Positions 1 through 64,000 of a DNA stretch of 64,000 nt are shown here, in pieces. The stretch spans positions 2,432,001 through 2,496,000 of the forward strand of contig CM000151.3 of NCBI GenBank assembly GCA_000004695.1. Direction: 5' to 3'. The stretch comes from Dictyostelium discoideum (lineage: Eukaryota). Each line of letters opens with the position of its first letter. Positions within the stretch are counted from its first letter, which is position 1. Position numbers and translations under genes: made by a program. The notes beneath the pieces are model-generated. The model searched no databases. It was not told the DNA's origin and saw nothing but the letters and a program-made list of their open reading frames with translations.

Positions 1-2759
<2,759 letters not shown>

Positions 2760-3519
2760 TTTCTATTTGACTGATAATAACAATAATAAAAACAATATGC
2801 ATTATTTTTTTTTTTTTTTTCGTCATGTCAATTTTAATGTTTTCAATAATAATCACTCTTTTGATTTTTTTTTAATTTTTTTTTTATTTTAAAATATCTT
2901 TGGCATTAAAAAAAATCAAAAGAGTGATTATTATTGAAAAAATTAAAATTGAAATGAATTAAATTAATTGTCAGATATTTATTTTTTTTTTTTTTTGTGC
3001 AGTCAACTAAAAATAAAAAAAAGATATTTTTAAAAAATCATGATTGTTGAAATTGGTGGTTTTATTTGGATTTTCATTTTTTTTTTTAAAAATAAAATAT
3101 AATACTATTATTATTTTATTGTAAAACATTATTTAAATTCTATTATATGTTTAGTGATGTGGAGGAAAATGAAATGAAAATGAAATTTTAAAAAAAAAAA
3201 AAAAATAATTAATATTTTCATTTTTGAAAATAATTTTATTACTATGGCATTTTGAAAAGAAGATGATATCATTTATAAATTAAAAACTAGAAATTAAAAA
3301 ACTTAAAAAAATAAAATTAAAAAAGGTTAATGAAATATATATTTTTCATTATTGTTTAAAAAATCAATTTAATTAATATAAAAAAATTAAAAAAAATATA
3401 TTTAATACTGGTATATTTGTTTTTTAGATATTTATTTTGAAATTAGATTTTTTTTTTTTTTTTTTTTGATTTTTTTTTAATTTTTTTTTTTTTTTATTAT
3501 TTTTTAATGTTTCAATAAA

Positions 3520-5553
3520 GTGAAAATGGTTTCAAATAATGATGATTTATTTTTTAAAATTTTTAGAAATCAATATATTAATAGAGAAATATTTAATAAA
3601 GTTAAAGAATATAATAAGAAATTAAAATATATCAGATATAATTATTATGATTTACCTTTAGAATTAATAATAAAAAAAAAAAATCAACAATTATTTGTAG
3701 AAAAATTAAAAGATTTTTTAAAACTTAAAAATGAAATAAAAGAGAATGGATTCACCAAAGAAAATCAATCAAATGTACATAAATATTTTATTAGATTTGA
3801 TGAAGGGCAAATATTACTTTTATTAGGATGGAAAGAATTGGATTTAGAATCATTTGATCTTTATTTAAGAATATTTGAAAATGAAATTAAAAATCGGAAT
3901 GAAATAACATTATATATTAACCCCAGTGGTTTTGAAATATGTGATGATAAATTCATACACTTTTTAGAAAAAAAAACATTTAGAAAATTAATTAAATTTG
4001 ATAATATCGTTGCCTTTGTATATAGAGGGGTTCATTCAATAAGATTATTAAATTATTTTATTGATAATTGTAAAGATTTAAATAGTGATGCTTTAAAAGA
4101 TTTAAATAATCTATATACTATATTTTCATTGTATTATTCAAATGGGAAAAATGAAGATTTAAAATACGAATATCTAAAGAGAATAAAAAGGTCAAATCAA
4201 TATTTTTCACGTTTAAATTCCTTTACAAGATTTATTGAAGATGCAATAAGAAATGAAGATTTAAAAATGTTAAAATCGCTACTTTCTCTTTTTAAATATG
4301 ATAAAAAACAAACCAATCCAACAGATCACCATCCAGATGATATAGTTACAATATTGGATATTCAAATTTCAATTAAAATATTAGAGCAATTAAAAATTAG
4401 TATTAATTCATTTAGAGGAAATGATAAATTATTACCATTTTATAAAATTTTAATAGAACGAGTATACTCTTCAAATAACTATTTCAAAAAAGAACAAAAA
4501 AAGAGACTTACAATAGCCTCAATAGAGTTTAGAAATTATGCAATTGACAAGATGTTAAATAATGGCTTCTATGCCAGTGATGAAAGAATGTTTGAAAATA
4601 TTTCATTCGCTTCAAATTGTATAAATGATGATGATCCAAACAATCTTTCAGAATATGATAAATTATTATTAAAACCAGAGTTTTTATCAGTACTTTTTTA
4701 TAAATGTAAAATAATGAATAGAGATTTAAATTTATTCAAATTATATCTGGTTAAATTTGGATTCAACTTTGAAAAATTATTAACTATAATAGAATTAAAT
4801 TATGAAAACATGGTATCTTATGTAATTTCAAACCTTTCTGAAATTGTTTTAAATCGATATTTAGATTTAATTGATTTTTCATTACCATCAAATGAAAGTG
4901 AAGGTTATGATTTTGTTTTTAATTTAGTTTTACCATTGTTAACTTTTGAAGAAACATTATCACTACACGAAAAAATTCAAAGCATCAAATTACCTTTCAA
5001 CTCTGAAAGAAGAAGAAAATTCATTTTAAAATCATATGAAATTGAATCAAAAATTGATGAAATTAATAGAAATAAAATCAATCAAAGATTTTTAAAAAAT
5101 TTTCTTAATAGAAAAGAAATTTTAATTGAAATTTGTAATAGCAAAACACTAACTGATTTAATATTTTGTAATTTAAAATCAGAGAATTTTAAAACAATTA
5201 AAAAAATTAAAAAACTTTGTTTTATCATTGATAAAACTTTATTAGCTAAATTTATTTGTTCAATTTATTGTGATTATTCAAAATCACTTTTATACTTAAT
5301 TCACATTCTAGATATTAATAATATTAATGATAATGATAATAATAATAATATAACAATTCCACAATCCATCTCCTCAAAATTTTCAAGTTTCGAAATGGCA
5401 ATGGGCCAAAGTATGCAGTATTTTTTATTAAATTTAAAATCAAGCTATGATGAAGAAAAAGATGGCCAGATGGTAACTGTAGACATTCAACCCCCAACAA
5501 AAAGTAATAATTATAATTTTATCAAAAAAGCACTATCATTTTTAAAAAAGTAA
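3520..5553 (+). CDS. Hypothetical protein, 677 aa, single exon, K/N/I-rich; no recognisable domain
   Basis: 2 kb uninterrupted ORF in a genome whose non-coding DNA is full of stops; ATG at 3520 after an A/T-rich leader; stop followed by an oligo(T)/oligo(A) terminator-like tract. Confidence 0.7.
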   Translation: MKMVSNNDDLFFKIFRNQYINREIFNKVKEYNKKLKYIRYNYYDLPLELIIKKKNQQLFVEKLKDFLKLKNEIKENGFTKENQSNVHKYFIRFDEGQILLLLGWKELDLESFDLYLRIFENEIKNRNEITLYINPSGFEICDDKFIHFLEKKTFRKLIKFDNIVAFVYRGVHSIRLLNYFIDNCKDLNSDALKDLNNLYTIFSLYYSNGKNEDLKYEYLKRIKRSNQYFSRLNSFTRFIEDAIRNEDLKMLKSLLSLFKYDKKQTNPTDHHPDDIVTILDIQISIKILEQLKISINSFRGNDKLLPFYKILIERVYSSNNYFKKEQKKRLTIASIEFRNYAIDKMLNNGFYASDERMFENISFASNCINDDDPNNLSEYDKLLLKPEFLSVLFYKCKIMNRDLNLFKLYLVKFGFNFEKLLTIIELNYENMVSYVISNLSEIVLNRYLDLIDFSLPSNESEGYDFVFNLVLPLLTFEETLSLHEKIQSIKLPFNSERRRKFILKSYEIESKIDEINRNKINQRFLKNFLNRKEILIEICNSKTLTDLIFCNLKSENFKTIKKIKKLCFIIDKTLLAKFICSIYCDYSKSLLYLIHILDINNINDNDNNNNITIPQSISSKFSSFEMAMGQSMQYFLLNLKSSYDEEKDGQMVTVDIQPPTKSNNYNFIKKALSFLKK

Positions 5554-5683
5554 TAAATAATAAATAATTTTGTATTTTTATTTTATTTATTTTTGTTTAT
5601 TTACAAATAAATTAATTTTTTTTAAAAAAAAAAAAAAAAAAAAAATGAAATATATATATATTTATATAATTATTAATAATATT

Positions 5684-5689
<6 letters not shown>

Positions 5690-5737
<48 letters not shown>
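5690..5737. repeat. Poly(T) homopolymer, ~48 nt, between convergent gene ends
   Basis: Seen directly; lies at the 3' ends of the + gene ending 5553 and the - gene ending 5736. Confidence 0.9.
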
Positions 5738-5739
<2 letters not shown>

Positions 5740-8700
5740 CTCTTTGAAAAACATAACATACAACCTTGATCTTCAATACAACAATGATGATATGAATGAC
5801 CACAATTTGGGAATACTATAATTGTAGCGGGTGTTGAACCTAAAAATGAAGATTCAGGATTTTCAGCTAAAGATAAGGTACAAATTGGACAAGAACCAGT
5901 TGATAATTCAGTTTCTACACCCCAATGTCTACGTGAATTATCTTCAAAGAATGAAGGTATTTTAAAATCGATATTATCACCACTATCATGACTTGAAGTT
6001 CCAAGTTTATTAAAGAATTCTTTGAATGGATTATTTGGTAAAGTTGGGTCCAATTCAGGACCAATCATAGTTAAGAATTGAGGTGAAATGGTCAAGGGTT
6101 TCTTTAACCATAAATGACTATCCAAAAGTGATAAGATATCATATGATAACTTTGGTCTATCATACAACGACCATTTTCCAAATTTAATCCAATCTGATAA
6201 TAATTTAGTTTCAATTTTACTCTTTTCAAACATTTCTGAAAATTTGCAAACCAATTCAATAGTTTCCAATGGACCAATTGCTTTACCAATTAAATCCAAT
6301 ATAAATAATTCTGAAATTTCAAATGTAATACTTGATTCACCAGATTGATCTTCATTTTCATGTTGATCAATTCTTAATTGTTTCATAATTTCTAAAGTAT
6401 TTGACCAAATTTCAATTGATGTACTATTTTCAAAACAATTTGAAAAACCTTTTTTATCATCAGTGAAAATGGTTAATTCCAAGAGTTTCTTTGAATAATG
6501 ATTCAATTGTTCTTGATTATGTAAAATGGATTTCATAGAATAAACATTTTTGAAATAATGTTCATAAATTTTATAAAGGCCAATATGAAAACCATTTTCA
6601 GCAGACATTGATTCCAATGATTTCAATAAATTACCATTACCATATTCATTATTAATTACATTATCAATAATTTGTATTAAAGTATCTTTTGATTTCCATT
6701 CAATTAAATTTGATTTTAATTTTGGTATAAATTTTCTTGTTGATGTTGTTGACATATCTTCTCTTTCTTCAAATAATTGATTTTGATTTGGTTTATTATT
6801 CATTAAATTTGAAAGGAACCATTGTTCTAATAATTCTAGTGAATTAAATTTACATTCTGGTTTTAATTTCATTAATTGATTTAAATATTCAAATTTAATT
6901 AAATTACCTAATTCTTTATTACTTCTACTACCACCACCACTATCATTACTTTTATTAATAATAATATCATCGTTTTCAATTAAAGAATTTGTAAAATTTA
7001 AAATATTTCTTGGTAATATAATTGGGAAATGTTTTGCAAAGAATTTTGAAGATTCAATTGGATCCAATTCTAATAATTGATTTAAGAATCTAAATAATAA
7101 TCCATAATCATTTGAACAATGACTATCCAATAATGTTAAACAAGTTGAAGAATCTGAAGAATCAATGAATTGATAAATGGTTGAGATTATCTTTGATTCT
7201 TGTTTTGTAAATGATTCAAATTCAACCAATTGTTCTATACATCTATCCCATTTACGTTCATTTGAATTTAAATAAACTCTATTGGTATTTAAAAATTGAT
7301 AATACTCTTTAATGAATTCAATTGCTAATTGTTCATTCCAACACTTACAAAGTTTATTTGTATGTGTTAAACTTTTACCATTTCCACCACTACCACTACC
7401 ACCACCAGTACTACACTCTTTAGTAGATTTCAAATTTATACCAAAACAGAAACAACTTGTAACTATATCTTTTATCATATCACTTGGAATAACACTATCT
7501 TCGATAGAATTAAATAATTGTACCCAAATTTGTAACATTGGTTCAAATGATGTTGTTTTTGTCTTATTCTCTTTATATTGTTGTAAAGATTCATAGGTTT
7601 GTTTGGTTAATTTCTCTAAAACTTCAATTGGATGTTGTTGTGATTGTTGTTCATTTACTATTGTTGTATTTAAATTATCTGTTATTGTTGTTGCTGTTGT
7701 TGCTGTTGCTGTTGCTGTTGTTGTATTATTTAATGTTACATTTGTATTATTACTTGAATTTATATCATCACCACTTGATGGACCTAAAATTTTATGTGTA
7801 ATATCAGATTTAATTTCATTTGTTTTATTTAATGCAAATTGCTTAATCTCCAAGAATGATGATGTAGCTGAATTTAATGTTTTAAAAATACCCTGTTGTA
7901 TATTATTAGCTGTAACTGTTGTTGCTGATGTTGGTATTGGTGTTGGTGTTGGTGCTATTGTAGTTTCTTCTTTTTTTGGTGATAATGATACTTCTGCTGG
8001 TGTGGTTGTTGTTGTTGTTGTTGATGATGATACGGTTTCTACATATAAAGGTGGTGATGGTGTAGGATTTGAAATTGGTGGCGATGAGATTTGTGGTGTG
8101 GTTGTAGTTGTAGTTGATAATGCCGCTGCTTTTTTAATAATTTTTTTCTTTACAATAACTGTTCTTTTGACTTCTGTTGGTGCTCCTATTGATGTTGATG
8201 TTGCTGTTGCTGTTGTTGCTGTTGTTGATGATGATACTATTGATTGTGGTGGTGAAGTTGATAGAGTTGCTGTATTATTTGTTCCATTTAATTGTTGATC
8301 CTGTGGTAATGCTGTTTTTATAACCTTTTTCTTTATAACCTTTCTAGTTGTTGATGCAGCTAAAGTTGGATCTTTAACACTTGTTGATACCATTAATGGT
8401 TCTGATGATAAAGGAATATCTGAGAAAATACATTCTTTTGATGCTACTCTTTGAATTGATGTTTCAACTGCTGTTGTCGTTGTTGTACTATCCAATAATT
8501 TATCATCAACGAATTGATCAGTTGATGATTTTAATGATGAAGGTTGTTGTTGTTGTTGTTGTTGTTGTTGTTGGTTTGATGATTCACTAACTAATGGCAA
8601 ACTTGCACTACCTTCAATAGTTAATGAATTTGTACTACTTGATAATGTAGAATTATCAGTATTTGTACTATCAATTTCACTACCAATTATATTATCACTA

Positions 8701-8946
8701 TTTGATAAAGTTGTTAAATTCTCTTTTTTTAAAAAAAAAAAAATAAATAAAAAAAAAAAAGTATTAATATATCAATTCAGCAAAATCATTAAAGTATCCT
8801 TTTTTTTTAAAAAAAAAAAAAAAAAAAAAATTACCTTGTGATTCAGATTTCTTTGGTTGTAATTGTTCATCTTTCTTTTCCTCAATTAATGAGGCTATTG
8901 CTATTGGTTGTGGTTGTGATTGTGGTTCACTTATTATTTCCTCAGG

Positions 8947-8982
<36 letters not shown>

Positions 8983-10458
8983 TTGTAATTGATCAGATTG
9001 TTCTTGTAATTCTTGAGGAGTTGGTAAAATTTCTAAAGGAATTGAAGTGAAAATTCTAGAGATAGAATGATTTTGACCATGTAATGCATAGATTGAATCA
9101 TGATAAACAACCAAGTCATGAATTTGATTTGTATCTAATTTCCATTCTAAAACTTCAACTTCATTAACATCGATTAAGAGTAATGATAATTCATCATATG
9201 ATATTAAGTAATTACCAAATGGTAATAACTTTGAGAATATCATTGGGAATTTACCAGTGAGATAAGTATTTGCATCATTGGATGAATTTGAAGATATTAA
9301 TGGTTTTGGTTTCAATATTATATTTGGTATTGGATTTGTAGTACCATCTTCGTTTGTGGTTGAGGATGGTGTGAAATTCATAGTCGATAAAACACGACCA
9401 TCAATTGGATCGGCTAACCATAATCTTTTGCCAGGTCTTGATGTGTAAACAGAGGATTTATAAAATGGGTGAAAACAAGCACCCTGTTTAGTATTCTCAC
9501 GTTGTTTCTTACCAATTTGAATGATACTCAATACTTTACCAACATTGGTAGCTGTTAGTATTTGAAAATTTACAACTATCGATTTGGTTAATGTGCTTGC
9601 TAATATTGAAATAGTGATTGAGTTTACTGGTGGTATTGAATTTGTTATTGGTATAGTATGTACAATATTTTGTTGTTGTTGATGATGATTATTTAATGAC
9701 GAATTATTCGAATTTGAATTTGAGTTTGTGGTTAATTGAATATCCTGGTGTAGTTGTGTATTTGTTATTGTTGGTATCGATGGTATTATATCCAATTGTA
9801 CAAGTTTTGAATCACATTTATAAACTAGGTCAGCAGAGAAAAAGAATGATTTTCTAGCTTTTGTGACGGAACAACAATAAAGGTTACCCAAATCATCGCC
9901 ACTAAATAAATAACCACCGCAATGACTCCATATCAATGTTGTAATTTCTGCATCTTTTGGATGATCTGTCATCTTGACCAATACTTTCTCTTTCTCTCTA
10001 CGAATTGATATATTCGGTTCAATGATGAATATGGTCTTATGTGTTGCAATCGCTACTAAATTATCATTACATGGATTTATCTTTATAATTGAAATTTGAT
10101 CCCTTATATCATTTAATGATAAAATTTGTGTGAATGATAAATTTTCATTTGTAAATATTTTAACTGTTGGTAATAAATATGATTGTGGTTGTTGTAGTTG
10201 TGGTTGTAGTTGTTGTTGATTATCTTGATTTTTATTCTTTGGAATTATTGATGACATTGATTTCCTTTCAAAGAAATATAAACTACCAGTATTTGCACCC
10301 AATGCTAAATATCTTTTTGAAACATCTAAACATGTATACTTTACTCTACCACCACCACCTATTGGTGATAATATACTATCTAAATCATTTATAACTAATT
10401 GTGGTGTTGGTTGCTGTTGTTGTTGATTTGTTGTTTGTTGTTCCTCTTCATTGGTCAT
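5736..10458 (-). CDS. HPS5-like WD40/beta-propeller protein with a long alpha-helical C-terminal region ending in a RING-H2-like zinc finger; 2 exons (10458-8835, 8722-5736), ~1545 aa
   Basis: Exon 1 ORF 8764-10458 starts MTNEEEQQ…; the segment RVKYTCLDVSKRYLALGANTGSLYFFERKS … GKKQRENTKQGACFHPF resembles the HPS5 N-terminal propeller as I recall it ([26 protein letters not shown] … KERDGEYGACF). Donor CAAG|GTAATTTTTT at minus 8834/8833, acceptor (A)nAG at 8724/8723; the junction codon G+AG=GAG keeps the frame into the 954-aa ORF, whose annotated M is actually a TTG (so it is an internal exon). C-terminus CPICTLSL…CGHSYHHCC…CMLC fits the C-x2-C…C-x-H-x2-H-x-C…C-x2-C RING-H2 pattern. Internal poly-Q (CAA)n and T/S-rich low complexity. 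Confidence 0.6.
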
Positions 10459-10708
10459 TTATTTTTTTTTTTTTTTTCAATTTATTGTTTAAATAATTTT
10501 AATGTATTTTTTTGTTTATAAATAAAAAGTAAAATAAATAAATGGTACAAATAAAATAACAATGACAATAAATAAAAAAATTGAATTTTTTTTTTATTTT
10601 TTTTTTTTTTTTATTTTTTTTTATTTTTTTTTTGTTTTGAAAAAGATTTTTTTTTTATTTTTTTATTTTCATATTTTTCTTTTTCTTTTTCTTTTTAAAA
10701 AAATGCAT

Positions 10709-10740
<32 letters not shown>

Positions 10741-11858
10741 CTTAAGATTTAAAATTTCATATTCAAATAAATAATGAAATATTTGAAAAAATCAAAAAAG
10801 CAAAATTTTTTTTGTTACACCTAAATTTTATGTTATTTTATTTATTTTTTTTTTTAAAAAATTAATTTAATTAATTTTTTTTTTTTTTTAAGTGCACAAC
10901 AAAAAAAAAAATAAAAAATAAAACAAAAAAAAAGAAATCACATTTTATTCATTTTTAAATTAAAAAATATTTCTTTTAAAAATATACTACCTGTGTGGCG
11001 AATCAATTTAAATTTTATTTTTTTTAATTTTTTTTTTTTTTATTTATTTTTTTTTTTAATAAAAAAAAATTATGAATAATTAAAAAAAAAAAATTGTTTT
11101 TTTTTTTTTTTTTTAAACTTTGTATGTATAAATTTTTATTTATTTAAATTCAATAAGTTTTTTTTTTTTAAAAAAAAAATGGAAAAAGGTAAATATTATT
11201 ATTATTATTATTACTATTCATTATATGTATATTGTTTTTTTCACACACAAACCCGAAAATTATCCAAATTAAACGAGTATGGGCATTTCGAACCCACGAG
11301 CTCGTGGTCAAATAAGTTGGAAAAAAGGAAAAAGAAATCTAAAGAAAAAAAAAAAAAAAATTAAAAAAAAAAATAAAAGATTTTTTTTCTAAAGGTTGAA
11401 AATTCTAAAAAAAAAAAAAAAGAAAAAAATTCAAAAAAAATAAATTAAATTAAATTATGACATATTTGCAAACAGGCGTGACTGTTGGTTCTTTATAATA
11501 GTAATCTAACACCATATTATTAAAAAATATCTTTTTTTTTTTTTTTTTTTTTTTAATTTTTTTTTTTACTTTTTTCTCTCAAAAATAAACAACAACTCGG
11601 TTTAGTTTCAGTTTTTTTTTTTTTTTTTAATTTTTTATTTATAATAACAACAAAACCCTCAAAATTAAATTATAATTTTCCATTTTTTTTTTTTTTTGTT
11701 TTTTTTTTTATTTTTTTTATTTTTTCTTCCTTTCATATAATTAAAATTGTACATTAAAAAAAAAAAAAAAAAATTATTAATAATATAATACCAAAACTAT
11801 AACATACATAATAATAATAATTTCACAAACCTTTAAAAAAAAAAAAAAAACTTTAAAT

Positions 11859-13685
11859 ATGGTAATTTCATCTCCAATAACAAAAATTAAAAAATTAAAA
11901 GAGGATAACATCGACAACAGTAGCAGCAGTAATAGTAATAGTAATAGTAATAATAATAATAATGAAATAAATAATTTTGGAAACCACCACCATAATGATG
12001 ATAATATATCATTTTCTAGTAATAATAATAATAATAATAATAATAGTAATAAAGGCAGTAATATTAATAATAGTAGTACAACAACAACAACAACATCAAC
12101 ACCATTAATTGGAGGAGATGGTGGTGGAGATTCTTGTGAAGTCAAAAGAAGTAGGAATATATTACCACATGAAGTATTATTAACAAGAGTAACATTTAAA
12201 GTTGAAACACCAATTGGATACGTTAGAGAGAATAATGTTTTAGCAATCATTGGTGATAGTGCAGAGATTGGAAATTGGAAATCAAAGGATGCACCTCAAA
12301 TGGTTAATTCCGAATGTACAGATACTCATTTAATTTGGACTATAATTTTATCATTCCCAAAAGCAACTAGAATCAATTATAAATATATCATTAAATCAAA
12401 TAGTAATAATAGTAATCATCAAAATCAAAATAATCATCATCATCATCATCATCACAGAAATCAATTAATTAATAGCAATGGGTCAACATCATCAATCACA
12501 TCAACATCATCGTCATCGTCATCAATTACAAGTAAATCAAATTTAGTTGAATGGGAAGCAAGTAAGGGATTGAGTAGAACATTATCAATTGAAGGTATTG
12601 ATATGTTTGTTAATGATGGGTTATTTGGAGTATTAGAGTCTGGTTCAAAACCATGGATTGGTAGAGGTTGGTTACCAGAGGATGAATATCAATTACGTAT
12701 TCAATTACAATGTGACGATAATCAATCACCAGTTCATCTATATGATCATCTAATTGAACAAAATCAATTGGTACTTCGTTTACATGATCCATTTGGTTTA
12801 TCACAAGATTTTCATTTACCAATGACTGGTTTCACCGAATTGGTATTACATACTCATTCATTATCTTCTTTTAGTTTTAGTGTAACTTTATTATTAAAAG
12901 ATGGTTTGAATTTACCAATTACCACCACTACCAACAATACAACTACTACTACTACCACTACCACCACCGCCACAGCCAATAGTAATATTGGTAGTAATGG
13001 TGCATCATCTCCAACATCATATCCATCATCACCAAATGGTTATAAAGTTTTAGGTAAATCATATATTTGTTCTAATCAAGTTTCGACAGATTTATGGGGT
13101 AAGTTATATACTCCAATAATTGGGGAGAAGTATTTCCCAATTGGTGAATTTCGTTGCAACTATTTAGTGGTGACACCATTTTCTCATCCTCAAAATTCAC
13201 TATCAAATCTTTGGCATTCATTCGTTGAACAACCTCAAACATTAATTGGACATCGTGGTAATGGTAAGAACAATTTTGGTATCAATGCAAACGCTGTCAC
13301 AGAGAATACAATTTTATCATTTTTAACAGCGGCTCAATTTGGAGCTAAAATGGTGGAATTCGATTTACAATTAACCTTTGATGGTGTACCAGTGATTTTC
13401 CATGATTATGAAATTGAAATTGAAACAAATGAAGGTTTCACAATGAAAGAGACAATCAATCGTTTAACATTGGAACAATTTTTAAAGGTGAAACCGACAA
13501 CAAACAAAAGTGATTTAATTAGTCAAAAATTGAAAAGATTAAAATCATTACGTATTTCAAAGAGTACAAGTGATCTATTATCATTATCAAGTTGTCCATC
13601 TTCAACTTCATTTGATCCTTCCTCATTTTTAGAAAATGTTACACAATGTAATAGTAATTTGGTTGTCAGTGATAATAATAACAAC

Positions 13686-13741
<56 letters not shown>

Positions 13742-14571
13742 TAATGATAATAATAATAATAATAATAATAAAAATAATAATACAATTAGACCATCTAGTA
13801 TCATTCATGATCGTTTTTCAACACTTCAAGATGCTTTTCATTTAGTACCACAAGAAATTGGTTTTATGATTGAAATTAAATATCCAAATTTAGCAATGCA
13901 AAATTTACGTAAGTTTAAAGCACCTGAAAGAAATGAATTTATTGATATAATTTTAAATGTATGTAATTTTTTAAATCTTAATCTCTCCCTTTAATTTATA
14001 TAAATTTAAAAAATTAATTATTTTTATTTTTATTATTTTTTTTTTTTTAATTTTAAAAATAGATTGTTTTTAATGAAACAAATGATAGAAGAATTGCATT
14101 TTTAACATTTGATCCAGATATCGCAATTTTATTAAGAACTAAACAATTTAGATATCCAGTTTTATTTTTAGTTTGTTGTGATACACCAACATTCTTTGAA
14201 GAATTCGACCCAGATGTAAATATTAATGATAATAGAGGTAATAGCATTACAAATGCAATATCTTTTGTTAAAACTGTAAATTTGGATGGTATTGTTTGTG
14301 ATAGTCAAACAATTTTAAATAATCATTCTTTTGTAAATTTAATTCATAGTGATAATTTATTATTATTCACTTATGGTAGTAAAAAGTAAGTTTTTTTATA
14401 TTATTTTATTTTAATTTTTTAATTTTTTAATTTATCTATAAAAAGATATTAACATTTATTTTTTTTTTTCCAGTGTTGATCCTGTTAATGTAAAAATTCA
14501 AAAAGAATTGGGTGTTGATGGAATCATAGCTGATAATATTACAAAGTTAAATAAAACCGTTATTGGTTTTT
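11859..14571 (+). CDS. Glycerophosphodiester phosphodiesterase with N-terminal CBM20 starch-binding-like domain (GPCPD1/GDE5-like); 3 exons 11859-13958, 14063-14385, 14474-14571
   Basis: CBM20-like block (LTRVTFKVETPIGYVRENNVLAIIGDSAEIGNWKSKDAPQMV…HLIWT) followed by the GDPD catalytic core (IGHRGNGKN…ENTILSFLTAAQFGAKMVEFDLQLTFDGVPVIFHDYEI). Donors GTATGT (13959) and GTAAGT (14386), acceptors AAATAG (14062) and T9CCAG (14473). Phases checked: exon 2 leaves AA, which joins T to give AAT. Stop TGA at 14569-14571. Long poly-N (AAT)n insert at 13680-13790. Confidence 0.8.
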
Positions 14572-14839
14572 GAAAAAAAAATAACATATACATAAATATA
14601 TATAAAAAAAAAAGGTAATAAAATAAATAAATAAAAAAAAAAAAAGTATTTTTTTTTTTTTTTAAAAAATATTAATATTTTCTTTAAAATATTAATATTT
14701 TAAAGAATTACATACATGTAATTGCACGACCTATTGTGGATTTATCCTTGATGGTTTAATATCAGCTGTTGAAGGAGATGCTTTTTTTAATTGTAGTAAT
14801 AGTAATAATTGTGTTTTTAGCCAAAATGTTATTAACCAA

Positions 14840-15136
14840 ATGTTACCAGTAATTCCAATGACATGTATGGCAGGTGAATGTATAAATAATAATAGTAGTG
14901 GTAGCCAAAATAATAATAATACTACAAGTGATAATGGTAGTAGAAATGGTAGCGAAAATAGTCATCATAATAGTGATAGTAGTAATAATGATAATATTAA
15001 ATGCCCAACTTGTGATTGTAATAAATCCACTACTCATTTCATGATAGCAATAATTATTTTTTTGGTTGTTTTGATAATTTTATCTATAATAAACATTATT
15101 CTTGTATTTAAAAAAAGAAAAAATAATTATACATAA
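14840..15136 (+). CDS. Small Cys-rich protein with C-terminal transmembrane segment (98 aa from first in-frame Met); 5' extent uncertain
   Basis: ORF MLPVIPMTCMAGECINNN…CPTCDCNKSTTHFMIAIIIFLVVLIILSIINIILVFKKRKNNYT. The same frame stays open upstream to 14703 (ELHTCNCTTYCGFILDGLISAVEGDAFFNCSNSNNCVFSQNVINQ) with no Met, so an unfound 5' exon is possible. Confidence 0.35.
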   Translation: MLPVIPMTCMAGECINNNSSGSQNNNNTTSDNGSRNGSENSHHNSDSSNNDNIKCPTCDCNKSTTHFMIAIIIFLVVLIILSIINIILVFKKRKNNYT

Positions 15137-15279
15137 TAATTTTCTTTGAAATCAAATAAAAATATCTTAATTTTAATTTTTTTAATTCTTTTTTTTTTTT
15201 TTTTTTTGTGATTTGTTTTTTTTTTTTTTTTTTGATTTGTTTTTTTTTTTTATTTTCAGAGTTAAAAAAAAAAAAAAAA

Positions 15280-16933
15280 ATGGCAATTAATTATGAAATA
15301 AATGGTAATGAAATTAAAAATTTACAAACTATCACTTACAATTATAAAGAACCAATTGAAATTGATAAAGAGTTAGAATGTATGATTTGCTTATTACCAC
15401 TTTTGGAACCAGTAGTCGAACCAAATTGCAGACAAATGGTAAACTATTATAATTTTAAAAAAAAATAATGTAATGAATGTAATTTTAATAATTTTTTTTT
15501 TTTTTTTTAAAAATGTTTTTTAGTTTTGTAAAGATTGTTTAACAAATTGGTCTATTGAAAAAGGTCAAAAAGGATGTCCATATTGCCAACAATCATTTAA
15601 TATAAAATCAGTTAGTTTACCACCAAAATTTGTAACAAATACATTAGATAGTTTATTAGTTTATTGCAATACAGATGGTTGTGAATTCAATAGTAATAGT
15701 GATAGAAATCAATTAATTCGTCGTTGTGAATATAGAAATCATTTTGAAAGAATTTGTAAAGTAATATGTATTGATTGTAATCAACAATTTACAAGAGAAC
15801 AATTAAAATTACACTCAAATGAATGTACTTCAAAATCAGTTAAATGTAATGCAAGTTCATTAATGTGTTCATGGGTTGGTCCAATTAAAGAATTGCAATC
15901 ACATGAATCAAATTGTCATTACATTGCATTATCGCCAATACTCAATAAATTATATGATAAAATCCAACAATTAGATATCAGTAATCAAAAAACCACCTCA
16001 TTTTTATTAGAAAAAATAAATTATTTAGAATCAATAATTTCATCATCATCAGCATTATCAACACCAAATTTGAGTTCTCCAATTTATTATCAACCAATTC
16101 CAACTGCTCCATTACCAGACTCAACAACAATGTATGATAATAGAAATACAACCACCACAACAACCACAACAACAACAATTTCATTGGATAAAATTACACC
16201 GGTTGAAATTAAAAAAGTAGCATCAATTGAAATTTTTAAAAATAATAGTAATAAATATGTAATTGGTAAAGTTGAATCAGGTGTTAAGAGTGTATCGATT
16301 GATGGAGATTATGCAGATACATGGCCAATTGTTAAAGGTAATTTACCAAATTCAGTTGACACATTAATATTATTAGATGGATTTAAAGAATTGGTATACT
16401 CTGTTCCAAAATCAATTAAAGTACTACACATTGGTGATATTAAAAAATCACATGCATTCTATATTCAATGCAGTTCAGTTAATGAAATTCATTTTCATGA
16501 TAATTGTAAAATTAAATTCACAAAGAATGTTATACCAGATTCAGCTAAAACAGTTCACTTTTATAGAATTAATGAACCATTAACAACTGAATCAATTGGT
16601 AAGAATGTAAAATGTCTTCATATACATGATGGATTTTCAAAATCATTAGGATATGGTGTTTTACCATCATCAATTCAAGAATTACATTTATATGATATTA
16701 AAAGACAAGCATTGTCAATACCAAGCTCAATTAAAATATTATACCTTCATAATCAATTCAATAATGAATCAATTGAATTACCTGATCAACTTGAAACTCT
16801 TTATCTTGATAACATTATCCACCCAATTAAAAATTTCCCATCATCTTTAAAAACAATTCATTTAATTAATTATAAATTTGAAGATAAAGTACCATTTCCA
16901 CCAAAAGTTAAAATTATTATGGGGACAAAATAA
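15280..16933 (+). CDS. RING finger + TRAF-type zinc finger + FNIP-repeat protein; 2 exons 15280-15438, 15524-16933; 523 aa
   Basis: Exon 1 MAINYEING…LECMICLLPLLEPVVEPNCRQM ends at donor GTAAAC (15439); acceptor T8AG at 15523. Exon 2 begins FCKDCLTNWSIEKGQKGCPYCQQ (completing a C3HC4 RING), followed by Cys/His TRAF-type fingers (CEFNSNSDRNQLIRRCEYRNHFERICKVICIDCNQQF…HSNECTSKSVKCN). The C-terminal half is FNIP repeats (LPNSVDTLILLDGFKELVYSVPKSIKVLHIG…), a repeat type characteristic of Dictyostelium. Confidence 0.75.
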
Positions 16934-17036
16934 TAAATTTTAAAATAATAATAATAAAACAATAAATAAAAAATATGTTTTGTACTTTTAAATTAATAAA
17001 TATATTTTTATTTATTTATTTATTTATTTATTTTTT

Positions 17037-18835
17037 TTATTTTCTTTTTTCAAGAATTACTTTGAATGGGTTTGGTTTTAATGTTAAACCATAAGTTTGA
17101 GTTTCATCAACTGGTTTACCATCAATTGATTTAAATTTGAAATTTAATATCATATTTGATAATGCAATATAAATTTCATCTTGGGCAAAATTACTTCCAC
17201 TAAATTATTAAAAATAAAAAATTAATATCTGAAAATATATACATGATAATACTCAAATCAATTAAGTAATTGAGTGAGAATATAATTTAGATACATTACA
17301 CGCAATTTCTTGGACCAATACTAAATGGCATGAAAGCTGGATTTGAATCAGAATTTAAAAATCTAGTTGGATCAAATTGATTTGGATTTTCAAAATATTC
17401 TTCATTTCTAGATAATGCATGATAATTAATTAAAATTTGAGCATTCTTTGGAATAAATTGACCATTATTTAAAATGATATCAGAGGTAGTTGATCTTGGT
17501 AAACCAAATGGTGATATTGGTTTATATCTTAATGTTTCTTTAAATAATGATACAACAAATGGTGTTGATTGTCTATCTGATAACAAAACTTTATTTCTCT
17601 GAGTTAAACCACCACCACCACCGCCACCATTTGATGATAATGCTGATTTAATTTCATTATAAGCTTTCTCTTGATATTCTGGATAATTAATTAACATCAT
17701 TACAATTAATTCTAAAGAAGTTGCAGAAGTATCAACACCAGCTAAAAAGAAATCACTAACTGTTGCAGAGATTGATAAAATTTGATCATCAGTTTCTGTA
17801 CCATATTCTTTAATCAATAGATCCATTAAGTCTCTTTGAACATCTGGTTTGTAAGTTTCTAAATGTTTATAAATTTTCATTTTACCAAAATTAATAACTT
17901 GATAATAATGACTTGTAAACCATTCTAAATATAAGAAATACAATGGTCTTGTTATCTCTAAAACATCAAATAAACTACCAGTACCGAAATCTTTGAATAC
18001 CTTTTGCATTGGTTTCATTAATTGTGCTAATTGACCATTATGCACATCTTCATCTTTGGAAATATCTTCATTGAAAATATATTTAAACATTGCTGACATT
18101 GTAAATTTGGTTAAATAATAACGTGGATCAAATGTTTCACCACTGGATTCAATGGTTCTCATCGATTCAATTAATACATCAACTTGATCATCCAATAATT
18201 GATAAATATGTTTTAAATTGGTCTTTCTCATTGCCTTACCAACAATCTCTTTATTATTTTTCCAATTATCACCCATTGATGCTACTGTACCATGATAAAA
18301 TGTTCCATGTTTTACTGACTATTTATTTTATTTTATTTATTTAATTAATTAATCTTATTTATTATTATTAAAAAAAAAAGAAATAAAAACTATTATAAAA
18401 AAAAAAAAAATTTTACATACTGGTATTTTTGGTCTGTCAATGAAATTGTCAAACTTGTCAACAAATAGCTCTCTTGCAATTATTGGATCACAAACAATAA
18501 CTGTATATAAGTCTGCTAAATAAATTCTAAAGATTTTACCATATTTTTCACTCATCTTTGTTAAATCAAAATGAGGTAAATTGGTTAACTGATAAATGTT
18601 GCCCAATATAGGAATTGGAAAAGGACCTGGTAATTGATTTTCATTTAATCTTTTATATTTTGAATACTTTTATTTTTATTTTTTTTTTTTTATTTTTTTT
18701 TTTTTTTTTTTTTGGTAGACTAACATGTTTTTTAAATTTTTTAGAAAATAAAAAAAAGAAAAAATAATAAAAAAATACTTACAGCATTATGTAAAATATA
18801 AATTAAAAATAGATACACAATGATGCCAAATATCA
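17037..18835 (-). CDS. Cytochrome P450 (copy 1 of 3 tandem paralogues); 4 exons approx. 18835-18787, 18665-18423, ~18310-17300, 17209-17037
   Basis: N-terminal membrane anchor [18 protein letters not shown]; proline-rich hinge [23 protein letters not shown]; ETLRYKP (ExxR); heme loop [11 protein letters not shown] split by a phase-2 intron (TGC GT|gtaatg … tttag|T) so that CVG|[21 protein letters not shown]… is restored. Stop after …VILEKRK at 17039-17037. Confidence 0.8.
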
Positions 18836-19185
18836 TTTTTTTAAAAATTGATTTTATGAAATTAAAAAAAAAAAAAAAAAAAAAAATTTAATTATAAAAT
18901 CAAAAAAAAAAACCATAAAATATGCCAAAAAAAAATAAAAAAATAAAATTAAAAAAAATAAAAATTAATTATAGTAATTTATAAATATCTTCAAAAGTAA
19001 AGATTCTTTTCAAATTGAAAAAAAAAAAAAAAACCAACCCTCTTTTTTAAAAAAAAATAAAAAAAAATCTTTATTAAATTTGAAAGTAAAAAATGAAATT
19101 CTTGAATAATAAAGTTAAATATCAAACCAATAAAAATAAGGTTATCGCGTTAACTAGTATTTTTATTAATTTTATATTTTTAATT

Positions 19186-19218
<33 letters not shown>

Positions 19219-19320
19219 TTTAATTATTTAAAAAATATATTAAAAAATTTGTTATTTCTTTTTTGAGTCACAATGAATCCTTTTTTTTGTTTTTGAAGTT
19301 AAATAGTTTTTTTTTAAATT

Positions 19321-19366
<46 letters not shown>

Positions 19367-19401
19367 TATTATTATTATAATTATTTAAATAAATATAAAA
19401 A

Positions 19402-20046
19402 TTAGATAATTCTTTTTTCAAGAGTTACATTGAATCTATTTTTAGTTTTTAGTGTGAGGCCATATTCCTCAGTTTCATCAATCTTTTTACCGTCAATTGA
19501 TTTTAATTTAAAATTTAAAAGAATATTTGAAATACAAATGTATAGCTCATCTTGAGCAAAACTTTGACCCCTATAAAAAAATAATTTAATTGATTAATTA
19601 ATTGTTTATTTTTTAATTTTTTTTAAAAATTAATTATACATACACACAACTTCTAATACCAATACTAAATGGTAAAAATGCAACATTTGATTCAACTTTT
19701 AAAAATCTTGATGGATCAAATTGTTCTGGATTTTCATAATATTCTTCATTCATTCCAAGTGCTTGATAATTAATTAAAATTTGTGCATTCTTTGGAATGA
19801 AATGACCACCAATCATACAATCCTTTGATGAAGATCTTGGTAAACCAAATGGTGACATTGGTTTATATCTTAATGTTTCTTTTATTACAGCAACTAAATA
19901 AGGTGTTGATTGTCTATCTGATAAATTAACTTTACTTCTACCATTTACAACTGTCTTTATTTCATCAAATGCTTTTTCTTGAATTTCTGGATAATTTGTT
20001 AACATCAATACCATTGATTCTAAAGCAGTTGAACTTGTATCAACAC

Positions 20047-20082
<36 letters not shown>

Positions 20083-21413
20083 AGAATATTATTTTTTTAA
20101 ATAATAATAATAATAAATACTTATAAATACAAACCTGCTAAGAAAAAATCATTAATTGTTGCCAAAATTGATAAAATTTTATCATCATTATCAGTACCAT
20201 ATTCTTTAATTAAAATATCAAGTAAATCTCTTTCAACATCTGGATCAAAGGTTTTTAAATGTTCATTATATTTCTCTCTATGATATTTCATAATATCTTT
20301 AAAACTTTGATCAAACATTTCTAAATATAAAAGATAAAGTGGTTGAGTAATATTTATGACATCAAATAAACTACCTCTACCAGCATTTTGAAAAACCTCA
20401 GACATTGGACCCATCAATTTTTGTGTATCACCTTTATTAATATCTTCATCCTCTGGAATATCATGATTGAAAAGAAATTTAAACATTGCTGACATTGTAA
20501 ATTTTGTAATATAATAACGAGTATCAAATGTTTTACCACTGGTTTCAATTGATTTCATTGATCTTATTAATACATCAACTTGTTTATCTAATAATTCATA
20601 AATATGTTTTAAATTTGTTTTTCTCATTGCTTTACCAACAATTTCTCTATTGTTTTTCCAATGTTCACCATAACTTGTAACTGTACCATGATAAAATGTT
20701 CCATGTTCAACTGACTATTTAAATTTTTAATTTTTTAAATAAAATAATTAATAATTAATAATTAATAAATAAATAATTAATAATTAATAATTAATTTTTT
20801 TTTTTTTTTTAAATTATTAATTATTTTAATTAATTATTATTATTAATTATTTATAAATTTTTTATTTTTTAAATAAAATAATTAATAATTAATAATTAAT
20901 AAATAAATAATTAATAATTAAAAAAAAAATAAATTAACACACAATTTATTAATTATTTAATTTTGATACATACTGGTTTTTTAACTCTATCGGTGAAAAT
21001 ATCAGAATTATCAACATACATTTCTCTAATTAATAATGGATCAGATACAACAACAGTGTACATGTCTGCCATATAAACCCTTAAAATATGGCCATACTTT
21101 TTAGTCATCTTTGTTAATACTCTATGAGGTAATTCTCCAAATTGATGGAGATTTCCTAAAATTGGAATTGGGGTTGGACCACATAACTCATTAACATGAA
21201 TTTTTTTATATTTTGAAATCTGATTAATTAAAATAATTATTTTAAAAATAAAAAATTAAAAAATTAAAAAATGATTATTTTTAAAAATAATAATAATAAT
21301 AATTTAGATTAATTATATTTATTTTTATTTTTTTTAATATAAAATAATAGGACTTACAGCATTATGTATAATATAAACAACAAATAATGAAATAATAATT
21401 TCAAATAAAGCCA
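19402..21413 (-). CDS. Cytochrome P450 (tandem copy 2); ~5 exons; start [19 protein letters not shown] at 21413
   Basis: Same architecture as copy 1: ORFs 20121-20627 ([23 protein letters not shown]…) and 19634-20014 (…[17 protein letters not shown]…[10 protein letters not shown]), and last exon …[54 protein letters not shown] with stop at 19404-19402. The intron after C-V is at the homologous position. Confidence 0.75.
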
Positions 21414-22155
21414 TATTTTTTAAATTACCACTTGTGTGCAAGTAATTTTTTTTTTTGTTTTTTTGTTTTTTTTTTTTTTTTCTTTTCAACAATTATATTT
21501 TTATTTTTTATATTTTTATTTATATTTTTAATTTTTGGTTTAAATATTTTTTTGTTTTTGTTTTTGTTTTTTTTTTTTTTTTTTTTTTTGTTCAACAACA
21601 GTTTAAAAAAAAAAAAAAAAAATAAAAAAAAAAAAATTAAAAAAAAAAAATTATTTTAATAATGTTTGAATTAAAACTGACAACATAGATGATTAACATA
21701 GTAAATCTATGAATCATAAAAATAAATTATTGTTTTCTCAACTGAGTAAGATGTCTCCTCACAATCTAATGTACAAAAAAAAAAAATAAAAAAAAATAAA
21801 AAAAATAAAAAAAATAAAAAAAAAATAAAAAATAAAAAAATAATACTAACACCATTATTAAAAAAAAAAAATTAAAAAAAAATTTTAAGATCCCCACACA
21901 TTTTCTATTCAATATGCACAAAAAATACACACACTTTTTTTCTTTTCTTTTTTTTTCTTTTTTTTTTTTTTTTTTTTTTTCATTGTTATTCTCAATTTTT
22001 GAGATTTTATAAAAAATAAAAAATAAAAAAAAAAATAAAAAAAATAATGAAAATAATAATAAAAATAATAAAAAATTATAATTTTTTTTGTATTGGGTTA
22101 AATTTGGACACAATAATATTCAATAAAATTTAATCCAATATTTACACGCTCACAG

Positions 22156-22208
<53 letters not shown>

Positions 22209-22252
22209 TTATTTATTATAATTAATTATTTTTTATTAAATTTTACAATGAA

Positions 22253-23566
22253 TTAAATTCTTTTTTTAATGGATACATTAAATTTATTCTTGCATCTTAA
22301 TGTAACTCCATACAATTCAGTTTCATCAATTTGTTTCCCATCAATTGAACTAAATTTAAAATTTAAAATTATATTTGAAAATGCAAGAAACATTTCATCT
22401 AATGCAAAATTTTGACCACTTAAAAAAAAAAAAAAAATTAATTTAACAATTTTTAAATAAATAATTAAAAAAAATAATAAAATAAATAATTTTTTTTTAC
22501 TTACACACAATTTCTTGTACCAATACTAAATGGTAAAAATGCAATATTTGTATCTGGATTCATAAATCTTGATGGTTCAAATTGTTCAGGATTTTCAAAA
22601 TAATCTTGATTTCTTGAAAGTCCATAATAATTTATAAAAATTTGAGCATCTTTTGGAATGAATTTATCACCAATTATAATATCTTGAGAAGTAGTTCTTG
22701 GTACACCAACAGAAGATGGTGGTTTATATCTTAATGTTTCTTTAATAAATGAAACTGTATATGGTGTAAATTGTCTATCAGATAATAAAACTTTATTTCT
22801 ACCGTTAACAGTTAATTTAATTTCATCATATACTTTCTCTTGAATTTCTGGATAATTAACTAACATCATAACCATATATTCTAATGAAGCACTACTTGTA
22901 TCAGTACCTATTTTAAATAAATTTATTAATAATTGAAATTTTTTAATAAAAAATAATAAAACTAATTTAATACAAACCAGCTAAAAATAAATCATTTATA
23001 GTTGCAATAATTGTTAAAATATCATCATCACTTCCACTATAATATTCTTTAATTAATAAATCTAATAAATCTCTTTGAATTTCTGGATTATAAGTTTTTA
23101 AATGTTGATGATATTTTTTTTTTAAAAAATTTAAAATTTTTGGATAATTTTTATCAGTATGTTCAATCCATTGATAATATAATGGTCTTGATATTAATAA
23201 AACATCAAATAAACTACCACTTCCTAAATCTTTGAAAACTTGTTCAATTGGCCCAATTAATTCAGATATTTCATTATTAAAATTTATTTCTTCATTGAAA
23301 ATGAATTTATACATTGCTGCCATTGTATATTTTTTAAAATAAATACGTGGTTCAAATACTTGTCCATCACTTTCAATTTTATTCATTGATTCAATTAAAT
23401 TATCAACTTGTTGATCTAATGAATCATAAATTAATTTTAAATTGGTTTTTCTCATTGCTTTATTAATTATATCTCTAATTTTTAACCAATATTCACCAGA
23501 AGATGCTTTTTTTTTTAAAAAAAAAAAAAAAAAAAAATTAATAATTAATTTTTTTTTTAGTTTTTT

Positions 23567-23603
<37 letters not shown>

Positions 23604-23917
23604 CTAACTTGCAATACCATGATAATGAGTTGCATGTCTTATTGAAGGTATTTTTGGTCTGTCTAGGAAATAATCACCATTGTTAACAAACATTTCTCTA
23701 ATCAAAATTGGATCAGATAATACAACAGTGTATAAATCAGCAAACCAAAATCTATAAATTCCACCATATTTTTCAGATATTTTAGTTAAATCTCTGTGTG
23801 GTAAACCACTTGTAAGTTGATATAAATTTCCTAAAATTGGAATTGGAATTGGTCCTTTTAATTCATTTTTATTTATTTTTTTAAATTTAATATACTGATA
23901 AAAATTGATTTAATTTC

Positions 23918-23961
<44 letters not shown>

Positions 23962-24121
23962 TATTTAAATTTTACCATATCTGTGTTTAGAAAAAAGTAT
24001 AATTATTATTATTATCCTTTTTTTTTTTTTTTTTTTATTAAAATTAAAGAAAAAATACAAACAGTATTATGGATTATATAAAAAATTATTAGAAACAATA
24101 TTAATTTTAAAAACTCCATTA
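22253..24121 (-). CDS. Cytochrome P450 (tandem copy 3); ~5 exons; start [19 protein letters not shown] at ~24121
   Basis: ORFs 22967-23635 (…[25 protein letters not shown]…) and 22501-22875 (…[18 protein letters not shown]…[10 protein letters not shown]); last exon via TGT GT|gtaagt … ttaag|T gives [57 protein letters not shown]. Intron positions match copies 1 and 2. Confidence 0.75.
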
Positions 24122-24292
24122 TGTTTTACTTGTAGTTTTATTGCAATAAATTTTTTTTTTTTTTTTTTTTAAAATTATATAATAGATAAAAAATAAAAAA
24201 TAAAAAAAAAAAAATTAAAAAAATTAAAAATAAAAAAATTAATTTATTTTCAAAAAAAAATCTTGGGGTCAATCCTAAAAAATTAAATGCCA

Positions 24293-24354
<62 letters not shown>

Positions 24355-24668
24355 CAATTTTATTTAATTAATCTGTGGTACGAATTAAAATCTTTATCTA
24401 TTAAAAAAACCAATTAATAATAAAAAATTAATTATATAATTAAAATACACATAAACAAATTGTTTTTTTGTATTAAATTCTTTTTTACTTCTTTAACATG
24501 TTTTTTATAAAAATAAAATATTTTTTTTTTATCATTTTTTTTTTTTTTTTTTTAATTAAAATTCTATACCACCCAATAAAAAAATCTTAATATATAATTA
24601 ACAAATGAAAACCCAATAAATATCCCTTGACAATTGTCAAATATTAATCAAAAAAAAAAAAAAAAAAA

Positions 24669-24719
<51 letters not shown>

Positions 24720-24930
24720 TAATTATAATATAAATAAAATAATAATAATAATTAATTTTTATATAAAAAAAGAGGGGAAATGGGACAGAGGAGAAAAATA
24801 AAAAAAAAAAAATTTTTAAAATTACAAAAAAAATAAAAAAAAAATCTTGTGTTAAATTTATAATCTTTTATTATTAACTTTATTTTATTTTTTTTTTTTT
24901 TTTTAATATTAAAAAGACCAGTAATTTTAA

Positions 24931-25617
24931 TTATTTAATTGGGTCAACATCAAAAGAGCAAACTAAAAAAGTATCAAACTCTATGATTGTTGAAAGACCG
25001 TTATAATGAATATCGTTAATACCATAACGATAAATACCATGAGGAGAATTTGAAATGTTAATTCTAGTTTTCTTATAGTCAAACCATTGTTTTTGCTCCT
25101 TGTACATGTATTGATATGCTTTGGTATAAATTGCCAATAAATCCAAAGAGGAAATTGGAATGTTTGGATCAGGTTTTGTGACTTTAATAACGGATTTCTT
25201 TAATTGATATTTACCAAAAACACAATAGACATGATCCACATATCTACCAACACCATACAGGTTTTTATCCTTGTCAACGATTAATTTGTCATTAATAAAT
25301 GACTCTGTTTTTTCATTTTTTAAATTACCATTTGATTCTGATAATAGCTTATTGAATTGAATTAATTCATTCTTATTCTTTATTGGTAATGAATTACTAT
25401 CGATTGATACAATACCTTGATTTTTAATCTTCTTTTTCTTTTCATTTAATTGATTATTTAATTTATTTTGAAAATTATCAATATCATTAACATTAGATGC
25501 TGGTGATGCACAAACTGGTAATATCTCTTTATCAATTTTTTGAATTTTTGATTTTGAAATTATTTTTCTTTCATCTTCTGATGCATTATCCATATAAATT
25601 TTATTAATTTCAAACAT
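24931..25617 (-). CDS. Hypothetical protein (228 aa), paralogue A of an unknown family
   Basis: Single ORF. C-terminal half (VDHVYCVFGKYQLKKSVIKVTKPDPNIPISSLDLLAIYTKAYQYMYKEQKQ…HGIYRYGINDIHYNGLSTIIEFDTFLVCSFDVDP) is clearly homologous to the 26351-26935 ORF. Confidence 0.6.
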   Translation of the reverse strand: MFEINKIYMDNASEDERKIISKSKIQKIDKEILPVCASPASNVNDIDNFQNKLNNQLNEKKKKIKNQGIVSIDSNSLPIKNKNELIQFNKLLSESNGNLKNEKTESFINDKLIVDKDKNLYGVGRYVDHVYCVFGKYQLKKSVIKVTKPDPNIPISSLDLLAIYTKAYQYMYKEQKQWFDYKKTRINISNSPHGIYRYGINDIHYNGLSTIIEFDTFLVCSFDVDPIK

Positions 25618-26002
25618 TTTATTTATTATTTGGTTATTTTTTATTATGAAACAATATTTTTTTTTTTTTTTTTTTTTGTTTTTTGTTTTTCAATTTATTT
25701 AAATTAAAATGAAAATGAAAATGAAAATTTCAATTTTAAAATCCTTATTTATAGTTTAATTTTAATATGAGGTTTTATTTTTAAAAAAAAAAAATAAAAA
25801 AAAAAAAAAAAATAAAAAAAAAAAAAAAAATAAAATAAAATAAAATAAAACAAAGTTTATTTTAAAGGTTATATATCATGTTCTATGGATCTTTTTTTAT
25901 GAAAAAAATTTCTAAAATAATACAAATATATATTTTTAGTAATCTTCCATTTTTGTTAAAATAAAAAAAAAATAATAAAAAAAAAAAAAAAAAAAATTTA
26001 AA

Positions 26003-26058
<56 letters not shown>

Positions 26059-26313
26059 CAATTCAAGAGGCAATATGAAAAAGAGCCAGGATCTTGGTGC
26101 TTAAAATGGAAATTATAAAAAATTTAATTAAAAAGATTAAAAGAAAATATAAATAAAAAAAAAAAAAAAAATCAAAATTTCTAAAAAAAAAAAACAAAAA
26201 AATTACAAAAATAGATTAAAAGAAAATTAAATAAAAAATAAAAAAAATAAAAAAATCTAAATTTTTCTATTTTTGTAATATTTTTTTTTTTTTTTAGATA
26301 TTTTATTTATTAT

Positions 26314-26350
<37 letters not shown>

Positions 26351-26356
<6 letters not shown>

Positions 26357-26935
26357 ATCTACTCTAAATTCACAAAAAATGAAATCTTTATAGATTAAAA
26401 CATCTGAAAAACCATTGTAAACTAAATCTGAAAGATCGTGACCCCAAATTCCATATCTGCCATGAGAAACACCTCTATTAAGCATACCTTGAATGTGACC
26501 AGGATTACCTACTTCTTTTTCCTCTTCTTCATAGATGAATTGAAAAGCTTTTGAATAAATTGCTAATAATTCAACATTGGTCAAGGGTTGTAATGAATTT
26601 GCATCTGGTCTTGTTACTTTAATAGTTACAGGATTTGCAGTATAGGCATCAATGAAACAATATACATGTTTAGTATTATCACCACCTTCAATTAATACAG
26701 TCTCTTTAAATAAATCATCGTCAGTTTGATTTGGTTGATTAAATGATTCTAATCCCCATGATTTTTTAGATAATGCATCTTCTTTTAAATAATTTTTATA
26801 ATTTTCTAATGTTGTAATTTGTTTATTTGGTGCACCAATATCTTTTAAAATATTTTCTAATTTTTTAATTGGTTTTAATCCTTCTATTTCTTTTAATTCT
26901 TCTGAATTTGCATCGCGAAATAAATAATTTTCCAT
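26351..26935 (-). CDS. Hypothetical protein (194 aa), paralogue B of the same unknown family
   Basis: …KHVYCFIDAYTANPVTIKVTRPDANSLQPLTNVELLAIYSKAFQFIYEEEEK…HGRYGIWGHDLSDLVYNGFSDVLIYKDFIFCEFRVDS. Shares the V-Y-C…IKVT+PD…LLAIY(T/S)KA(Y/F)Q(Y/F)…HG.YG…YNG(L/F)S…C.F.VD motifs with paralogue A. Confidence 0.6.
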
Positions 26936-27038
26936 TTTATTTTATTTTTTTTTTTTTAACTTGCTCAACGATGAAGTTTGTGATGAATAATTATAAAAAA
27001 AATAAAAAAAAAAAAAAATAAAAAGTAGTGTGTTAAAG

Positions 27039-27070
<32 letters not shown>

Positions 27071-27563
27071 ATTTTTATTTCAAAAGAGTCTCGTTATATT
27101 TACTATTAATTATTAAATTCTTGGTAAAATCGATTTGTTTATGATAATAATAAAAAACTGATATTTTTTTTTTTTTGGGATTTTTTTTTTTTTTTGGGAA
27201 TTTTTTTTTTTTTTTTTTTAACTTTTTTATCAAAAAGAAATTTTATAATATTAAAAAAAAAAAAAAAAATAATAATATATTACAAAAAATTATTTATATT
27301 TAAGTATTATTATTTGTTTTTAAAACTAAATAAAAAAAAAAAAAAAAAATACCGTTTTGCACTCGAAAAAAATTTGTGTCAATTGTAATCCCTAAAAAAA
27401 GAGTATTATAAAAAGGTGTGTATTTTTTTAAAAAAAAATGTGTTGCTTTGCATCTTTTAAAATATCCAAAAAAAATTTTAAAAATGATTTGAATTTTATT
27501 AAAAAAAAAAAAAAAATATCTAGTAATAATTGGTTTGTGTAAGTGTAAATCCTTTTTTTTTTA

Positions 27564-28204
27564 TTAATTTATTATACAATTATTTTTTTCGGGGGATTGT
27601 GTTTTTTTTAGAGAAGTTTCTTCAATTCTATTTATACAAAGCTTTACTAAAGAGATAAAAGCCTCTTCAATGTTAATTGATTGTTTTGCACTTATTTCTT
27701 TGAATGGAATATCTAAAGAATCGGCAAATTCTTGAGCTAAAAAAGGGTCAACCACTTTTTGTGAGACTAAATCATTTTTATTTCCAATTATAATTTTAAT
27801 GACATTTTCATTTGCATATCTTCGGATATCTTCTATCCATGAGGGAACATTTTCAAATGATCTTTGATCTGTAACATCATAAACTATAATAACTCCATGA
27901 CAACCTCTATAATGTGAATTATGAACTCTAAATCGCTTTTCTCCAGCTGTATCCCAAATTTGAAGTTTTATTGGTTTACCTTCAATATAAACTGTCTTTA
28001 TTTTAAACTCAATACCAATTGTTATATGTGTTTCAGTAAATGTATCATCTGTAATTCTAAATAAAATGCTTGTTTTACCTTTTTTTTAATAATTAATAAT
28101 TAATTTATTTATTTAATTATTAATTATTATTATTTATTATTTATTGCAGTTAATATTTACCAACTCCACTATCACCTGCAAGTACAAATTTGAATAAGTG
28201 TCTA

Positions 28205-28247
<43 letters not shown>

Positions 28248-28326
28248 TTAATATTTTTTCAACAAAAAAAAAAAAGAAAAAAATAAAAAATAGATTCTTA
28301 CTCATATTCTTTACTCATTTTAATTG
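27564..28326 (-). CDS. Rab-family small GTPase with non-canonical switch II (WDTAGEKRF) and C-terminal CIIN; 3 exons approx. 28326-28310, ~28222-28176, ~28078-27564
   Basis: Reverse-complement reading gives MSKEYE|HLFKFVLAGDSGVG|KTSILFRITDDTFTETHITIGIEFKIKTVYIEGKPIKLQIWDTAGEKRFRVHNSHYRGCHGVIIVYDVTDQRSFENVPSWIEDIRRYANENVIKIIIGNKNDL…EISAKQSINIEEAF…SPEKNNCIIN*. G1 (GDSGVGKT), G4 (GNKND) and G5 (ISAK) present. The Rab signature WDTAGQERF is altered: Q to E, E to K. Confidence 0.7.
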
Positions 28327-28372
28327 TATTTTATAAAAATTATATTACATTTTTTTTTTCTTGAACCAAAAA

Positions 28373-28418
<46 letters not shown>

Positions 28419-28951
28419 GAATTTCAATATAATAAAAAAAAAAATTAAAAAAAAAATAAAAAAAATAAAAAAAAAAAAAAAAAAAAATCACCTGAGGGAT
28501 TTTAATAATAATAAACAAATAAATAATAATTGAAAAACAAAAAATAATAAACTTTATTTGTTTTTTTAAAAAAAAAAAAATTAATGGTCAATGATTTTTT
28601 TTTTTCTCTCAGTTAGTGTAGGGAAATTAAATTAAAAAATTCACTGGAAAGAAATTTTATTGAAAATTCCCTGCAACATTTACAATTTTCTTAATAAATT
28701 GGAAATTAAAAGACAAAACACAATTGTGTTAAAACCATTTTTTTAAGTAATCAAATTAATGCACTCATATTTCTTTTTAAACTGTATTATATAATATGTA
28801 ATATATATAATTATAATATAAACTTTTATTAAATATCAATGATAGGTTTAATTTAATGAAAATTATTATCATCAAGCTGTGTTGAATTAGTTCCTGTTGT
28901 TGCTGTTGTTTGTTGTTCAATAGGTAGTTTTAGATGATGAATCAATTATAT

Positions 28952-29717
28952 TTGGTGTTAGCGACCAGTAATACAAGGACCTATAATTTCATTTTGGTAT
29001 TTTTTTCCTGCAACATTAGGCATTACAACACAATTAGAAATTTTACATTTTTTAATTAGATCACAATCTCCTACTATATGTCTATTTTAAAAAATAATAA
29101 TAATTTCATTAATAAGATATTAAAAAAACATTATTTAAAAAGAATATATATATACATACAAAACAAAACCTTTATCAGTCATCTTTGAAAAATTTAAATA
29201 ACCAATAGATGGATCAACAGTAAAACCAATTCCATCTATAAGTAAATAGTCAAGTTTAAATCTTGAAATTAATGATTGTTGTAATGTGAATTTTTGAATT
29301 GTTGCTTCTTTACCAGAGTTTATGAATTGGATTTCCATTGCATTGACTCTTTTATACCAATCTTGATTAATTGAATCTATTGAAAAATTCTTGTAACCTT
29401 TTTGAGACATTTCATTATGAATTTGAAAATTTATTAATTCTAAATTTGGGAATAAATCCATTGATGGTACATTTGTATCAATATGATTGAGTGATAAACT
29501 CAATGTATTTATATATGTATTTATTTTTGTTAGTTTTGGATATTTAAAACCAGGTAATGTTTTTTTAACAATTATTCTATTAATAACTCCCTCAAACCAA
29601 ATTGAACTTAATGGCACAGAAATTGAATTAAATTGAACAGTTTTCAATTTTTCTGGGGGACTAAAATTATCTGGGAAAGGTTGTTCTTGTTTTGAAACTT
29701 CTCTATATCAATTAGAG

Positions 29718-29767
<50 letters not shown>

Positions 29768-30186
29768 AAAATAATGAAATTATAACAAATGAGAGTAATT
29801 ATCATTTATATTTACAAAAGCTCTAAATTTTTTAATAAAGGAAGTGTTTTTTCATAAAATACGGTTTGTATTTGAATATTTTCTTCAATTATTAATTCAG
29901 ATAAATATCGAAAAATACTGAAATCATAAGAAACAAAAGATAATCTTGTAGAGTTTATTCTAATTGTAGTTATACCATATGTTTTTGGTTCATAAATAGG
30001 TGAACATACAAAACAACCATAAAAACAAATTTCTTCTAAAGTTTTTGCTTCAAAATTATAAAGTGATTTTAGAATACTTTTAGCAGCAAGAATTTCATTT
30101 ATGGGGAATTCATTTCTATCAGCACCAATACTTTGATAATTTATATAAAAACAAATTAAAATAAAAATTAGGTTAATATATTTCAT
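28952..30186 (-). CDS. Secreted protein of unknown family (intact copy of a locally duplicated gene); 3 exons approx. 30186-29812, ~29686-29147, ~29095-28952
   Basis: Signal peptide MKYINLIFILICFYINYQSIGA. Donor GTAAAT after …KNLEL; acceptor ATATAG before EVSKQEQPFPDNFSPPEKLKTVQFNS…. Donor GTATGT after …KMTDKGFV; final exon HIVGDCDLIKKCKISNCVVMPNVAGKKYQNEIIGPCITGR*. Confidence 0.6.
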
Positions 30187-30419
30187 TTTTTTATAAAATT
30201 TAATTTTAAATAAAAAAATAAAAAACTAATTTCAAATTATTTATAAAGGAAAAAAAAAAAAAATAAAAATAAAAAAAACAACAATAATTAAAATTAAAAA
30301 AAAATAATAATAATTAAAATTATATAAAAATAATAATAAATGAATTATAATATAATTTTATTAAGACATATAATTCTTGATAAATGATAATTTATATCCA
30401 ACCCCTTTAAAAATATTTA

Positions 30420-30725
30420 CACAGAAATAATCACACCTTGACCTACACACATAAACACAGAAATAATCACACCCCCCCACTAAAATTTTTTTTGCTATTG
30501 TTTTAAGACTATATATCATAATGATTAAAAGTATGGCTTTAAATATTAGTGAATGGTAATAAATTTTAATTCAACCCCAATTAACACTTCACACGGATAC
30601 AATCTCACCCTCACCTGCACATACCCCACTAAAATTATTTTTTTTTTTTCCAAATTTTAAAAACTATTTTAATAATAAATAATATGTTTATTGTATCGAT
30701 TAAAAGTATGGTATAATTAATAGAT
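30420..30725. repeat. Two tandem copies of a ~120-bp sequence module (…cacac…ccactaaaatttttttt…ttttaagactatatatcataatgattaaaagtatgg…) lying 5' of the minus-strand secreted-protein gene
   Basis: 30420-30545 and 30590-30725 share the C/A-rich block plus 'ctaaaat…ttttaa…gattaaaagtatgg' core. Related copies also precede the degenerate gene copies (next feature). Confidence 0.6.
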
Positions 30726-31149
30726 CGAAATAATTTCATAATAATTACACTAATTTATTTAAAACATCCTAGATTTATGAAACTGTTTATGGATGCAATT
30801 TAATTAAAATTTTTAAATATTTGTGATATAAAGAAAAACATTATAAAATATTAAATTCTAAAATTAAATAAAAATGATCAATTTTTTAATTTTAAAGAAG
30901 GGAGGGGATCAGATTTAGTGCTAAAGATAATCCTCTTACATTGCTATTACCATTGTGGAGTTGGAAAGCCAAACATTCCATTTTTTTTTTTTTTAATAAA
31001 CAATCAAATAATCAACTGGTGTTACCGAGGTAGTTTTACAACAAATATTTCTAAATGTATTATGTGAGGTTGATGTAACAGTAGGTAGTACAACACAATT
31101 TGTAACTTTACATTCATTAACCAGATCACAAGTTCCATTTATTTTCCTA

Positions 31150-31784
31150 TTTTAAAAATAAAAAATATTATAAATTACATTAATAATACATAAAAAAAAA
31201 ATTTTTAAAAGCAATATATTTATACATATAAATCAATACCATATATATCATCCATCTTTGAAAAATTATTAAATAAATAACCAATAGATGGATCAAGAGT
31301 AAAACTAATTCCTTTGAAAACCAACCAACAAAGTTTAAATTTTGAAATTAATGATTGTTGTGATGTGAATTTTTGAATTGTTGCTTCATTACCAGAGTTA
31401 ATGAAATTGAACTCCAATGCCACATTTATATACTCGATTAATTGAATCAATTGAAAAATTCTTGTAACCTTTTTGAGACATTTCATTATAAATTCCAAAT
31501 CCCAATCCTAATAAATTTTTGATTAATTTCAATGATGGTACATTACTATCAATATGATTGAGTGTCAAATATAAATCCATTTATATTTAAATTTATATTT
31601 TTTTTGTTAATTTTGGATATATAAAACCAGGTAATGTATTATAAACATATAATGAATAAATATTTGCCTAAAACCAAATTGAACTTAATGGTACAAAAAT
31701 TGAATTAAATTGAACTCCTGACAATTTATCTGGGATATTAAATTTATCTGGGAAAGGATGTTCTTGGTTTGAAATTTCTCTATT

Positions 31785-31843
<59 letters not shown>

Positions 31844-32268
31844 AAAATAATGTTATTATAACAAAGTTGAGTAATTATAATACATATTTACAATTTTTTT
31901 AAATTTTTTAATAAAGGGAGTGTTTCATTATAAAACAAAGTTGTTAGTTGAACTTTTTCACCAATTACTAATTTAGTTAAGGATTTAAAAACATTGGGAT
32001 CCTGGGTAACAATAAAAATATTTCAAGATTTTTGCATTTTAATTGAAGTTATAGTATATAGTTTTGAAACATTATATAATGAACATTTAAAACAATCATT
32101 ATAATCACAAACTTCTTTAAAATTGTTTGTGCCAATATTATAAAGTGATTTTAGAATACCTATAGCAACAAGAGCTTCATTTATGGATACTTGATTTCCA
32201 AGAGAACTAATACTTTGATAATTTATATAAAAACAGATTATAATAAAAATTAATTTAATATATTTCAT
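31150..32268 (-). pseudogene. Degenerate paralogue of the 28952-30186 secreted-protein gene, frameshifted
   Basis: ORF 32023-32268 MKYIKLIFIIICFYINYQSISS… matches the intact signal peptide. Fragments 31398-31580 and 31220-31498 (…NSGNEATIQKFTSQQSLISKFKL…DPSIGYL…FSKMDD) match the intact copy's FINSGKEATIQKFTLQQSLISRFKL…DPSIGYLNFSKMTD but lie in different frames with stops between. A final-exon-like CDL…C segment is visible near 31060-31140. Confidence 0.6.
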
Positions 32269-32454
32269 TTTTTTAACAATTTAGTTAGGAAAAAAAAAAA
32301 TTAATTTCAAATTATTTATAAAGAAAAAAAAATTAAGAAAAAAAAAAAATAATAATAATAAAAATTTAATTATAAAAATAAATAATTATAATAATAAATT
32401 ATAATATATTATAAATTTTTTATTATTATTTTTTTATTTTTTTAATAAAAAACA

Positions 32455-33200
32455 CTAAAATAATCACTCACAAGAAATGTTTTTTTTCTATTTTAAGACT
32501 ATATATATCAAAATGATTAAAAGTAAGGTTATATATTTATGAATGGAAATTAATTTAAATTTTATCAATGAAAAATATAAAAAATTTTTTATTTTTATTT
32601 TTGTAGAAATATTTCTTAAAGAAACTGTTTTTGAATAATATATTTGTTTTTATAATAAGATTTTAGAAATTTCCCTATTAATTAAAAAAAAAAAAAAAAA
32701 AAATTAAATTAATGTAATTATATTATATAAGGTAAATGTAAAATAATAATTTATATTTACAAATTATCTAATTTCTTTAATTGAGGAAGAGATTTATTAT
32801 AAAATGAAGTAACAAGTTTAATTTTTAATTTAATATAGTTGGTGAAAAAACTGAGATCCTGGCTCACAATTAAAGTGTTTGAAGAGTTTACCATATTAAT
32901 TGAAGTAATATTATAAAGTGATTTTAGAATACTAATAGCAACACTTTTTCATTTGTTGACAATTAAATCTATTAAAATAGAATTAAAAATAGTATTTTTA
33001 TTAGAAATAATAATTTATAAAAGGTTTCAATTTTCAATTCTAGACAATTTAAAATTTTAATTGAACCCACACAAATATAATAACCCCCACCTACACACAT
33101 ACTCTCACCAATAATTTTTTTTTTTTTTTTTTCAATTAAAATTTTTAAAGACTATTTTTACACTATTCAATACTAATGATTAAAATGTATGGTATTAATT
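32455..33200. repeat. Further copies of the same upstream module (32455-32545 and 33060-33200), 5' of the degenerate gene copies
   Basis: …cactcacaagaaatgtttttttctattttaagactatatatatcaaaatgattaaaagtaaggtt… and …cccacctacacacatactctcaccaataatttttttt…aaagactatttttacactattcaatactaatgattaaaatgtatggtat…. Confidence 0.55.
32760..32960 (-). pseudogene. Third, fragmentary copy (5'-exon relic) of the same secreted-protein gene
   Basis: Minus strand reads …atttacaaattatctaatttctttaattgaggaag… and …ataaagtgattttagaatact…, similar to the exon 1/intron 1 region of the copies at 29800-30190 and 31900-32270; no intact ORF. Confidence 0.4.
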
Positions 33201-33457
33201 ATCAAATTATTTGAAATATCTCATTTTTTATGAAATAATTAATAAACTGTTTATTTGAAATTTTATTTTTATTAATAGTGGTAGATGGTGGAATGGAAGG
33301 GGTTATAAGAAAAAAAATATTTCAAAAAATTAATTTTAAATCAAGTAATTACTTTTTGAAATTAAATTATAAAATATGGTATGTTAAGATAAACTTTATA
33401 AAAATATTAAATTCTAAAATTAAAAAAAAAAAAATTTATTATTATTATTATTTTTAC

Positions 33458-33558
<101 letters not shown>

Positions 33559-34188
33559 AAGTTCAATATGATTTAAAAAGTTTATTAAATTGAAGAATAA
33601 TATAGAATTAGGGATGATGTTAGATATTTTGTGGGTTATTTTTGTAAAATTAAAAAAAAAAAATAAAAAAAATAAAAAAATAAAGAAAATAAAAATAAGA
33701 TTAATATCTGAATGTGTGATGTGATGTGATGTGATATGTTTTGATGTGGGTTTGCATAATTAAAAATTATAAACAAATAAAATATTCCTTTTTTTTTAAT
33801 GAGTTTCTAAAAATTTTAAACTTTTTATTTATTTAATCATGATTTTATTTTTAAAAAATCTTAAGCTAATTCATAATTACTTTTTTGTAAAATGAAAATA
33901 AAAAGAAAAATAAAAAAAAATAATATATAAAGTAAAATTTATAATTTGTATTCAGTTGTGTTTTATTTATTTACAGGTTTATTATTGTTGTTATTGCTTT
34001 TTTTTAAAAAAAAAAAAAAATAAAAATAAAAAAGTATGCGCTTTTAATTATCCAAAGATTTGTATGAAGTATATTATTGATGTTTTACTGCTGTTGTTGT
34101 TGTTGTTGTTGTTTGTTTGTATGAGTTTATATATGATTGAATTGTTAATTTTTTTTTTTTTTTCCTTTTATATTTCGTTATTCTTTTT

Positions 34189-34914
<726 letters not shown>

Positions 34915-35894
34915 TTCTTATTTTAAAATTATATGTATTGATTATATATTATGAATGTATGTATGTTTGTATGTATGTATGTATGTTTGTATAAGGTGGT
35001 ATATTATATAAGTATTGTATAATGAAGAATTATATTTGTTGTCGTTGTAGTGTGAAAATTTAAAAAATACAAATTATTAAAAAAAAAAGTTTTATTTGTA
35101 TTGGGAGAAATGTGTGAAAATTGAATTTTTTTTTTTTTTTTTTTTATGTGTAAAAGTTTTTAAATAAATAAATAATTAATAAATAAATAAATAAATTATA
35201 ATAAATTAATTTATTTTTGTCACACTTTTTTATTTTTTTTTTTTTTTTTCGACTAAAAATATTAAAAAAAAAAAAACTACCAGGTATGCATTTTCATGAA
35301 AATGATTTTTAGTTCCGTTTTTAATTATTTTTAATTTTTTTTTTTTAAAAATTAAATTTTTTTTTTTTAATTTAATTTTTTTTTAATTTTTTTTTTTTTT
35401 TGATCTTTTATCTTTGGGTAACAAAACAATTTTTTTTTATTTTTTATTTTTTTTTTTTTTTATTTCATCCTTATTCATAATAAGTAATTAATATTTGAAT
35501 GTGAAATTATGAACTTTTTAAAAAGAGTCATTTTTTTAAAAAATTTGTTTTCGTTATATTTATTCGAAATTGACAAAATTATTTTGTAAATAATTTAGAT
35601 GACAGGAAAATAAGATTTTATTGTAGTTTTTTTTGTTTTTTTTATTAGAGTTTTTATTATAAAATTTACGTAATAATGCCAAATAAAAATGTTTTCAAAC
35701 AAGTAATGTATTCCTTACTAAATAAATTAATTTAAATTTCTTCCCACATTATTATTATTTTTTTTTAATAATGATTGAAAAAATCACAATATTGATTGCG
35801 TAATAAATAATAAGAAAATAATAATAATAATAATAAATGATTCAATTAAAAAAAAAAAAAAAAAATTCCACGTCAATACCTTTTGGAATATTAG

Positions 35895-35972
<78 letters not shown>

Positions 35973-36847
35973 ACTTCTTTTCCGGTTACTTGGTGAAAAA
36001 ATGGTTTTAATTTGTTTCTTTTCAAAAAATGTAAAAACAAATAATTATCTTTTTCTAATAATTAGTATAGATTAAGTTGTCAATCAAAAAAAAAAAATAA
36101 AAATAAAAAAAAAATAAAATAAAATAAAAAAAAAAAAAAAAAGTTTTTTTGGTGAATATTATTTTATTATTTGAAACTGAAGATTCAATTTTCATTGTAA
36201 TTTTATTTTATTATTTTATTTTATTTTTTATTTTTTTTTTTTATTTTTATTTAATTTTTTTTGTATTCTCTCATACATATTTAAATTTTGTTTTATTATT
36301 TTATTTTTTATTTTTTATTTTTTATTTTTTATTTTTTTATTTTTTATTTTCTTACACACACACACACTCACACACACACAATATTCTTTTCATTCTACAA
36401 TATATTTTTTTTTTCTTTGTTCACCCACGATAGCATTATACATTATAATAAAATTTTAAAAAAAAAAAATCCAACCTTTTGGCGTGATTTAAAAAAATTG
36501 GAAAAAAAAAAAACAAAACACCTAATTTTAAACTTTCACACGCTGGTGCAAAATTTCAACACTCCCACCAATATTCTTGACGTTCTATCATCGATTTTTA
36601 AGATAATAATAAAAAAAAAAAAAAATTAAAAAAAAAAATTAAAAAAAATTAAAATTAAATTAAAAAAAAAAAAAATATCAAAATATTTTTTTTTTTTAAT
36701 AATTATTAATTTTAAATTTATTTGAATTTGAAAACCAAATTTCTGCTCAAAGACAACACAACAAAAACAATATAATAATTATAAATAAATAAATATATAA
36801 ATATTATTTAAACAGTAGTGCCATCATTTCTAAATTTTATATATACA

Positions 36848-36896
<49 letters not shown>

Positions 36897-37556
36897 AAAA
36901 AATCAACTATTATAATAATAACCCACAACCCATCAAAAAATAATAATTATTATCATTATTATTATTATTATTTTAATATTTATTTAATTATTTTTCATTA
37001 TTTTCAGTAGTTTTATTTTTGTTTTTTTTTTTTTTATTTGATTTTTATTTTTTCTTTTTATTTTTCCTTTTTTATAATTACCATAATAATAAAATTTTTT
37101 TTTTTCAGTCTTTTTTGTGTTTTATAATTTTACGTCTTTTTAGTAATTTTTAGTTATTATAAAATTTTAAAGTTTTTGTGTTTTTTTATGTTATCATCTA
37201 GATCCACATAATTATGTTTAAAACCAAACAAAACTACAATCTATATATATTCCACACACACATTTTTTCCTTATTTAAAATTTTAATATAAAAAAAAAAA
37301 AAAAAATTATTTTATTTTATTAAATAATTTTGCAATTTTTTTTTTTATATTTATATTTATATTTATAATTAAAAATAAAAAAATAATATATAATTATTTA
37401 TTATTGTAGTAGTTATTGTTTTAAAAAATTTTAATTTTATTTTAAAATAAAACTAGAACTGTTTAAAAAAAAATAAAATAATAATAAAAAAAATAAAAAA
37501 TAAAAATTAATAATAAAAATAATAATTATAATAAAAGAAGAAATAATAAAAAAATT

Positions 37557-37878
37557 ATGATATCATCAATTTATATTTTTAAAATTTTATTATCATATTT
37601 GGGTGTAGAATATGAAATAAATCAATTAAGTGAAATTAACCAAGAATTTACAAATAAATTGGAATCATATAATCAATTTATAAAACATACACAAAAAGAT
37701 GAAGATTATTTATTGGGCCAATCTGCTGTCATTTCTAGATATATTTCAAATAATCATAATTTTTCTGGTAAATCATTACAAGAAAGCGCTCGTGTTGATG
37801 ATATTGTAGAATCAGTTTTAGAAATAATTGAAGAATATGTTTTACCAATTATTAATTCAAATATTATTGTATGTTTTT

Positions 37879-37926
<48 letters not shown>

Positions 37927-38308
37927 ATTTTTAGATTTTTTTTATTTTTTTTATTTTTATTTTTTTTTTAGTACCAATTTTAATTTAATTTTTTTTTTTT
38001 TTTTTTTAATTAAATAAATAGAATGAAGAAATTACAAAATTATTATGTACACATTTCAATGATTTCGAAAATCAATTATCAAAATCAACATTTTCAGCAC
38101 CGGCGATAGTACAACCTTGGCTGATTTATATTTATTTATTTTATACGATATAACTTTAAGATACTTGGAAAATCATGGTCATTTGGCACATCATTTTAAT
38201 GAAAAATATCCACATCTTGAAAGATTAAAACTACATTTCCTATCAAATAAATCAGTTTCTGAATTTATTAATAGTAATAATATAAATTCTCAATCTTCAC
38301 AACTAATA

Positions 38309-38314
<6 letters not shown>
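37557..38314 (+). pseudogene. Glutathione S-transferase-like gene (sigma/alpha-like) that is N-terminally truncated and carries a frameshift in the C-terminal domain; probable pseudogene
   Basis: ORF 37557-37868 starts MISSIYIFKILLSYLGVEYE…LLGQSAVISRYIS. This matches the GST region RAExIRLLLSYLGVEYED…QSxAIxRYL, but the upstream beta1-alpha1 (YKLTYFxxRGR) is absent and no upstream exon is found. Donor GTATGT at 37869, acceptor AAATAG at 38030. Exon 2 reads NEEITKLLCTHFNDFENQLSKSTFSA and then runs into a stop, whereas the canonical GST C-domain motif F(S)TGDSTTLADLYLFILYDITLRYLENHGHLAHHFNEKYPHLERLK… sits in the -1 frame (ORF 38117-38314). Confidence 0.5.
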
Positions 38315-38350
<36 letters not shown>

Positions 38351-38771
38351 ATTTAACAAAAACCAAAATATAAAAAAAAAAAAAAAAAATAATAATTAAA
38401 ACTGTTTAAAAAAAAAAAAAAAAAAAAAAAAAACCATTTAAAAAAGATAATATATAATAATATTATTTATTCATTGCCAAAAAAAAAAAAAAAGGTTTTT
38501 TTCTTGTCAAAAAAAGTACATACTACAAATTTCAATCTTAAAGCTCATCTTTTATTAAAAAAATAAAATTAATAAATGCAATAAAAATTACAAATTGTAA
38601 TCCTGTAATTAGTAAAATTTTTTTTTTTTTTTTTTTAATTAAAATCGTTAATCGTATTAAGTGTGTGTCAAAAATGTTTTATTTTATCTTTATAATAAAT
38701 TTGATTTTTTTTTTTACAATTATTATAATAATTACTACTTTTTTTATTTTTATTTTTTATTTTTCTTTTTT

Positions 38772-38815
<44 letters not shown>

Positions 38816-39555
38816 TATTTCTTAATATTATTTTATTTTATTAAAAATAACAATAATTTTTTCCCCACGCATACACAAAATTATACATCCAAACCAACAC
38901 ACACATTCAAAGTTAATATTTGATAAACATTGTTGGTAAATTATAAGTATAAAGTCAGTTAATTATAAAAAGTTGGTCGTTATCATGATAAATATTTAGT
39001 TGTTGGTTTTGAAAGTATATAATAATAGGGTATATATATTATTTTGTTTTCTAATTTCTATTCAAAAATAATACTTTTATTTCATTAGGGTTCACGTGGA
39101 AATGATGATGATATATAACTTAATTCTATATGAATTAACGACATCATTTTAAATATTAAAATTATTATCACTCGCCCGAAAAAAGAAAAAAAAAAAACAA
39201 TTAGAAAATACCCACTTATATAAGTGTTGGTAGCAATGAAGGGAGTTTGAAATGTATTATCAACATAACCGTATTTAGCAATTTAAGTAAGTATTAAAAT
39301 TACATCAACATATAATTGGTTAATTTTATTTTTTTACTATAATTATTGTAATTTTATTTATAAAATTATTATTTTATTTTTATTTTTATTTTTATTTTAT
39401 TTTATTTTATTTCTTTAAAAAAAAATTAATATTTAAAGAAGAAAAAAAAAATAAATTATTTCATTAAAAAAAAAAAAAGAAAAAAATAACAACCAAAATT
39501 AAAAAAAGAAGAAATTTTAAATTAACTAATAAACTAAAATACTTAATTTCCCAAA

Positions 39556-39817
39556 ATGTCTATTTTTAGTATGTAATTTTTTAATTTGTAAATTATTTTA
39601 AAAAAAAATTCTGGAATGAAAATATTCTAATTTAAAATTGTTTTTCTTTTTTCTAAATTTAGAATCAATTATAAATAAACCAATTCAATCAAAATCATCT
39701 TTAATTTCAATTAATAATAATTATTGTTCTAATAAAATTCTTCAAGGAGAAAATAATTTAAATAATTTTGTTAGCTCATATTGTTATTCACTTAGATATA
39801 TTAATTTACCAAAATAA
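39556..39817 (+). CDS. Possible small 2-exon gene (55 aa): MSIF|KSIINKPIQSKSSLISINNNYCSNKILQGENNLNNFVSSYCYSLRYINLPK
   Basis: ATG 39556, perfect GTATGT donor at 39569, T-rich TAAATTTAG acceptor at 39662, phase-consistent (A+AA), stop 39815-39817. No homology recognised, so this is speculative. Confidence 0.2.
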
Positions 39818-40410
39818 TTCTTAATTTAAAAAAAAAAAAAAAAAAAAAATGAAAAAAGAAAAATGGCCGACAAAATTGCTTAGAAAAAAAAAAAGAAAAA
39901 AAAAAATAAAAATTAAAAATAAAAAAATAAAAAATTAAAAATAAAAAAAAAAAAAAAATAAAAAAAAGATTTATAAATTTCTATAACTTCCCTTTTTTGT
40001 GTTTACAAATTTTTTAAATATAACCCACTTTTTTTCCGAATAAAGTTATTTTTAACCTTTTTAACAATATTTTGACATAATAGGAAATTACGAATTGTTT
40101 ATTTTTTAATTAATCCATTTAAAAACAAGAGTTTGAAAATATCTAGATTATCTGTATACCTTAAAATTTTAAAATATAAGAAAATAATTCTAATAAAGTA
40201 AAAAATATAAATTTTACAAAAAAAAAAAAAATTAAAATAAAAAATAAAAAAAAAAAATCAAATCAAATAATTTTTTTATTTCTTTTTTCTCTTTTCGATT
40301 TTTATTATTTTTTTATTTTTTATTTATTATTATTTTTTATATGAATTTAAAAATAAGTATTAAATTAAACTAATTTTATTAAATTTTAATAAAATTAAAT
40401 TTAGAAATTC

Positions 40411-40438
<28 letters not shown>

Positions 40439-40445
<7 letters not shown>

Positions 40446-41289
40446 TTAATAACATTTCTAAATCTAGCATTATTAATTCCATCTAATGCTTCATTTGCTT
40501 CTTCTAATGTGAATGATTTTACCATTGGTCTAACTTGGTTATTACGAGCAAAGTTAAAGGTATCAGAAGAGTCACGAGAATCTCCAGAAGCCCAACCAAT
40601 AATTGATTTCGAACCACCAATCATTGCTATAGAACTTGCATTAAATGGTTCATTAAATGCGGCAAGGATGACTAATTTACCATTTGTACCTAAGCATTCT
40701 AATAGACCTGGTACAGCCGATGCAAATGGAGCAGTTACTAAAATACATTTGACTGAACCAATTGATTTAACTTTATCAATGTATCCATCTTTTGAAGTAT
40801 CAACATAATAATGAGCACCCAATTCTTTGGTTAATTGTTCTTTTGAATTTCCACTTGATAGAGCAATCACTTCAAAACCCATTTTCTTACAAAATTGAAT
40901 TGCCAAATGACCTAATCCACCAATACCTTGAACTCCAACTAATGCAGGTGCTTTAACTTTTTGATTTCTAAATGAATTGAATACAGTTACACCTGCACAT
41001 AACAATGGTGCACTTTCAACTGGATCCATACAATCTGGTATGGGAACTAGTGAATCTGCTGGTGCTGTCATATACTCTGCATATCCACCATCATAATGAA
41101 TTCCACAAACATAGGATTCTTTACAATGTACCCATTCATTCTCTTTACAATCTTCACATTTACCACAATGATTACCACCAAACCATCCAACTCCTACCAT
41201 TTTACCAATTCCATATTCTTCATTATTAACACCTTGTCCTAATTTATCAACTTTTCCAATTACTTCATGACCTGGTACCTTTTTTATTG

Positions 41290-41320
<31 letters not shown>

Positions 41321-41669
41321 AAAAGAAAATAAGTTATTTATTTATTATTTATTTTAAATTAATATTATTATATATTAGAAAAATTACCCTTGGAAATTTA
41401 TTTCCCATTCCACCTTTTTTTTTTTAAAAAAAAAAAAAATTTGTTAATTTAATATTAAATTATAAAAATAAAAATTAGTTAATTAAAAATTAAATTAAAA
41501 AAATAAATAAATAAAAAAATTAATTACCATATTTAACAAAGAAATCACTATGGCAAACTCCACATGCTTCAACTTTAATTCTAACCCATCCTGGTTGAGG
41601 TTCTGGAATTGGCATTTGTACTACCTCTAATTTCCCATTCTTTTCTTTGAACACAGCCGCTTTCATTGA
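40439..41669 (-). CDS. Zinc-dependent alcohol dehydrogenase, cinnamyl-ADH/ADH6-like MDR family; 2 exons approx. 41669-41528 and ~41262-40439
   Basis: Exon 1 MSMKAAVFKEKNGKLEVVQMPIPEPQPGWVRIKVEACGVCHSDFFVKYG, then donor GTAATT. Exon 2 (V)PGHEVIGKVDKLGQ…GVGWFGGNHCGKCEDCKENEWVHCK… carries the structural-zinc Cys cluster and the GxGxxG region LVGVQGIGGLGHLAIQFCKKMG (Rossmann fold). The acceptor (AAAAAG vs ACCAG) is not resolved. Confidence 0.8.
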
Positions 41670-41796
41670 CATTTTTTTTTTTTTTTTTTTATTTGGTTTA
41701 TTTTATTATAAGATTTATAATTATAAAATTAAATATTTAAAATTTTAAAAAAAAACTAAAAATTTGAACAAGAGAACTATTTTAATAGATCCAAGG

Positions 41797-41836
<40 letters not shown>

Positions 41837-42513
41837 AAAATTAGAAAAAAAAAAAAAAAAAAAAAAATTAAAATTAGAAAAAAAAAAAAAAATTAAAATT
41901 AAAATTAAAATCTAAAAGAAGAAAAGAAAATTAAATTAAAATAAAATAAAATTAGTTATTTTGAACTTAAATTAAAAAAAAAAAAAAAAAAAAAATTTGT
42001 ATTTAGAATTTGAATTAACCTTTTTAATGGAAAATAAATAAAAAAAGATTTTAAAATTTAAATTAACCTTTTTTTAATTAATAGTTTTCTTTTTTTACTT
42101 GTAATTTCAAAGTCATTTAAAAAAAATAAGATATCCCTCCATAATTTTATGATTTTTCTTTGTTTCTTTGTTTCTTTTTTTATTTTTTATTTTATTTTTT
42201 ACAATTTACAACATTGATCACTAAGAGAAAGGGTGATTATTAAACCAATGTTTTGAAGTGGACGAGAATTATATTTTTTATGATTGCTTAATAATTTATT
42301 TTTTATTTTGCCGAATAATATTTTTAATGATTATTTTAAATTAAAATTAAAATTAAAATAATAAAATTCAAATTCCCAAAGCTTACTGTCTTCCAAGCTA
42401 AGCCTTACAAAATACAATCTTAGTAATCGTGGAAAAATTTATAAAAATTATAATACTTTTTTAAATCATGATGATCTAAAAAGGTATTACAATTATTATT
42501 ATTATTAACTATT

Positions 42514-42553
<40 letters not shown>

Positions 42554-42612
42554 AAATTTAAATTGAGTAATAATACAAAAGTATTAAGAGTATGAAAATT
42601 TATTTAAATAAT

Positions 42613-43374
42613 TTATTCCAAAGCGGTAGCAATGTAATCAGCTCTTAATGAGTAAACTTTGTTTTCATTCCAAGTGTAGAAAACACAATCAAAACCTTTG
42701 GTGGTAATATTTCTTGGTTGGACACCAATACGGGTTTGATTGGTGGCATCAGTACAATCGATTTGATCAAAGTTGAGAGCAACCTTTGGGAGAGTAGCAA
42801 ATTCAAATTGGAATTTAACTGGGACAACAACTTCACGTTTACCTGAACCGGTATTTAAGGCACAGTTATCACCAGTGTAAATATCTGCACCAACTTGAGT
42901 GACTGAGCTTTGTACTGGTTGAGTGTAGAATTCACATCTTAATGAAATGTGACCATTCCAGGTTAATGGGTGGATAGCAATTGAACGAGCTCTAATTGGA
43001 GTATCAAAGAAATGATTAACAACAGTGTTACGATCAGTTACACCAGTAACAGCAGCACCATTACGATATTCAAACCAGGAAACATTATCTAATGAATAAC
43101 GGATTTTGTATGATGTAACCCATTGATCAGCATCACCACGACCTTGGAGAGCAACACACATAAAAGTACGTGGAACTTCACAACCAGCAACAATGTATTG
43201 GTTGGTATCTACGATTGATGAACACCAAGCTTCTGAACCATCAATGGTATTGGTACCATTGTTTTTGTAGTTTAAGGCAGAATTAAATTGAGTGTGGACA
43301 CCATTGTAATTGGTTGAGGTTCTTAAATGGCATTGAGCATTTGCGAGGAGTTGAACTAAACCTTGGGTAGACAT
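42613..43374 (-). CDS. dscA: Discoidin I (N-terminal discoidin/F5-8 type C domain + C-terminal H-type lectin domain; RGD motif), 253 aa, single exon
   Basis: Translation [116 protein letters not shown]… matches my memory of D. discoideum discoidin I. Which discoidin I chain (A vs C/D) cannot be decided from memory, so the symbol is the family founder. Confidence 0.8.
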
Positions 43375-44087
43375 TTTATTTGTGTTGAATTTAATATTTA
43401 AAAGATAATTTGAATTAATGAAATTTTGATTTTCAATTTAATGATTAAAAAAAAAAAAAACTTCTTTTATTTATAGTTTTTTTTTTATTATTGATTTTTT
43501 AACACTATGAAGTTAAACTACTTTGTAATTAGATTTTATTTTTTTTTTAATTTTTTTTTTTTTTTTTTTTTGTAAACCAACCATGATTTATTTAGAAAAA
43601 AAAACCACTCACCATTTTTAACAGAGTGTGAAATTTCCTTATTTTATAAAAAAAAAATCAACACCACCCCTAAACTTAATGATATCCAAAAATTTAATGA
43701 AAAAAAAAATAATAATCAAAAAATTAATTTATTTTTGGTTAGTTTCTGAAAAGAAAAATCAACTTCACTCCAATAAACCACTTATTAATTTCAATCTTTG
43801 CATTTTTTTTTTTTTTTGTGTTTGGGCGTTAAAAAATAAATTTTAATAATTGATTTTATTTTTTTTTATTTTTAAATTTTTTTTTTTTTTTTTAATTTGA
43901 TTTGATTTGCTTGAATCCTTTTTTTTTTATTTAAAAATTTTTTTTTTAAATATTTGCACTTAATTTGGATTATCCAATGATTTTTTTTTTTTCTTAGATA
44001 ATACATTTTTACAATAACCACAAAAAAAAAAAAAAAATTAATAATCAAAAAAAAATTAATAATCAAAAAAAAAAAAAAAATCCAAAT

Positions 44088-44119
<32 letters not shown>

Positions 44120-44241
44120 GTGATTATCATAAAAATTAGTTATAAAAATAAAAAATAATAAAATAAAATAAAAACATTAATTTGTTTAAGATTTTTTTTT
44201 TTTTTTTTTTATTTTATTTTTATTTTTATTTTTATTTTTTT

Positions 44242-45994
44242 TTAGAGATCTTTTAAACTACTTTCACTAAATGTTGGAATTTGAATAGGTGGAGGTGGTA
44301 TATGTTTCATTTGTACTGCCATTTTCTTACCATACTTACAAACTATAGGTGGAGAGTAATCATTGATTCTTTTAAGTAAAAATACTTGAGTTCGAATTTT
44401 ATCATTTTCAATCTCGTCCACTATAATTTTAAAAAAGTCATTACATACTGGGGTTGAGCCACCAGATGTTATAATTGGTGTTGTTGTTGTTGTTGGTGCT
44501 GCTGCTGCTGTTGTTGTTGTATTAGTATTGATTTGGGTAATTGAAGTTGATGGTGGTGATGGTGAAGAAGATGATGAATTTGATGTTGAATTTGTATTTG
44601 ATGGTACCAATGGAGCTGAAGAAGTTGGTGTTGTTGTTGTTGTCACTGTATTTGTATTTATATTTTCATTTGTATTTGTATTTGAATTTGTATTTGAATT
44701 TGTATTTGAATTTGAATTTGAATTTGAAATCGAGTTATTTGCTGGAATTGAAGTTGAAGTTGTAGTTGAAGTTGAAGTTGAGGTTGAAGTTGGTTGAGAA
44801 ATTATAGGTGTAGGTATTGAACCTGTTATTGTATTTGGTGAAACTATTTTTAAAGATTGTGTACCATTTTGAGAAAGAATTGGAAAGAAGTATACCAAGT
44901 TACCTTGGTCATCCCTTTTAGAAATGATTGAATTTGATGAGAATACTCTTACAGAATCATGATAACCCAATTCATCGAGTAATTGATTCTTTTTTACATG
45001 TGATTGATTTTCTATTTTAAGTTTTGATATTATAATATCTCTATTTTTATTACTCTCTTTCTCTATGAATAATTGATCATTTAAATATTTATTTTTTTCT
45101 TTTAAAATCAATAATTGTTCCGATAAAAATTTATTCTTTTCTTTTGAAATCATTAATTCTTGATGATCTATTTTGTTGTGTGAATTATTATTATTATTAT
45201 TATTATTATTTAAATTATTGTTATTTGAATTATTATTGATATTATTTGGATTATTATTATTTGAACTATTATTATTGATATTATTGATATTATTATTATT
45301 ATTATTATTAATTTCATTATTCTTTGAAGAAGATGTAGTGGTTGAAGTAGTTATAAATTCTAAATCATTAAAATCTTCATTATAATCTTCAGAATCATCA
45401 TCTTGAAAATAATATTCATTTCTTGTGATTACATGATCAGAATCATCGTCAATATTTTTAAATTGTCTTTTTTTTAAAATTTGTGGTTGTGTGGTTAAGA
45501 TTGGTGAATCTTGTCTCCTTTTTTTACTTTCAATTTCATTTTTTTTATCGGGTGTTAAAATACCATTTTCAGTTTCTATTGTTACTTTCTTTGAAATTTC
45601 ACCTTCCTTAAAAAAAAACAATAAAAAAATAATAAAAAAATGTAAGTATAAAATTAAAATTTTTTTTTATTTTATTTTTTTTTTATTTTTTTCTGTATAT
45701 ATTTTTTTTAAATAAATAATTTTTTTTTTTTAAAAAAAATTAAATTAAATTTACTTTTGTTGGAGTATTTGAATAATTTTGTTTACTACTTCTTGAGGAC
45801 ATATTTTTAACTTTTGAAAAAATTTGATCTTGAGTGTATGATTTAAATCTTTCAATTTCAGCTAATGCTTCTACAACTTCTCTTTGATTGGCATAATTTC
45901 CTGATGCCCTATATTTTTCATAGTATTCAAATAATTCATTCCCAATATCAGATGGCCATATTACCTTTGTTCTTTTTGTGTTATCGGAATCCAT
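44242..45994 (-). CDS. Hypothetical protein with N/S/T-rich low-complexity core and a short coiled-coil; 2 exons 45994-45765 and 45606-44242
   Basis: Exon 1 MDSDNTKRTKVIWPSDIGNELFEYYEKYRASGNYANQREVVEALAEIERFKSYTQDQIFSKVKNMSSRSSKQNYSNTPTK, then donor GTAAAT; acceptor T9AAG. Exon 2 EGEISKKVTIETENG… through coiled-coil LMISKEKNKFLSEQLLILKEKNKYLNDQLFIEKESNK… to the C-terminal FFKIIVDEIENDKIRTQVFLLKRINDYSPPIVCKYGKKMAVQMKHIPPPP. Confidence 0.6.
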
Positions 45995-46541
45995 TGAATT
46001 GAAATTATTTTTATATATATGTCTAGATAATGTGGAAGTGTGTGCTTGTGTGAAGTAATATATATATATTTATATATAAATATCTCCAATATTTGTTTAA
46101 TGCATTGAAAAAAACCCAAAAAAAAGAAAATAAAATAAAAAAAAAAAAACCCAAAAAACAAAAAAAATAGTAAAATAAAAAAATTAAAAAATAATGAAAA
46201 AAAAAAAAAAATAATGAAAAAAAAAACCGTTGACTATAAAAAAAAAAAAAGGCTCCATTCTATTTTTTGTCGTTAGGACCTAATTTCAAAAAAAAAAGTG
46301 TAAAAAAAAAAAATTAAGGTGATTATTAAAAAACTATTTTTTTTTTTTTTAAGTGGGTCCACCCACTTTAAATTTTTTTAAAAGTTCAAGTTTAAATATA
46401 TATTTTATTTTAATCAAATAAAATAAAATAAATAAATAAATAAATAAATAAATTTCTTCACAGAATCACGTGATTTATTAAATTTAATAACACTTTTTTA
46501 TTTTTTTTTATTTTTTTTATTAACCGCCAATTTATTATTAG

Positions 46542-46599
<58 letters not shown>

Positions 46600-47031
46600 A
46601 AATCGGATGTCGTCGTGAAATAAAATTAAAATAAAAAAATAAAAAAGTAAAAAAAATATAAAATTAAAAAAATAAAAATTGAAAATAAAATAAAATTAAA
46701 TAAAAACAAAAGTTTTTTTTTTTTTTTTTTTATTTCCTATAAATTTTTCTTTTTTTCGTAAAGTAACACTGATTATCTTGGTTGTAAAAATTAATTTCGA
46801 TTAAAATTTATAAAAATAAACAACAAACAAAAAAAACAAGCTTTATTTTTAAAAATACTTTTTCGCAGAAATTTTTTTATTTTTTTTTATTTTTTTTTTA
46901 TTTTTTTTATTTTTTTTTTTTTAGCCCAAGTATAAAATGTTTTTTATTTATTTTTTTTTTCCAACATTAACAAATAACAACAAATAAATTAAATATATTA
47001 ATAAAAAAATAAAAATAAAAAAAAAAACAAA

Positions 47032-48045
47032 ATGGTTAAAATTGCAACAAGAAGTTCAACCAAATTATCAAAAAGAAATAGAGTCCAATTGTTTGACTTA
47101 CATGAATTACTCTACTCACCATTACCAAGAATTTATAAAAAAGTAAAAAAAACAACCTCACAAAAATCAATTTCAAAATCAAAATTTTCATCATCATCAC
47201 CAAAATTAATCATAAATAATAATATTCAACAACAACCAATTATTGCAAAACAAACACAACAACAAACACAACAACTAACACAACAACAAACACAACAACA
47301 AACACAACAACAAACACAACAAATTCAACAAACACAACAACAAACACAACCAATTATTCCAAACACAATATCAACATCAATTTATAGATTAATTGAATCA
47401 AATAGTGTTATTAATGGATCAACAATATGGGAAAATTGTAATACGATGGTTTTGACAAATTCAACAACTGATAAGATTGGATCATGTTTTTATAATAAAG
47501 AGATTAATATTGAAAATAAAAGTTGGATAAATGAATTTACATATACTGTTGAAACAAATGGTACTGATGGTTTAACATTTATATTACATAATTCAAAAGA
47601 GTCACCACAATCATATCAACATTATAAACTATTAGAAGGTGGTCAATTAGAATATAATGATGATCATTTAAATAGTGCAAATGGTGGTATATTAGCAATT
47701 GAATTTAAAACATCATTAAATGATAATATTAATTCACCAAATTCAAATCAAATAATAATTAAAACAAAAAATAATAATAATAATTTATTAACAAATGTAA
47801 TTCATAGTTATTCAATGACAAATAACTCAATTATAAATAATACAAATAATGTTAGAATTGAATATAATCATTTAAATTCATCAATTAAAATCATTTATAA
47901 TGGTCAAATCTTATTAACTAATATAGAAATACCATCTGCAAATATAACTTTCCCAAAATTTGCCTATTTTGGTTATACTGCCGCAACTGGTTATTGTATT
48001 CAAAAACAGTCAATTAGAAATTGTAAATTAACCTTAAATCAATAA
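47032..48045 (+). CDS. Protein with Q/T-rich repeat region and a C-terminal L-type (legume-like, ConA-fold) lectin domain; 337 aa, single exon
   Basis: Lectin-like blocks: TDGLTFILHNS (cf. legume ADGLAFFLAP), GGILAIEFKTSLNDN (cf. GG.LGVEFDT), and FAYFGYTAATGYCIQKQSIRN (cf. VGFSAATG…H.I.SW.F). An upstream (QQT)n is encoded by a caaacacaacaa repeat at 47260-47345. Confidence 0.5.
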   Translation: MVKIATRSSTKLSKRNRVQLFDLHELLYSPLPRIYKKVKKTTSQKSISKSKFSSSSPKLIINNNIQQQPIIAKQTQQQTQQLTQQQTQQQTQQQTQQIQQTQQQTQPIIPNTISTSIYRLIESNSVINGSTIWENCNTMVLTNSTTDKIGSCFYNKEINIENKSWINEFTYTVETNGTDGLTFILHNSKESPQSYQHYKLLEGGQLEYNDDHLNSANGGILAIEFKTSLNDNINSPNSNQIIIKTKNNNNNLLTNVIHSYSMTNNSIINNTNNVRIEYNHLNSSIKIIYNGQILLTNIEIPSANITFPKFAYFGYTAATGYCIQKQSIRNCKLTLNQ

Positions 48046-48366
48046 AATAAATAATAAAAAATAAAAAATAATTTTGTACAAATAATAATAAAATAAATAA
48101 ATTTTAATAAGGATCAATTGTAATGTTTTATTTTACAATTAATTGACAAATCAAATAGACCAATGTATTTTTTTTTTAAAAATTTAAGTAATTAAACCCA
48201 TGATCTCATTCTTTTTTTATAAATAAAAGTTTATCCATAAATAGTCGAAATACAAATTTGTAATTTATCATCTAAAAAATTTAGATTAAAATAATAAAAT
48301 TTTAATTTCTTAATTGAAAAAATAAAAAAAAAAAAAAATATTAAAAAATAATCAATAATTAAACAA

Positions 48367-48763
48367 ATGGGCATCATTGATAATATATCATATATTATAT
48401 CTATAACATACGTCAATGGTCGATTTCCTATAACTAGTGAAAGTTTTATATTATCAATTAAAGAGGAAGAACTTTATTGCAAGCCATTATCAAATAATTC
48501 AAATAACCCCTCTAAATTATTAATAGACTCTAAACCTTATATTAAAATTCAAGAGAAAACTTTTGAGCTTTCTTGCATTTAATGCCCCTAACTACTATTC
48601 TCCTGTAATGGTAATTCATGAAATTGATTATTGCGAACCAGATGATAGTTTCTCAAGATACTCATACAAAGAATCATTTTGTGTAGCAAACGTTAATTGT
48701 AATCCAATGGTTGGTTTGGCTTTTAAAACTTGTGATGGGCTAAAGTTTTTTAAAAAAAAATAA
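48367..48763 (+). CDS. Small Cys-motif protein family member (copy 1), split across two frames (48367-48582 and 48563-48763)
   Basis: Frame a: …LIDSKPYIKIQEKTFELSCI*. Frame b: …VMVIHEIDYCEPDDSFSRYSYKESFCVANVNCNPMVGLAFKTCDGLKFFKKK*. Copy 2 has both halves in one frame, so copy 1 carries a frameshift or short indel. Confidence 0.4.
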
Positions 48764-49019
48764 CTCAATAAATAAATTTACAATTAAATTTTTCTTATTC
48801 AATTTTGTTTTATTTGAAGTTGTGGTTATTTTATTTTTTTATTTTTTTATTTATTTATTTATTTTTTTATTTTATTTATATTTTTTTTAAAATAAAATGA
48901 ATAATTAATATATTTGCCATAAAGAATAAAAATAATTTAATTGAGTAAAATAATAATGTAAACAAAAATTATAAAATAAGAATTGTTTTATTTATAATAA
49001 TTATTTTCAAAAGACACAA

Positions 49020-49310
49020 ATTCCTACCCAAGATTTGATATAATCACTGCCCCTTATATTAAAATTGTGAATAAAACATTTGAAATTTCCTGTACTAATA
49101 TTAATTCCCATTATGGTATTCCAAATACAATGAAAATTTATCAAATCGATTACTGTGAACCAGATGATACTTCCCAAGATACTCATATAAAGAATCATTT
49201 TGTATAGCAAATGTAAATCGTACTCCAAATTTGTGTTTGCATTTTAAACTTTGTGAAGTATTACATTTTATAAAAAATGAATTTAAAACTAAAAAATAAC
49301 AAAAATAAAC
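49020..49310 (+). pseudogene. Cys-motif family copy 2 (frameshifted after CEPDD)
   Basis: …APYIKIVNKTFEISCTNINSHYGIPNTMKIYQIDYCEPDDTSQDTHIKNHFV*, with the continuation YFPRYSYKESFCIANVNRTPNLCLHFKLCEVLHFIKNEFKTKK* in the +1 frame. Homologous to copy 1 at nucleotide level. Confidence 0.45.
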
Positions 49311-49625
49311 AAAACAATTTCACTATTTTTTATTTTTATAATTTTTTAAAATTTTTATTTTTTAAAACTAAAAATTAAGTTTCTTTGTATGATATAACTA
49401 TCCAATTCTAATTTTAATCTTTTAATATTAAAAGGTTTGAAAATAAAACAATATAATTATATATTTAATAATTAAGTTGTTTTACAAATATTTATCATTG
49501 ACAATTTTTTAAAATTCAAAATAAAAAAAAAAAAAAAAAAAAAAAAAAAGGTATTTAATAAACATAATAAAGAGATTAGACCATTTCTAAACTAAAATTA
49601 AAATTTATTTACTGAGAGATTTATT

Positions 49626-49800
49626 GGTCATTTTTTAAAAATTCTAATATTTGTAATTTTTTAAAATAAAAACAAGCATTTGGAGAAAGACCCATGTTTG
49701 CTATACAAAATGATTCTTTTGCATGAGTATCTTCAGAAGTTACCATCTGAATCTTTTGATAATGGTTTGTAAAAAAAATAGTCATCTTTAATTGTTACAA
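49626..49800 (-). pseudogene. Cys-motif family copy 3 (minus strand, C-terminal part only)
   Basis: Minus strand reads …QMVTSEDTHAKESFCIANMGLSPNACFYFKKLQILEFLKNDQ*, sharing (D/S)THxKESFC(I/V)AN with copies 1 and 2. Confidence 0.4.
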
Positions 49801-50068
49801 TAAAATGTTGATAAATAACATTAATATTAAGACTATTATGATTGAAAGAACTACAAATAATATATGATACTTTTTCTGTTTTGACCATTCAATTTCTGTT
49901 TATATTTTTTATTATTATTTTTTTTTTTTTAAACAAAATAATTTTCCAAAATGTTGATAAATAAAGTTAATTTTTATTATTATTATTTGAGGGATCTTTA
50001 TTAAAACTTTATTTGGAAAACAATTATACAAAGGGTTATTTTAAAATTATTTCCTTATTTATCAAATA

Positions 50069-50101
<33 letters not shown>

Positions 50102-50221
50102 CATTTATTTAATTTCAAAAAATATAATCTGTAGAGTTTATAATACTTTTAATTAATTTTTAAATATTTTTTTTTTTATTTTATTTTATTAAATAAAGAA
50201 CACAATGGAAAAATACATTTG

Positions 50222-50439
50222 AAATTAAATGCCGTAGCCATGACCCTATTAAAGAAGTTGATTTTAGAATGGGTGAAATTCAATATATTGAACCAAATAA
50301 AAGTGTCACGAGATTTAGTGCTAAAGATTCATTTTGTATTGTCAACATGCAAAGAAATCCAAAAATATATTTATATTTTAATTTTTGTAATCCAAAAGAA
50401 TTGATTGATAATAAAATTAAAAATGAAAGTACAAAGTAA
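50222..50439 (+). CDS. Cys-motif family copy 4 (divergent)
   Basis: FEIKCRSHDPIKEVDFRMGEIQYIEPNKSVTRFSAKDSFCIVNMQRNPKIYLYFNFCNPKELIDNKIKNESTK* preserves the (Y)IEP…SFC(I)VN…NP…C…C spacing. Confidence 0.4.
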
Positions 50440-50778
50440 ATCAATAAAATTTTTTTTTTTTTATTAAATAAATAAAAAAACAATTGACCTAAATAATAAT
50501 TTTTTTAATAATAATATATCTTAATATACATTCAAAAAAAAAGAAATATATAATTTTTTTTTTTTTTTTTTTTTTCCAAGCAACTCCATTTTAATTTTTT
50601 TTTTTTTTTATTTATTTTTTAATTTTTTTTTTTTTTTATTTTTTTTTTTTTATTTTTTTTTTTTTTTTTAATTAAATTTTTTGCTGTTCACAAAATTTTT
50701 TTTTTTTTAATTTTTTCATTTTTTATTTTTTTATTTTTTTTTTTTTATTTCATCACAAATACATATTAAACATACAAA

Positions 50779-50895
50779 ATGTCACACGAACATGTTAACT
50801 TTCCAGTATATGGACAAGTAGATTACTTTAAACAACAACAACCACAACAACCACAATATAATCCACATTTAGGTGGAAAACAAAAAACATTGTAA

Positions 50896-50931
<36 letters not shown>

Positions 50932-51280
50932 CACATAATCATCAAATAAACTGATAAATAAAATAAAAAAAAAAAATAACCAATAAAAACAAACACTTAT
51001 TAATTTATCTATTTAAATAATTATAATGAATCATTTTATTTAGAGACCCAATTGTTACAGGTACATCAGTTATTGCAATTAAATATGATAAAGGTGTTGT
51101 AATGGGTTCAGATATGTTATTATCATATGGTTCATTAGCAAGATTTAATAGCACTGAAAGAATGAAGAAATTTGGTGGCTATACTATTGTTGGTGCAAGT
51201 GGTGAATATAGTGATTTTCAATCAATTACAAATACTCTTAATGATTTAGTGTATGTAATAATTTTATATAAAATCTATAT

Positions 51281-51371
<91 letters not shown>

Positions 51372-52020
51372 ATATTATTAATTATATGATTTACTAATTT
51401 ACATTTTCATTTTTTTATTTTATTTTATTTTGAAATAATATAGTACTGATGATCATTGTATGGATGATGGTTCAAAATTAAGTTCAGAAGAAATCTGGAA
51501 TTATTTAGCTCGTGTTTTATACAATCAAAGAAATAGAGGTAATCCACTCTGGAATACTTTAGTTGTTATGGGTTATCAAGGTGGTAAAAGGTAAAAATTT
51601 TAATTTTTAATTTTTTATTTTTTTTAAAATTATTATTATTATTATATTTATATTTATATTAATATAATGTAAAATTTTAAATACATTTTTATTTTTTTTT
51701 ATTTTAGCTTTTTAGGTAAAGTTGATTTAGTTGGAACTTGTTACAAAGATGATATTATTACAACTGGTTATGGTTCACATATTGCATTACCATTATTAAG
51801 AAAAGCAAGAGATGAAAATCCAAATATGAATTTAGAACAAGCTAAACAATTAATTCAAGATTGTTTAAGAGTACTTTTTTACAGAGATGCTAGATCTTCT
51901 AAAAAGATTCAAATCTCTGTCGCTGGTGAAGAAGGTATTGAAATTTCTGGTCCAATTGAATTAGATACTTTCCATTGGAATAGTGGTGAAGCTGCTGTTA
52001 AAAATTTTAGTCAAGTTTAA
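50779..52020 (+). CDS. psmB4: Proteasome subunit beta type-4 (beta7); 4 exons 50779-50891, 51044-51250, 51444-51590, 51708-52020
   Basis: Exon 2 …IVTGTSVIAIKYDKGVVMGSDMLLSYGSLARFNSTERMKKFGGYTIVGASGEYSDFQSI…, exon 3 …WNYLARVLYNQRNRGNPLWNTLVVMGYQGGK, and exon 4 SFLGKVDLVGTCYKDDIITTGYGSHIALPLLRKA…RVLFYRDARSSKKIQISV…IEISGP align with human PSMB4 (TGTSVLGVKF…SYGSLARF…, NPLWNTMVIGGY, ESFLGYVDMLG…TGYGAYLAQPLLR, RVLYYRDARS). Donors GTAAAT, GTATGT, GTAAAA and T-rich AG acceptors, phases checked. Intron 2 carries a (TAA)n. Confidence 0.85.
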
Positions 52021-52198
52021 AATTTTTTTTTTATTATTTTTCATCATATAATTATAAAATGTAACCTCAATTAATCAAAACATAAAACCACAAGTAATAA
52101 TAATAATAATAAAAAAAAAAACAAAAACAAAAAAAAAATTAAATAAAAAAAAAATATAATAATATATTGTAGATAAAAGTTTAAAAAATTTATTACAA

Positions 52199-53276
52199 TT
52201 AGTTTGTAGTAGTTGTAGTAGTTGTAGCAGTGGTTTGTATTTTATTAAAATTTAATCTAATATAATCTCTTGATAATAAATCTGCTTGTCTAATTGATTC
52301 AGGTACTCTGTATGGTGAAGTTAATTTAACAACCTTTAAAGCTGTCTCTAATGAAATTCGGTGTCCCACTGAAACATAAATTGGATTCTTACAGTTACTA
52401 TTACTTAATATTGCTGAACCCCAAATTCTACCACTTTCACCTTTTAATGGAACTTCTATATTTATATCTTCTCTTATATTATTATTATTGTTTTTAATTT
52501 TATTATTTTTATTATTTTTATTATTATTGGGTGAGGGTGTTGTTGTTACATCAGTGGTAGTTGTTGTTGATAAATATTTTAATCTTTCAGATTCAACTTT
52601 TGATTTTATTTCTTTTGTTGATAAACCATCAACATGAAAGAAAGTTTTACCAACACCGATTGTTGGAATATCAATTAAAACACCTAAATGAGAAGCTAAA
52701 CCGAATCCACGTGGATGTAGAATACCATTACCATCAATCATTATAATTTGAGGTAATAAATGGTTATAGGTTATTGATTGTTTTAATTTATTAATTAATT
52801 TAATTAAATGAGGAGTTTCTCTAAATGCTAAAAATCCTGGAATATATAATTCACTTAATTTAACAAATTCAATATCTTTATAAACTATTTTCAATGATGG
52901 ATATTCTATTACAATTAATGATGCACATGCATCAATATCATTATCTTTTACAAAACTAATATCAACACCACCAATATATTTCAATGTTGTATTCATTTTA
53001 TTTTCATCATCAATTTTAAAATTAAAATCATCTTTTTCAATTAAACTTTTCTTTAATTCATTTTGAATTCTAAAAAAAAAAAAAAATAAATAAATAAAAA
53101 ATATAAAAAAGAAAAAAAATGTTAGAAATTAAATTATTACTTTATTAAAAAAAAAAAAAAAAAAAAAGTTTACTTTACTCTATCCATTTATCTTGTTGTT
53201 CAATTTCTTCTTTTGTTAATTGTTTAGGTTGAGAGTTAGTTGTTGTTGTTGTGGTTATTGGTTGTTGTTCTGACAT
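52199..53276 (-). CDS. Endonuclease V (deoxyinosine 3' endonuclease) homologue; 2 exons approx. 53276-53196 and ~53067-52199
   Basis: Exon 2 IGGVDISF…[17 protein letters not shown]…[36 protein letters not shown]… carries the conserved EndoV motifs (GVDxSF, PYIPGxLAFRE, DGxGxxHPRxxGxAxHxG, PxIGxxK). Exon 1 [32 protein letters not shown], donor GTAAAG. A T/N-rich low-complexity insert ([29 protein letters not shown]) precedes the C-terminal [11 protein letters not shown]. Confidence 0.75.
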
Positions 53277-53604
53277 TTTTTATGTAATAAATTGTCTCAA
53301 AATTAAAAATAAAAATAAAAATCTCACTAATTTCCCTTTGGATATTTTTTATTTAATTGGAGAAAAAAAAAATATTTTCATTTTTTTTTTTTTTTTTTTT
53401 TTTTTTGAATGAATCATTCTGTTTTTTTAATTTAATTTTTTTTAATTGTTTTTTATTTTAAGAAAAACGAGTAGGGAATAAAATATATAAAACATTATTG
53501 AATATTTTAATCAACTGAAATAAAAAAAATAAAAAATTAAAAAAAATAAAAAATTATTCCTATTATTTGAAAAAAGAAAATTTATTTTTATCTTTTTGTT
53601 TATT

Positions 53605-54048
53605 TTAATTTGTTTTTAAAGTTAATTTATATTGATATGTAAATTTACTACCCATAAAAACAAAACCACCATTATATAATTTAACAGTACTTGAACTAGT
53701 GGGAATTGAATCATTGCTTTTACAATCTTCATAATAAAAAGTACCACTACTACCACTAACAACTTTATATTCAATATGAAGATTTTCACCAGAATTAAAA
53801 ACACAAACATTATTTGGATCACTGAAAAATGTTGAACCAGTTCCTTTTGAAAATGTATTATTATATGAACTTATAACTTTATCATTTTGTAATAATTCTG
53901 CTAATAAGATAACAACTTGTGAACCATTATCAAGAGTTTGTGAAATTGGTGGTAAATTGCATTTTTGACCAAACATTTGAGAATTTGATAAATTACATAA
54001 TGAAAGTAATGATAATAAAACAATGATTAAAGTAAATGAATATTTCAT
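53605..54048 (-). CDS. Small secreted protein (147 aa) with signal peptide, unknown family
   Basis: MKYSFTLIIVLLSLLSLCNLSNSQ followed by a Cys-containing, Ser/Thr-rich body; single ORF. Confidence 0.55.
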   Translation of the reverse strand: MKYSFTLIIVLLSLLSLCNLSNSQMFGQKCNLPPISQTLDNGSQVVILLAELLQNDKVISSYNNTFSKGTGSTFFSDPNNVCVFNSGENLHIEYKVVSGSSGTFYYEDCKSNDSIPTSSSTVKLYNGGFVFMGSKFTYQYKLTLKTN

Positions 54049-54641
54049 TTTTTTTTTTTTTTTTTTTTTATTATTAAAAAGATTGATTCTATTTTATTTT
54101 ACAATTAAAAATAATAAAAAAAAAAAAATTGATTAAATAGGTTTTCAAAAAAAAAATAAAAAAAAAAGTAAAATTAAAAAAAAAACATATATATCTCAGT
54201 TTAAGAATAAAAAAGTATCAATTTTTATTTTTATTTTTTTTTATTATTGGAAAAAGAAAAATAAAAGATAATTTAGTATAAAATATTTCAAACAAATAGT
54301 TTTTTTTAACAATTTAATTATATTAAATTATTTTTATTTTTTTTAATTTTTCTTTAATCTTTTTTTTTTTTTTTTGTGCATTCACATGAATAACCAATTT
54401 AATTATATTAAATTATTTTTTATTTTTTTATTTTAAGTTTACCCACACTGTTTTAACTCAATCACAAAACTCAGATTTAATAATGTAATTAATTTTTAAG
54501 TTTACCCACACCCAAAATATTTTTTTTTTTTTTTTTTCATTTTTTTTTTTTTTGTTTGATGGTAGTAACATTCAAATTATAAACCCAAAAAAAAAAAAAA
54601 AATAAAAAAAAAAATATTCATTTTTTTTTTTTTATTTTTCA

Positions 54642-54673
<32 letters not shown>

Positions 54674-54797
54674 AATAACAATTTAAATTTAATTTTTAAT
54701 ATGAATTTAGTATAGATAAATAAAACACACAAAAATACACATCAATATTATTATTTTTATATATATATTTTTTTAATTTTTGTTTTGAAATTAATAG

Positions 54798-54831
<34 letters not shown>

Positions 54832-54834
54832 AAA

Positions 54835-59344
<4,510 letters not shown>

Positions 59345-60014
59345 GAAAAAAAAAAAAAAAAAAAAAAAAAAAATAATAATAATAATAAACAATTATTTGT
59401 ATAATATGTTTTCATATTTATTTAAGTTTCATTAAAAAAAGATAATAGTAATACTAATAATAAATAAATTTTAAAGCCATTTATTACTTTTTTTTTTTTT
59501 TTTTTTAAATAAACTTAAAGAAATAACATATAAATTTGGCTACGTACCCAACCTCTTTATGATTTTTCTTGGTAAATTAGAAGGTTGGCTTCTTTTTATA
59601 GTTGAATTGTCCCGAATTCTTTAAATACTTTCCTTTCCTTTCCTTTCCTTTTTTTTTTTAATTAAATATAAAATTTAATTAAACAATTAAATTATATCTA
59701 AATATATATTTGATTAGTGATACTAAGGATTACTATTATTTTAATATATATTTAAATTTTAATATAATTTAAATAATGTGCGCTGAATATTTATCTTTAT
59801 TATATTTTATTCGAAGGAATAACAAAAACCATTTTTTTTTATTTATATTGAGTTTTGAAATTTCATTTGATTTTTGTTCGAATAAAAGTAAATTTTTTAT
59901 TTAAAATTAATTTGTTATTGTAATCCTGAACAAATAGAAAAAAAAAATTATAATTTTTTTTTTTTGAATTTTTCTTAATATTGTAACTGCTAATAAAATT
60001 TACATTTTCACCAA

Positions 60015-60088
60015 GCCTTAGTAGCTCAGTTGGTACGAGCGTGAGACTGAAGATCTTAAGGTCGCTGGTTCGATCCCGGCCTGAGGCA
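60015..60088 (+). tRNA. tRNA-Phe (anticodon GAA)
   Basis: GCCTTAG acceptor stem pairing with CTGAGGC (one G-U), discriminator A; D-arm GCTC-AGTTGGTAC-GAGC; anticodon arm TGAGA-CTGAAGA-TCTTA with GAA at positions 34-36; T-arm GCTGG-TTCGATC-CCGGC. No intron and no encoded CCA. Confidence 0.9.
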
Positions 60089-60118
60089 AATTTTTACACA
60101 CAAAAATCCTTTGATCGC

Positions 60119-60131
60119 AAGTTCGATCTCT
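60119..60131 (+). promoter_or_regulatory. Extra B box (exB) downstream of the tRNA gene
   Basis: AAGTTCGATCTC, ~30 bp downstream of the tRNA 3' end, resembles the internal B box GGTTCGATCC. Downstream extra B boxes are a known feature of Dictyostelium tRNA genes. Confidence 0.55.
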
Positions 60132-61059
60132 GCTTTAATTTTTTTTTTTTTTTTTGATATAAATAAACTATTGTAGTATACAATTAGTACTTTATTTATT
60201 TATTTTAGGTTTTTTAGTTTTTGTGAATTTAAAATGGTATGTTATTTTAGATTAGGTAATTAATAATTAATTGGTGGTGTAATTGTTGGAATTGGTTTCA
60301 GCATTGGTTTGTGTTTATGCTCCATTCTTTTTTAAATTTTTTGATGGTTTCGGGCCATTGGGTTTCTTTTTGAGTTTTTGTGAGGTTGTTTTTAATTGAG
60401 TATTGGTTAAAGTTTGATAATGTTCTGGAATATTCCAATCTTATTAGCTTGTGCCATTTTGATTTTAATATATCATAATCTAGTGTTGTGTTGTTTATTT
60501 GGTTGTTCCAATTGTCAATTGATTGAGTTATATTGATGTCAAATAATGATTTGCATAACCATATCCATATTTGGTGAATAACTAATGAGATTATGTTCCA
60601 ATATGCATGTGTTCTGACTAGATCAAGATTTGTGTTTATATAATTCCAGTTGAACCTGTATTTTTTATATTGTGCGTTTTCTGCAAAATGAAAATTAATA
60701 TTGATAGTTGGATCTGGTTTAAATGCTTTGTTGTTTGTTTGTGGTTTATAAATGAGTGTGTATAATTTTGTTGTTTGGTTTTTTGTTAGTGACCAGTTTT
60801 TGTTTCCATTGCAATTTTTATATATAAAATATTTTAATTTGTCGTGGTTTATGAAGTTGATTGTGTGCTGACAATTGAAAAACAAATGACCATAGGGATC
60901 ATTATTCATTTCATTGTTGCAAATGGAGCAAACTTTGTTGTGTAGATGATTAATCGGAAGACATCTAGCATGGAATCTTTGCATTGTATCACGGCCTTTT
61001 GGATCTTTTAATTTTTGAATTTTGACAAATAGTTGGTCGTATGTGTATTTCCATAATAG

Positions 61060-62500
61060 TTATATTGATTGTTGGTGCGAAGTAAGAAGTAGATCTGAAT
61101 ATTTCTTTCCTATATAGTCTTTTGATTTACATTGGTGATTGTTGAGTATTGTCGAGTAGATTTCTTTGAGTGTTGGTGGTAGTGAAATATTATTTGTGGT
61201 TAATGTTTGAGTGGTTTGGTTTTTTATTAATATTGGTTGTAGGGTTTGAATTTTATCTTTTAGATATCTAATTTGAGTTGCATAGTTTTCCCATTCTTTT
61301 TTGATTTTTATAAGGAATGGAGAAGAGATTGACTTGTTGATGATTTGATCCATCCAACTTATCATGTATATTGAATTGTTTGCAGATTTATGCATTTGTA
61401 AAAATATGTTGTATATCCAAATCTTTTGAGCAGCTTGTCGTAATTGTATATTCCACATACCCCAACCACCTTCTTTTAATAGTTTTAATGATCTATCATA
61501 ACACATCAAAGGTATTTTTGCACGTGAATGGATGGTTGATGTGTTGTTTTCAATGGAATTGGTATTGAGAGTTGGTGATTCAGAATTTGCGGGAGAATTC
61601 ATAAACCATGAGATTAATTTATTAATTTGAATTTCTTCATCTTTTGTAAATTCTTCAAGGTATGATAAATATGTTATTGGTGATAGTGAGTAAGTGTTTA
61701 TGATGGTTGTTTTTGTTTTTAATGTTGTGCCACTAGTTTTCCATAGTACTAATGATTTGATCAGTGTTTTCATTGTTTCTGGTAATTTCCTATGTAAACC
61801 ATTATGATTAAAGAAATAGCCAAGAACTCTTTCTGATTGATCTTTTTTGGTTATTGGTATTCTTTTTGATTGTGGAATGTTGTTTATTAAGTGTTTATCA
61901 GTGATTTTGTGGGGGTTGATTTCTATTATTGCACTTTTGTCAAAATTTAATGATGATGATGTTGAAGCGCAGAAATTATCGAAATGTTTGATTGATTGTT
62001 GTTGTTGTTCGTAGTTGATGTTGTATGTTGTAGAGTCTTCTGCAAATTGGGTAAATTTGATTTTAATTTGTGGATTGGGTGAAATTGGTAATCCAATTAT
62101 TGTATTGTCTGCATTTATTGTTCTTGCTAATATTTCAATTACAATTACAAATAAAGTGGCTGAGATTGGGTCACCTTGTTTTACACAACTTTTAATATCG
62201 AATTTTCTAGTCGTTTTACCATTAATTGAAATTTTTGCTTGTGAGTCAGATAAAAGCTTGTGGATTATATTTATTAATTTTATTGGTATACCAATATGAA
62301 TTAATGTTCTTTTAATACTATCGTGAGAATCAAATGCTTTAAAGAAGTCAAATAGTGTGATGTTACCAGGGAGGTTTTTAGATTTGAGGTAGTTGATTAA
62401 TTCATTGATGTTGATGATGTTGTCTATGATAAATCTGTAGGGTACGAAACCAGTTTGGTTGATGTTGACGATGAAGGGAAGTATTCTCAGAAGGTAATTT
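61060..62500 (-). CDS. Reverse-transcriptase domain segment of the retrotransposon ORF2
   Basis: Continuous minus-strand frame containing RT motifs 1-7 (…QTGFVPYRF…FDFFKAFDSHD…GDPISATLF…FAEDSTTY…). Confidence 0.6.
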
Positions 62501-63549
62501 TTGCATCTTTTGATCTTTGTTTAGTATTGCTGATAGATACTTATAGGTATTTCTCCTTTATTTGTTTGTGTGGTTTTGATGTAATTTGTTTTTGTTACAT
62601 ATAATATTGTATTCAGCGATGCATTGTTTTTCAAGATGTTTAAATTTTGCTGCTTTTTCTAATAGTATTTGTTTTGCACGTTGAGTTTGTTTGTCTTTGT
62701 TATATTGATAGTTTTTTAGAGTTTTAATAATTTTTGATTTTACTTTTGACCAATTTGTAAATTGATTGATTGATGTGTTATTGTGATTAGTTATTAAATG
62801 ATTGATAATATTGATTGCTTCATGGTCATTTGCAGTACCAGGTGATAATATCCATCTTTTCTTATGTTTATTTATTTGAAAAGGTGAAGAAATTGTTGTT
62901 GATACTGGATTATGATCTGATAATGAAGATGGAATTTGGTGGACTTGTGTATAAATTTTCAGGGTCTATTCTATTGTAATGAGTATATATTCTATCTAAT
63001 CTGTTGCCATGTGTATGAGTTGGAGTGTTTTTAAATTCACCTTGATCAATTAGATGGTGTTGGTATGTGTAGGATTGGATAATATCGTCTAATAGTGAAT
63101 TGTCGTTGTGGATACAGTTGAAATCGCCTGCGATAATAGATACATGTTGGGATTGGTTTGGTATTGGGTTTGTTGAGTGGTTGTGGAGAAGTGTTTGTAG
63201 TGAAGTTGTTATGAATTCTTTTTGATGGTATCATTTGATGCTGGTGCATAAATTCCAAGAATACCAATTGGTAATTGATTTGGAAATATAACGTCTGCTA
63301 AAATAGCTCTACCATCAATTGTTGATATGTGTTTGAGTTTGAGTGTGTTTGGGTTATGCTTTAATGTTTTTGTCTTAGTAAACAAAGGAAAACAATTAAT
63401 ATTATAAGAATGCTGTAAAGGTCAATCAGAACTAACTTTATTTTTTTTTAGTTTTTACAATTTTCGACCGAGAAGTTTCGAATGAAAACTCTAAATTATA
63501 TAAAACTAAATAAATTATTATTTTAATTATTATTGTTTAATTGTAATCA

Positions 63550-63882
63550 TTACTGTAACAACTGGTGGTCGGTATCATCAGTGTTAATTTTTCCTAATGA
63601 TTTCTTTATTGTGTTGGTTATTGCTGCTGAAGTTATTGGTGTTGTAATGTTGGGTGATGATGGTGGTGTCGTATGATTATTCAATTGTTGTTGAGATTGT
63701 TGATTTATTAATTGAATGTGTTGTTGAAGAAGTTGATTTTGTTTATCTATTACCTGCTGCTGTTCCCTTATCTGACGTTGCTGTTCATTGAATGTTGATA
63801 CCTGTGGTTGTTGCTGTTGTTCCTCATTATCCTGTTGTTGCAATTCATCATTATCAATATCTTCGTTATTATTAGTTGACAT
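63550..63882 (-). CDS. Retrotransposon ORF1-like protein (Q-rich, 110 aa)
   Basis: MSTNNNEDIDNDELQQQDNEEQQQQPQVSTFNEQQRQIREQQQVIDKQNQLLQQHIQLINQQSQQQ…, sitting 5' of the APE/RT ORF on the same strand. Confidence 0.45.
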   Translation of the reverse strand: MSTNNNEDIDNDELQQQDNEEQQQQPQVSTFNEQQRQIREQQQVIDKQNQLLQQHIQLINQQSQQQLNNHTTPPSSPNITTPITSAAITNTIKKSLGKINTDDTDHQLLQ

Positions 63883-64000
63883 TCTCTTAAAATAAATTAT
63901 TTAATAAAATTTAATTATTTATTTATTCTATTATTAAAGTAAAATGATTAATTATTTAAGAAATAAATGTACACAAAATTAATTAATGACCGTAGCCCTA

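What the first reader, a model, noticed from the sequence alone, without database searches (positions are those of the whole stretch)
5736..10458. HPS5-like beta-propeller fused to a C-terminal RING-H2 (HOPS/CORVET-like architecture)
The exon 1 product resembles the HPS5 (BLOC-2) N-terminal propeller. After a phase-consistent intron (GAG junction), the gene continues into a ~990-aa alpha-rich region that ends in a C-x2-C…C-x-H-x2-H-x-C…C-x2-C RING-H2. Propeller + solenoid + RING-H2 is the Vps8/11/18/41 layout. Human HPS5 lacks a recognisable RING. This would therefore be an ancestral-looking BLOC-2 subunit supporting the proposed common origin of BLOC-2 and HOPS/CORVET, or alternatively a Vps8-type protein.
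Basis: partly seen in the sequence, partly recalled or inferred. Interest (0 to 1): 0.6.

Follow-up and report, generated by a model that had tools for sequence, protein, structure and literature searches.

The report
Dictyostelium HPS5 gene with C-terminal RING
This is the Dictyostelium discoideum gene for HPS5, a subunit of the BLOC-2 lysosome-trafficking complex, and its propeller-solenoid-RING layout, which links BLOC-2 to the HOPS/CORVET tethers, is real but was already published in 2024.

Summary
A two-exon gene on the minus strand (10458..8835 and 8722..5736, with a 112-nt phase-1 intron) encodes a 1,536-aa protein. That protein is identical to the annotated D. discoideum AX4 protein XP_644334.1, which is named only "RING zinc finger-containing protein". 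The N-terminus is an HPS5-type seven-bladed propeller (Pfam PF23756, 169 bits against a cutoff of 34). The C-terminal helical domain is homologous to the vertebrate HPS5 solenoid (hhalign 97%, E 8e-11). The last 47 residues form a C3H2C3 RING-H2 that 67 of 76 homologues share. It is not Vps8, Vps41 or TECPR2. A family-wide profile of the C-terminal half hits Vps18, Vps11 and Vps8 ahead of every other solved structure. All ten vertebrate HPS5 proteins I inspected end just before the RING, and invertebrate HPS5 proteins keep it. One correction: about 365 residues of exon 2 are a disordered Thr/Ser-rich linker, not helix. The idea is not new. More, Dacks and Manna (PNAS 2024) reported the ancestral HPS5 RING and the BLOC-2 to HOPS/CORVET homology. 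Papers citing Thomason et al. (Curr Biol 2024) say that study characterised Dictyostelium BLOC-2 experimentally. What the RING does (assembly module or ubiquitin ligase) remains untested.

The parts
5736..10458 (-). Whole HPS5 gene (ATG at 10458 to the TAA stop at 5738-5736), two exons, 1,536 aa
   Evidence: The product is identical to XP_644334.1.
8835..10458 (-). Exon 1 (aa 1-541 plus the first base of codon 542)
8723..8834 (-). Intron, 112 nt, 9.8% GC, GTAATT...AG, phase 1
   Evidence: D. purpureum has a 63-nt phase-1 intron in the same linker.
5736..8722 (-). Exon 2 (aa 542-1536 plus the stop codon)
9046..10398 (-). Seven-bladed HPS5-type beta-propeller (aa 21-471), with two disordered Q/N-rich insertions at about aa 76-101 and 237-273
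   Evidence: PF23756 169 bits. AF2 model with pLDDT 80.8, pTM 0.80 and 28 strands. Foldseek hits to 7-bladed WD40 propellers.
7635..8958 (-). Low-complexity Thr/Ser/Gln/Pro-rich linker (aa 501-904), interrupted by the intron. It contains three islands conserved among dictyostelids, including the basic motifs RKVIKKKVIK (8316-8345) and KRTVIVKKKIIK (8133-8168).
   Evidence: Composition and the four-species alignment.
5997..7634 (-). Alpha-solenoid (aa 905-1450), homologous to the HPS5 TPR domain. It ends at the family-conserved LDSHLWLKKP motif (6093-6128).
   Evidence: AF2 model pLDDT 85, pTM 0.74, almost entirely helical. hhalign of dictyostelids against vertebrate HPS5: 97%, E 7.9e-11, aa 959-1367. 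The Heterostelium orthologue passes PF23758.
5916..5927 (-). Conserved HWGV motif (aa 1474-1477), 9-12 residues (counted from the Trp) before the first RING cysteine
   Evidence: W and G are invariant across 25 long homologues. Spacing statistics.
5751..5891 (-). C-terminal RING-H2 (aa 1486-1532): C-x2-C-x25-C-x-H-x2-H-x2-C-x5-C-x2-C
   Evidence: Sub-threshold Pfam hits: zf_RING_Vps8 22.6 bits, zf-rbx1 19 bits, zf-RING_Vps41 14 bits. All eight ligands are invariant.

Best explanation
This is the D. discoideum orthologue of HPS5, a subunit of BLOC-2 (HPS3/HPS5/HPS6). It has the full protocoatomer-type layout: a seven-bladed beta-propeller, a long disordered linker, an HPS5-type alpha-solenoid, and a C-terminal zinc-binding RING-H2. 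The identity and the architecture are shown here. The function comes from the literature: Dictyostelium BLOC-2 is reported to sit on endolysosomes and to promote their maturation through the WASH complex. My inference is that the RING acts mainly as a zinc-stabilised docking module that fixes the C-terminal end of HPS5 to another subunit. This would parallel the RING-RING contact by which VPS18 recruits VPS41 into human HOPS. I think a catalytic ubiquitin-ligase role is less likely. The RING must be dispensable for the core BLOC-2 function, because vertebrates truncated HPS5 just after the solenoid and still form BLOC-2.
Against: The HOPS/CORVET similarity is not detectable from this protein or from dictyostelids alone. 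The Pfam Vps8 RING hit is below cutoff (22.6 against 27.3 bits). A dictyostelid-only profile finds nothing significant in the PDB. Fold searches are dominated by generic TPR and WD40 proteins. PF23758 does not hit the Dictyostelium sequence directly. No tool result bears on what the RING binds or whether it is catalytic, so the assembly role is inference. I could not read Thomason et al. 2024, so that this exact gene is their HPS5 is also inferred.
Confidence: 0.85

Rival explanations
1. The RING is a catalytically active E3 ubiquitin ligase. On this view ancestral (and Dictyostelium) BLOC-2 ubiquitinates itself or cargo on endolysosomes, and vertebrates lost this activity.
For: All eight C3H2C3 ligands are present with RING-H2 spacing and are invariant across homologues. 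A hydrophobic residue sits at C1+2 (Ile1488; V/L/I in 33 of 67 members), which is a canonical E2-contact position. The profile also gives weak hits to true E3 RINGs such as TRIM21, Arkadia and RNF13 at E 0.005-0.01. The conservation is stronger than zinc binding alone would seem to require: the HWGV motif and the TLPL and VVFPCGH blocks.
Against: Loop 2 is only 5 residues, which leaves no room for the helix that carries the second E2-contact residue. Pro after C7 is present in only 9 of 67 members and is Met here. The nearest relatives are HOPS/CORVET RINGs, whose documented role is subunit recruitment (PMC5651818). The domain has been lost repeatedly without loss of BLOC-2 (PMC11513930).
Confidence: 0.15
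2. The gene encodes a Vps8- or Vps41-type CORVET/HOPS subunit rather than HPS5.
For: The same propeller-solenoid-RING layout. The best RING model in Pfam is zf_RING_Vps8 at 22.6 bits.
Against: There is no Beta-prop_VPS8, Beta-prop_Vps41 or clathrin/CHCR hit at E<=1, and both RING hits are below cutoff. The propeller scores 169 bits on HPS5. The solenoid aligns to vertebrate HPS5 at E 7.9e-11. The homologues carry PF23756 and PF23758.
Confidence: 0.02
3. It is an orthologue of TECPR2, the paralogue of HPS5 that shares a similar N-terminal propeller.
For: HPS5 and TECPR2 are recognised paralogues (PMC11513930), so a propeller hit alone might not separate them.
Against: The C-terminal half is an alpha-solenoid plus RING, not TECPR beta-repeats. 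It aligns colinearly with the vertebrate HPS5 solenoid. Pfam finds no tectonin/TECPR domains.
Confidence: 0.02
4. The two ORFs are separate genes or transcripts, and the fusion is an artefact of the gene model.
For: The intron lies in a poorly conserved low-complexity region.
Against: The gap is 112 nt at 9.8% GC with consensus GT..AG ends and a consistent phase. The exon-2 frame has no ATG for 109 codons. The spliced product equals the curated annotation. Orthologues in D. purpureum, Heterostelium, Rigifila (from a transcriptome), Capsaspora, Lingula and Branchiostoma are single polypeptides with both halves. D. purpureum has a phase-1 intron in the same place.
Confidence: 0.02

Closest known systems
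HPS5 (BLOC-2 subunit; human HPS5, mouse ruby-eye-2, Drosophila pink)
   Same: HPS5-type seven-bladed propeller (PF23756). Homologous alpha-solenoid (PF23758 region; hhalign 97%), with shared motifs such as F[IL][KR]xYFxLLD, FYPxILP, C...GFWxG and LE..D.[FY]LWS.
   Different: The vertebrate proteins are about 1,100-1,200 aa and stop right after the LWS motif, so they have no HWGV motif and no RING. The Dictyostelium protein also has a linker of about 400 aa and Q/N-rich insertions inside the propeller.
RING-bearing HPS5 of other eukaryotes (Lingula anatina, Branchiostoma, Capsaspora, Rigifila), as described by More, Dacks and Manna, PNAS 2024
   Same: The same overall architecture and the same RING signature: W-G-x9-12-C-P-x-C-T-L-P-L...V-V-F-P-C-G-H-A-[FY]-H-x2-C-x5-C-x2-C.
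   Different: Only lineage-specific details differ. The dictyostelids and a few other members have a long loop 1 (25 residues, ENPESSFLGSTPAT insert), and the dictyostelid linker is low-complexity.
HOPS/CORVET class C subunits Vps18, Vps11, Vps8 and Vps41
   Same: Propeller, solenoid and C-terminal RING-H2 layout. The HPS5 family profile matches the Vps18 solenoid and RING, and the Vps11 and Vps8 RINGs, ahead of everything else in the PDB.
   Different: It is not a member of these families: the propeller and solenoid models of these families do not hit it. Loop 2 of the HPS5 RING is much shorter, 5 residues against 17 in yeast Pep5 in the alignment. The protein belongs to a different complex (BLOC-2).
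TECPR2
   Same: A paralogous N-terminal WD40 propeller (PMC11513930).
   Different: TECPR2 has C-terminal tectonin beta-propeller repeats (own knowledge). This protein has a helical solenoid plus RING.

Membership tests
HPS5 (BLOC-2 subunit) | N-terminal HPS5-type beta-propeller (Pfam PF23756 above its gathering score) | tested here: met
   169.3 bits against a cutoff of 34, E 1.7e-49. The AF2 model is a 7-bladed propeller with pTM 0.80.
HPS5 (BLOC-2 subunit) | HPS5-type alpha-solenoid (PF23758 TPR_HPS5) following the propeller | tested here: met
   The direct Pfam scan gives no hit at E<=1. However, the Heterostelium orthologue (45% identical over this half) scores 38.6 bits against a cutoff of 27. 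A dictyostelid-only profile aligns to the vertebrate-only HPS5 solenoid at 97% probability, E 7.9e-11, over 327 colinear columns.
HPS5 (BLOC-2 subunit) | Closest named relatives are HPS5, linked by a reciprocal chain of similarity | tested here: met
   The C-terminal half retrieves Lingula (E 7.4e-7) and Branchiostoma 'BLOC-2 complex member HPS5-like' (names). The Branchiostoma protein retrieves vertebrate HPS5 at about E 1e-170. No formal phylogeny was made.
HPS5 (BLOC-2 subunit) | Physical assembly with HPS3 and HPS6 into BLOC-2 | not testable with these tools
   Reported for Dictyostelium by Thomason et al. 2024, as summarised in PMC12493267 and PMC11513930. The primary paper is not held.
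Vps8 (CORVET) | Vps8 beta-propeller (PF23410) and Vps8 RING (PF23412) above their gathering scores | tested here: not met
   No PF23410 hit at E<=1. PF23412 scores 22.6 bits, below the cutoff of 27.3.
Vps41 (HOPS) | Vps41 propeller, clathrin/CHCR repeat and Vps41 RING (PF23555) above their gathering scores | tested here: not met
   No propeller or CHCR hit. PF23555 scores 14 bits, below the cutoff of 30.3.
TECPR2 | C-terminal tectonin (TECPR) beta-propeller repeats | tested here: not met
   No such Pfam hit. The C-terminal half is modelled as almost entirely helical with pLDDT 85.
RING-H2 zinc fingers | Eight ligands C3H2C3 with the spacing C-x2-C-x(9-39)-C-x(1-3)-H-x(2-3)-H-x2-C-x(4-48)-C-x2-C | tested here: met
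   C1486, C1489, C1515, H1517, H1520, C1523, C1529 and C1532. All eight are invariant in 25 long homologues. Zinc binding itself was not tested.
Catalytic RING E3 ubiquitin ligases | Conserved E2-contact residues (hydrophobic at C1+2, hydrophobic in the loop-2 helix, Pro at C7+1) and ubiquitin-transfer activity | tested here: inconclusive
   Ile is present at C1+2. Loop 2 is only 5 residues and lacks the helix position. C7+1 is Met here and Pro in only 9 of 67 family members. Activity cannot be tested with these tools.

The most novel reading that the evidence does not exclude
The ancestral HPS5 RING, together with its strictly conserved HWGV motif, is a working ubiquitin ligase or a RING-RING adaptor that couples BLOC-2 to another RING-bearing tether such as HOPS or CORVET. 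On this reading BLOC-2 in most eukaryotes has an activity that is invisible in the human, mouse and fly systems where the complex has been studied, because those lineages deleted the domain.
Probability: 0.15. Interest if true: 0.6.

Novelty: already known. Interest (0 to 1): 0.2.

Why it matters
BLOC-2 is a Hermansky-Pudlak syndrome complex whose molecular action is still poorly understood. The HPS5 RING is the clearest sequence link between BLOC-2 and the HOPS/CORVET tethers. It is missing from human, mouse and fly HPS5, so it can only be studied in organisms such as Dictyostelium, which is genetically tractable and where BLOC-2 mutants reportedly already exist. The evolutionary argument has been published, so this window adds confirmation rather than discovery. 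The practical gains are small. The NCBI and UniProt name ("RING zinc finger-containing protein") could be updated to HPS5. The precise RING and HWGV signature, and the point where vertebrate HPS5 is truncated, define clean constructs for testing what the RING does.

Tried and rejected
1. Word-indexed homology searches with the C-terminal half and with the propeller core returned nothing, not even the query's own protein. The exhaustive HMMER search was needed instead.
2. Thomason et al. 2024 could not be retrieved by PubMed id or DOI. The supplementary tables of More et al. are not held. I therefore could not confirm that they list this exact accession.
3. phmmer of the single protein against PDB sequences gave only marginal RBX2 hits.
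4. A dictyostelid-only profile against the PDB gave nothing significant. The HOPS/CORVET link needs the family-wide profile.
6. The AFDB50 fold library was unavailable.
7. Alternative in-frame GT..AG introns exist (donor 8930, acceptors 8612 or 8591). I rejected them because they are longer, richer in GC and remove coding-like sequence, and because the 8834/8723 pair reproduces the annotated protein exactly.
8. The first hhalign run (A2 against vertebrates, E 5e-92) was not a fair test, because A2 contains full-length animal HPS5 proteins. I replaced it with the stringent dictyostelid-only run.
Full report
**What is in the sequence.** The window is about 20% GC and full of poly-Q/N/T tracts. 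One neighbouring gene carries FNIP repeats, which fits a Dictyostelium genome. On the minus strand, an ORF starts at ATG 10458 and runs to a consensus donor, AAG|GTAATT, with the exon ending at 8835. A 112-nt stretch of 9.8% GC follows and ends in AG at 8723. The reading frame then continues from 8722 to TAA at 5738-5736. Other in-frame GT..AG pairs exist, but they are longer and richer in GC. The exon-2 frame has no ATG for 109 codons, so it is unlikely to be a separate gene. The spliced product is 1,536 aa. It is identical, residue for residue, to the annotated D. discoideum AX4 protein XP_644334.1 (EAL70409.1 / EAL70937.1), which is named only "RING zinc finger-containing protein". This confirms the gene model and identifies the organism. 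The D. purpureum orthologue (XP_003285031, 1,459 aa) also has one short phase-1 intron in the same post-propeller linker.

**The N-terminal half.** Pfam gives Beta-prop_HPS5 (PF23756) at 169 bits against a curated cutoff of 34, E 1.7e-49. No Vps8 or Vps41 propeller model appears even at E<=1. An AlphaFold2 model built on 36 homologues is confident (pLDDT 80.8, pTM 0.80). It has 28 strands, which means seven blades. The two low-confidence stretches are the Q-rich and N/Q-rich insertions. Foldseek finds only generic seven-bladed WD40 propellers, so the fold is confirmed but the family assignment rests on sequence.

**The middle.** Residues 501-904 are a Thr/Ser/Gln/Pro-rich low-complexity linker (56% STNQPG), not helix. 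Three short islands in the linker are conserved among four dictyostelids: DIPLSSEPLI, [RK]K[VI]IKKK.[IVA]K and KRTV[IV][IV]KKK[IL][IV]KK.

**The C-terminal half.**
- Word-indexed searches failed, so I ran an exhaustive phmmer of aa 905-1536 against 1.8 billion representative proteins. It found 76 homologues.
- All of them align at their own C-termini. 67 match a W-G...RING-H2 pattern.
- Of 25 long homologues, 21 carry Beta-prop_HPS5 (best E 7.6e-138) and 16 carry TPR_HPS5.
- The named ones include D. purpureum, Heterostelium album, Rigifila (from a transcriptome), Capsaspora, Lingula anatina and Branchiostoma "BLOC-2 complex member HPS5-like".
- PF23758 does not hit the Dictyostelium sequence directly, but the Heterostelium orthologue passes its cutoff.
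- In a deliberately stringent test, a profile of only the four dictyostelid C-terminal halves aligned to only the post-propeller part of twelve vertebrate HPS5 proteins with 97% probability, E 7.9e-11, over 327 colinear columns.
- The AlphaFold2 model of this half is confident (pLDDT 85, pTM 0.74). It shows an alpha-solenoid with one beta-hairpin and a small C-terminal zinc-finger-like module.

Both halves are therefore HPS5. The Vps8, Vps41 and TECPR2 alternatives are rejected.

**The RING.** The ligands are C1486, C1489, C1515, H1517, H1520, C1523, C1529 and C1532, giving C-x2-C-x25-C-x-H-x2-H-x2-C-x5-C-x2-C. All eight are invariant in 25 long homologues, as are the W and G of a preceding HWGV motif. 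The family signature is W-G-x9-12-C-P-x-C-T-L-P-L...V-V-F-P-C-G-H-A-[FY]-H-x2-C-[VLI]-P-E-x-A-C-x2-C. The second loop is 5 residues in 57 of 67 members. This pattern cannot be chance.

**Loss in vertebrates.** I used the Branchiostoma protein to retrieve named HPS5 proteins and then inspected their C-termini.
- Ten vertebrate proteins, from shark and coelacanth to primate, all end at "...RFLWSQQA".
- This is exactly the family-conserved LE..D.[FY]LWS motif that closes the solenoid. They have no HWGV motif and no RING.
- Amphioxus, hemichordate, echinoderm, bivalve, brachiopod and coral HPS5 all keep the RING.
- Among the 118 further hits, only ten match the RING pattern, and all ten are invertebrate proteins.

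**Relation to HOPS/CORVET.** I searched a profile of the family's C-terminal half against all PDB sequences.
- The top hit is Vps18 (E 2.1e-11), through both a 300-residue solenoid stretch and the RING.
- Next come Vps11/Pep5 (8.9e-8) and Vps8 (4.6e-5).
- Ordinary E3 RINGs begin only at E 0.005.
- Some family members pass the curated cutoffs of the Vps8 or Vps41 RING models.
- The link disappears when only dictyostelid sequences are used, and this protein's own Vps8-RING score is below cutoff.

The homology is therefore a family-level inference and cannot be read from this gene alone.

**What is already known.** More, Dacks and Manna (PNAS 2024, PMC11513930) report the following:
- About a third of HPS5 proteins have a C-terminal RING.
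- Human and Drosophila lost it, while animals such as Lingula kept it.
- All BLOC-2 subunits are propeller plus solenoid.
- HPS5 profiles retrieve HOPS/CORVET RING domains exclusively.

A preprint of that work dates from January 2024. Their note added in proof, and a 2025 review (PMC12493267), describe Thomason et al. (Curr Biol 2024). According to those sources, that study found a four-subunit BLOC-2 in Dictyostelium that localises to endolysosomes, acts through WASH, and is modelled as a proto-coatomer complex. I could not read that paper.

**How it most likely works.**
- Shown here: the protein is HPS5 with a complete propeller-linker-solenoid-RING layout.
- From the literature: it is part of BLOC-2, which matures endolysosomes in this organism.
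- Inferred: the RING is mainly an assembly or docking module, as in human HOPS, where the VPS18 and VPS41 RINGs heterodimerise to recruit VPS41 (PMC5651818).

Three points favour docking over catalysis. The second loop is only 5 residues. The usual Pro after the seventh ligand is missing. The domain has been lost repeatedly while BLOC-2 persists. A catalytic E3 role is not excluded, and I give it about 0.15.

**Small additions beyond the published account.** None of these changes the picture.
- The HWGV motif and the fixed 5-residue second loop.
- The exact point at which vertebrate HPS5 is truncated.
- A significant solenoid-level match to Vps18, not only RING-level matches.
- The conserved basic islands in the dictyostelid linker.
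- The public protein name still lacks "HPS5".

**Verdict.** The finding is already known, and I score its interest as low (0.2).

Noticed in passing
window 8133-8168 and 8316-8345 (minus strand; aa 727-738 and 668-677), and about aa 643-652: Three short islands inside the otherwise unconserved Thr/Ser-rich linker are conserved across four dictyostelid HPS5 orthologues: DIPLSSEPLI, [RK]K[VI]IKKK.[IVA]K and KRTV[IV][IV]KKK[IL][IV]KK. They may be short linear motifs, for example basic-hydrophobic patches for membrane or partner binding.
   Followed up: partly
whole gene, window 5736-10458: The identical protein carries two AX4 GenBank protein accessions (EAL70409.1 and EAL70937.1) on an 8.48-Mb contig. 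This would fit the known large duplication on chromosome 2 of strain AX4 (my own knowledge, not tested), in which case the lab strain has two copies of hps5.
   Followed up: no
vertebrate HPS5 proteins P0087-P0172, compared with window 6093-6128 (LDSHLWLKKP): Vertebrate HPS5 ends exactly at the family-conserved LE..D.[FY]LWS motif ('...RFLWSQQA'). The loss of the RING therefore looks like a clean C-terminal truncation of about 120-130 residues on the vertebrate stem. Amphioxus, hemichordates and echinoderms keep the RING.
   Followed up: partly
window 3520-5553 (+): A 677-aa ORF converges tail-to-tail on the HPS5 gene, with the stop codons about 180 nt apart across a poly-A/T tract. It has no Pfam hit at E<=0.01. 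It is probably an uncharacterised lineage-specific gene.
   Followed up: no
window 11859-13994 (+): The divergent upstream neighbour encodes a protein with a CBM20 starch-binding domain and a glycerophosphodiester phosphodiesterase (GDPD) domain, plus a GDE1-like C2 hit just below cutoff. The GDPD match covers only profile positions 1-132 of 244, so the gene probably continues past an intron.
   Followed up: no
window 15863-16933 (+) and 17296-18276 (-): An FNIP-repeat protein gene and a cytochrome P450 exon (PF00067, E 7e-61) lie further upstream.
   Followed up: no
Homologous-protein searches: The word-indexed search failed to return the query's own protein or its dictyostelid orthologues, although all of them are in the underlying collection. 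For low-complexity-rich Dictyostelium proteins this index gives false negatives.
   Followed up: yes

Follow-up and report, generated by a model that had tools for sequence, protein, structure and literature searches.

The 64-kb stretch of Dictyostelium discoideum AX4 chromosome 2 analysed here (the window, in whose coordinates all positions are given) carries on its minus strand, at 17037–24119, the annotated cyp508A3-cyp508A1-cyp508A2 tandem array of cytochrome P450 genes. We built spliced models by hand, and over their full length their products agree at every residue with annotated CYP508A3, CYP508A1 and CYP508A2, which an exact-sequence look-up returned as 'Probable cytochrome P450 508A1/508A2/508A3'. 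The genes and the exons of the spliced models are as follows.

22253..24119, minus strand: cyp508A3 (DDB_G0273047, from the supplement of PMC6524965; XP_001134606), 479 aa, 5 exons, exact protein match
24119-24063, 23894-23609, 23505-22978, 22907-22505, 22418-22253, minus strand: exons of cyp508A3
19402..21414, minus strand: cyp508A1 (DDB_G0273943; XP_644330), 484 aa, 5 exons, exact protein match
21414-21358, 21219-20974, 20714-20135, 20046-19644, 19570-19402, minus strand: exons of cyp508A1
17037..18836, minus strand: cyp508A2 (DDB_G0272604; XP_644331), 493 aa, 4 exons, exact protein match
18836-18783, 18666-18421, 18318-17300, 17199-17037, minus strand: exons of cyp508A2

The models, together with full-length matches to PF00067, bear out the initial annotation of three full-length P450 genes lying head to tail on the minus strand, with coordinates correct to within 2 nt; tblastn found no further P450 copies within the 64-kb window. 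The matches (E = 3.3e-94 for CYP508A3, 8.6e-104 for CYP508A1 and 3e-90 for CYP508A2; bit scores for the three proteins of 303.7, 348.3 and 316.7, where the gathering cut-off is 22.8) run from profile positions 2-3 to 445-461 of 462. Each protein possesses the heme-thiolate loop FSIG(I/P/T)R(S/N)CVG, the ETLR and F(D/E)P(S/T)RF motifs and the I-helix motif AG(V/T)DTS, preceded by an N-terminal hydrophobic anchor and then a GPxPIPILGN hinge, the arrangement that marks a microsomal-type P450. The anchor motif said to be common to the three genes is confirmed as YI(I/L)HN(A/T).

Names and annotations for these genes existed already, and the array represents a textbook case of lineage-specific expansion among P450s. 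Under Nelson's nomenclature, P450s with more than about 40% identity belong to the same family and those with more than about 55% to the same subfamily. Protein identity is 65.3% between A1 and A2, 60.5% between A2 and A3 and 59.2% between A1 and A3, so that the three genes form one subfamily, and the family assignment suggested beforehand as a check resolves, through the exact match to named sequences and these identities, to CYP508 subfamily A. Each of the three proteins has two AX4 GenBank accessions. A segment of approximately 750 kb on chromosome 2 is documented in the literature as duplicated in strains Ax3/Ax4; the array lies inside this segment and the reference genome therefore holds a '-1' and a '-2' copy of each gene, a naming used in the literature. 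Our locus is one of these two copies and does not differ from the described CYP508A1/A2/A3 of D. discoideum.

The closest solved structures are vertebrate CYP17A2 (4r20), CYP2B4 (5em4) and CYP2C5 (1dt6) (E 7e-47 to 5e-46) and, with them, CYP1B1 (E about 1e-46 for the group); all of the top PDB matches are microsomal members of CYP17, CYP2 or CYP1. Vertebrate CYP2-clan enzymes have domain order, motifs, N-terminal anchor and proline hinge in common with the CYP508A proteins, but belong to other CYP families, and identity is only ~27-30% (CYP1B1), which gives no ground for inferring substrates. Each gene would encode a CYP2-clan-like microsomal (class II) monooxygenase with an N-terminal membrane anchor. 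We infer that the proteins reside in the ER, where CYP508A1-A3 would receive electrons from NADPH-P450 reductase (RedA/RedB) and hydroxylate small lipophilic substrates. The CPR genes redA and redB are both present in D. discoideum (PMC2257935, PMC6524965), and the RedA paper (PMC2257935) has no CYP508-specific content.

Pseudogenes and partial genes make up 13 of the 54 putative CYP genes of D. discoideum (PMC6524965), and CYP508A2 contains a variable Gly/Asn low-complexity insert, both of which could fit decay of one or more copies into non-functional sequence. Against this, none of the three reading frames is interrupted, the splice sites are canonical GT..AG throughout and no catalytic motif is missing, and the genes are entered as 'Full_length' CYPs in supplementary file 2 of PMC6524965. 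Furthermore, CYP508A3-2 has been detected as a regulated transcript, up-regulated after rnp1A knock-down, in what is the sole mention of the three genes in the searchable literature. Orthologue dN/dS, estimated by NG86 in an AT-rich genome where dS is near saturation, is 0.10, 0.18 and 0.17 for the three genes. Purifying selection acts on each of the three, and a decaying copy in the array is very improbable.

The gene models also permit a comparison of intron positions, which the initial annotation had described as conserved across the array. The introns that bear on this are the following.

17200..17299, minus strand: A2 heme-loop intron, phase 2, TGC GT|GTAATG...TTTAG|T, Cys codon 17304-17302
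19571..19643, minus strand: A1 heme-loop intron, phase 2, TGT GT|GTATGT...TATAG|G, Cys codon 19648-19646
22419..22504, minus strand: A3 heme-loop intron, phase 2, TGT GT|GTAAGT...TTAAG|T, Cys codon 22509-22507
23506..23608, minus strand: A3-specific intron 2, phase 1, after codon 114; same position in D. firmibasis A3

As had been claimed, every gene has a phase-2 GT..AG intron right after TG(C/T) GT, the Cys-Val of FSIGxRxCVG, and a phase-0 intron also directly follows YI(I/L)HN(A/T) in all three. The intron placed after a 'KMxxxTNLK' motif does not exist: the actual motif is KAMRKTNLK, which lies mid-exon in each gene, and the misreading probably arose because open reading frame 20121-20627 begins at that Met. 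Written as alignment column and phase, the introns are (19,0), (102,0), (295,1) and (441,2) in A1; (19,0), (102,0) and (441,2) in A2, where the I-helix intron is missing; and (19,0), (114,1), (295,1) and (441,2) in A3. Conservation of position therefore holds throughout the array for (19,0) and (441,2), but not for the second and I-helix introns.

The departures in A2 and A3 are copy-specific and are matched in D. firmibasis, where A2 likewise has no I-helix intron and the same A3 intron-2 state is fixed. The second intron of A3 lies 12 codons (37 nt) 3' of the ancestral phase-0 site, within homologous, ungapped coding sequence, and the ancestral site itself is intron-free in A3; the phase-0 intron is found there in A1, A2, A4 and the D. 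purpureum genes 43840 and 83390. The four introns of A1 type all occur in DICPUDRAFT_43840, the nearest relative recovered from D. purpureum, and a relative of only 31% identity still has intron 1. Hence, the shared introns are inherited and no sign of recency, the heme-loop intron being a marker of the 508A lineage, and A1 retains the ancestral four-intron structure. After duplication, A2 would have precisely lost its I-helix intron, and A3 would have lost ancestral intron 2 and acquired another 37 nt downstream.

Trees were constructed by neighbour-joining only, with bootstrap, and included 10 D. purpureum genes. CYP508A1-A4 form an exclusive clade (94% bootstrap) in which A1 and A2 are sisters (91%), while the branching order of A3 and A4 has 50%. 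Each array gene falls into its own orthologue group at 100% bootstrap across D. discoideum, D. citrinum and D. firmibasis; from D. dimigraforme an orthologue was recovered for A1 only. CYP508A4 and DICPUDRAFT_43840 belong to the same 508A clade as the array (49-57% identity). CYP508A4 differs in being unlinked to the array, without I-helix and heme-loop introns and with a private intron (72,2); DICPUDRAFT_43840 keeps all four intron positions of A1 but stands alone on its contig, outside any array. A1 and A2 would thus be sister copies, and A4 a fourth paralogue of the same burst, now elsewhere in the genome.

The array had been read as a recent local triplication. A local triplication, in tandem, of a single P450 lineage is upheld, the three genes being neighbours on one strand and members of one CYP subfamily, and spacer A/T runs reaching 41-44 nt could be taken to mean that unequal crossing-over through these homopolymers is still in progress. 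'Recent' does not stand. Orthologue identity is 86-91% vs 59-65% among paralogues, and paralogue dN (0.25-0.30) is 3.5–6 times the orthologue dN (0.05-0.08) between D. discoideum and D. firmibasis. The same three genes, in identical order (A3-A1-A2-FNIP) and with the same copy-specific intron changes, occur in D. firmibasis, and in D. citrinum, D. cf. discoideum and a wild D. discoideum assembly the three carry consecutive locus tags. Recent tandem duplicates are expected to be closer to each other than to their orthologues and to have alignable non-coding DNA, and these genes show neither. The initial annotation had offered identity below 40%, or introns that do not coincide, as grounds for abandoning a recent origin; identity lies well above that figure, whereas intron positions coincide only in part.

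The spacers and the one conserved block within them are as follows.

18837..19401, no strand: A1-A2 spacer, 565 bp, GC 0.10; 21% of bases in A/T runs of at least 10 nt, longest 41 nt
21415..22252, no strand: A3-A1 spacer, 838 bp, GC 0.125; 24.5% in A/T runs, longest 44 nt
21664..21709, minus strand: conserved non-coding island, ~250-295 nt upstream of the cyp508A1 ATG, 85% identity to D. firmibasis

Described earlier as long homopolymers, the spacers have 21-25% of their bases in A/T runs of at least 10 nt. Elsewhere in the 64 kb, which holds 266 such runs in all, low-GC windows of 500 nt average 17%, with a 90th percentile of 28%; spacer density is within the normal range. With ordinary homopolymer content, unchanged gene number and order in D. 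firmibasis and no sign of exchange, the proposal that homopolymers promote unequal crossing-over here is unsupported. In every coding window the orthologues resemble each other at least as closely as the paralogues do, and spacer-to-spacer comparison revealed no paralogous similarity in non-coding DNA beyond low complexity. We considered A1/A2 gene conversion at columns 102-180 (85% nucleotide identity) and rejected it: dS is low there in every pair, orthologues included, and orthologue p-distance (0.07-0.11) is below that of paralogues (0.15-0.18). A recent triplication with continuing unequal crossing-over is accordingly a very slight prospect, on a par with pseudogene decay.

The island at 21664..21709 is the only conserved block that is not low-complexity in a comparison of three spacers, and is a candidate promoter element. 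Neither a relic fourth copy nor a pseudogene was found in the spacers by tblastn; an exon-1-like match of 67% identity at 21829-21900 (family D18) is of low complexity and was taken as chance. Scans with Rfam gathering thresholds and ARAGORN found no RNA genes in the spacers, and returned only a tRNA-Phe at 60015-60088.

The opposite displacement in time, a triplication predating the D. discoideum / D. purpureum split with its orthologues among unrecovered D. purpureum genes, is unlikely, though it deserves more weight than a recent origin. Supplementary file 4 of PMC6524965 gives the names CYP508A1_Dp (43840, 54607), A2_Dp (26606, 97847), A3_Dp (83390) and A4_Dp (156647, 87778), of which 26606, 156647 and 54607 are absent from our tree, as is 41061 (all four CYP508A/B-like in that paper); support for 43840 as nearest outgroup is only 58-61%. 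On the other side, none of the 10 recovered D. purpureum genes falls inside the A1-A4 clade, and 43840 retains the unmodified ancestral intron set. Genes 97847, 83390 and 87778 show 39-46% identity to each of A1-A4 and lie outside their 94%-bootstrap clade, so their names reflect best match and not orthology. We favour a history in which one four-intron CYP508A gene would have been locally duplicated to give A1, A2 and A3, after the D. purpureum split and before that of D. firmibasis, D. citrinum and D. dimigraforme, as judged from recovered sequences; the post-D. purpureum bound is provisional. The array would have been stable since, every copy being kept by purifying selection.

Divergence between the copies was examined in the substrate-recognition (SRS) regions, with limits after Gotoh (1992) set on an alignment to CYP2B4. 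The earlier description of these regions as divergent is right for the F-G region (SRS2/3), which is a divergence hotspot with only 1-4 of 13 SRS3 residues identical between copies, but not for SRS4 and SRS5, which are well conserved. The F-G region forms the roof and entrance of the P450 active site, and because divergence is concentrated there CYP508A1-A3 probably have different substrates or a different regio-selectivity, a pattern that would amount to sub-functionalisation. Positive selection on the SRS was considered and is not claimed. Of the pairwise checks proposed beforehand, identity is 59-65% and NG86 dN/dS is 0.50-0.85 in SRS codons (~92) vs 0.37-0.54 elsewhere, never exceeding 1 and with dS near saturation. 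As well-conserved paralogues that diverge mainly in the F-G region, the three are reasonable candidates for substrate screening.

Pfam searches of flanking open reading frames, in which genes with small exons could be missed, turned up no scaffold-forming enzyme of the kind expected beside a P450 in a biosynthetic gene cluster, such as a terpene synthase, PKS or NRPS. What they identified next to the array was a gene with FNIP repeats, one with CBM20+GDPD, an HPS5-like propeller and domain-less frames. In D. discoideum, the role of CYP521A1 has been demonstrated in the DdTPS8-CYP521A1 gene pair, so terpene tailoring is possible for dictyostelid P450s (PMC6524965). That pair has a terpene synthase partner, whereas the CYP508A array has none in the Pfam scan. 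The CYP521A1 reaction is the only one demonstrated among 41 intact D. discoideum P450s, and CYP508C1 is inactive on discoidol (PMC6524965). The CYP508 family is functionally still an orphan, and the array matters little beyond bookkeeping.

Taken jointly, the observations are very probably explained by the known cyp508A array, encoding microsomal P450s, with intron changes after duplication, stability and purifying selection. The comparison places the duplication burst in time, provisionally after D. purpureum and before D. firmibasis, with stability afterwards, and two gene models predicted automatically in other species should be corrected. The evidence leaves evenly poised a further reading, in which A3 intron 2 would be a dated intron relocation (loss and nearby gain, or reverse splicing into a neighbouring site) within a 508A intron-turnover series and, separately, the F-G region would record substrate divergence. 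If true, the CYP508A burst, with relocation in A3, loss in A2 and 3'-intron losses in A4, would constitute a small natural intron-turnover series in Dictyostelia.

Spliced models with explicit GT..AG boundaries, built on the minus strand of 16500-24700, yield three tandem, same-strand cytochrome P450 genes, essentially where the initial annotation had placed them:

24119..22253, minus strand: gene C, cyp508A3 (A3), 5 exons, 479 aa
21414..19402, minus strand: gene B, cyp508A1 (A1), 5 exons, 484 aa
18836..17037, minus strand: gene A, cyp508A2 (A2), 4 exons, 493 aa

Their introns are 70-259 nt long with a GC content of 3-16%, in a window of about 20% GC packed with A/T homopolymers, the hallmark of dictyostelid DNA. 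Pfam P450 matches are full-length for all three proteins (E 3e-90 to 9e-104), and an exact-sequence look-up found each model identical to an annotated D. discoideum AX4 protein of the 8,484,197-bp chromosome 2: 'Probable cytochrome P450 508A1' (XP_644330, gene B), 508A2 (XP_644331, gene A) and 508A3 (XP_001134606, gene C). These exact matches assign the genes to subfamily 508A, the family having been left for assignment in the initial annotation. The locus is already annotated and named, and DDB_G0273943, DDB_G0272604 and DDB_G0273047 are given as full-length CYPs (supplementary file 2 of PMC6524965). Two AX4 GenBank accessions exist for each protein, and names such as 'CYP508A3-2' occur in the literature; both fit the 750 kb duplication on chromosome 2 of the Ax3/Ax4 strains (PMC2643946).

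No other P450 was found in the 64-kb window by tblastn. Pfam scans of the flanking ORFs gave nothing to suggest a biosynthetic cluster: no terpene synthase, PKS or comparable partner came up. Other features of the window are as follows:

40439-41200, minus strand: zinc-type alcohol dehydrogenase fragment, 1.4 kb from the discoidin-like ORF
42613-43374, minus strand: 253-aa ORF with F5/8 type C and H-type lectin domains, the discoidin architecture
60015-60088, plus strand: tRNA-Phe(GAA) gene
60298-60984 and 61060-61773, minus strand: ORFs without a Pfam match, about 210 bp downstream of the tRNA gene

The ORF block beyond the tRNA gene (within 60015-64000) has a GC content of 0.29 and a strong GC skew (+0.32 to +0.35), and presumably resembles a tRNA-gene-targeting, TRE3-like retrotransposon.

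The three genes are local copies of a single P450 lineage, but the triplication is not recent, as had been proposed. Protein identity is 65.3% for A1-A2, 60.5% for A2-A3 and 59.2% for A1-A3, above the 40% taken as a lower limit in the initial annotation, and coding sequences are 73-75% identical. Homologue searches recovered the three genes under consecutively numbered locus tags, RB653_010520-22 in D. firmibasis, ACTFIU_009886-88 in D. citrinum, ACTFIY_009164-66 in D. cf. discoideum and ACTFIW_011843-45 in a wild D. discoideum assembly, and D. firmibasis shares the order of the window: A3, A1, A2, a convergent FNIP/RING gene and a CBM20+GDPD gene. In neighbour-joining trees (200 bootstraps) the A1, A2 and A3 orthologue groups each have 100% support, A1 and A2 are sisters (86-91%), and all three groups join the unlinked paralogue CYP508A4 (A4) in a clade that holds D. 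discoideum-complex sequences only (94%). Paralogue dN (0.25-0.30) exceeds dN between D. discoideum and D. firmibasis orthologues several-fold (0.049, 0.078 and 0.075), so the duplications are several times older than the split of these species; the orthologue dN/dS (0.10, 0.18 and 0.17) places all three copies under purifying selection.

Several D. purpureum genes have been labelled CYP508A1-A4_Dp (supplementary file 4 of PMC6524965). None of the ten D. purpureum CYP508 genes sampled nests inside the A1-A4 clade, and 'A2_Dp' (97847), 'A3_Dp' (83390) and 'A4_Dp' (87778) are just 39-46% identical to each of A1-A4, hence these labels denote best matches, not orthology. The nearest outgroup is DICPUDRAFT_43840 (49-56% identity, support 58-61%). 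Provisionally, on a tree built without 26606, 156647, 54607 and 41061, the duplications would postdate the D. purpureum split.

Two automated models of relatives look wrong. In the 467-aa A3 model of D. firmibasis, RB653_010522 (7213-9326 of L001, the sequence carrying the locus), exons 1 and 2 are mis-spliced; re-splicing gives an open 479-aa model with D. discoideum-like junctions, 86% identical to AX4 A3. The 948-aa D. citrinum protein KAN0026147.1 apparently joins two neighbouring genes, A1 and A2, into one, which explains why the two share a single 90% cluster.

The proposal that homopolymer spacers promote unequal crossing-over finds no support: their A/T-run content is ordinary for the window and no exchange was seen. 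The spacers (565 and 838 bp) have 21-25% of bases in A/T runs of at least 10 nt, the longest being 41 and 44 nt; low-GC 500-nt windows elsewhere in the 64 kb have a mean of 17%, with 28% at the 90th percentile and 30% at most, and the longest of the 266 such runs lie outside the two spacers. Direct-repeat analysis confined paralogous similarity to coding segments (60-83%), non-coding similarity being low complexity throughout, and in no sliding window did paralogues come closer to each other than the corresponding orthologues do. Only at columns 102-180 is the likeness of A1 and A2 unusual (85% nt); exchange there was rejected, as dS is low for orthologues and paralogues alike, and orthologues are closer still. 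Gene number and order are the same in D. firmibasis and the tags are consecutive in three other assemblies, so that nothing speaks for ongoing exchange, and the homopolymers have no special role at this array. Across three spacers compared, the sole non-low-complexity block conserved with D. firmibasis is at 21664-21709 (minus strand; 85% over about 45 nt), some 250-295 nt ahead of the cyp508A1 ATG, a candidate cis-regulatory element.

Each protein has an N-terminal hydrophobic anchor of about 17 residues followed by a GPxPIPILGN hinge, and the I-helix AG(V/T)DTS, ETLR, F(D/E)PxRF and a heme loop with its Cys. From established P450 biochemistry, all three would be ER-anchored class II monooxygenases, with electrons probably supplied by NADPH-P450 reductase; redA and redB are present in D. 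discoideum (PMC2257935, PMC6524965). Among its 54 CYP genes (41 intact, 17 families), function has been demonstrated for CYP521A1 alone, and CYP508C1 was inactive on discoidol (PMC6524965). The sole specific literature mention found is of CYP508A3-2, listed with other P450 genes as up-regulated upon rnp1A knock-down.

Among solved structures, the best matches are microsomal CYP2-clan enzymes: zebrafish CYP17A2 (4r20, 7e-47), CYP2B4 (5em4) and CYP2C5 (1dt6). Substrate-recognition regions (SRS) were mapped by alignment to CYP2B4 (chain in native numbering; Cys436 aligns to A1 Cys428), with approximate limits said to be those of Gotoh (1992). Within these approximate limits pairwise identity is 54-64%, against 60-66% elsewhere. 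The divergence noted in the initial annotation holds for SRS3 (1-4/13 identical) and SRS2 (5-6/11), which drive the difference and lie in the F-G region (columns 181-255), the least conserved stretch of the three-way alignment, but not for SRS4, conserved in all pairs (12-15/19); SRS5 matches at 11/13 positions between A1 and A2 and at 7-8/13 against A3. The enzymes probably differ chiefly in active-site roof and entrance. NG86 dN/dS is higher in the SRS (0.50-0.85) than elsewhere (0.37-0.54), but it stays below 1 throughout and comes from about 92 codons, and we therefore make no claim of positive selection. Exon 3 of cyp508A2 carries a (GGN)7 run (17608-17628) encoding a poly-Gly insert whose length and sequence change from one D. 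discoideum strain to another (e.g. SSNDNNGGGGLTQ, SSNDNNGGDGGGLTQ); the insert differs in D. citrinum and is missing from D. firmibasis. While the rest of the enzyme is constrained, this low-complexity surface loop evolves fast.

Introns of the three minus-strand genes, as (alignment column, phase), with second-intron and heme-loop Cys codon coordinates

A3: (19,0), (114,1), (295,1), (441,2); second intron 23506-23608; Cys codon 22509-22507
A1: (19,0), (102,0), (295,1), (441,2); second intron 20715-20973; Cys codon 19648-19646
A2: (19,0), (102,0), (441,2); second intron 18319-18420; Cys codon 17304-17302

Conserved intron positions had been claimed throughout; (19,0) and (441,2) are indeed common to all, but the second intron of A3 and the I-helix intron, which A2 lacks in its AG|G codon, depart from this. 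In each gene the phase-2 heme-loop intron directly follows TG(C/T) GT, which encodes the Cys-Val of FSIGxRxCVG, and the anchor motif YI(I/L)HN(A/T) is likewise borne out, directly followed by a phase-0 intron. No intron follows 'KMxxxTNLK': the true motif, KAMRKTNLK, is exon-internal in every gene, and the supposed boundary was probably suggested by the mechanical ORF 20121-20627, which starts at its Met. Intron 2 of cyp508A1 is 259 nt in AX4 against 78 nt in D. firmibasis, the excess being AT-rich tandem repeats (periods 7, 22 and 29) at 20736-20937.

D. purpureum 43840 has introns at (19,0), (101,0), (293,1) and (426,2), exactly the A1 pattern; A1 has thus retained the ancestral structure, and the heme-loop intron, being inherited, does not point to recent copying. 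Intron 1 recurs, with column and phase unchanged, in a Tieghemostelium lacteum relative, a 508B-like gene and a 31%-identical P450, all three lacking the heme-loop intron; intron 1 is the older. In A4 (6001-7873 of L003, from a D. discoideum strain assembly) introns 1 and 2 remain, the two 3' introns (I-helix and heme-loop) are lost, and a private intron stands at (72,2), in phase 2 after codon 72; such 3'-biased loss is the pattern that reverse-transcript-mediated intron loss would produce. D. purpureum 83390 also keeps introns 1 and 2 without the heme-loop intron, its third intron lying about 5 codons downstream of the A1 I-helix site.

The intron loss of A2 is common to D. firmibasis A2, as is the intron-2 shift of A3 to D. 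firmibasis A3 (L001 7685-8059) once RB653_010522 is re-spliced. A3 lacks the ancestral phase-0 intron 2 and has instead a phase-1 intron 12 codons (37 nt) downstream of the A1/A2 site, in ungapped homologous coding sequence within SRS1. This looks like an intron loss with a nearby gain, or a relocation, which would have occurred after A3 arose by duplication and before D. firmibasis split off. This 37-nt relocation, fixed in two species, is the sole mildly unusual feature of the locus.

What the first reader, a model, noticed from the sequence alone, without database searches (positions are those of the whole stretch)
28946..33200. Decaying tandem array of a secreted-protein gene carrying a duplicated ~120-bp upstream module
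There is one intact 3-exon gene (signal peptide; Cys-rich C-terminus CDLIKKCKISNCVVM…GPCITGR) followed by two progressively degraded copies, one frameshifted and one only a 5' relic. Each copy is preceded on its 5' side by a conserved module (C/A-rich block, ctaaaat, T-run, ttttaagactatatatcataatgattaaaagtatgg). The intact gene has two tandem copies of the module. This looks like a birth-and-death gene family whose promoter or UTR element is co-duplicated. The module could be a shared developmental enhancer or a small non-autonomous element.
Basis: seen in the sequence. Interest (0 to 1): 0.6.

Follow-up and report, generated by a model that had tools for sequence, protein, structure and literature searches.

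The report
Decaying gene array with copied promoter
This is an ordinary tandem family of Dictyostelium secreted or surface leucine-rich-repeat-like protein genes (one open gene, already annotated as DDB_G0273049, plus three dead remnants), and the repeated "module" is the family's own upstream control region, copied along with each gene.

Summary

Four copies of a ~175-bp module lie upstream, all in gene orientation: M1 30390-30570, M2 30562-30746, M3 32450-32563, M4 33053-33223. The same module precedes family genes at syntenic positions in another D. discoideum lineage and in D. cf. discoideum, and weakly in D. dimigraforme. It occurs nowhere else in the 64-kb window or before a distant paralogue. 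It has no terminal inverted repeats, no RNA structure, no canonical DUSE and no Rfam hit.

Its G/T-rich part matches the GBF response element. That motif sits at -200 to -295 from the ATG in all seven module-bearing open genes of five genomes. Best reading: a co-duplicated 5' regulatory region, probably a GBF-type developmental promoter element, in a birth-and-death array.

Side results: the "intact" gene has lost the ancestral Ser/Thr stalk and hydrophobic tail. It evolves at dN/dS about 1-1.3 (neighbouring genes 0.2) yet keeps its reading frame. Expression was not testable. Ordinary; low interest.

The parts
29816..30186 (-). Copy 1 (DDB_G0273049) exon 1, with ATG at 30186-30184. It encodes the signal-peptide-like N-terminus MKYINLIFILICFYINYQSIG.
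   Evidence: 100% match to the AX4 protein.
29160..29702 (-). Copy 1 exon 2 (543 nt), the leucine-rich-repeat-like core. Intron 1 is 29815-29703 and intron 2 is 29159-29082 (GTATGT donor).
   Evidence: AF2 model and Foldseek LRR matches.
28958..29081 (-). Copy 1 exon 3 with the Cys-rich end and the TAA stop at 28960-28958.
28853..28957 (-). Relic of the ancestral Ser/Thr-rich stalk. It lies in the same frame after the stop (..PIEQQTTATTGTNSTQLDD..) and is now untranslated.
   Evidence: compare P0003, P0005 and P0006.
30227..30248 (-). Core-promoter block CTTTATAAATAATTTGAAATTA (TATA box) about 60 bp before the copy 1 ATG. An identical 22-mer lies before copy 2, and a CCTATAAATAAT-type block is present in all five genomes.
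30390..30570 (-). Module M1, proximal to copy 1. It holds five overlapping GBF-type G-box matches (30445-30479) and an internal 38-bp direct duplication (30420-30437 and 30458-30475).
30562..30746 (-). Module M2, distal to copy 1. It is the orthologue of the module before P0004 in D. cf. discoideum (80% identity) and 93% identical to its counterpart in L002.
30901..30960 (-). Fourth relic: a 20-codon fragment of family exon 2 (NVRGLSLALN..).
   Evidence: 75% identity to P0003 residues 184-203; larger counterpart in L002 690-900.
30993..32268 (-). Copy 2, a pseudogene with three-exon layout, an in-frame stop at 32025-32023 and frameshifting indels in exon 2.
32302..32323 (-). TATA block of copy 2, identical to that of copy 1.
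32450..32563 (-). Module M3, before the pseudogene. It is the most degraded copy: the G/T-rich block is mostly lost and there is no G-box match.
32660..32987 (-). Copy 3 relic: part of exon 1 (32987-32763, with an internal deletion and no start codon) plus a remnant of intron 1 and the first bases of exon 2.
33053..33223 (-). Module M4, before the relic. It holds five G-box matches (33065-33099) and is the orthologue of the module before P0003 in D. cf. discoideum.
33204..33288 (-). Distal conserved blocks of the same upstream region. Block C is AAAAAATGAGATATTTCAAATAATTT (33229-33204), identical in three species. Block B is 33259-33244 and block A is 33288-33269.

Best explanation
The region is a tandem array of a gene family restricted to group-4 Dictyostelium. 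The family encodes secreted or surface leucine-rich-repeat-like proteins, and in D. discoideum the array is decaying.

Each duplication copied the gene together with its 5' regulatory region. It lies about 150-330 bp upstream of a conserved TATA block.

In gene orientation the module reads:
- TACCATTCA;
- ATACCATAC(A)TTTTAATC;
- a TATA-like AT stretch;
- an A-run;
- TTAGTGGG;
- a G/T-rich block;
- GGGGTTGAATTAAAATTT.

[quoted passage not shown] It most likely confers post-aggregative, developmentally regulated transcription on whichever family gene follows it. The other conserved blocks bind unknown factors.

The double module before the open gene arose by recombination between paralogous units. 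M2 came from a P0004-type unit whose gene body was lost, and M1 came in with the copy 1/copy 2-type unit.

Shown here: the duplication structure, the pseudogene status, the orthology and gene-linked distribution of the module, and the positional conservation of G-box motifs. Inferred only: GBF binding, developmental expression and the recombination route.
For: Array and decay:
- D. cf. discoideum has four open tandem genes, and D. dimigraforme and D. firmibasis have one each.

Module tied to the genes:
- All four window copies are in gene orientation and nowhere else in the 64 kb.
- Modules lie about 300 bp before the ATG of P0003 and P0004 in D. cf. discoideum and before both genes of L002.
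- There is a weak hit at the expected place in D. dimigraforme.
- There is none before the distant paralogue DDB_G0284073.

Conservation:
- Between species whose synonymous divergence is 0.45-0.55, a 26-nt block is identical and several other blocks align within otherwise unalignable AT-rich DNA.
- The GBF element (T/G)G(T/G)G(T/G)G(T/G) (PMC2257962) occurs on the sense strand at -200 to -295 in all 7 module-bearing open genes of 5 genomes. The background is about 1.2 per kb for both strands together.
- The element is absent before pseudogene copy 2.
- The modules before the open gene score highest (117 and 110 bits), against 74 and 52 bits for those before dead copies.

Precedent: the clustered sigN genes share conserved promoter regions with paired GBF sites (PMC2257962).
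Against: - No expression, transcription-start or binding data could be obtained. The gene IDs appear in no searchable paper text and in none of the expression or proteome supplements tried.
- Between close species the module is no better conserved than the flanks. AX4 versus D. cf. discoideum modules are 71-80% identical, against 81-86% for flanking DNA. Constraint is therefore visible only in the distant comparisons.
- M2 and M3 have no strict G-box match.
- One family gene of D. cf. discoideum (g4) has no module, and another (g3) has only half of one at about -500.
- G-box matches are common in this window in general: 59 observed against 24 expected.
Confidence: 0.72

Rival explanations
1. 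Neutral passenger. The module is simply non-coding DNA carried along by recent segmental duplications. Its similarity reflects shared ancestry only, not function.
For: Module identity between AX4 and D. cf. discoideum (71-80%) is not above that of the flanks (81-86%). Copies differ by many indels. M3 is not recovered by an independent profile.
Against: Blocks persist in D. dimigraforme, where synonymous sites are about 34-39% different. A 26-nt exact match there has roughly a 1% chance under neutrality. A G/T-rich island with G-box motifs is kept at the same distance from the ATG in five genomes, although its sequence has turned over. The modules before dead genes are the most degraded.
Confidence: 0.17
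2. Divergent non-coding-RNA promoter. Read on the plus strand, the C-rich CCCACTAA resembles the Dictyostelium upstream sequence element (DUSE). AAAAGTATGG, AAATGTATGG or AAATGTGG 53-78 nt further on resembles the TGTG box of Class I RNA genes. On this reading each module would drive a small RNA transcribed away from the protein gene.
For: The resemblance to DUSE plus TGTG box as described in PMC7919456 and PMC3188802. One copy in L002 has an exact AAATGTG about 54 nt after CCCACTAA. A T-run follows conserved block C on the plus strand near M4.
Against: No module contains a canonical DUSE [AT]CCCA[ACT]AA. M3, M4 and one D. cf. discoideum copy lack the CCC run. The spacing varies from 53 to 78 nt instead of about 60. 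There is no Class I motif CCTTACAGC nearby. There is no Rfam hit at gathering score or at E<=10. Neither strand folds better than shuffled sequence, with z from -0.9 to +2.2. The sequence beyond the box is not conserved between M1-type and M2/M4-type copies.
Confidence: 0.05
3. Small non-autonomous mobile element, or a dispersed repeat, that happens to sit near these genes.
For: Repeated ~175-bp units begin and end with a similar short sequence (GGTTGAATTAAAATTT).
Against: There are no terminal inverted repeats beyond low-complexity A/T. The flanking short repeat is the same in every copy, so it is not a target-site duplication. Orientation relative to the genes is constant and positions are orthologous across species. 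There are no copies elsewhere in the window, in five syntenic loci or before a distant paralogue.
Confidence: 0.03

Closest known systems
DDB_G0273049 / DDB_G0273933 (UniProt Q556N0), hypothetical protein of D. discoideum AX4
   Same: Copy 1 encodes exactly this 345-aa protein. The two gene IDs sit on one 8.48-Mb contig. From my own knowledge, that fits the known duplicated segment of AX4 chromosome 2.
   Different: Nothing differs; the open gene is already annotated. The pseudogene, the relics and the upstream module are not described in any paper text I could search.
sigN gene clusters of D. discoideum, with conserved promoter regions carrying paired GBF sites (PMC2257962)
   Same: Both are clustered, recently duplicated genes for small secreted or surface proteins. 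In both, the upstream regions are alignable between paralogues and contain G-rich (T/G)G(T/G)G(T/G)G(T/G) motifs.
   Different: The proteins are unrelated: here an LRR-like domain of ~345-420 aa. GBF dependence and prestalk expression were shown experimentally for sigN genes and are only inferred here. Most members of this array are dead.
DUSE plus TGTG-box promoters of Class I and other non-coding RNA genes (PMC7919456, PMC3188802)
   Same: A C-rich octamer ending in AA, followed some tens of nucleotides later by an AAA(T)GT(G/A) box, in AT-rich intergenic DNA.
   Different: The consensus is not met, the spacing is inconsistent and there is no RNA gene downstream.
Extracellular leucine-rich-repeat proteins (plant LRX, internalins and similar), and Dictyostelium relatives such as DICPUDRAFT_94639 and IPT/TIG-domain proteins
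   Same: The predicted fold is a beta-strand/helix solenoid, and all its best PDB matches are LRR proteins. There is a weak Pfam LRR hit. A D. purpureum relative is named as LRR N-terminal-domain-containing. Some relatives add IPT/TIG domains.
   Different: All matches fall below family thresholds (Pfam 18 bits against a cut-off of 27.9; Foldseek E>=3e-3, TM about 0.3). Relatives are found only in group-4 Dictyostelium.

Membership tests
Tandem birth-and-death gene array with pseudogenes | Paralogous copies lie head-to-tail, with similarity extending through introns and flanks. | tested here: met
   Spacing is ~2076 bp, with 72-85% identity through exons, introns and the proximal promoter.
Tandem birth-and-death gene array with pseudogenes | Disabling mutations in some copies are real rather than assembly artefacts, and copy number differs between related genomes. 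| tested here: met
   The stop and frameshifts of copy 2 are identical in the independent assembly L001. There are 4 open genes in D. cf. discoideum, 2 in L002 and 1 each in two other species.
GBF-responsive (G-box / C/A-rich element) developmental promoter | [quoted passage not shown] | tested here: met
   M1 and M4 each have five overlapping matches. M2 and M3 have only near-matches. The motif lies at -200 to -295 in 7 of 7 module-bearing open genes. The element definition is from PMC2257962.
GBF-responsive (G-box / C/A-rich element) developmental promoter | The gene is induced after aggregation and depends on gbfA, and GBF binds the element. | not testable with these tools
   No expression or binding data were available. 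The gene IDs are absent from searchable texts and from the held supplements tried.
DUSE / TGTG-box non-coding RNA promoter (Class I RNA type) | A canonical DUSE [AT]CCCA[ACT]AA with three consecutive Cs. | tested here: not met
   None of the 14 matches in the window lies in a module. The modules have CCCACTAA, AACACTAA, CACCAATAA and similar.
DUSE / TGTG-box non-coding RNA promoter (Class I RNA type) | About 60 nt from the DUSE to the transcription start or TGTG box, followed by a small RNA with a terminal stem and the CCTTACAGC(A)A motif. | tested here: not met
   Spacing is 53-78 nt. The motif is absent within one mismatch anywhere near the modules. There is no Rfam match and no fold signal.
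Non-autonomous transposable element (MITE-like) | Terminal inverted repeats and insertion-specific target-site duplications. | tested here: not met
   Only low-complexity A/T inverted repeats were found. The short direct repeat at the ends is the same in all copies.
Non-autonomous transposable element (MITE-like) | Dispersed copies at unrelated loci. | tested here: inconclusive
   None was found in the 64-kb window, in five syntenic loci or in one paralogue locus. The whole Dictyostelium genome could not be searched with the DNA tools available.
Leucine-rich-repeat ectodomain proteins | A significant match to an LRR profile, or an LRR solenoid fold. | tested here: inconclusive
   Pfam LRR_RPS2 scores 18.2 bits against a cut-off of 27.9. 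The AF2 model has pLDDT 68 and pTM 0.71. All top Foldseek PDB hits are LRR proteins, but with E>=3e-3 and TM about 0.3.
GPI-anchored surface glycoprotein (ancestral form of the family) | An N-terminal signal peptide, a Ser/Thr-rich stalk and a C-terminal hydrophobic tail. | tested here: not met
   These features are present in P0003, P0005 and P0006 by inspection. Copy 1 and its L002 orthologue stop before the stalk and tail. No GPI predictor was available, so the anchor itself is an inference.

The most novel reading that the evidence does not exclude
The anchor-less D. discoideum-lineage genes (AX4 copy 1 and the two genes of L002) may not be decaying. They could be secreted LRR-like proteins under diversifying selection.

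Between AX4 and L002 they change amino acids 7 times faster than neighbouring genes at equal synonymous divergence (dN/dS 1.0-1.3 against 0.2). They nevertheless keep open reading frames that neutral drift would almost certainly have broken (P about 0.0002).

They sit in an array whose copy content differs between lineages, behind a GBF-type multicellular-stage promoter module. That pattern would fit a social-conflict, self-recognition or microbe-interaction locus.
Probability: 0.2. Interest if true: 0.5.

Novelty: new member of a known kind. Interest (0 to 1): 0.2.

Why it matters
It matters little for general biology. Tandem families with dead copies and co-duplicated promoters are routine, and the open gene is already annotated.

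Locally it is useful in three ways:
- It gives Dictyostelium annotators a pseudogene, two relics and a defined cis-regulatory region with conserved blocks. That region is testable with standard promoter-reporter constructs.
- It flags DDB_G0273049 as a truncated, fast-evolving, lineage-restricted LRR-like secreted protein, which may be worth a population-genetic look.
- It documents how array content differs among closely related Dictyostelium genomes.

Tried and rejected
RNA-gene readings:
- An Rfam scan of the whole window and a permissive scan of 30200-33600 found only tRNA-Phe and one chance snoRNA-like hit at E 6.5.
- The Class I RNA motif and the canonical DUSE were searched for and are absent from the modules.
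- RNA folding of all four modules on both strands showed no signal.

Mobile-element reading:
- An inverted-repeat search for transposon ends found only A/T low complexity.

Transcription-factor sites:
- MEF2/CArG-type readings of CTTAAAATAG and CCATACTTTT were considered. They rest on one-mismatch resemblances in some copies only, so they were dropped.
- An apparent TTGAnnnTTGA motif after M4 was noted but not pursued.

Expression evidence:
- The gene IDs occur in no paper text.
- The expression and proteome supplements that could be searched had no entry.
- The only occurrence was in a supplementary gene list of Sucgang et al. 2011, with an automatic and probably erroneous 'RabA-like' description. 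It was uninformative.

Searches that could not be run:
- Phage, plasmid and E. coli DNA collections and the prokaryotic contig scans were not used, because they cannot contain Dictyostelium DNA.
- A genome-wide copy count of the module was therefore not possible.

Evolutionary history:
- The exact rearrangement history, including the different layout in L002 and a locally inverted module half at L002 1225-1260, was looked at but not resolved.


Full report
**What the DNA is**

The window is about 20% G+C, with long A and T runs. An independent D. discoideum assembly (GCA_054883475.1, locus L001) is 98.9% identical to window 23047-35935 in reverse orientation.

The protein I assembled from the minus strand is 100% identical over 345 aa to D. 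discoideum AX4 DDB_G0273049/DDB_G0273933 (Q556N0). Both gene IDs are on an 8.48-Mb contig. From my own knowledge, the paired IDs fit the duplicated segment of AX4 chromosome 2. The open gene is therefore already annotated, as a hypothetical protein.

**Checking the observation**

All features are on the minus strand.

- Copy 1 has its ATG at 30186. Exon 1 is 30186-29816, intron 1 is 29815-29703, exon 2 is 29702-29160, intron 2 is 29159-29082 (GTATGT donor) and exon 3 is 29081-28958 including the stop.
- Copy 2 (32268-30993) aligns with copy 1 through exons, introns and about 130 bp of proximal promoter, at 72-85% identity and a spacing of ~2076 bp.
- Copy 2 has an in-frame TGA (32025-32023) and +5, +1 and -5 indels in exon 2.
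- The same indels are in L001, with only one mismatch between the two assemblies.
- Copy 3 (32987-32763 plus an intron remnant to ~32660) is a piece of exon 1 with an internal deletion and no start codon.
It is 20 codons of exon 2 and is 75% identical to residues 184-203 of the D. cf. discoideum protein P0003.

**The modules**

Four copies exist: M1 30390-30570, M2 30562-30746, M3 32450-32563 and M4 33053-33223. All are in the orientation of the genes.

A profile made only from the two D. cf. discoideum modules recovers M2 (E 4e-15), M4 (1.5e-9) and M1 (3e-5) in the window. Nothing else scores below E 2.6. With the full profile M3 is also found (E 5e-15), and again nothing else in the 64 kb.

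**The gene family**

Only six homologues were returned from 5.8 billion proteins, all from the D. discoideum species group. A profile search of 1.8 billion representatives found 29 relatives. All those looked up are group-4 Dictyostelium hypothetical proteins, and some are longer and carry IPT/TIG domains.

Pfam gives only a sub-threshold LRR hit. An AlphaFold model (pLDDT 68, pTM 0.71) has LRR proteins as all of its best PDB matches, though weakly.

The orthologues in D. cf. discoideum, D. dimigraforme and D. firmibasis (412-420 aa) continue after the Cys-rich region. They add a Ser/Thr-rich stalk and a hydrophobic C-terminal tail, a GPI-anchor-like design by inference. Copy 1 stops at GPCITGR. 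In the same frame, two stops later, there is still ..QQTTATTGTNST.., the fossil of the stalk. The orthologue in a divergent D. discoideum lineage (L002) is truncated at nearly the same point. The 'intact' gene is thus a truncated derivative.

**Birth and death**

All five external loci are syntenic: GST-like gene, 180-aa gene, family gene or genes, then a 228-aa gene and P450 genes, with a Ras-family GTPase gene between them in the D. discoideum loci.

- D. cf. discoideum has four open tandem genes.
- D. dimigraforme and D. firmibasis have one each.
- L002 has two open genes plus remnants, in a different layout.
- AX4 has one open gene plus three remnants.

An exon-2 tree puts AX4 copy 1 with the two L002 genes. 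Pseudogene copy 2 is their sister, followed by P0004 and P0003.

**What the module is**

In gene orientation each module reads:
- (GGTTGAATTAAAATTT) TACCATTCA;
- ATACCATAC(A)TTTTAATC;
- an AT-rich, TATA-like stretch;
- an A-run;
- TTAGTGGG;
- a G/T-rich block;
- GGGGTTGAATTAAAATTT.

The module sits about 150-330 bp upstream of a conserved TATA block. That block is CTTTATAAATAATTTGAAATTA at 30227-30248 and is identical at 32302-32323. Related blocks occur in all species.

The module precedes P0003 and P0004 in D. cf. discoideum at about -310, and both genes in L002. Half a module lies before the third D. cf. discoideum gene, and none before the fourth. It is absent before the distant paralogue DDB_G0284073.

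A four-species alignment of the region upstream of the first array gene shows that the module is the centre of a longer conserved region:
- block A, CCATCTACCACCATTGATAA;
- block B, TTCAAATAAACTGTTT;
- block C, AAAAAATGAGATATTTCAAATAATTT, a 26-mer identical in AX4 (33229-33204), D. cf. discoideum and D. dimigraforme.

With about 34% difference at synonymous sites between those species, an exact 26-mer is expected by neutrality with a probability of about 1% over the whole region (my calculation). Degenerate B- and C-like blocks also lie distal to M2 and M3 (reading).

**Likely mechanism**

[quoted passage not shown] That definition comes from PMC2257962, which describes the sigN gene clusters, whose alignable promoters carry paired GBF sites.

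M1 and M4 each contain five overlapping matches. M2 and M3 contain only near-matches. Across five genomes, all seven module-bearing open genes have sense-strand matches between -200 and -295 of the ATG. This includes D. dimigraforme and D. firmibasis, where the block can no longer be aligned base for base. Pseudogene copy 2, the module-less fourth gene of D. cf. discoideum and DDB_G0284073 have none on the sense strand there. The background is about 1.2 matches per kb for both strands.

The modules before the open gene are the best preserved (117 and 110 bits). Those before dead copies are worse (74 and 52 bits), and M3 has lost most of its G/T block.

I therefore read the module as the family's upstream activating region, probably GBF-responsive, duplicated with each gene. 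GBF binding and developmental expression are inferences. I found no expression data.

**Origin of the double module**

M2 is 93% identical to its L002 counterpart and 80% identical to the module before P0004 in D. cf. discoideum. It is only 66% identical to M1. M1 groups with M3, at 71%.

M2 ends with GGGGTTGAATTAAAATTT, and that is exactly where M1 begins. The pair is therefore a junction between two paralogous units, not a fresh tandem duplication. The junction probably formed by recombination at that short shared sequence, with loss of the gene that M2 once served. That route is an inference. M1 also carries an internal 38-bp direct duplication that doubles part of its G/T block (30420-30437 and 30458-30475).

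**Rivals**

1. Neutral passenger. Between AX4 and D. cf. discoideum the modules are no better conserved than the flanks. Constraint shows only at larger distances and in motif position. I give this 0.17.
2. Non-coding-RNA promoter on the plus strand. CCCACTAA and AAA(A/T)GT(A/G)(T)GG recall the DUSE and TGTG box. However, no canonical DUSE lies in any module. Three copies lack the CCC run, and the spacing is 53-78 nt. There is no Class I motif, no Rfam hit and no fold signal. I give this 0.05.
3. Mobile element. There are no terminal inverted repeats, no variable target duplications, a fixed orientation, orthologous positions and no stray copies in about 130 kb. I give this 0.03, with the caveat that the whole genome could not be searched.

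**Side result on evolution**

Between AX4 copy 1 and its L002 orthologue, dS is 0.107 and dN is 0.142, giving dN/dS of 1.3. For exon 2 alone, dN/dS is 0.94-1.12 among the three open D. discoideum-lineage genes.

Five flanking ORFs compared between the same two genomes give dS 0.099, dN 0.019 and dN/dS 0.20. The method is therefore not distorted by AT bias. The anchored single-copy orthologues give 0.3-0.5.

The 126 differences are spread evenly over codon positions. Random substitution with the observed spectrum would introduce 8 stops on average and leaves the frame open in only 0.02% of trials. The open frame is therefore maintained while the protein sequence changes at or above the neutral rate. 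That means either diversifying selection or a very unusual escape. This is the most novel reading left open, and I put it at about 0.2.

**Verdict**

The feature is a routine tandem family with pseudogenes and a co-duplicated promoter region in a well-studied genome, and the open gene is already annotated. The conserved promoter blocks, the fourth relic, the lost anchor and the fast evolution are modest additions. Novelty: a new member of a known kind. Interest: about 0.2.

Noticed in passing
window 30901-30960 (-): A fourth family remnant: 20 codons of exon 2 (NVRGLSLALN..), 75% identical to P0003 residues 184-203. It lies between the end of pseudogene copy 2 and module M2. A larger counterpart lies at L002 690-900.
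   Followed up: partly
window 28853-28960 (-): After the stop of copy 1, the same frame still reads ..QQTTATTGTNST.. This is a fossil of the Ser/Thr-rich stalk that orthologues keep together with a hydrophobic C-terminal tail. The D. discoideum-lineage protein has lost its presumed membrane anchor.
   Followed up: yes
window 28958-30186 (-) versus L002 6001-7192: dN/dS is 1.3 (dS 0.107), against 0.20 for five flanking ORFs in the same genome pair. The reading frame is nevertheless retained, with P about 0.0002 under random substitution.
   Followed up: yes
window 33204-33229 (-): The 26-nt block AAAAAATGAGATATTTCAAATAATTT is identical in AX4, D. cf. discoideum and D. dimigraforme. It lies just distal to module M4 and contains the near-palindrome TATTTCAAATA. 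The binding factor is unknown.
   Followed up: partly
window 30420-30437 and 30458-30475: An internal 38-bp direct duplication inside M1 (CACAGAAATAATCACACC twice). The orthologous module in L002 has one unit, and the module before the other L002 gene has two.
   Followed up: partly
L002 1225-1260 versus 1346-1473: Before the first L002 gene, the distal half of a module (GTTATTAAAAGTATGGTGTTAAATATTTATGAAT) lies inverted relative to its proximal half. The overall layout of the array in L002 differs from AX4 and was not resolved.
   Followed up: no
L003 6001-13452: D. cf. discoideum has four open tandem family genes. The third has only the proximal half of a module at about -500, and the fourth has none.
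   Followed up: partly
window 32995-33025 (-) and L003 ~5845-5865: Between module M4 and the copy 3 relic, ATTGAAAATTGAAAC (two TTGA units) is conserved between AX4 and D. cf. discoideum. It resembles, from memory, the TTGA-repeat sites of Dictyostelium STAT proteins. Not tested.
   Followed up: no
window ~33444-33558: A long (ATT)n microsatellite lies between the array and the next gene. Very long A and T homopolymer runs lie at 28215-28247 and 28375-28415.
   Followed up: no
window 60015-60088 (+): A tRNA-Phe(GAA) gene, the only Rfam or ARAGORN hit in the window.
   Followed up: no
window 33629-33636 (-): A canonical DUSE octamer ACCCACAA lies outside the modules. Only microsatellite sequence lies about 60 nt downstream of it, so there is no RNA candidate.
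   Followed up: no
PMC3188802, Additional file 4: DDB_G0273049 and DDB_G0273933 are listed there with the automatic description 'similar to Ras-related protein RabA'. That does not fit this protein. It probably stems from an old gene model merged with the neighbouring Ras-family gene.
   Followed up: no

Follow-up and report, generated by a model that had tools for sequence, protein, structure and literature searches.

Four disabled units in Dictyostelium discoideum as the probable remnant of a tandem array from a clade-restricted gene family

The units and their lesions

Six-frame translation of the window, the whole 64-kb stretch of DNA that was analysed, revealed four related units at 48367-50439, three on the + strand and one on the - strand, all of which were disabled (Table 1). 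Matches between units had E values of 1e-9 to 1e-19 when the repaired units were searched against the whole window with tblastn, and the family HMM, run on all six frames, recovered the same four segments with E values of 6e-11 to 4e-31. The number, positions and mixed orientation (+ + - +) of the units given in an earlier note on this DNA were confirmed by all three methods, none of which found a further unit in the 64-kb window. A candidate fifth copy at 18990-19097 (tblastn E 0.003) was rejected as low-complexity poly-K/F without a family HMM match. At the DNA level, the units were linked by a direct repeat (48650-48788 / 49171-49309, 72%) and an inverted repeat (49189-49280 / 49628-49719, 76%). 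The motif PYIKI..KTFE[IL]SC ... IDYCEPDD ... RYSYKESFC[VI]AN ... P..C, which the earlier note had described as shared by all four, was carried by units 1 and 2, whereas it was partly deleted in unit 3 and present in a diverged form in unit 4. The GC content in the window was 15-30%, with poly-Q/N in its ORFs, and the only Rfam match over the whole window was a tRNA at 60015.

Table 1. Features in and around the array (positions in the window)
Feature	Position	Strand	Description
Upstream anchor gene	47032..48045	+	L-type (legume-like) lectin-domain protein; PF18483 recorded on orthologues
psiA (copy 1)	48367..48763	+	Full-length relic of paralogue lineage A
psiD (copy 2)	49001..49299	+	Lineage D relic, first ~40 codons lost
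psiE (copy 3)	49621..49888	-	Lineage E relic; ATG 49888-49886
psiF (copy 4)	50205..50439	+	Ancestral lineage F relic; upstream region/promoter and ATG (50205) kept
AX4 gene model DDB_G0273161 / DDB_G0273911	49710..50439	+	P0015, 99 aa
Exon 1 of the model	49710-49768		ORF antisense to psiE
Intron of the model	49769-50198		430 nt, GT..AG
Exon 2 of the model	50199-50439		Surviving psiF frame
Downstream anchor gene, start	51102..52020	+	Proteasome beta-type subunit, several exons; PF00227 gene adjoining the array

Base-by-base mapping of psiA against the intact ACTFIW_011830 (P0001) and against ACTFIR_009673 showed that 5 bp (TATAT) of a short TA repeat had been deleted between 48578 and 48579. 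The deletion created a premature TAA at 48580-48582, beyond which the ORF stayed open in a different frame as far as the original stop codon (48761-48763). ACTFIR_009673, also of lineage A, was disabled independently by a nonsense codon. In psiD, whose closest intact relative was ACTFIZ_010832 (P0009), a 1-bp deletion at about 49170/49171 (TTT>TT) led to a premature TAG at 49205-49207, and the C-terminal part continued in the +1 frame to 49297-49299. The different frameshifts proposed earlier for these two copies held in that both were broken, but the lesion of psiA was not a homopolymer slip. psiE, previously regarded as a fragment, kept both ends and carried a 144-bp internal deletion (junction 49750/49749), a TCA>TGA nonsense codon at 49733-49735, and a +1 insertion of one extra A (AAA>AAAA) in the run at 49717-49720. 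Its intact orthologues ACTFIR_009641 (P0008) and ACTFIZ_010861 (P0010) were likewise encoded on the minus strand with respect to the adjacent genes. psiF read MEKYI and then TGA (50220-50222), and its C-terminal 75 codons were open in another frame to TAA 50437-50439. Gap-tolerant alignment revealed a clean 182-bp internal deletion that took out codons ~4-64 and retained the ATG, and replacement of the 5' end was thereby ruled out. The earlier description of this copy as highly diverged fitted its motif, while the unit itself was an older paralogue shortened by this deletion. Intact orthologues of psiF were P0011, P0012, the F gene of ACTFIW, P0013/P0014 of D. citrinum, and L009:13126-13518 of D. 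dimigraforme. Altogether, at least eight independent lesions inactivated the units, among them deletions of 1, 5, 144 and 182 bp, the insertion of 1 bp, one nonsense substitution and the loss of a 5' end. Introns were rejected as the cause of the frame breaks, since the intact orthologues were all single uninterrupted ORFs and the breaks were deletions relative to them.

Intact relatives and the history of the array

Other isolates of the D. discoideum complex had intact and intron-less orthologues of 129-139 aa at this site, which is flanked by an L-type-lectin-domain gene on one side and a proteasome beta-subunit gene on the other. One to four copies were intact per isolate, and the set was different in each: four intact genes and one relic in ACTFIW, four intact genes and one with a nonsense codon in ACTFIR, four intact genes in ACTFIZ, and one intact gene with fragments in ACTFIY. 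The loci of D. citrinum and D. dimigraforme were single-copy, with one gene in the former and one intact, unannotated ORF in the latter. The lectin-domain gene marked one end of the array in the genomes of discoideum, citrinum and dimigraforme but not in D. purpureum, where synteny was lost; its orthologue there was located in a different neighbourhood, and no family HMM match was found within ±10 kb of it. The proteasome beta gene bounded the array in all syntenic genomes. The window copy of the lectin-domain gene gave no Pfam match, and an origin of the family from this neighbour was rejected (hhalign probability 0.1%).

Tree analysis assigned unit 1 to lineage A, unit 2 to D, unit 3 to E and unit 4 to F, with an F clade that followed the species tree, and a distant paralogue, G (P0016), was found elsewhere in the genome of one isolate. 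Among 1.84 billion representative proteins, the family was detected in no clade other than D. discoideum / citrinum / dimigraforme. The lineage-specific duplications and the variation of copy number and intactness between genomes were those of birth-and-death evolution. Clear homology to intact genes at the syntenic position, together with mapped disabling lesions that recurred in an independent assembly, indicated that the window units are unprocessed pseudogenes. Read from their sequence, the four units are real pseudogenes and relics of four paralogue lineages.

The region is thus very probably the dead remnant of a tandem array from a Dictyostelium-restricted family that arose by local duplication of a single-gene ancestor and was then shaped by birth and death. 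The ancestral state would have been one intron-less gene of ~130 codons (lineage F) between the L-type-lectin-domain and proteasome beta-subunit genes, an arrangement still seen in D. dimigraforme and D. citrinum. Local duplication in the D. discoideum complex would have produced at least five further lineages, A-D on the same strand and E inverted, and later birth and death would have left a different intact subset in each isolate. In the NC4-derived laboratory lineage, represented by the AX4-equivalent window and the near-identical ACTFIT, only four lineages are left. The small deletions may have occurred via slippage or microhomology, judging from the TA repeat and from the CAGAT and GAAA..AAT repeats at the junctions. 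All four lineages are inactivated, and therefore no full-length family protein is predicted from this locus in this strain; the family would accordingly seem dispensable for axenic growth and development. The refuting clause of the earlier note, a decayed local duplication of no function, would then hold for this strain, as predicted from the lesions, but not for the family as a whole, which has intact relatives.

Alternative readings of the locus and the family

If the frame breaks were sequencing or assembly errors, the genes of this strain would really be intact. The genome, extremely rich in AT, contains many long homopolymers, to which the earlier note had attributed possible errors, and two lesions, the psiD deletion and the psiE insertion, are located in short runs. 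Most lesions, however, are multi-base deletions or a substitution to a stop codon. The ACTFIT assembly, an independent Nanopore+Illumina de novo assembly (PMC12745789), was identical over 48300-50500 except for one intergenic mismatch and a 4-nt difference in the length of an intergenic poly-A, and its annotators also called no intact genes here. The ACTFIT strain is probably AX2-214, a strain with the same NC4 ancestor; the comparison excludes sequencing or assembly error but does not represent an independent wild lineage. The window showed 99.6% identity to GCA_054883475.1 over 20.6 kb, and the AX4 protein DDB_G0273161 is encoded in it without any difference. Because an independently sequenced assembly was identical over all four units, the frame breaks are not explained as assembly errors, and intact genes hidden by such errors are extremely improbable. 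It is also unlikely, although less extremely so, that the relics are functional here, either through DDB_G0273161 as the C-terminal half of F with a 20-residue novel N-terminus, or through the convergent tails of psiD and psiE as a source of dsRNA for RNAi. Spliced translation of the model gave P0015 exactly; removal of its GT..AG intron connects psiF in frame with the ORF upstream, and two annotations include the model. A transcript of 49180-49730 could form a long imperfect hairpin (MFE -107 kcal/mol, z -8.3). Against this, the sequence of exon 1 is no more than psiE read in antisense, nothing comparable occurs in the orthologues, and the intact family genes are all intron-less. Dictyostelium introns are typically ~150 nt, and that of the model is long in comparison. 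About half of the predicted β-strands would be missing from the product, and the hairpin, with arms only 76% complementary, follows automatically from tail-to-tail paralogues. A literature search found no papers on either gene ID, and the genome paper behind the comparison assemblies does not discuss the family (PMC12745789). DDB_G0273161 is probably a chimeric prediction artefact built on psiE and psiF.

The genic status and the nature of the intact members were weighed in the same way. The dN/dS of the family was 0.3-1.1, compared with 0.05-0.43 for the flanking genes. It was significantly below 1 in deep comparisons, with 0.44 for F between discoideum and dimigraforme (p 6e-4) and 0.44 for C versus D (p 7e-4), and near 1 in other pairs, with 1.12 for the E lineage and 0.86-1.05 for F between discoideum and citrinum, so that some members are only weakly constrained and a number of the "intact" copies could be subject to drift. 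With intact relatives at hand and every window copy disabled, these values bore out the earlier suggestion of a rapidly evolving small-protein family with pseudogenisation. The approach of dN/dS to 1 in several pairs, and the lack of a domain, known fold or literature, would also suit fortuitous ORFs in duplicated intergenic DNA that were annotated by gene predictors. Such a non-genic origin of the whole family is nevertheless very improbable: ORFs of 129-139 codons have stayed open in 18 copies at dS values that reach 0.9, and these copies come from four to five lineages at the species level, whereas the chance of 130 open codons at the stop-codon density of the local spacer is ~1.6e-5. The significant constraint in the deep comparisons, the conserved core of invariant residues (11 invariant alignment columns) and two consistent AlphaFold models (pTM 0.63-0.68) argue in the same direction, and on these grounds the intact members are considered real genes. 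We regard it as just as improbable that the family consists of secreted, disulfide-rich signalling or defence peptides with some decayed members, a reading close to the "secreted / cysteine peptide" of the earlier note. Fast evolution and copy-number turnover are common in secreted effector families, and members of lineages A-E contain 5-8 cysteines within about 133 aa. But heuristic searches for a signal peptide in intact copies, a check suggested by that note, found no leader in any of the 17 intact members (longest hydrophobic run in the first 30 residues 2-5) and no transmembrane segment (maximum 19-residue Kyte-Doolittle mean <=1.43). The number of cysteines varied from 3 to 8 per protein, with only 3-6 in F and G, and none of the cysteine columns was invariant across lineages A-G: the Cys of "DYCEPDD" was replaced by V/I/F in F and G, that of "SFC" by G in lineage B, and that of "ISC" by Y in G. 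In addition, the proteins, with their length of about 130 aa, are predicted to form folded all-β domains and not short knotted peptides. Both AlphaFold models agreed on an all-β structure of 9-10 strands (pLDDT 70.3 and 75.5). Pfam searches with the repaired window units and 12 intact members gave only scattered sub-threshold matches to single members, a PDB sequence profile search gave no match, and Foldseek found no significant match. The intact members would thus be soluble, non-secreted, all-β proteins about 130 aa long and subject to weak purifying selection.

Likeness to known systems and meaning

The decayed array resembled unprocessed pseudogene arrays of the tgr type in its local tandem and inverted duplicates, in intact and dead sets that vary between isolates, and in fast protein evolution. 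The tgr family of AX4 comprises 38 genes and 26 pseudogenes (PMC12745789). No sequence relationship links the two families, however, and tgr genes encode large TIG-repeat membrane proteins instead of leaderless soluble proteins of ~130 aa; the present array is also tiny (1-5 copies) and has no known recognition role. The independent death of lineage A, by the 5-bp deletion in psiA and by the nonsense codon in ACTFIR, is typical of birth-and-death arrays. Restriction to one clade without a Pfam, PDB or fold match places the family among the taxonomically restricted ("orphan") families. Unlike a single-species orphan, lineage F was kept at the syntenic site across species at dS about 0.7-0.9, which indicates an established gene and not a very recent de novo ORF. 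The intact proteins, as predicted, share the features of small, soluble, leaderless and β-rich proteins with the cytosolic lectin discoidin I (42616-43374, ~5 kb upstream) and the adjacent L-type lectin-domain gene product in the same neighbourhood. The predicted 9-10 consecutive antiparallel strands in ~130 aa are similar to those of up-and-down β-barrel binding proteins (calycin/avidin-like, LolA, VtrC, Cap15). The F model has a C-terminal helix, as in small β-barrel proteins, and barrels dominated the non-significant Foldseek list. From these models we can only guess at an accessory role, possibly ligand or partner binding via a small up-and-down β structure. An accessory conflict-type locus of social amoebae, coding perhaps for an intracellular factor of defence or recognition or for a toxin/antidote on an unseen small all-β fold, with an arms race behind the rapid duplication, the sequence turnover and the repeated loss between isolates, would be a speculative and unlikely extension of this view.

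Eukaryotic genomes commonly contain tandem arrays of fast-evolving, lineage-specific genes in decay. At this locus, the reference annotation may need correction, since DDB_G0273161 / DDB_G0273911 looks stitched together from two pseudogenes, and the gaps in annotation include the four pseudogenes of the locus and the intact gene of D. dimigraforme. The analysis also defines a small, undescribed family in the discoideum-citrinum-dimigraforme clade without a recognisable fold, whose intact and dead copies vary between isolates and of which the standard laboratory strain appears to hold no functional copy at the locus. If the conflict-type reading were true, the NC4/AX4 lineage would be a natural null for the family. 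Should the family play an ecological role, no study of AX2/AX4 could have revealed it, and wild isolates with intact copies would be the place to look.

Four disabled units

The window had a character typical of Dictyostelium, with a GC content of 15-30%, long A/T homopolymers, and poly-Q/poly-N ORFs. A bacterial ORF tool served as a frame reader only, and six-frame translation revealed four units where the earlier note had placed them. The frame-repaired units matched each other in tblastn with E values of 1e-9 to 1e-19; no further convincing unit was found in the 64 kb by tblastn with the repaired units, and the family HMM detected the same unit segments only (E 6e-11 to 4e-31). At the DNA level, units 1 and 2 were linked by a direct repeat (72-82%), and inverted repeats linked units 2 and 3 (92 nt, 76%) and units 1 and 3 (61 nt, 77%).

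Features in and around the array (window coordinates)
Feature	Position	Strand	Description
Discoidin I-type gene	42616-43374	-	F5/8 type C + H-type lectin, 253 aa
L-type-lectin-domain gene	47032-48045	+	One array boundary
psiA (unit 1)	between 48578 and 48579		5 bp (TATAT) missing relative to both orthologues; TAA at 48580-48582
psiD (unit 2)	about 49170/49171	+	One T missing; TAG at 49205-49207
psiE (unit 3)	49717-49720	-	One A too many in run
psiE (unit 3)	49733-49735	-	TCA>TGA
psiE (unit 3)	junction 49750/49749	-	144-bp internal deletion
psiF (unit 4)			182-bp deletion, codons ~4-64 gone; reads MEKYI-stop
DDB_G0273161 exons	49710-49768, 50199-50439	+	Spliced AX4 gene model
Proteasome beta-subunit gene	from about 51100		Other array boundary
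tRNA-Phe (GAA)	60015-60088	+	Sole Rfam + ARAGORN match in window

In a neighbour-joining tree, units 1-4 fell into the paralogue lineages A, D, E, and F, and they are termed psiA, psiD, psiE, and psiF as disabled copies. The first ~40 codons of psiD left no alignable remnant, and the psiE deletion had CAGAT at each edge in the intact sequence. psiF retained its upstream region and the ATG at 50205; a replaced 5' end was rejected as an alignment artefact. In the psiE-psiF spacer, 49948-49974 was a 27-nt direct duplicate (89%) of 49802-49828, part of the N-terminal coding region of psiE ('INVIYQHF', minus strand), which suggests further small rearrangements in the common head-to-head upstream region. 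Between psiF and the proteasome gene, a short ATG ORF of 38 aa (MSHEHVNFPVYGQVDYFKQQQPQQPQYNPHLGGKQKTL) was located at 50779-50895 (+), with very long T and A homopolymer tracts on its flanks.

Relatives and synteny

With repaired unit 1 as the query, 5.8 billion proteins yielded eight matches of 105-140 aa; every one was labelled "hypothetical protein" and belonged to a newly sequenced genome of the D. discoideum complex. The AX4 model DDB_G0273161 and proteins of D. citrinum came up in addition in a profile search, and when 1.84 billion cluster representatives were scanned exhaustively with a HMMER profile, seven proteins were recovered, all from Dictyostelium. The further members that the earlier note proposed to seek were found in other Dictyostelium genomes by protein, profile, and tblastn searches, intact relatives among them. 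The comparison genomes were Nanopore+Illumina de novo assemblies (Holland et al., PNAS 2025, PMC12745789) of AX2-214, two tropical D. discoideum isolates, two possible cryptic species, three D. citrinum isolates, D. dimigraforme, and D. intermedium.

In all discoideum, citrinum, and dimigraforme genomes that were examined, the L-type-lectin-domain gene flanked the array on one side and the proteasome beta-subunit gene on the other, with discoidin I, an ADH-like gene, and an IRE1-like kinase farther out. Its census was taken with tblastn and the family HMM. Lineage E was inverted in every genome that has it, so the mixed orientation described earlier is confirmed and is ancestral.

Array census, listed from the lectin-domain gene to the proteasome gene (ACTF names are locus tags of D. 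discoideum-complex genomes)
Genome	Copies
Window and ACTFIT	psiA, psiD, psiE(-), psiF
ACTFIW	A, B, C, psiE(-) (N-truncated), F
ACTFIR	psiA (GAA>TAA nonsense), B, C, E(-), F
ACTFIZ	C, D, E(-), F
ACTFIY	A-like ORF inside lectin gene model, C, psiE fragment
D. citrinum	F only
D. dimigraforme	One intact 130-codon ORF, L009:13126-13518 (GCA_054859025.1), unannotated

The ACTFIY lectin-domain model (D. cf. discoideum, L005:7896-9666; 446 aa rather than about 320 aa) had apparently swallowed the A-like ORF (tblastn 9298-9627, 70% identity to A residues 7-116). The D. dimigraforme model P0020 (464 aa), next to the unannotated ORF, was apparently a lectin-domain gene fused to downstream fragments, including a proteasome-like stretch (GSDMLLSYESLERFNST). 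The window lectin-domain gene encoded 337 aa versus 314-330 aa in other isolates, a difference due mostly to a poly-Q/TQQ repeat; Pfam found no lectin domain in this copy, although PF18483 was recorded for orthologues. The D. purpureum orthologue of the lectin gene had other neighbours, and the family HMM found no member close by.

The F clade of the tree matched the species relationships, and A-E, plus the distant paralogue G, formed a separate expansion confined to the discoideum complex. G (P0016, 129 aa), one of the seven proteins from the HMMER scan, was found in one isolate (ACTFIY, L007:10001-10390; GCA_054859205.1, contig JBTAPH010000031.1) at a locus unrelated to the array, where genes for an ASCC3-like helicase and an acetyltransferase flank it; none of the annotated AX4 proteins was recognised as its counterpart. 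An Argonaute (PAZ/Piwi) gene lay about 7 kb from P0016.

The window discoidin I-type gene was 100% identical to the ACTFIT copy. Its dS to the other 'D. discoideum' isolates was 0.10-0.15, so those isolates are far more diverged than typical conspecific strains, in agreement with the suggestion of cryptic species (PMC12745789).

Reality and coding status

Homopolymer assembly errors had been offered as a cause of the broken frames. The window was 99.6% identical over 20.6 kb to ACTFIT contig JBTAPE010000001.1 (GCA_054883475.1, D. discoideum), and over 48300-50500 the two differed only by a 4-nt poly-A length and one intergenic mismatch. The frame breaks are therefore genuine, and assembly error has a next to negligible probability. 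ACTFIT is probably AX2-214, since it was the sole near-identical D. discoideum genome in that project (PMC12745789); if so, the lesions predate the AX2/AX3 split and probably originated in the wild isolate NC4.

It is highly improbable that the family consists of non-genic ORFs. The intact copies were single unbroken ORFs of 129-139 codons, and 130 open codons would arise by chance with a probability of about 1.6e-5 at the local spacer stop-triplet frequency (0.082). The family dN/dS was high, at 0.30-0.79 for close orthologues and 0.43-1.12 for deeper pairs, and was significantly below 1 for several deep pairs: F of discoideum versus dimigraforme (0.44, p 6e-4), C versus D (0.44, p 7e-4), and C_W versus C_Y (0.43, p 0.004). 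In the same genomes, the flanking genes showed dN/dS of 0.05-0.15 (discoidin I) and 0.11-0.43 (lectin-domain gene), with dS of 0.07-0.15 inside the discoideum complex, rising to about 0.35 against D. citrinum. Between discoideum and citrinum, dN reached about 0.35 for F copies, compared with about 0.045 in discoidin I and about 0.13 in the lectin-domain gene. Judged from these sequences, the family is therefore protein-coding, is under weak constraint, and evolves at several times the rate of its neighbours. Together with the disabled window copies, this bears out the proposal of a rapidly evolving family with pseudogenisation.

The accompanying proposal of secreted cysteine peptides was not supported and has very little chance of being correct: neither a hydrophobic leader nor a TM segment was found, the proteins contained 3 to 8 cysteines, and no cysteine column was invariant once lineages B, F, and G were included. 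The invariant core instead comprised M1, S-Y near the N-terminus, K in the 'IKxD' hairpin, I..F in 'KI..(T)FEI', 'Y.EP', 'SF', and a C-terminal F. AlphaFold2 models of a C-lineage (pLDDT 70.3, pTM 0.63) and an F-lineage protein (pLDDT 75.5, pTM 0.68) concurred in 9-10 consecutive beta strands, the latter with an additional C-terminal helix. Pfam and a PDB-sequence profile search gave no match for the family, and hhalign gave none to the neighbouring lectin protein. Our best guess, at low confidence, is that the protein would be a small soluble beta-barrel or sandwich binding a partner.

Possible residual products and probable history of the array

The spliced DDB_G0273161 model corresponded exactly to the AX4 protein DDB_G0273161 = DDB_G0273911 (UniProt Q556P9, 99 aa); that one protein has two gene IDs accords with the chromosome-2 duplication known in AX4 (PMC12745789). 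The ACTFIT annotation contained the same model. Exon 1 was an ORF antisense to psiE, followed by a 430-nt intron, and exon 2 was the surviving psiF frame, out of frame with the psiF start. The model is probably an artefactual prediction, because all intact relatives were intron-less and none had a counterpart of exon 1; on sequence grounds, a truncated product could still be expressed. The same features argue against a chimeric protein. At their C-terminal ends, psiD (+) and psiE (-) converge; these parts were 76% complementary over 92 nt and, if co-transcribed, could form a long imperfect hairpin at 49180-49730 (MFE -107 kcal/mol, z -8.3), which speaks for a hairpin RNA but is probably a mere by-product of tail-to-tail paralogues. 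Retained function of the relics in either form is very unlikely.

The locus is very likely a birth-and-death array that has decayed. One ancestral gene, of lineage F, would have been duplicated locally inside the discoideum complex, with repeated loss of copies afterwards, until all copies were dead in the laboratory lineage. Independent inactivations were found for lineage A in two genomes and for lineage E in three. Tandem families that evolve fast, are restricted to one lineage, and include pseudogenes are an ordinary phenomenon. An accessory locus of the arms-race type, with a new fold, is unlikely. No paper naming or describing the family was found; it is undescribed, carrying "hypothetical protein" labels only and lying outside Pfam, and its predicted fold may be unclassified.

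Since every laboratory-lineage copy is dead, the locus would yield no full-length protein of the family in that lineage. Growth and development are normal in AX2 and AX4, and the family is therefore dispensable under laboratory conditions. The standard laboratory strain would be a natural null for the family.

Follow-up and report, generated by a model that had tools for sequence, protein, structure and literature searches.

How did a TRE3-type retrotransposon come to lie just downstream of a tRNA-Phe gene with its poly(A) end directed toward that gene, and is this the normal arrangement for its family? The locus is at the right end of the window, the 64,000-nt stretch of Dictyostelium discoideum AX4 chromosome 2 that was analyzed. 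We estimate a probability of about 80% that the element is a dead, 5'-truncated copy of TRE3-B, placed on the strand opposite to the tRNA gene by one event of target-primed reverse transcription (TPRT) and decayed afterward. The features of the locus are:

60015-60088, plus strand: tRNA-Phe(GAA) gene, called by ARAGORN
60022-60033: A box of the tRNA-Phe(GAA) gene
60067-60077: internal B box of the tRNA-Phe(GAA) gene, GGTTCGATCCC
60091-60095, plus strand: TTTTT, probable Pol III terminator of the tRNA-Phe gene, read from the sequence
60119-60130, plus strand: predicted external B box (exB), AAGTTCGATCTC, with its core GTTCGATCT at 60121-60129 and ATCgcaa before the core
60131-60139: tRNA-proximal copy of the target-site duplication (TSD), TGCTTTAAT, abutting the oligo(A) tail; exact 9-nt repeat at both junctions
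60140-60155, minus strand: oligo(A) tail of 16-17 nt, with T60139 common to tail and TSD
60156-60297, minus strand: TRE3-B 3' untranslated region, 97% nucleotide identity to the copies in loci L002-L008
60298-61059, minus strand: C-terminal part of ORF2, 95% identical to protein P0006
60871-60930, minus strand: CCHC zinc-finger motif CSICNNEMNNDPYGHLFFNC, CX2CX11HX4C
61060-62493, minus strand: reverse-transcriptase (RT) remnant, 95% identical to AX4 TRE3-B gene models
∼61897-62466, minus strand: Pfam RVT_1 match (E = 2.7e-14), with the FAEDS motif at 62032-62046
62493-62496, minus strand: internal deletion junction, ∼469 nt lost, from BLASTN against L001 and pairwise alignment to the composite TRE3-B
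62497-63358, minus strand: APE-RT linker and APE endonuclease remnant, with GDFN at 63114-63137 and SDHNP at 62906-62920
63357-63365: distal copy of the TSD, TGCTTTAAT, whose first 2 nt (TG) also fit the element consensus (junction microhomology)

An earlier note on this DNA had started from a clean tRNA-Phe gene followed 30 bp later by a B-box-like sequence, and both observations hold. The orthologue of the tRNA gene in a second assembly (L005) scored 62.5 bits against the Rfam tRNA model, and a second tRNA-Phe(GAA) gene, at locus L006, is identical to it in sequence. Runs of T bring about termination by Pol III. The tRNA-Phe gene is probably unaffected by the insertion, since its own TTTTT terminator sits upstream of the insertion site. 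The exB core fits the D. discoideum B-box consensus GTTCRAnYC (PMC3159450) at eight of nine positions, and the predicted box shows the further marks of a Dictyostelium exB, being on the same strand as the tRNA gene and tens of bp downstream of it. Its core is at +33 from tRNA-Phe; the motif was found at +28 to +34 in 9 of the 13 tRNA 3' flanks examined. The internal B box (both strands) aside, it is the sole consensus match with one mismatch or fewer in the flanks.

At the tRNA-proximal end, alignment to other TRE3-B copies reached the tail (reference position 4811 corresponds to 60139 of the window), and the 17 T at 60139-60155 agree with the oligo(A) end of a minus-strand element that had been noticed 8 bp past the exB. 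At the other end, the copy is truncated at 63356-63358, inside the APE domain and at about element position 1590; full-length homology ends at …CATAACCC. The six bases past this point (CATTAA) resemble the element consensus, with an indel, so the precise position of the 5' boundary carries an uncertainty of up to 8 nt. The copy thus comprises ∼3.2 kb of ∼5.3 kb and has no ORF1, no 5' UTR and none of the first ∼60 ORF2 codons. The absence of ORF1 and the 5' UTR is no argument against TRE3-B membership because it is expected in a truncated copy. The earlier note had looked for a TSD beyond 64000; the duplication exists, but it lies inside the window. A repeat of at least 9 nt was seen in 0.6% of random window site pairs with generous slack (P about 0.006 for the TSD), and the 9 bp found here compare with 7-12 bp in other TRE3-B copies. 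The reconstructed empty site is predicted to read …GTTCGATCTCTGCTTTAATGTTTTTGTC…, …GATCTCTGCTTTAATGTTTTTG…, …AAGTTCGATCTCTGCTTTAATGTTTTTGTCTTAG…, with a single TGCTTTAAT. No empty-site allele that would prove the duplication was found; the second assembly (L005) also carries the insertion.

The proposal of a TRE3-type non-LTR retrotransposon beside a tRNA gene with an exB was borne out, as ORF2 matches TRE3-B, and the subfamily, left open in the earlier note, can now be given. ORF2 is 92% identical over 180 aa to DDB_G0291686, which is 'TRE3-B ORF2' in Table 2 of PMC12405889; the call of TRE3-B is taken from this one paper's table of dictyBase product names and not from an alignment to the deposited consensus. 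At the protein level the copy is 95% identical to gene models of AX4, among them P0002, a 90%-cluster mate of DDB_G0291686. The composite full-length element measured ∼5.3 kb vs. 5279 bp for the TRE3-B consensus, a subfamily reported with 43 copies at 34-188 bp downstream of tRNA genes (PMC5006619). AAC27746.1, in the cluster of P0006, carries the annotation 'similar to HC domain of Tdd-3 and DRE'. Pfam Exo_endo_phos (E = 9e-7; C-terminal part only, profile positions 141-225), RVT_1 and the CX2CX11HX4C motif follow one another in the APE, RT, CCHC order that had been read in ORF2, all of them as remnants. A Pfam scan (E ≤ 0.1) of the translated pieces detected no integrase or RNase H.

Domains, location and sequence identity fit neither TRE5 nor DGLT-A, the two other families that the earlier note had named. 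TRE5 was rejected because the element follows the tRNA 3' end instead of preceding a tRNA gene by ∼50 bp, and its sequence family is TRE3-B; DGLT-A and Skipper-2, LTR retrotransposons that occur close to tRNA genes, were rejected in view of the APE and RT domains, the oligo(A) end and the 92-95% identity to TRE3-B ORF2. A BLASTN search with 60139-64000 gave no match elsewhere in the window, and neither BLASTN nor TBLASTX turned up a further copy of the element in the other 60 kb. We concluded that the element belongs to a known family.

The distribution of ORF2 over at least three frames had been taken as the mark of an old, inactive copy. This is in line with our result that ORF2 runs over three frames and carries deletions and a stop codon. 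Relative to the composite reference, 1-nt and 2-nt deletions near 63209 and 62956 shift the frame, and the ∼469-nt deletion removed the N-terminal RT motifs and shifted the frame again. An in-frame stop is present at 61060-61062. The C terminus of ORF2 ends early (…NTNQC*), adjoining an 8-nt insertion near 60306.

The insertion point had been thought unusually close to the tRNA gene. Counted from the tRNA-Phe 3' end, the TSD occupies +43 to +51, and the oligo(A) begins at a distance of 51 bp; about 50 bp is a normal distance for TRE3-B. The other tRNA-adjacent TRE3-B copies (n = 8) lie 39-73 bp from their tRNA, and the other tRNA-Phe gene, L006, likewise has an insertion directly at its exB. 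Published distances are 34-188 bp for TRE3-B and 14-228 bp for TRE3-A, and no range exceeds 305 bp (PMC5006619, Table 1).

The orientation is another matter. The earlier note had taken a 3' end facing the tRNA gene as the TRE3 geometry, and the comparison copies show the reverse. We examined comparison loci by way of the gene models of another D. discoideum assembly, GCA_054883475.1. All eight tRNA-adjacent TRE3-B copies lie on the strand of the tRNA, with the 5' end toward the tRNA 3' end, and two other TRE3-like copies are likewise on the tRNA's strand with the 5' end proximal. A review describes TRE3 elements and their tRNA genes as lying 'in the same transcription orientation' (PMC5911963). 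In the window, the tRNA is on the plus strand and the element on the minus strand with the poly(A) proximal; the copy is inverted at a canonical position. The inverse orientation characterizes the insertion event and has no bearing on the sequence family. With 0 of 8 inverted in one assembly, the inverted fraction could still reach ∼30% (upper 95% bound), and inverted copies may already have been described in the primary TRE3 literature (Szafranski 1999; Winckler 2005; Glöckner 2001). Read backwards, GGTTCGATCC is one mismatch away from the B-box consensus. Reversed TFIIIC binding to a near-palindromic B box is no more than speculation as a cause of the inversion and was rejected, since it would put the insertion on the upstream side of the reversed box, a geometry that matches none of those known.

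The same arrangement was found in the second assembly (L005), with 99.87% identity over 10 kb, and it is therefore no assembly artifact. A kinase ORF neighbors the locus. Just beyond 64000, on the strand of the element, there is a strongly structured stretch of ∼125 nt (L005 9760-9887; folding z = -7.0), which has no Rfam match. ARAGORN called no other tRNA in the flanks of the element within the window, a search of the orthologous 6.7 kb with Rfam (E ≤ 1) gave no tRNA or relic to the right of the element, and 63357-64000 contains no B-box match with one mismatch or fewer. A hidden minus-strand tRNA or relic to the right, which would restore the canonical geometry, was rejected, as these searches found neither a tRNA nor a B box there.

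The inversion would disappear if TRE3 normally faced the tRNA with its 3' end and the copy continued through an ORF1 at 63550-63882 and past 64000. The element does lie downstream of the tRNA, and a minus-strand ORF does lie upstream of the APE remnant. Such an uninterrupted canonical element is nevertheless hardly credible: homology stops at 63356-63358, where the 9-bp TSD closes the element, the eight comparison copies are all oppositely oriented, and the full-length TRE3-B ORF1 (MADDHSTELQ…, P0043, P0011) has no similarity to the 110-aa ORF (best BLASTP E = 0.49). The ORF belongs to a small family of four proteins, and TRE sequence is attached to none of these four models; at the ORF's own locus, fusion with the relic occurs only in the model ACTFIT_002843. 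We also rejected the ORF as the ORF1 of another TRE, as only these four related proteins were found and they have no TRE context. The claim that the element has an ORF1 was dropped, since the copy ends inside APE and the ORF is outside the TSD; the Q-rich 110-aa ORF is flanking host DNA. It is also very improbable that tRNA-Phe was not the target, that the landmark was another Pol III-type gene on the minus strand 5' of the element, and that the nearness of the tRNA is coincidental. The structured stretch, upstream of the 5' end on the element's strand, would give the canonical orientation; it ends, however, ∼620 bp from the 5' junction vs. 39-73 bp in the other copies and a published maximum of 305 bp, and it lacks both an Rfam match and a nearby B box. 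For an estimate of chance landing, we used a D. discoideum genome size of ∼34 Mb. With 418 tRNA genes (PMC5633606), landing by chance in the ∼40-bp TRE3 zone just after an exB has a probability of ∼1e-3, a rough figure.

A canonical insertion that was later flipped by a local inversion, or a tRNA-Phe gene moved beside the element by rearrangement, would be compatible with strict orientation specificity. Laboratory strains of D. discoideum carry large rearrangements, and the locus is part of the chromosome 2 duplication. We consider such an origin improbable all the same. The TSD copies are direct repeats abutting the oligo(A) and the 5' end, and an inversion would have needed breakpoints exactly at both element ends; the junctions have no inverted repeats or extra sequence; and the reconstructed empty site puts the insertion 1-2 bp past the exB core, as in L006. 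The rival to be taken more seriously, though still unlikely, is that TRE3-B orientation is not strictly fixed, with inverted copies a regular minority and position and strand independent of one another. The comparison covers eight copies, the orientation specificity of TRE3 is given in one review sentence (PMC5911963), and strict orientation was shown by experiment only for TRE5-A. Against this, with random orientation the binomial probability of eight of eight copies pointing one way would be 0.004, which argues at least for a strong orientation bias.

For the insertion on the opposite strand that we favor, the following course can be proposed. The Pol III complex assembled on the tRNA-Phe(GAA) gene would have attracted a TRE3-B ribonucleoprotein, with TFIIIC at the internal B box, or at the exB, as the likeliest tether. 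It should be noted that TFIIIC tethering was studied by experiment only for TRE5-A (PMC5006619). The APE would have nicked at TGCTTTAAT^G, a point 51 bp from the tRNA 3' end and 1-2 bp beyond the core of the exB, and the poly(A) tail would have been primed on the freed 3' end in the manner of TPRT. Reverse transcription would have stopped early, inside the APE-coding region, and a second-strand nick 9 bp away would have given rise to the TGCTTTAAT duplication. We infer a strand-choice error in this event: the first nick, usually made on the antisense strand, would have fallen on the sense strand of the tRNA gene, which would explain the inverse orientation with the poly(A) toward the tRNA. The 469-nt deletion, the frameshifts and the stop codon would have accumulated later.

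Compared with known systems, the copy shares with TRE3-B the 92-95% amino-acid identity to ORF2 models, the APE-RT-CCHC order, the oligo(A), the 9-bp TSD, the site 51 bp past the tRNA just after an exB and a 5' truncation typical of the class; it differs in being reversed relative to the tRNA, in its missing ORF1 and in its many defects. Both the architecture and the target zone, downstream of tRNA genes, are shared by TRE3-A (Tdd-3), the commonest TRE3 subfamily, but the GenBank entry of the cluster mate AAC27746.1 calls it only 'similar to' Tdd-3. Another TRE3-like family, the P0051 type, occurs at the same loci and is only ∼41% identical to the element. [quoted passage not shown] Mammalian 5'-truncated LINE-1 copies likewise show TPRT, poly(A), a short TSD, 5' truncation and 5'-junction microhomology (here TG), but LINE-1 does not target tRNA genes and its orientation to neighboring genes is essentially free.

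The copy is already annotated, as DDB_G0273263 and DDB_G0273901 (P0001), two identical gene models that reflect the position of the locus within the AX4 chromosome 2 duplication. This model splices the relic across its frameshifts and treats it as a protein-coding gene. In ACTFIT_002843 the relic is fused to an unrelated upstream ORF in one gene model. A text search of papers and supplements for the DDB_G identifiers found no mention of them. The value of the finding is mostly one of annotation hygiene, as two public models present a relic as protein-coding. For the biology of the family, we lean toward the view that TRE3-B can insert by TPRT at its canonical site just past an exB while nicking the 'wrong' strand, in which case position and orientation are separable. 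If this is true, tethering to the Pol III complex would set where a copy inserts and the strand choice of the endonuclease would set which way it points, in contrast to TRE5-A, for which a strict coupling of orientation has been reported. If inverted copies are rare but real, this copy would be a natural example of position uncoupled from strand choice.

The only tRNA gene called by ARAGORN in the 64-kb window is tRNA-Phe(GAA), and a second tRNA-Phe(GAA) gene, found in the D. discoideum comparison locus L006 (assembly GCA_054883475.1), is identical to it in sequence. The features of the window locus are as follows:

60015-60088, plus strand: tRNA-Phe(GAA)
60022-60033, plus strand: A box
60067-60077, plus strand: internal B box, GGTTCGATCCC
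60091-60095, plus strand: T5 run 3' of the gene
60119-60130, plus strand: external B box (exB), AAGTTCGATCTC, 30 bases 3' of the gene
60131-60139: tRNA-side copy of the target-site duplication TGCTTTAAT, adjoining the oligo(A)
60871-60930, minus strand: CX2CX11HX4C motif
63357-63365: far copy of TGCTTTAAT, adjoining the truncated 5' end, its first two bases common to the element
63550-63882, minus strand: 110-aa Q-rich ORF with an ATG start, outside the duplication

The exB core GTTCGATCT fits the D. discoideum B-box consensus GTTCRAnYC (as quoted in PMC3159450) at 8 of 9 positions, and is the only match with ≤1 mismatch in the flanks of the element, the internal B box aside. The motif was present at +28 to +34 in 9 of 13 collected tRNA 3' flanks (at +33 in the window). 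These three observations uphold the exB reading of 60119-60130. The ARAGORN call and the consensus match agree with the earlier note, which had described a tRNA-Phe gene with a B-box-like sequence 30 bp further on.

The element lies on the minus strand, and its oligo(A) tail is the run of 17 Ts (60139-60155) that begins 8 bases past exB. Six-frame translation and Pfam analysis revealed, in minus-strand order, remnants of the C-terminal half of Exo_endo_phos (APE), RVT_1, and the CX2CX11HX4C motif. In a protein search several D. discoideum AX4 gene models were 95% identical to the element; DDB_G0273263 is this very copy with 'introns' set over its frameshifts, and an identical model, DDB_G0273901, also exists for this region of AX4 chromosome 2. 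The copy is assigned to TRE3-B, because DDB_G0291686, with the product name 'TRE3-B ORF2' (PMC12405889 Table 2), clusters at 90% with the best protein matches and is 92% identical to the window ORF2, the composite full-length element from loci L006 and L001 is ∼5.3 kb long (TRE3-B consensus, 5279 bp; PMC5006619 Table 1), and a further TRE3-like family (P0051 type), found in the same loci, is only ∼41% identical.

Scored against this composite, the window copy is 97.4% identical at aligned positions. It has lost 1 nt and 2 nt near 63209 and 62956 and, at 62493-62496, a 469-nt segment with the N-terminal RT motifs; several other small indels are present, as are a stop codon in frame at 61060-61062 and an 8-nt insertion near 60306, beside the early end of the ORF2 reading frame. 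The frameshifts, the large deletion and the stop bear out the view that this is an old, inactivated copy.

Full-length relatives read …GVIIINHNPNTLKLKHISTIDGRAIL…, the window …TKTLKHNPNTLKLKH…; in DNA alignments the L001 and L006 copies match the window up to …CATAACCC (window 63356-63358). The 5' truncation point lies at approximately element position 1590, within the APE-coding region, and ORF1 and the 5' UTR are missing. Because six more bases (CATTAA) are consensus-like if an indel is permitted, the 5' boundary can be placed only to within 8 nt. The 9-nt repeat TGCTTTAAT is found in direct orientation exactly at both ends of the element; when 200,000 random site pairs were drawn from the window and generous slack in position was allowed, 0.6% had a repeat of at least 9 nt, mostly in low-complexity runs. 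Duplications in other TRE3-B copies are 7-12 bp long. The empty site before insertion can be reconstructed from the sequence as …GTTCGATCTC-TGCTTTAAT-GTTTTTGTC….

The 110-aa ORF was rejected as ORF1 of the element: it lies beyond the duplication and did not resemble ORF1 in TRE3-B models that are close to full length (lowest E = 0.49). The claim that the element has kept ORF1 was thus not confirmed, and probably reflects the same joining of ORF and relic as in the automatic annotation ACTFIT_002843. No Pfam domain above threshold was found in the ORF, and the protein search turned up no AX4 protein with its sequence. It has four relatives: ACTFIT_010762, a 95% identical D. discoideum paralogue elsewhere in the genome; DDB_G0271474 and ACTFIT_002117, short models that share only its N-terminus (first ∼40 residues); and a 64% identical D. 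cf. discoideum protein. Four relatives do not amount to the copy number of a repeat.

To compare arrangements, tRNA genes and TRE3-B sequence were mapped in eight loci reached through GCA_054883475.1 gene models.

Distance from tRNA gene to TRE3-B 5' junction in the comparison loci
L001, tRNA-Thr: ∼58-71 bp; 5' end intact, 3' end cut off at 14066
L002, tRNA-Thr: 49 bp; full 5' end
L003, tRNA-Val(TAC): 39 bp; 5'-truncated
L003, tRNA-Val(AAC): 64 bp; 5'-truncated
L004, tRNA-Gln: 73 bp; full 5' end
L006, tRNA-Phe: 57 bp; full 5' end
L006, tRNA-Asp: 49 bp; 5'-truncated
L007, tRNA-Thr: ∼55 bp; 5'-truncated

All eight TRE3-B copies lie on the strand of the tRNA, with the 5' end at the tRNA 3' flank and poly(A) pointing away (P = 0.004 if orientation were random), and the four 5'-truncated copies are oriented like the intact ones. 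Two TRE3-like copies of other subfamilies are arranged alike (L006 minus strand at tRNA-Asp; L002 at the first tRNA-Thr). The window copy, with its poly(A) towards the tRNA, is therefore an inverted exception, and not, as had been proposed, an example of the known TRE3 geometry. Its position (+43 to +51 from tRNA-Phe) is canonical. The insertion lies 1-2 bp past the exB core, and that at L006 tRNA-Phe is equally near, its duplication TCTAATTGGTAA beginning inside the exB box; given this and the published distances (TRE3-B, 34-188 bp; TRE3-A, 14-228 bp; PMC5006619 Table 1), the earlier description of an unusually close insertion does not hold.

Other structures were seen in the comparison loci. 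At L001 14067-14115, TRE3-B stops at its position ∼4250, and a G-rich repeat GGGGGGAGGAGACAGGGGACAGGGGACAGGGGACAGGGGGGGAG follows where the 3' end with poly(A) would lie. L003 9591-12268 and L008 1157-11262 are tandem TRE3 arrays, each on one strand, in keeping with a published account in which TRE-TRE tandems arise when the same tRNA gene is targeted repeatedly. The tRNA-adjoining copy of the L003 array is 5'-truncated, and beyond it comes a copy whose 5' end is intact; no tRNA gene was detected within L008.

An assembly artefact is an unlikely source of the inversion, because the orthologous locus L005 of the second assembly has the same arrangement (99.87% identity over 10 kb). Inversion after insertion would need breakpoints exactly at both ends, since the two copies of the duplication stand in direct orientation, one of them next to the oligo(A). 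Neither a tRNA gene or relic on the minus strand nor a B-box match was found on the 5' side of the element; the next tRNA gene, tRNA-Glu(TTC), lies ∼2.2 kb past the window end and has a TRE5-like neighbour of its own. A strongly structured stretch of ∼125 nt just past 64000, on the strand of the element, is an unlikely landmark for it: it ends ∼620 bp from the 5' junction, far beyond any TRE3 distance.

This stretch (L005 9760-9887, plus strand; its last 11 nt are window 63990-64000, minus strand) forms a closed multi-stem fold with the outer stem CCCTATCG/CGATAGGG and a hairpin of 10 bp capped by a UUCG loop (MFE -46.3 kcal/mol, z = -7.0; 0 of 200 shuffles fold as well). It had no Rfam match at E ≤ 1, and may be an unannotated ncRNA gene. 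At L005 7669-8462 (∼1.4-2.2 kb past the window end), a non-LTR fragment starts ∼58 bp upstream of tRNA-Glu(TTC) and points away from it; the fragment is 5'-truncated and has a zinc-finger C-terminus and a long poly(A). Such an upstream, outward-pointing position is the textbook arrangement for TRE5. Within 4 kb there are thus two tRNA genes, each with a TRE of its own. On the other side, an uninterrupted 1375-aa ORF (55217-59344, plus strand) ends 670 bp upstream of tRNA-Phe; it has protein kinase and Ribonuc_2-5A (KEN) domains, an IRE1-type architecture, and its poly-N and poly-Q tracts are very long. Its orthologue was called as 1454 aa in the other assembly. A 265-aa ORF (52199-52996, minus strand) that spans a complete Endonuclease V domain (Pfam E = 1e-58) is probably one exon of its gene, as the orthologue is annotated at 322 aa in the other assembly.

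The window copy most likely arose by a single event of target-primed reverse transcription at the Pol III complex of tRNA-Phe. The tRNA-sense strand would have been nicked first, at TGCTTTAAT^G; reverse transcription would have ended early, the 5' end being joined via 2-nt microhomology, and the copy would have decayed after insertion. What the element is, its ends, its duplication, its decay and its orientation are shown here, while we infer tethering to TFIIIC and a 'wrong-strand' nick; PMC5006619 reports no experiments on TRE3 targeting. The element family, its mode of targeting (tRNA/exB) and the copy itself were known and annotated before, and the inverted orientation, set against a comparison sample of eight copies, is a modest curiosity.
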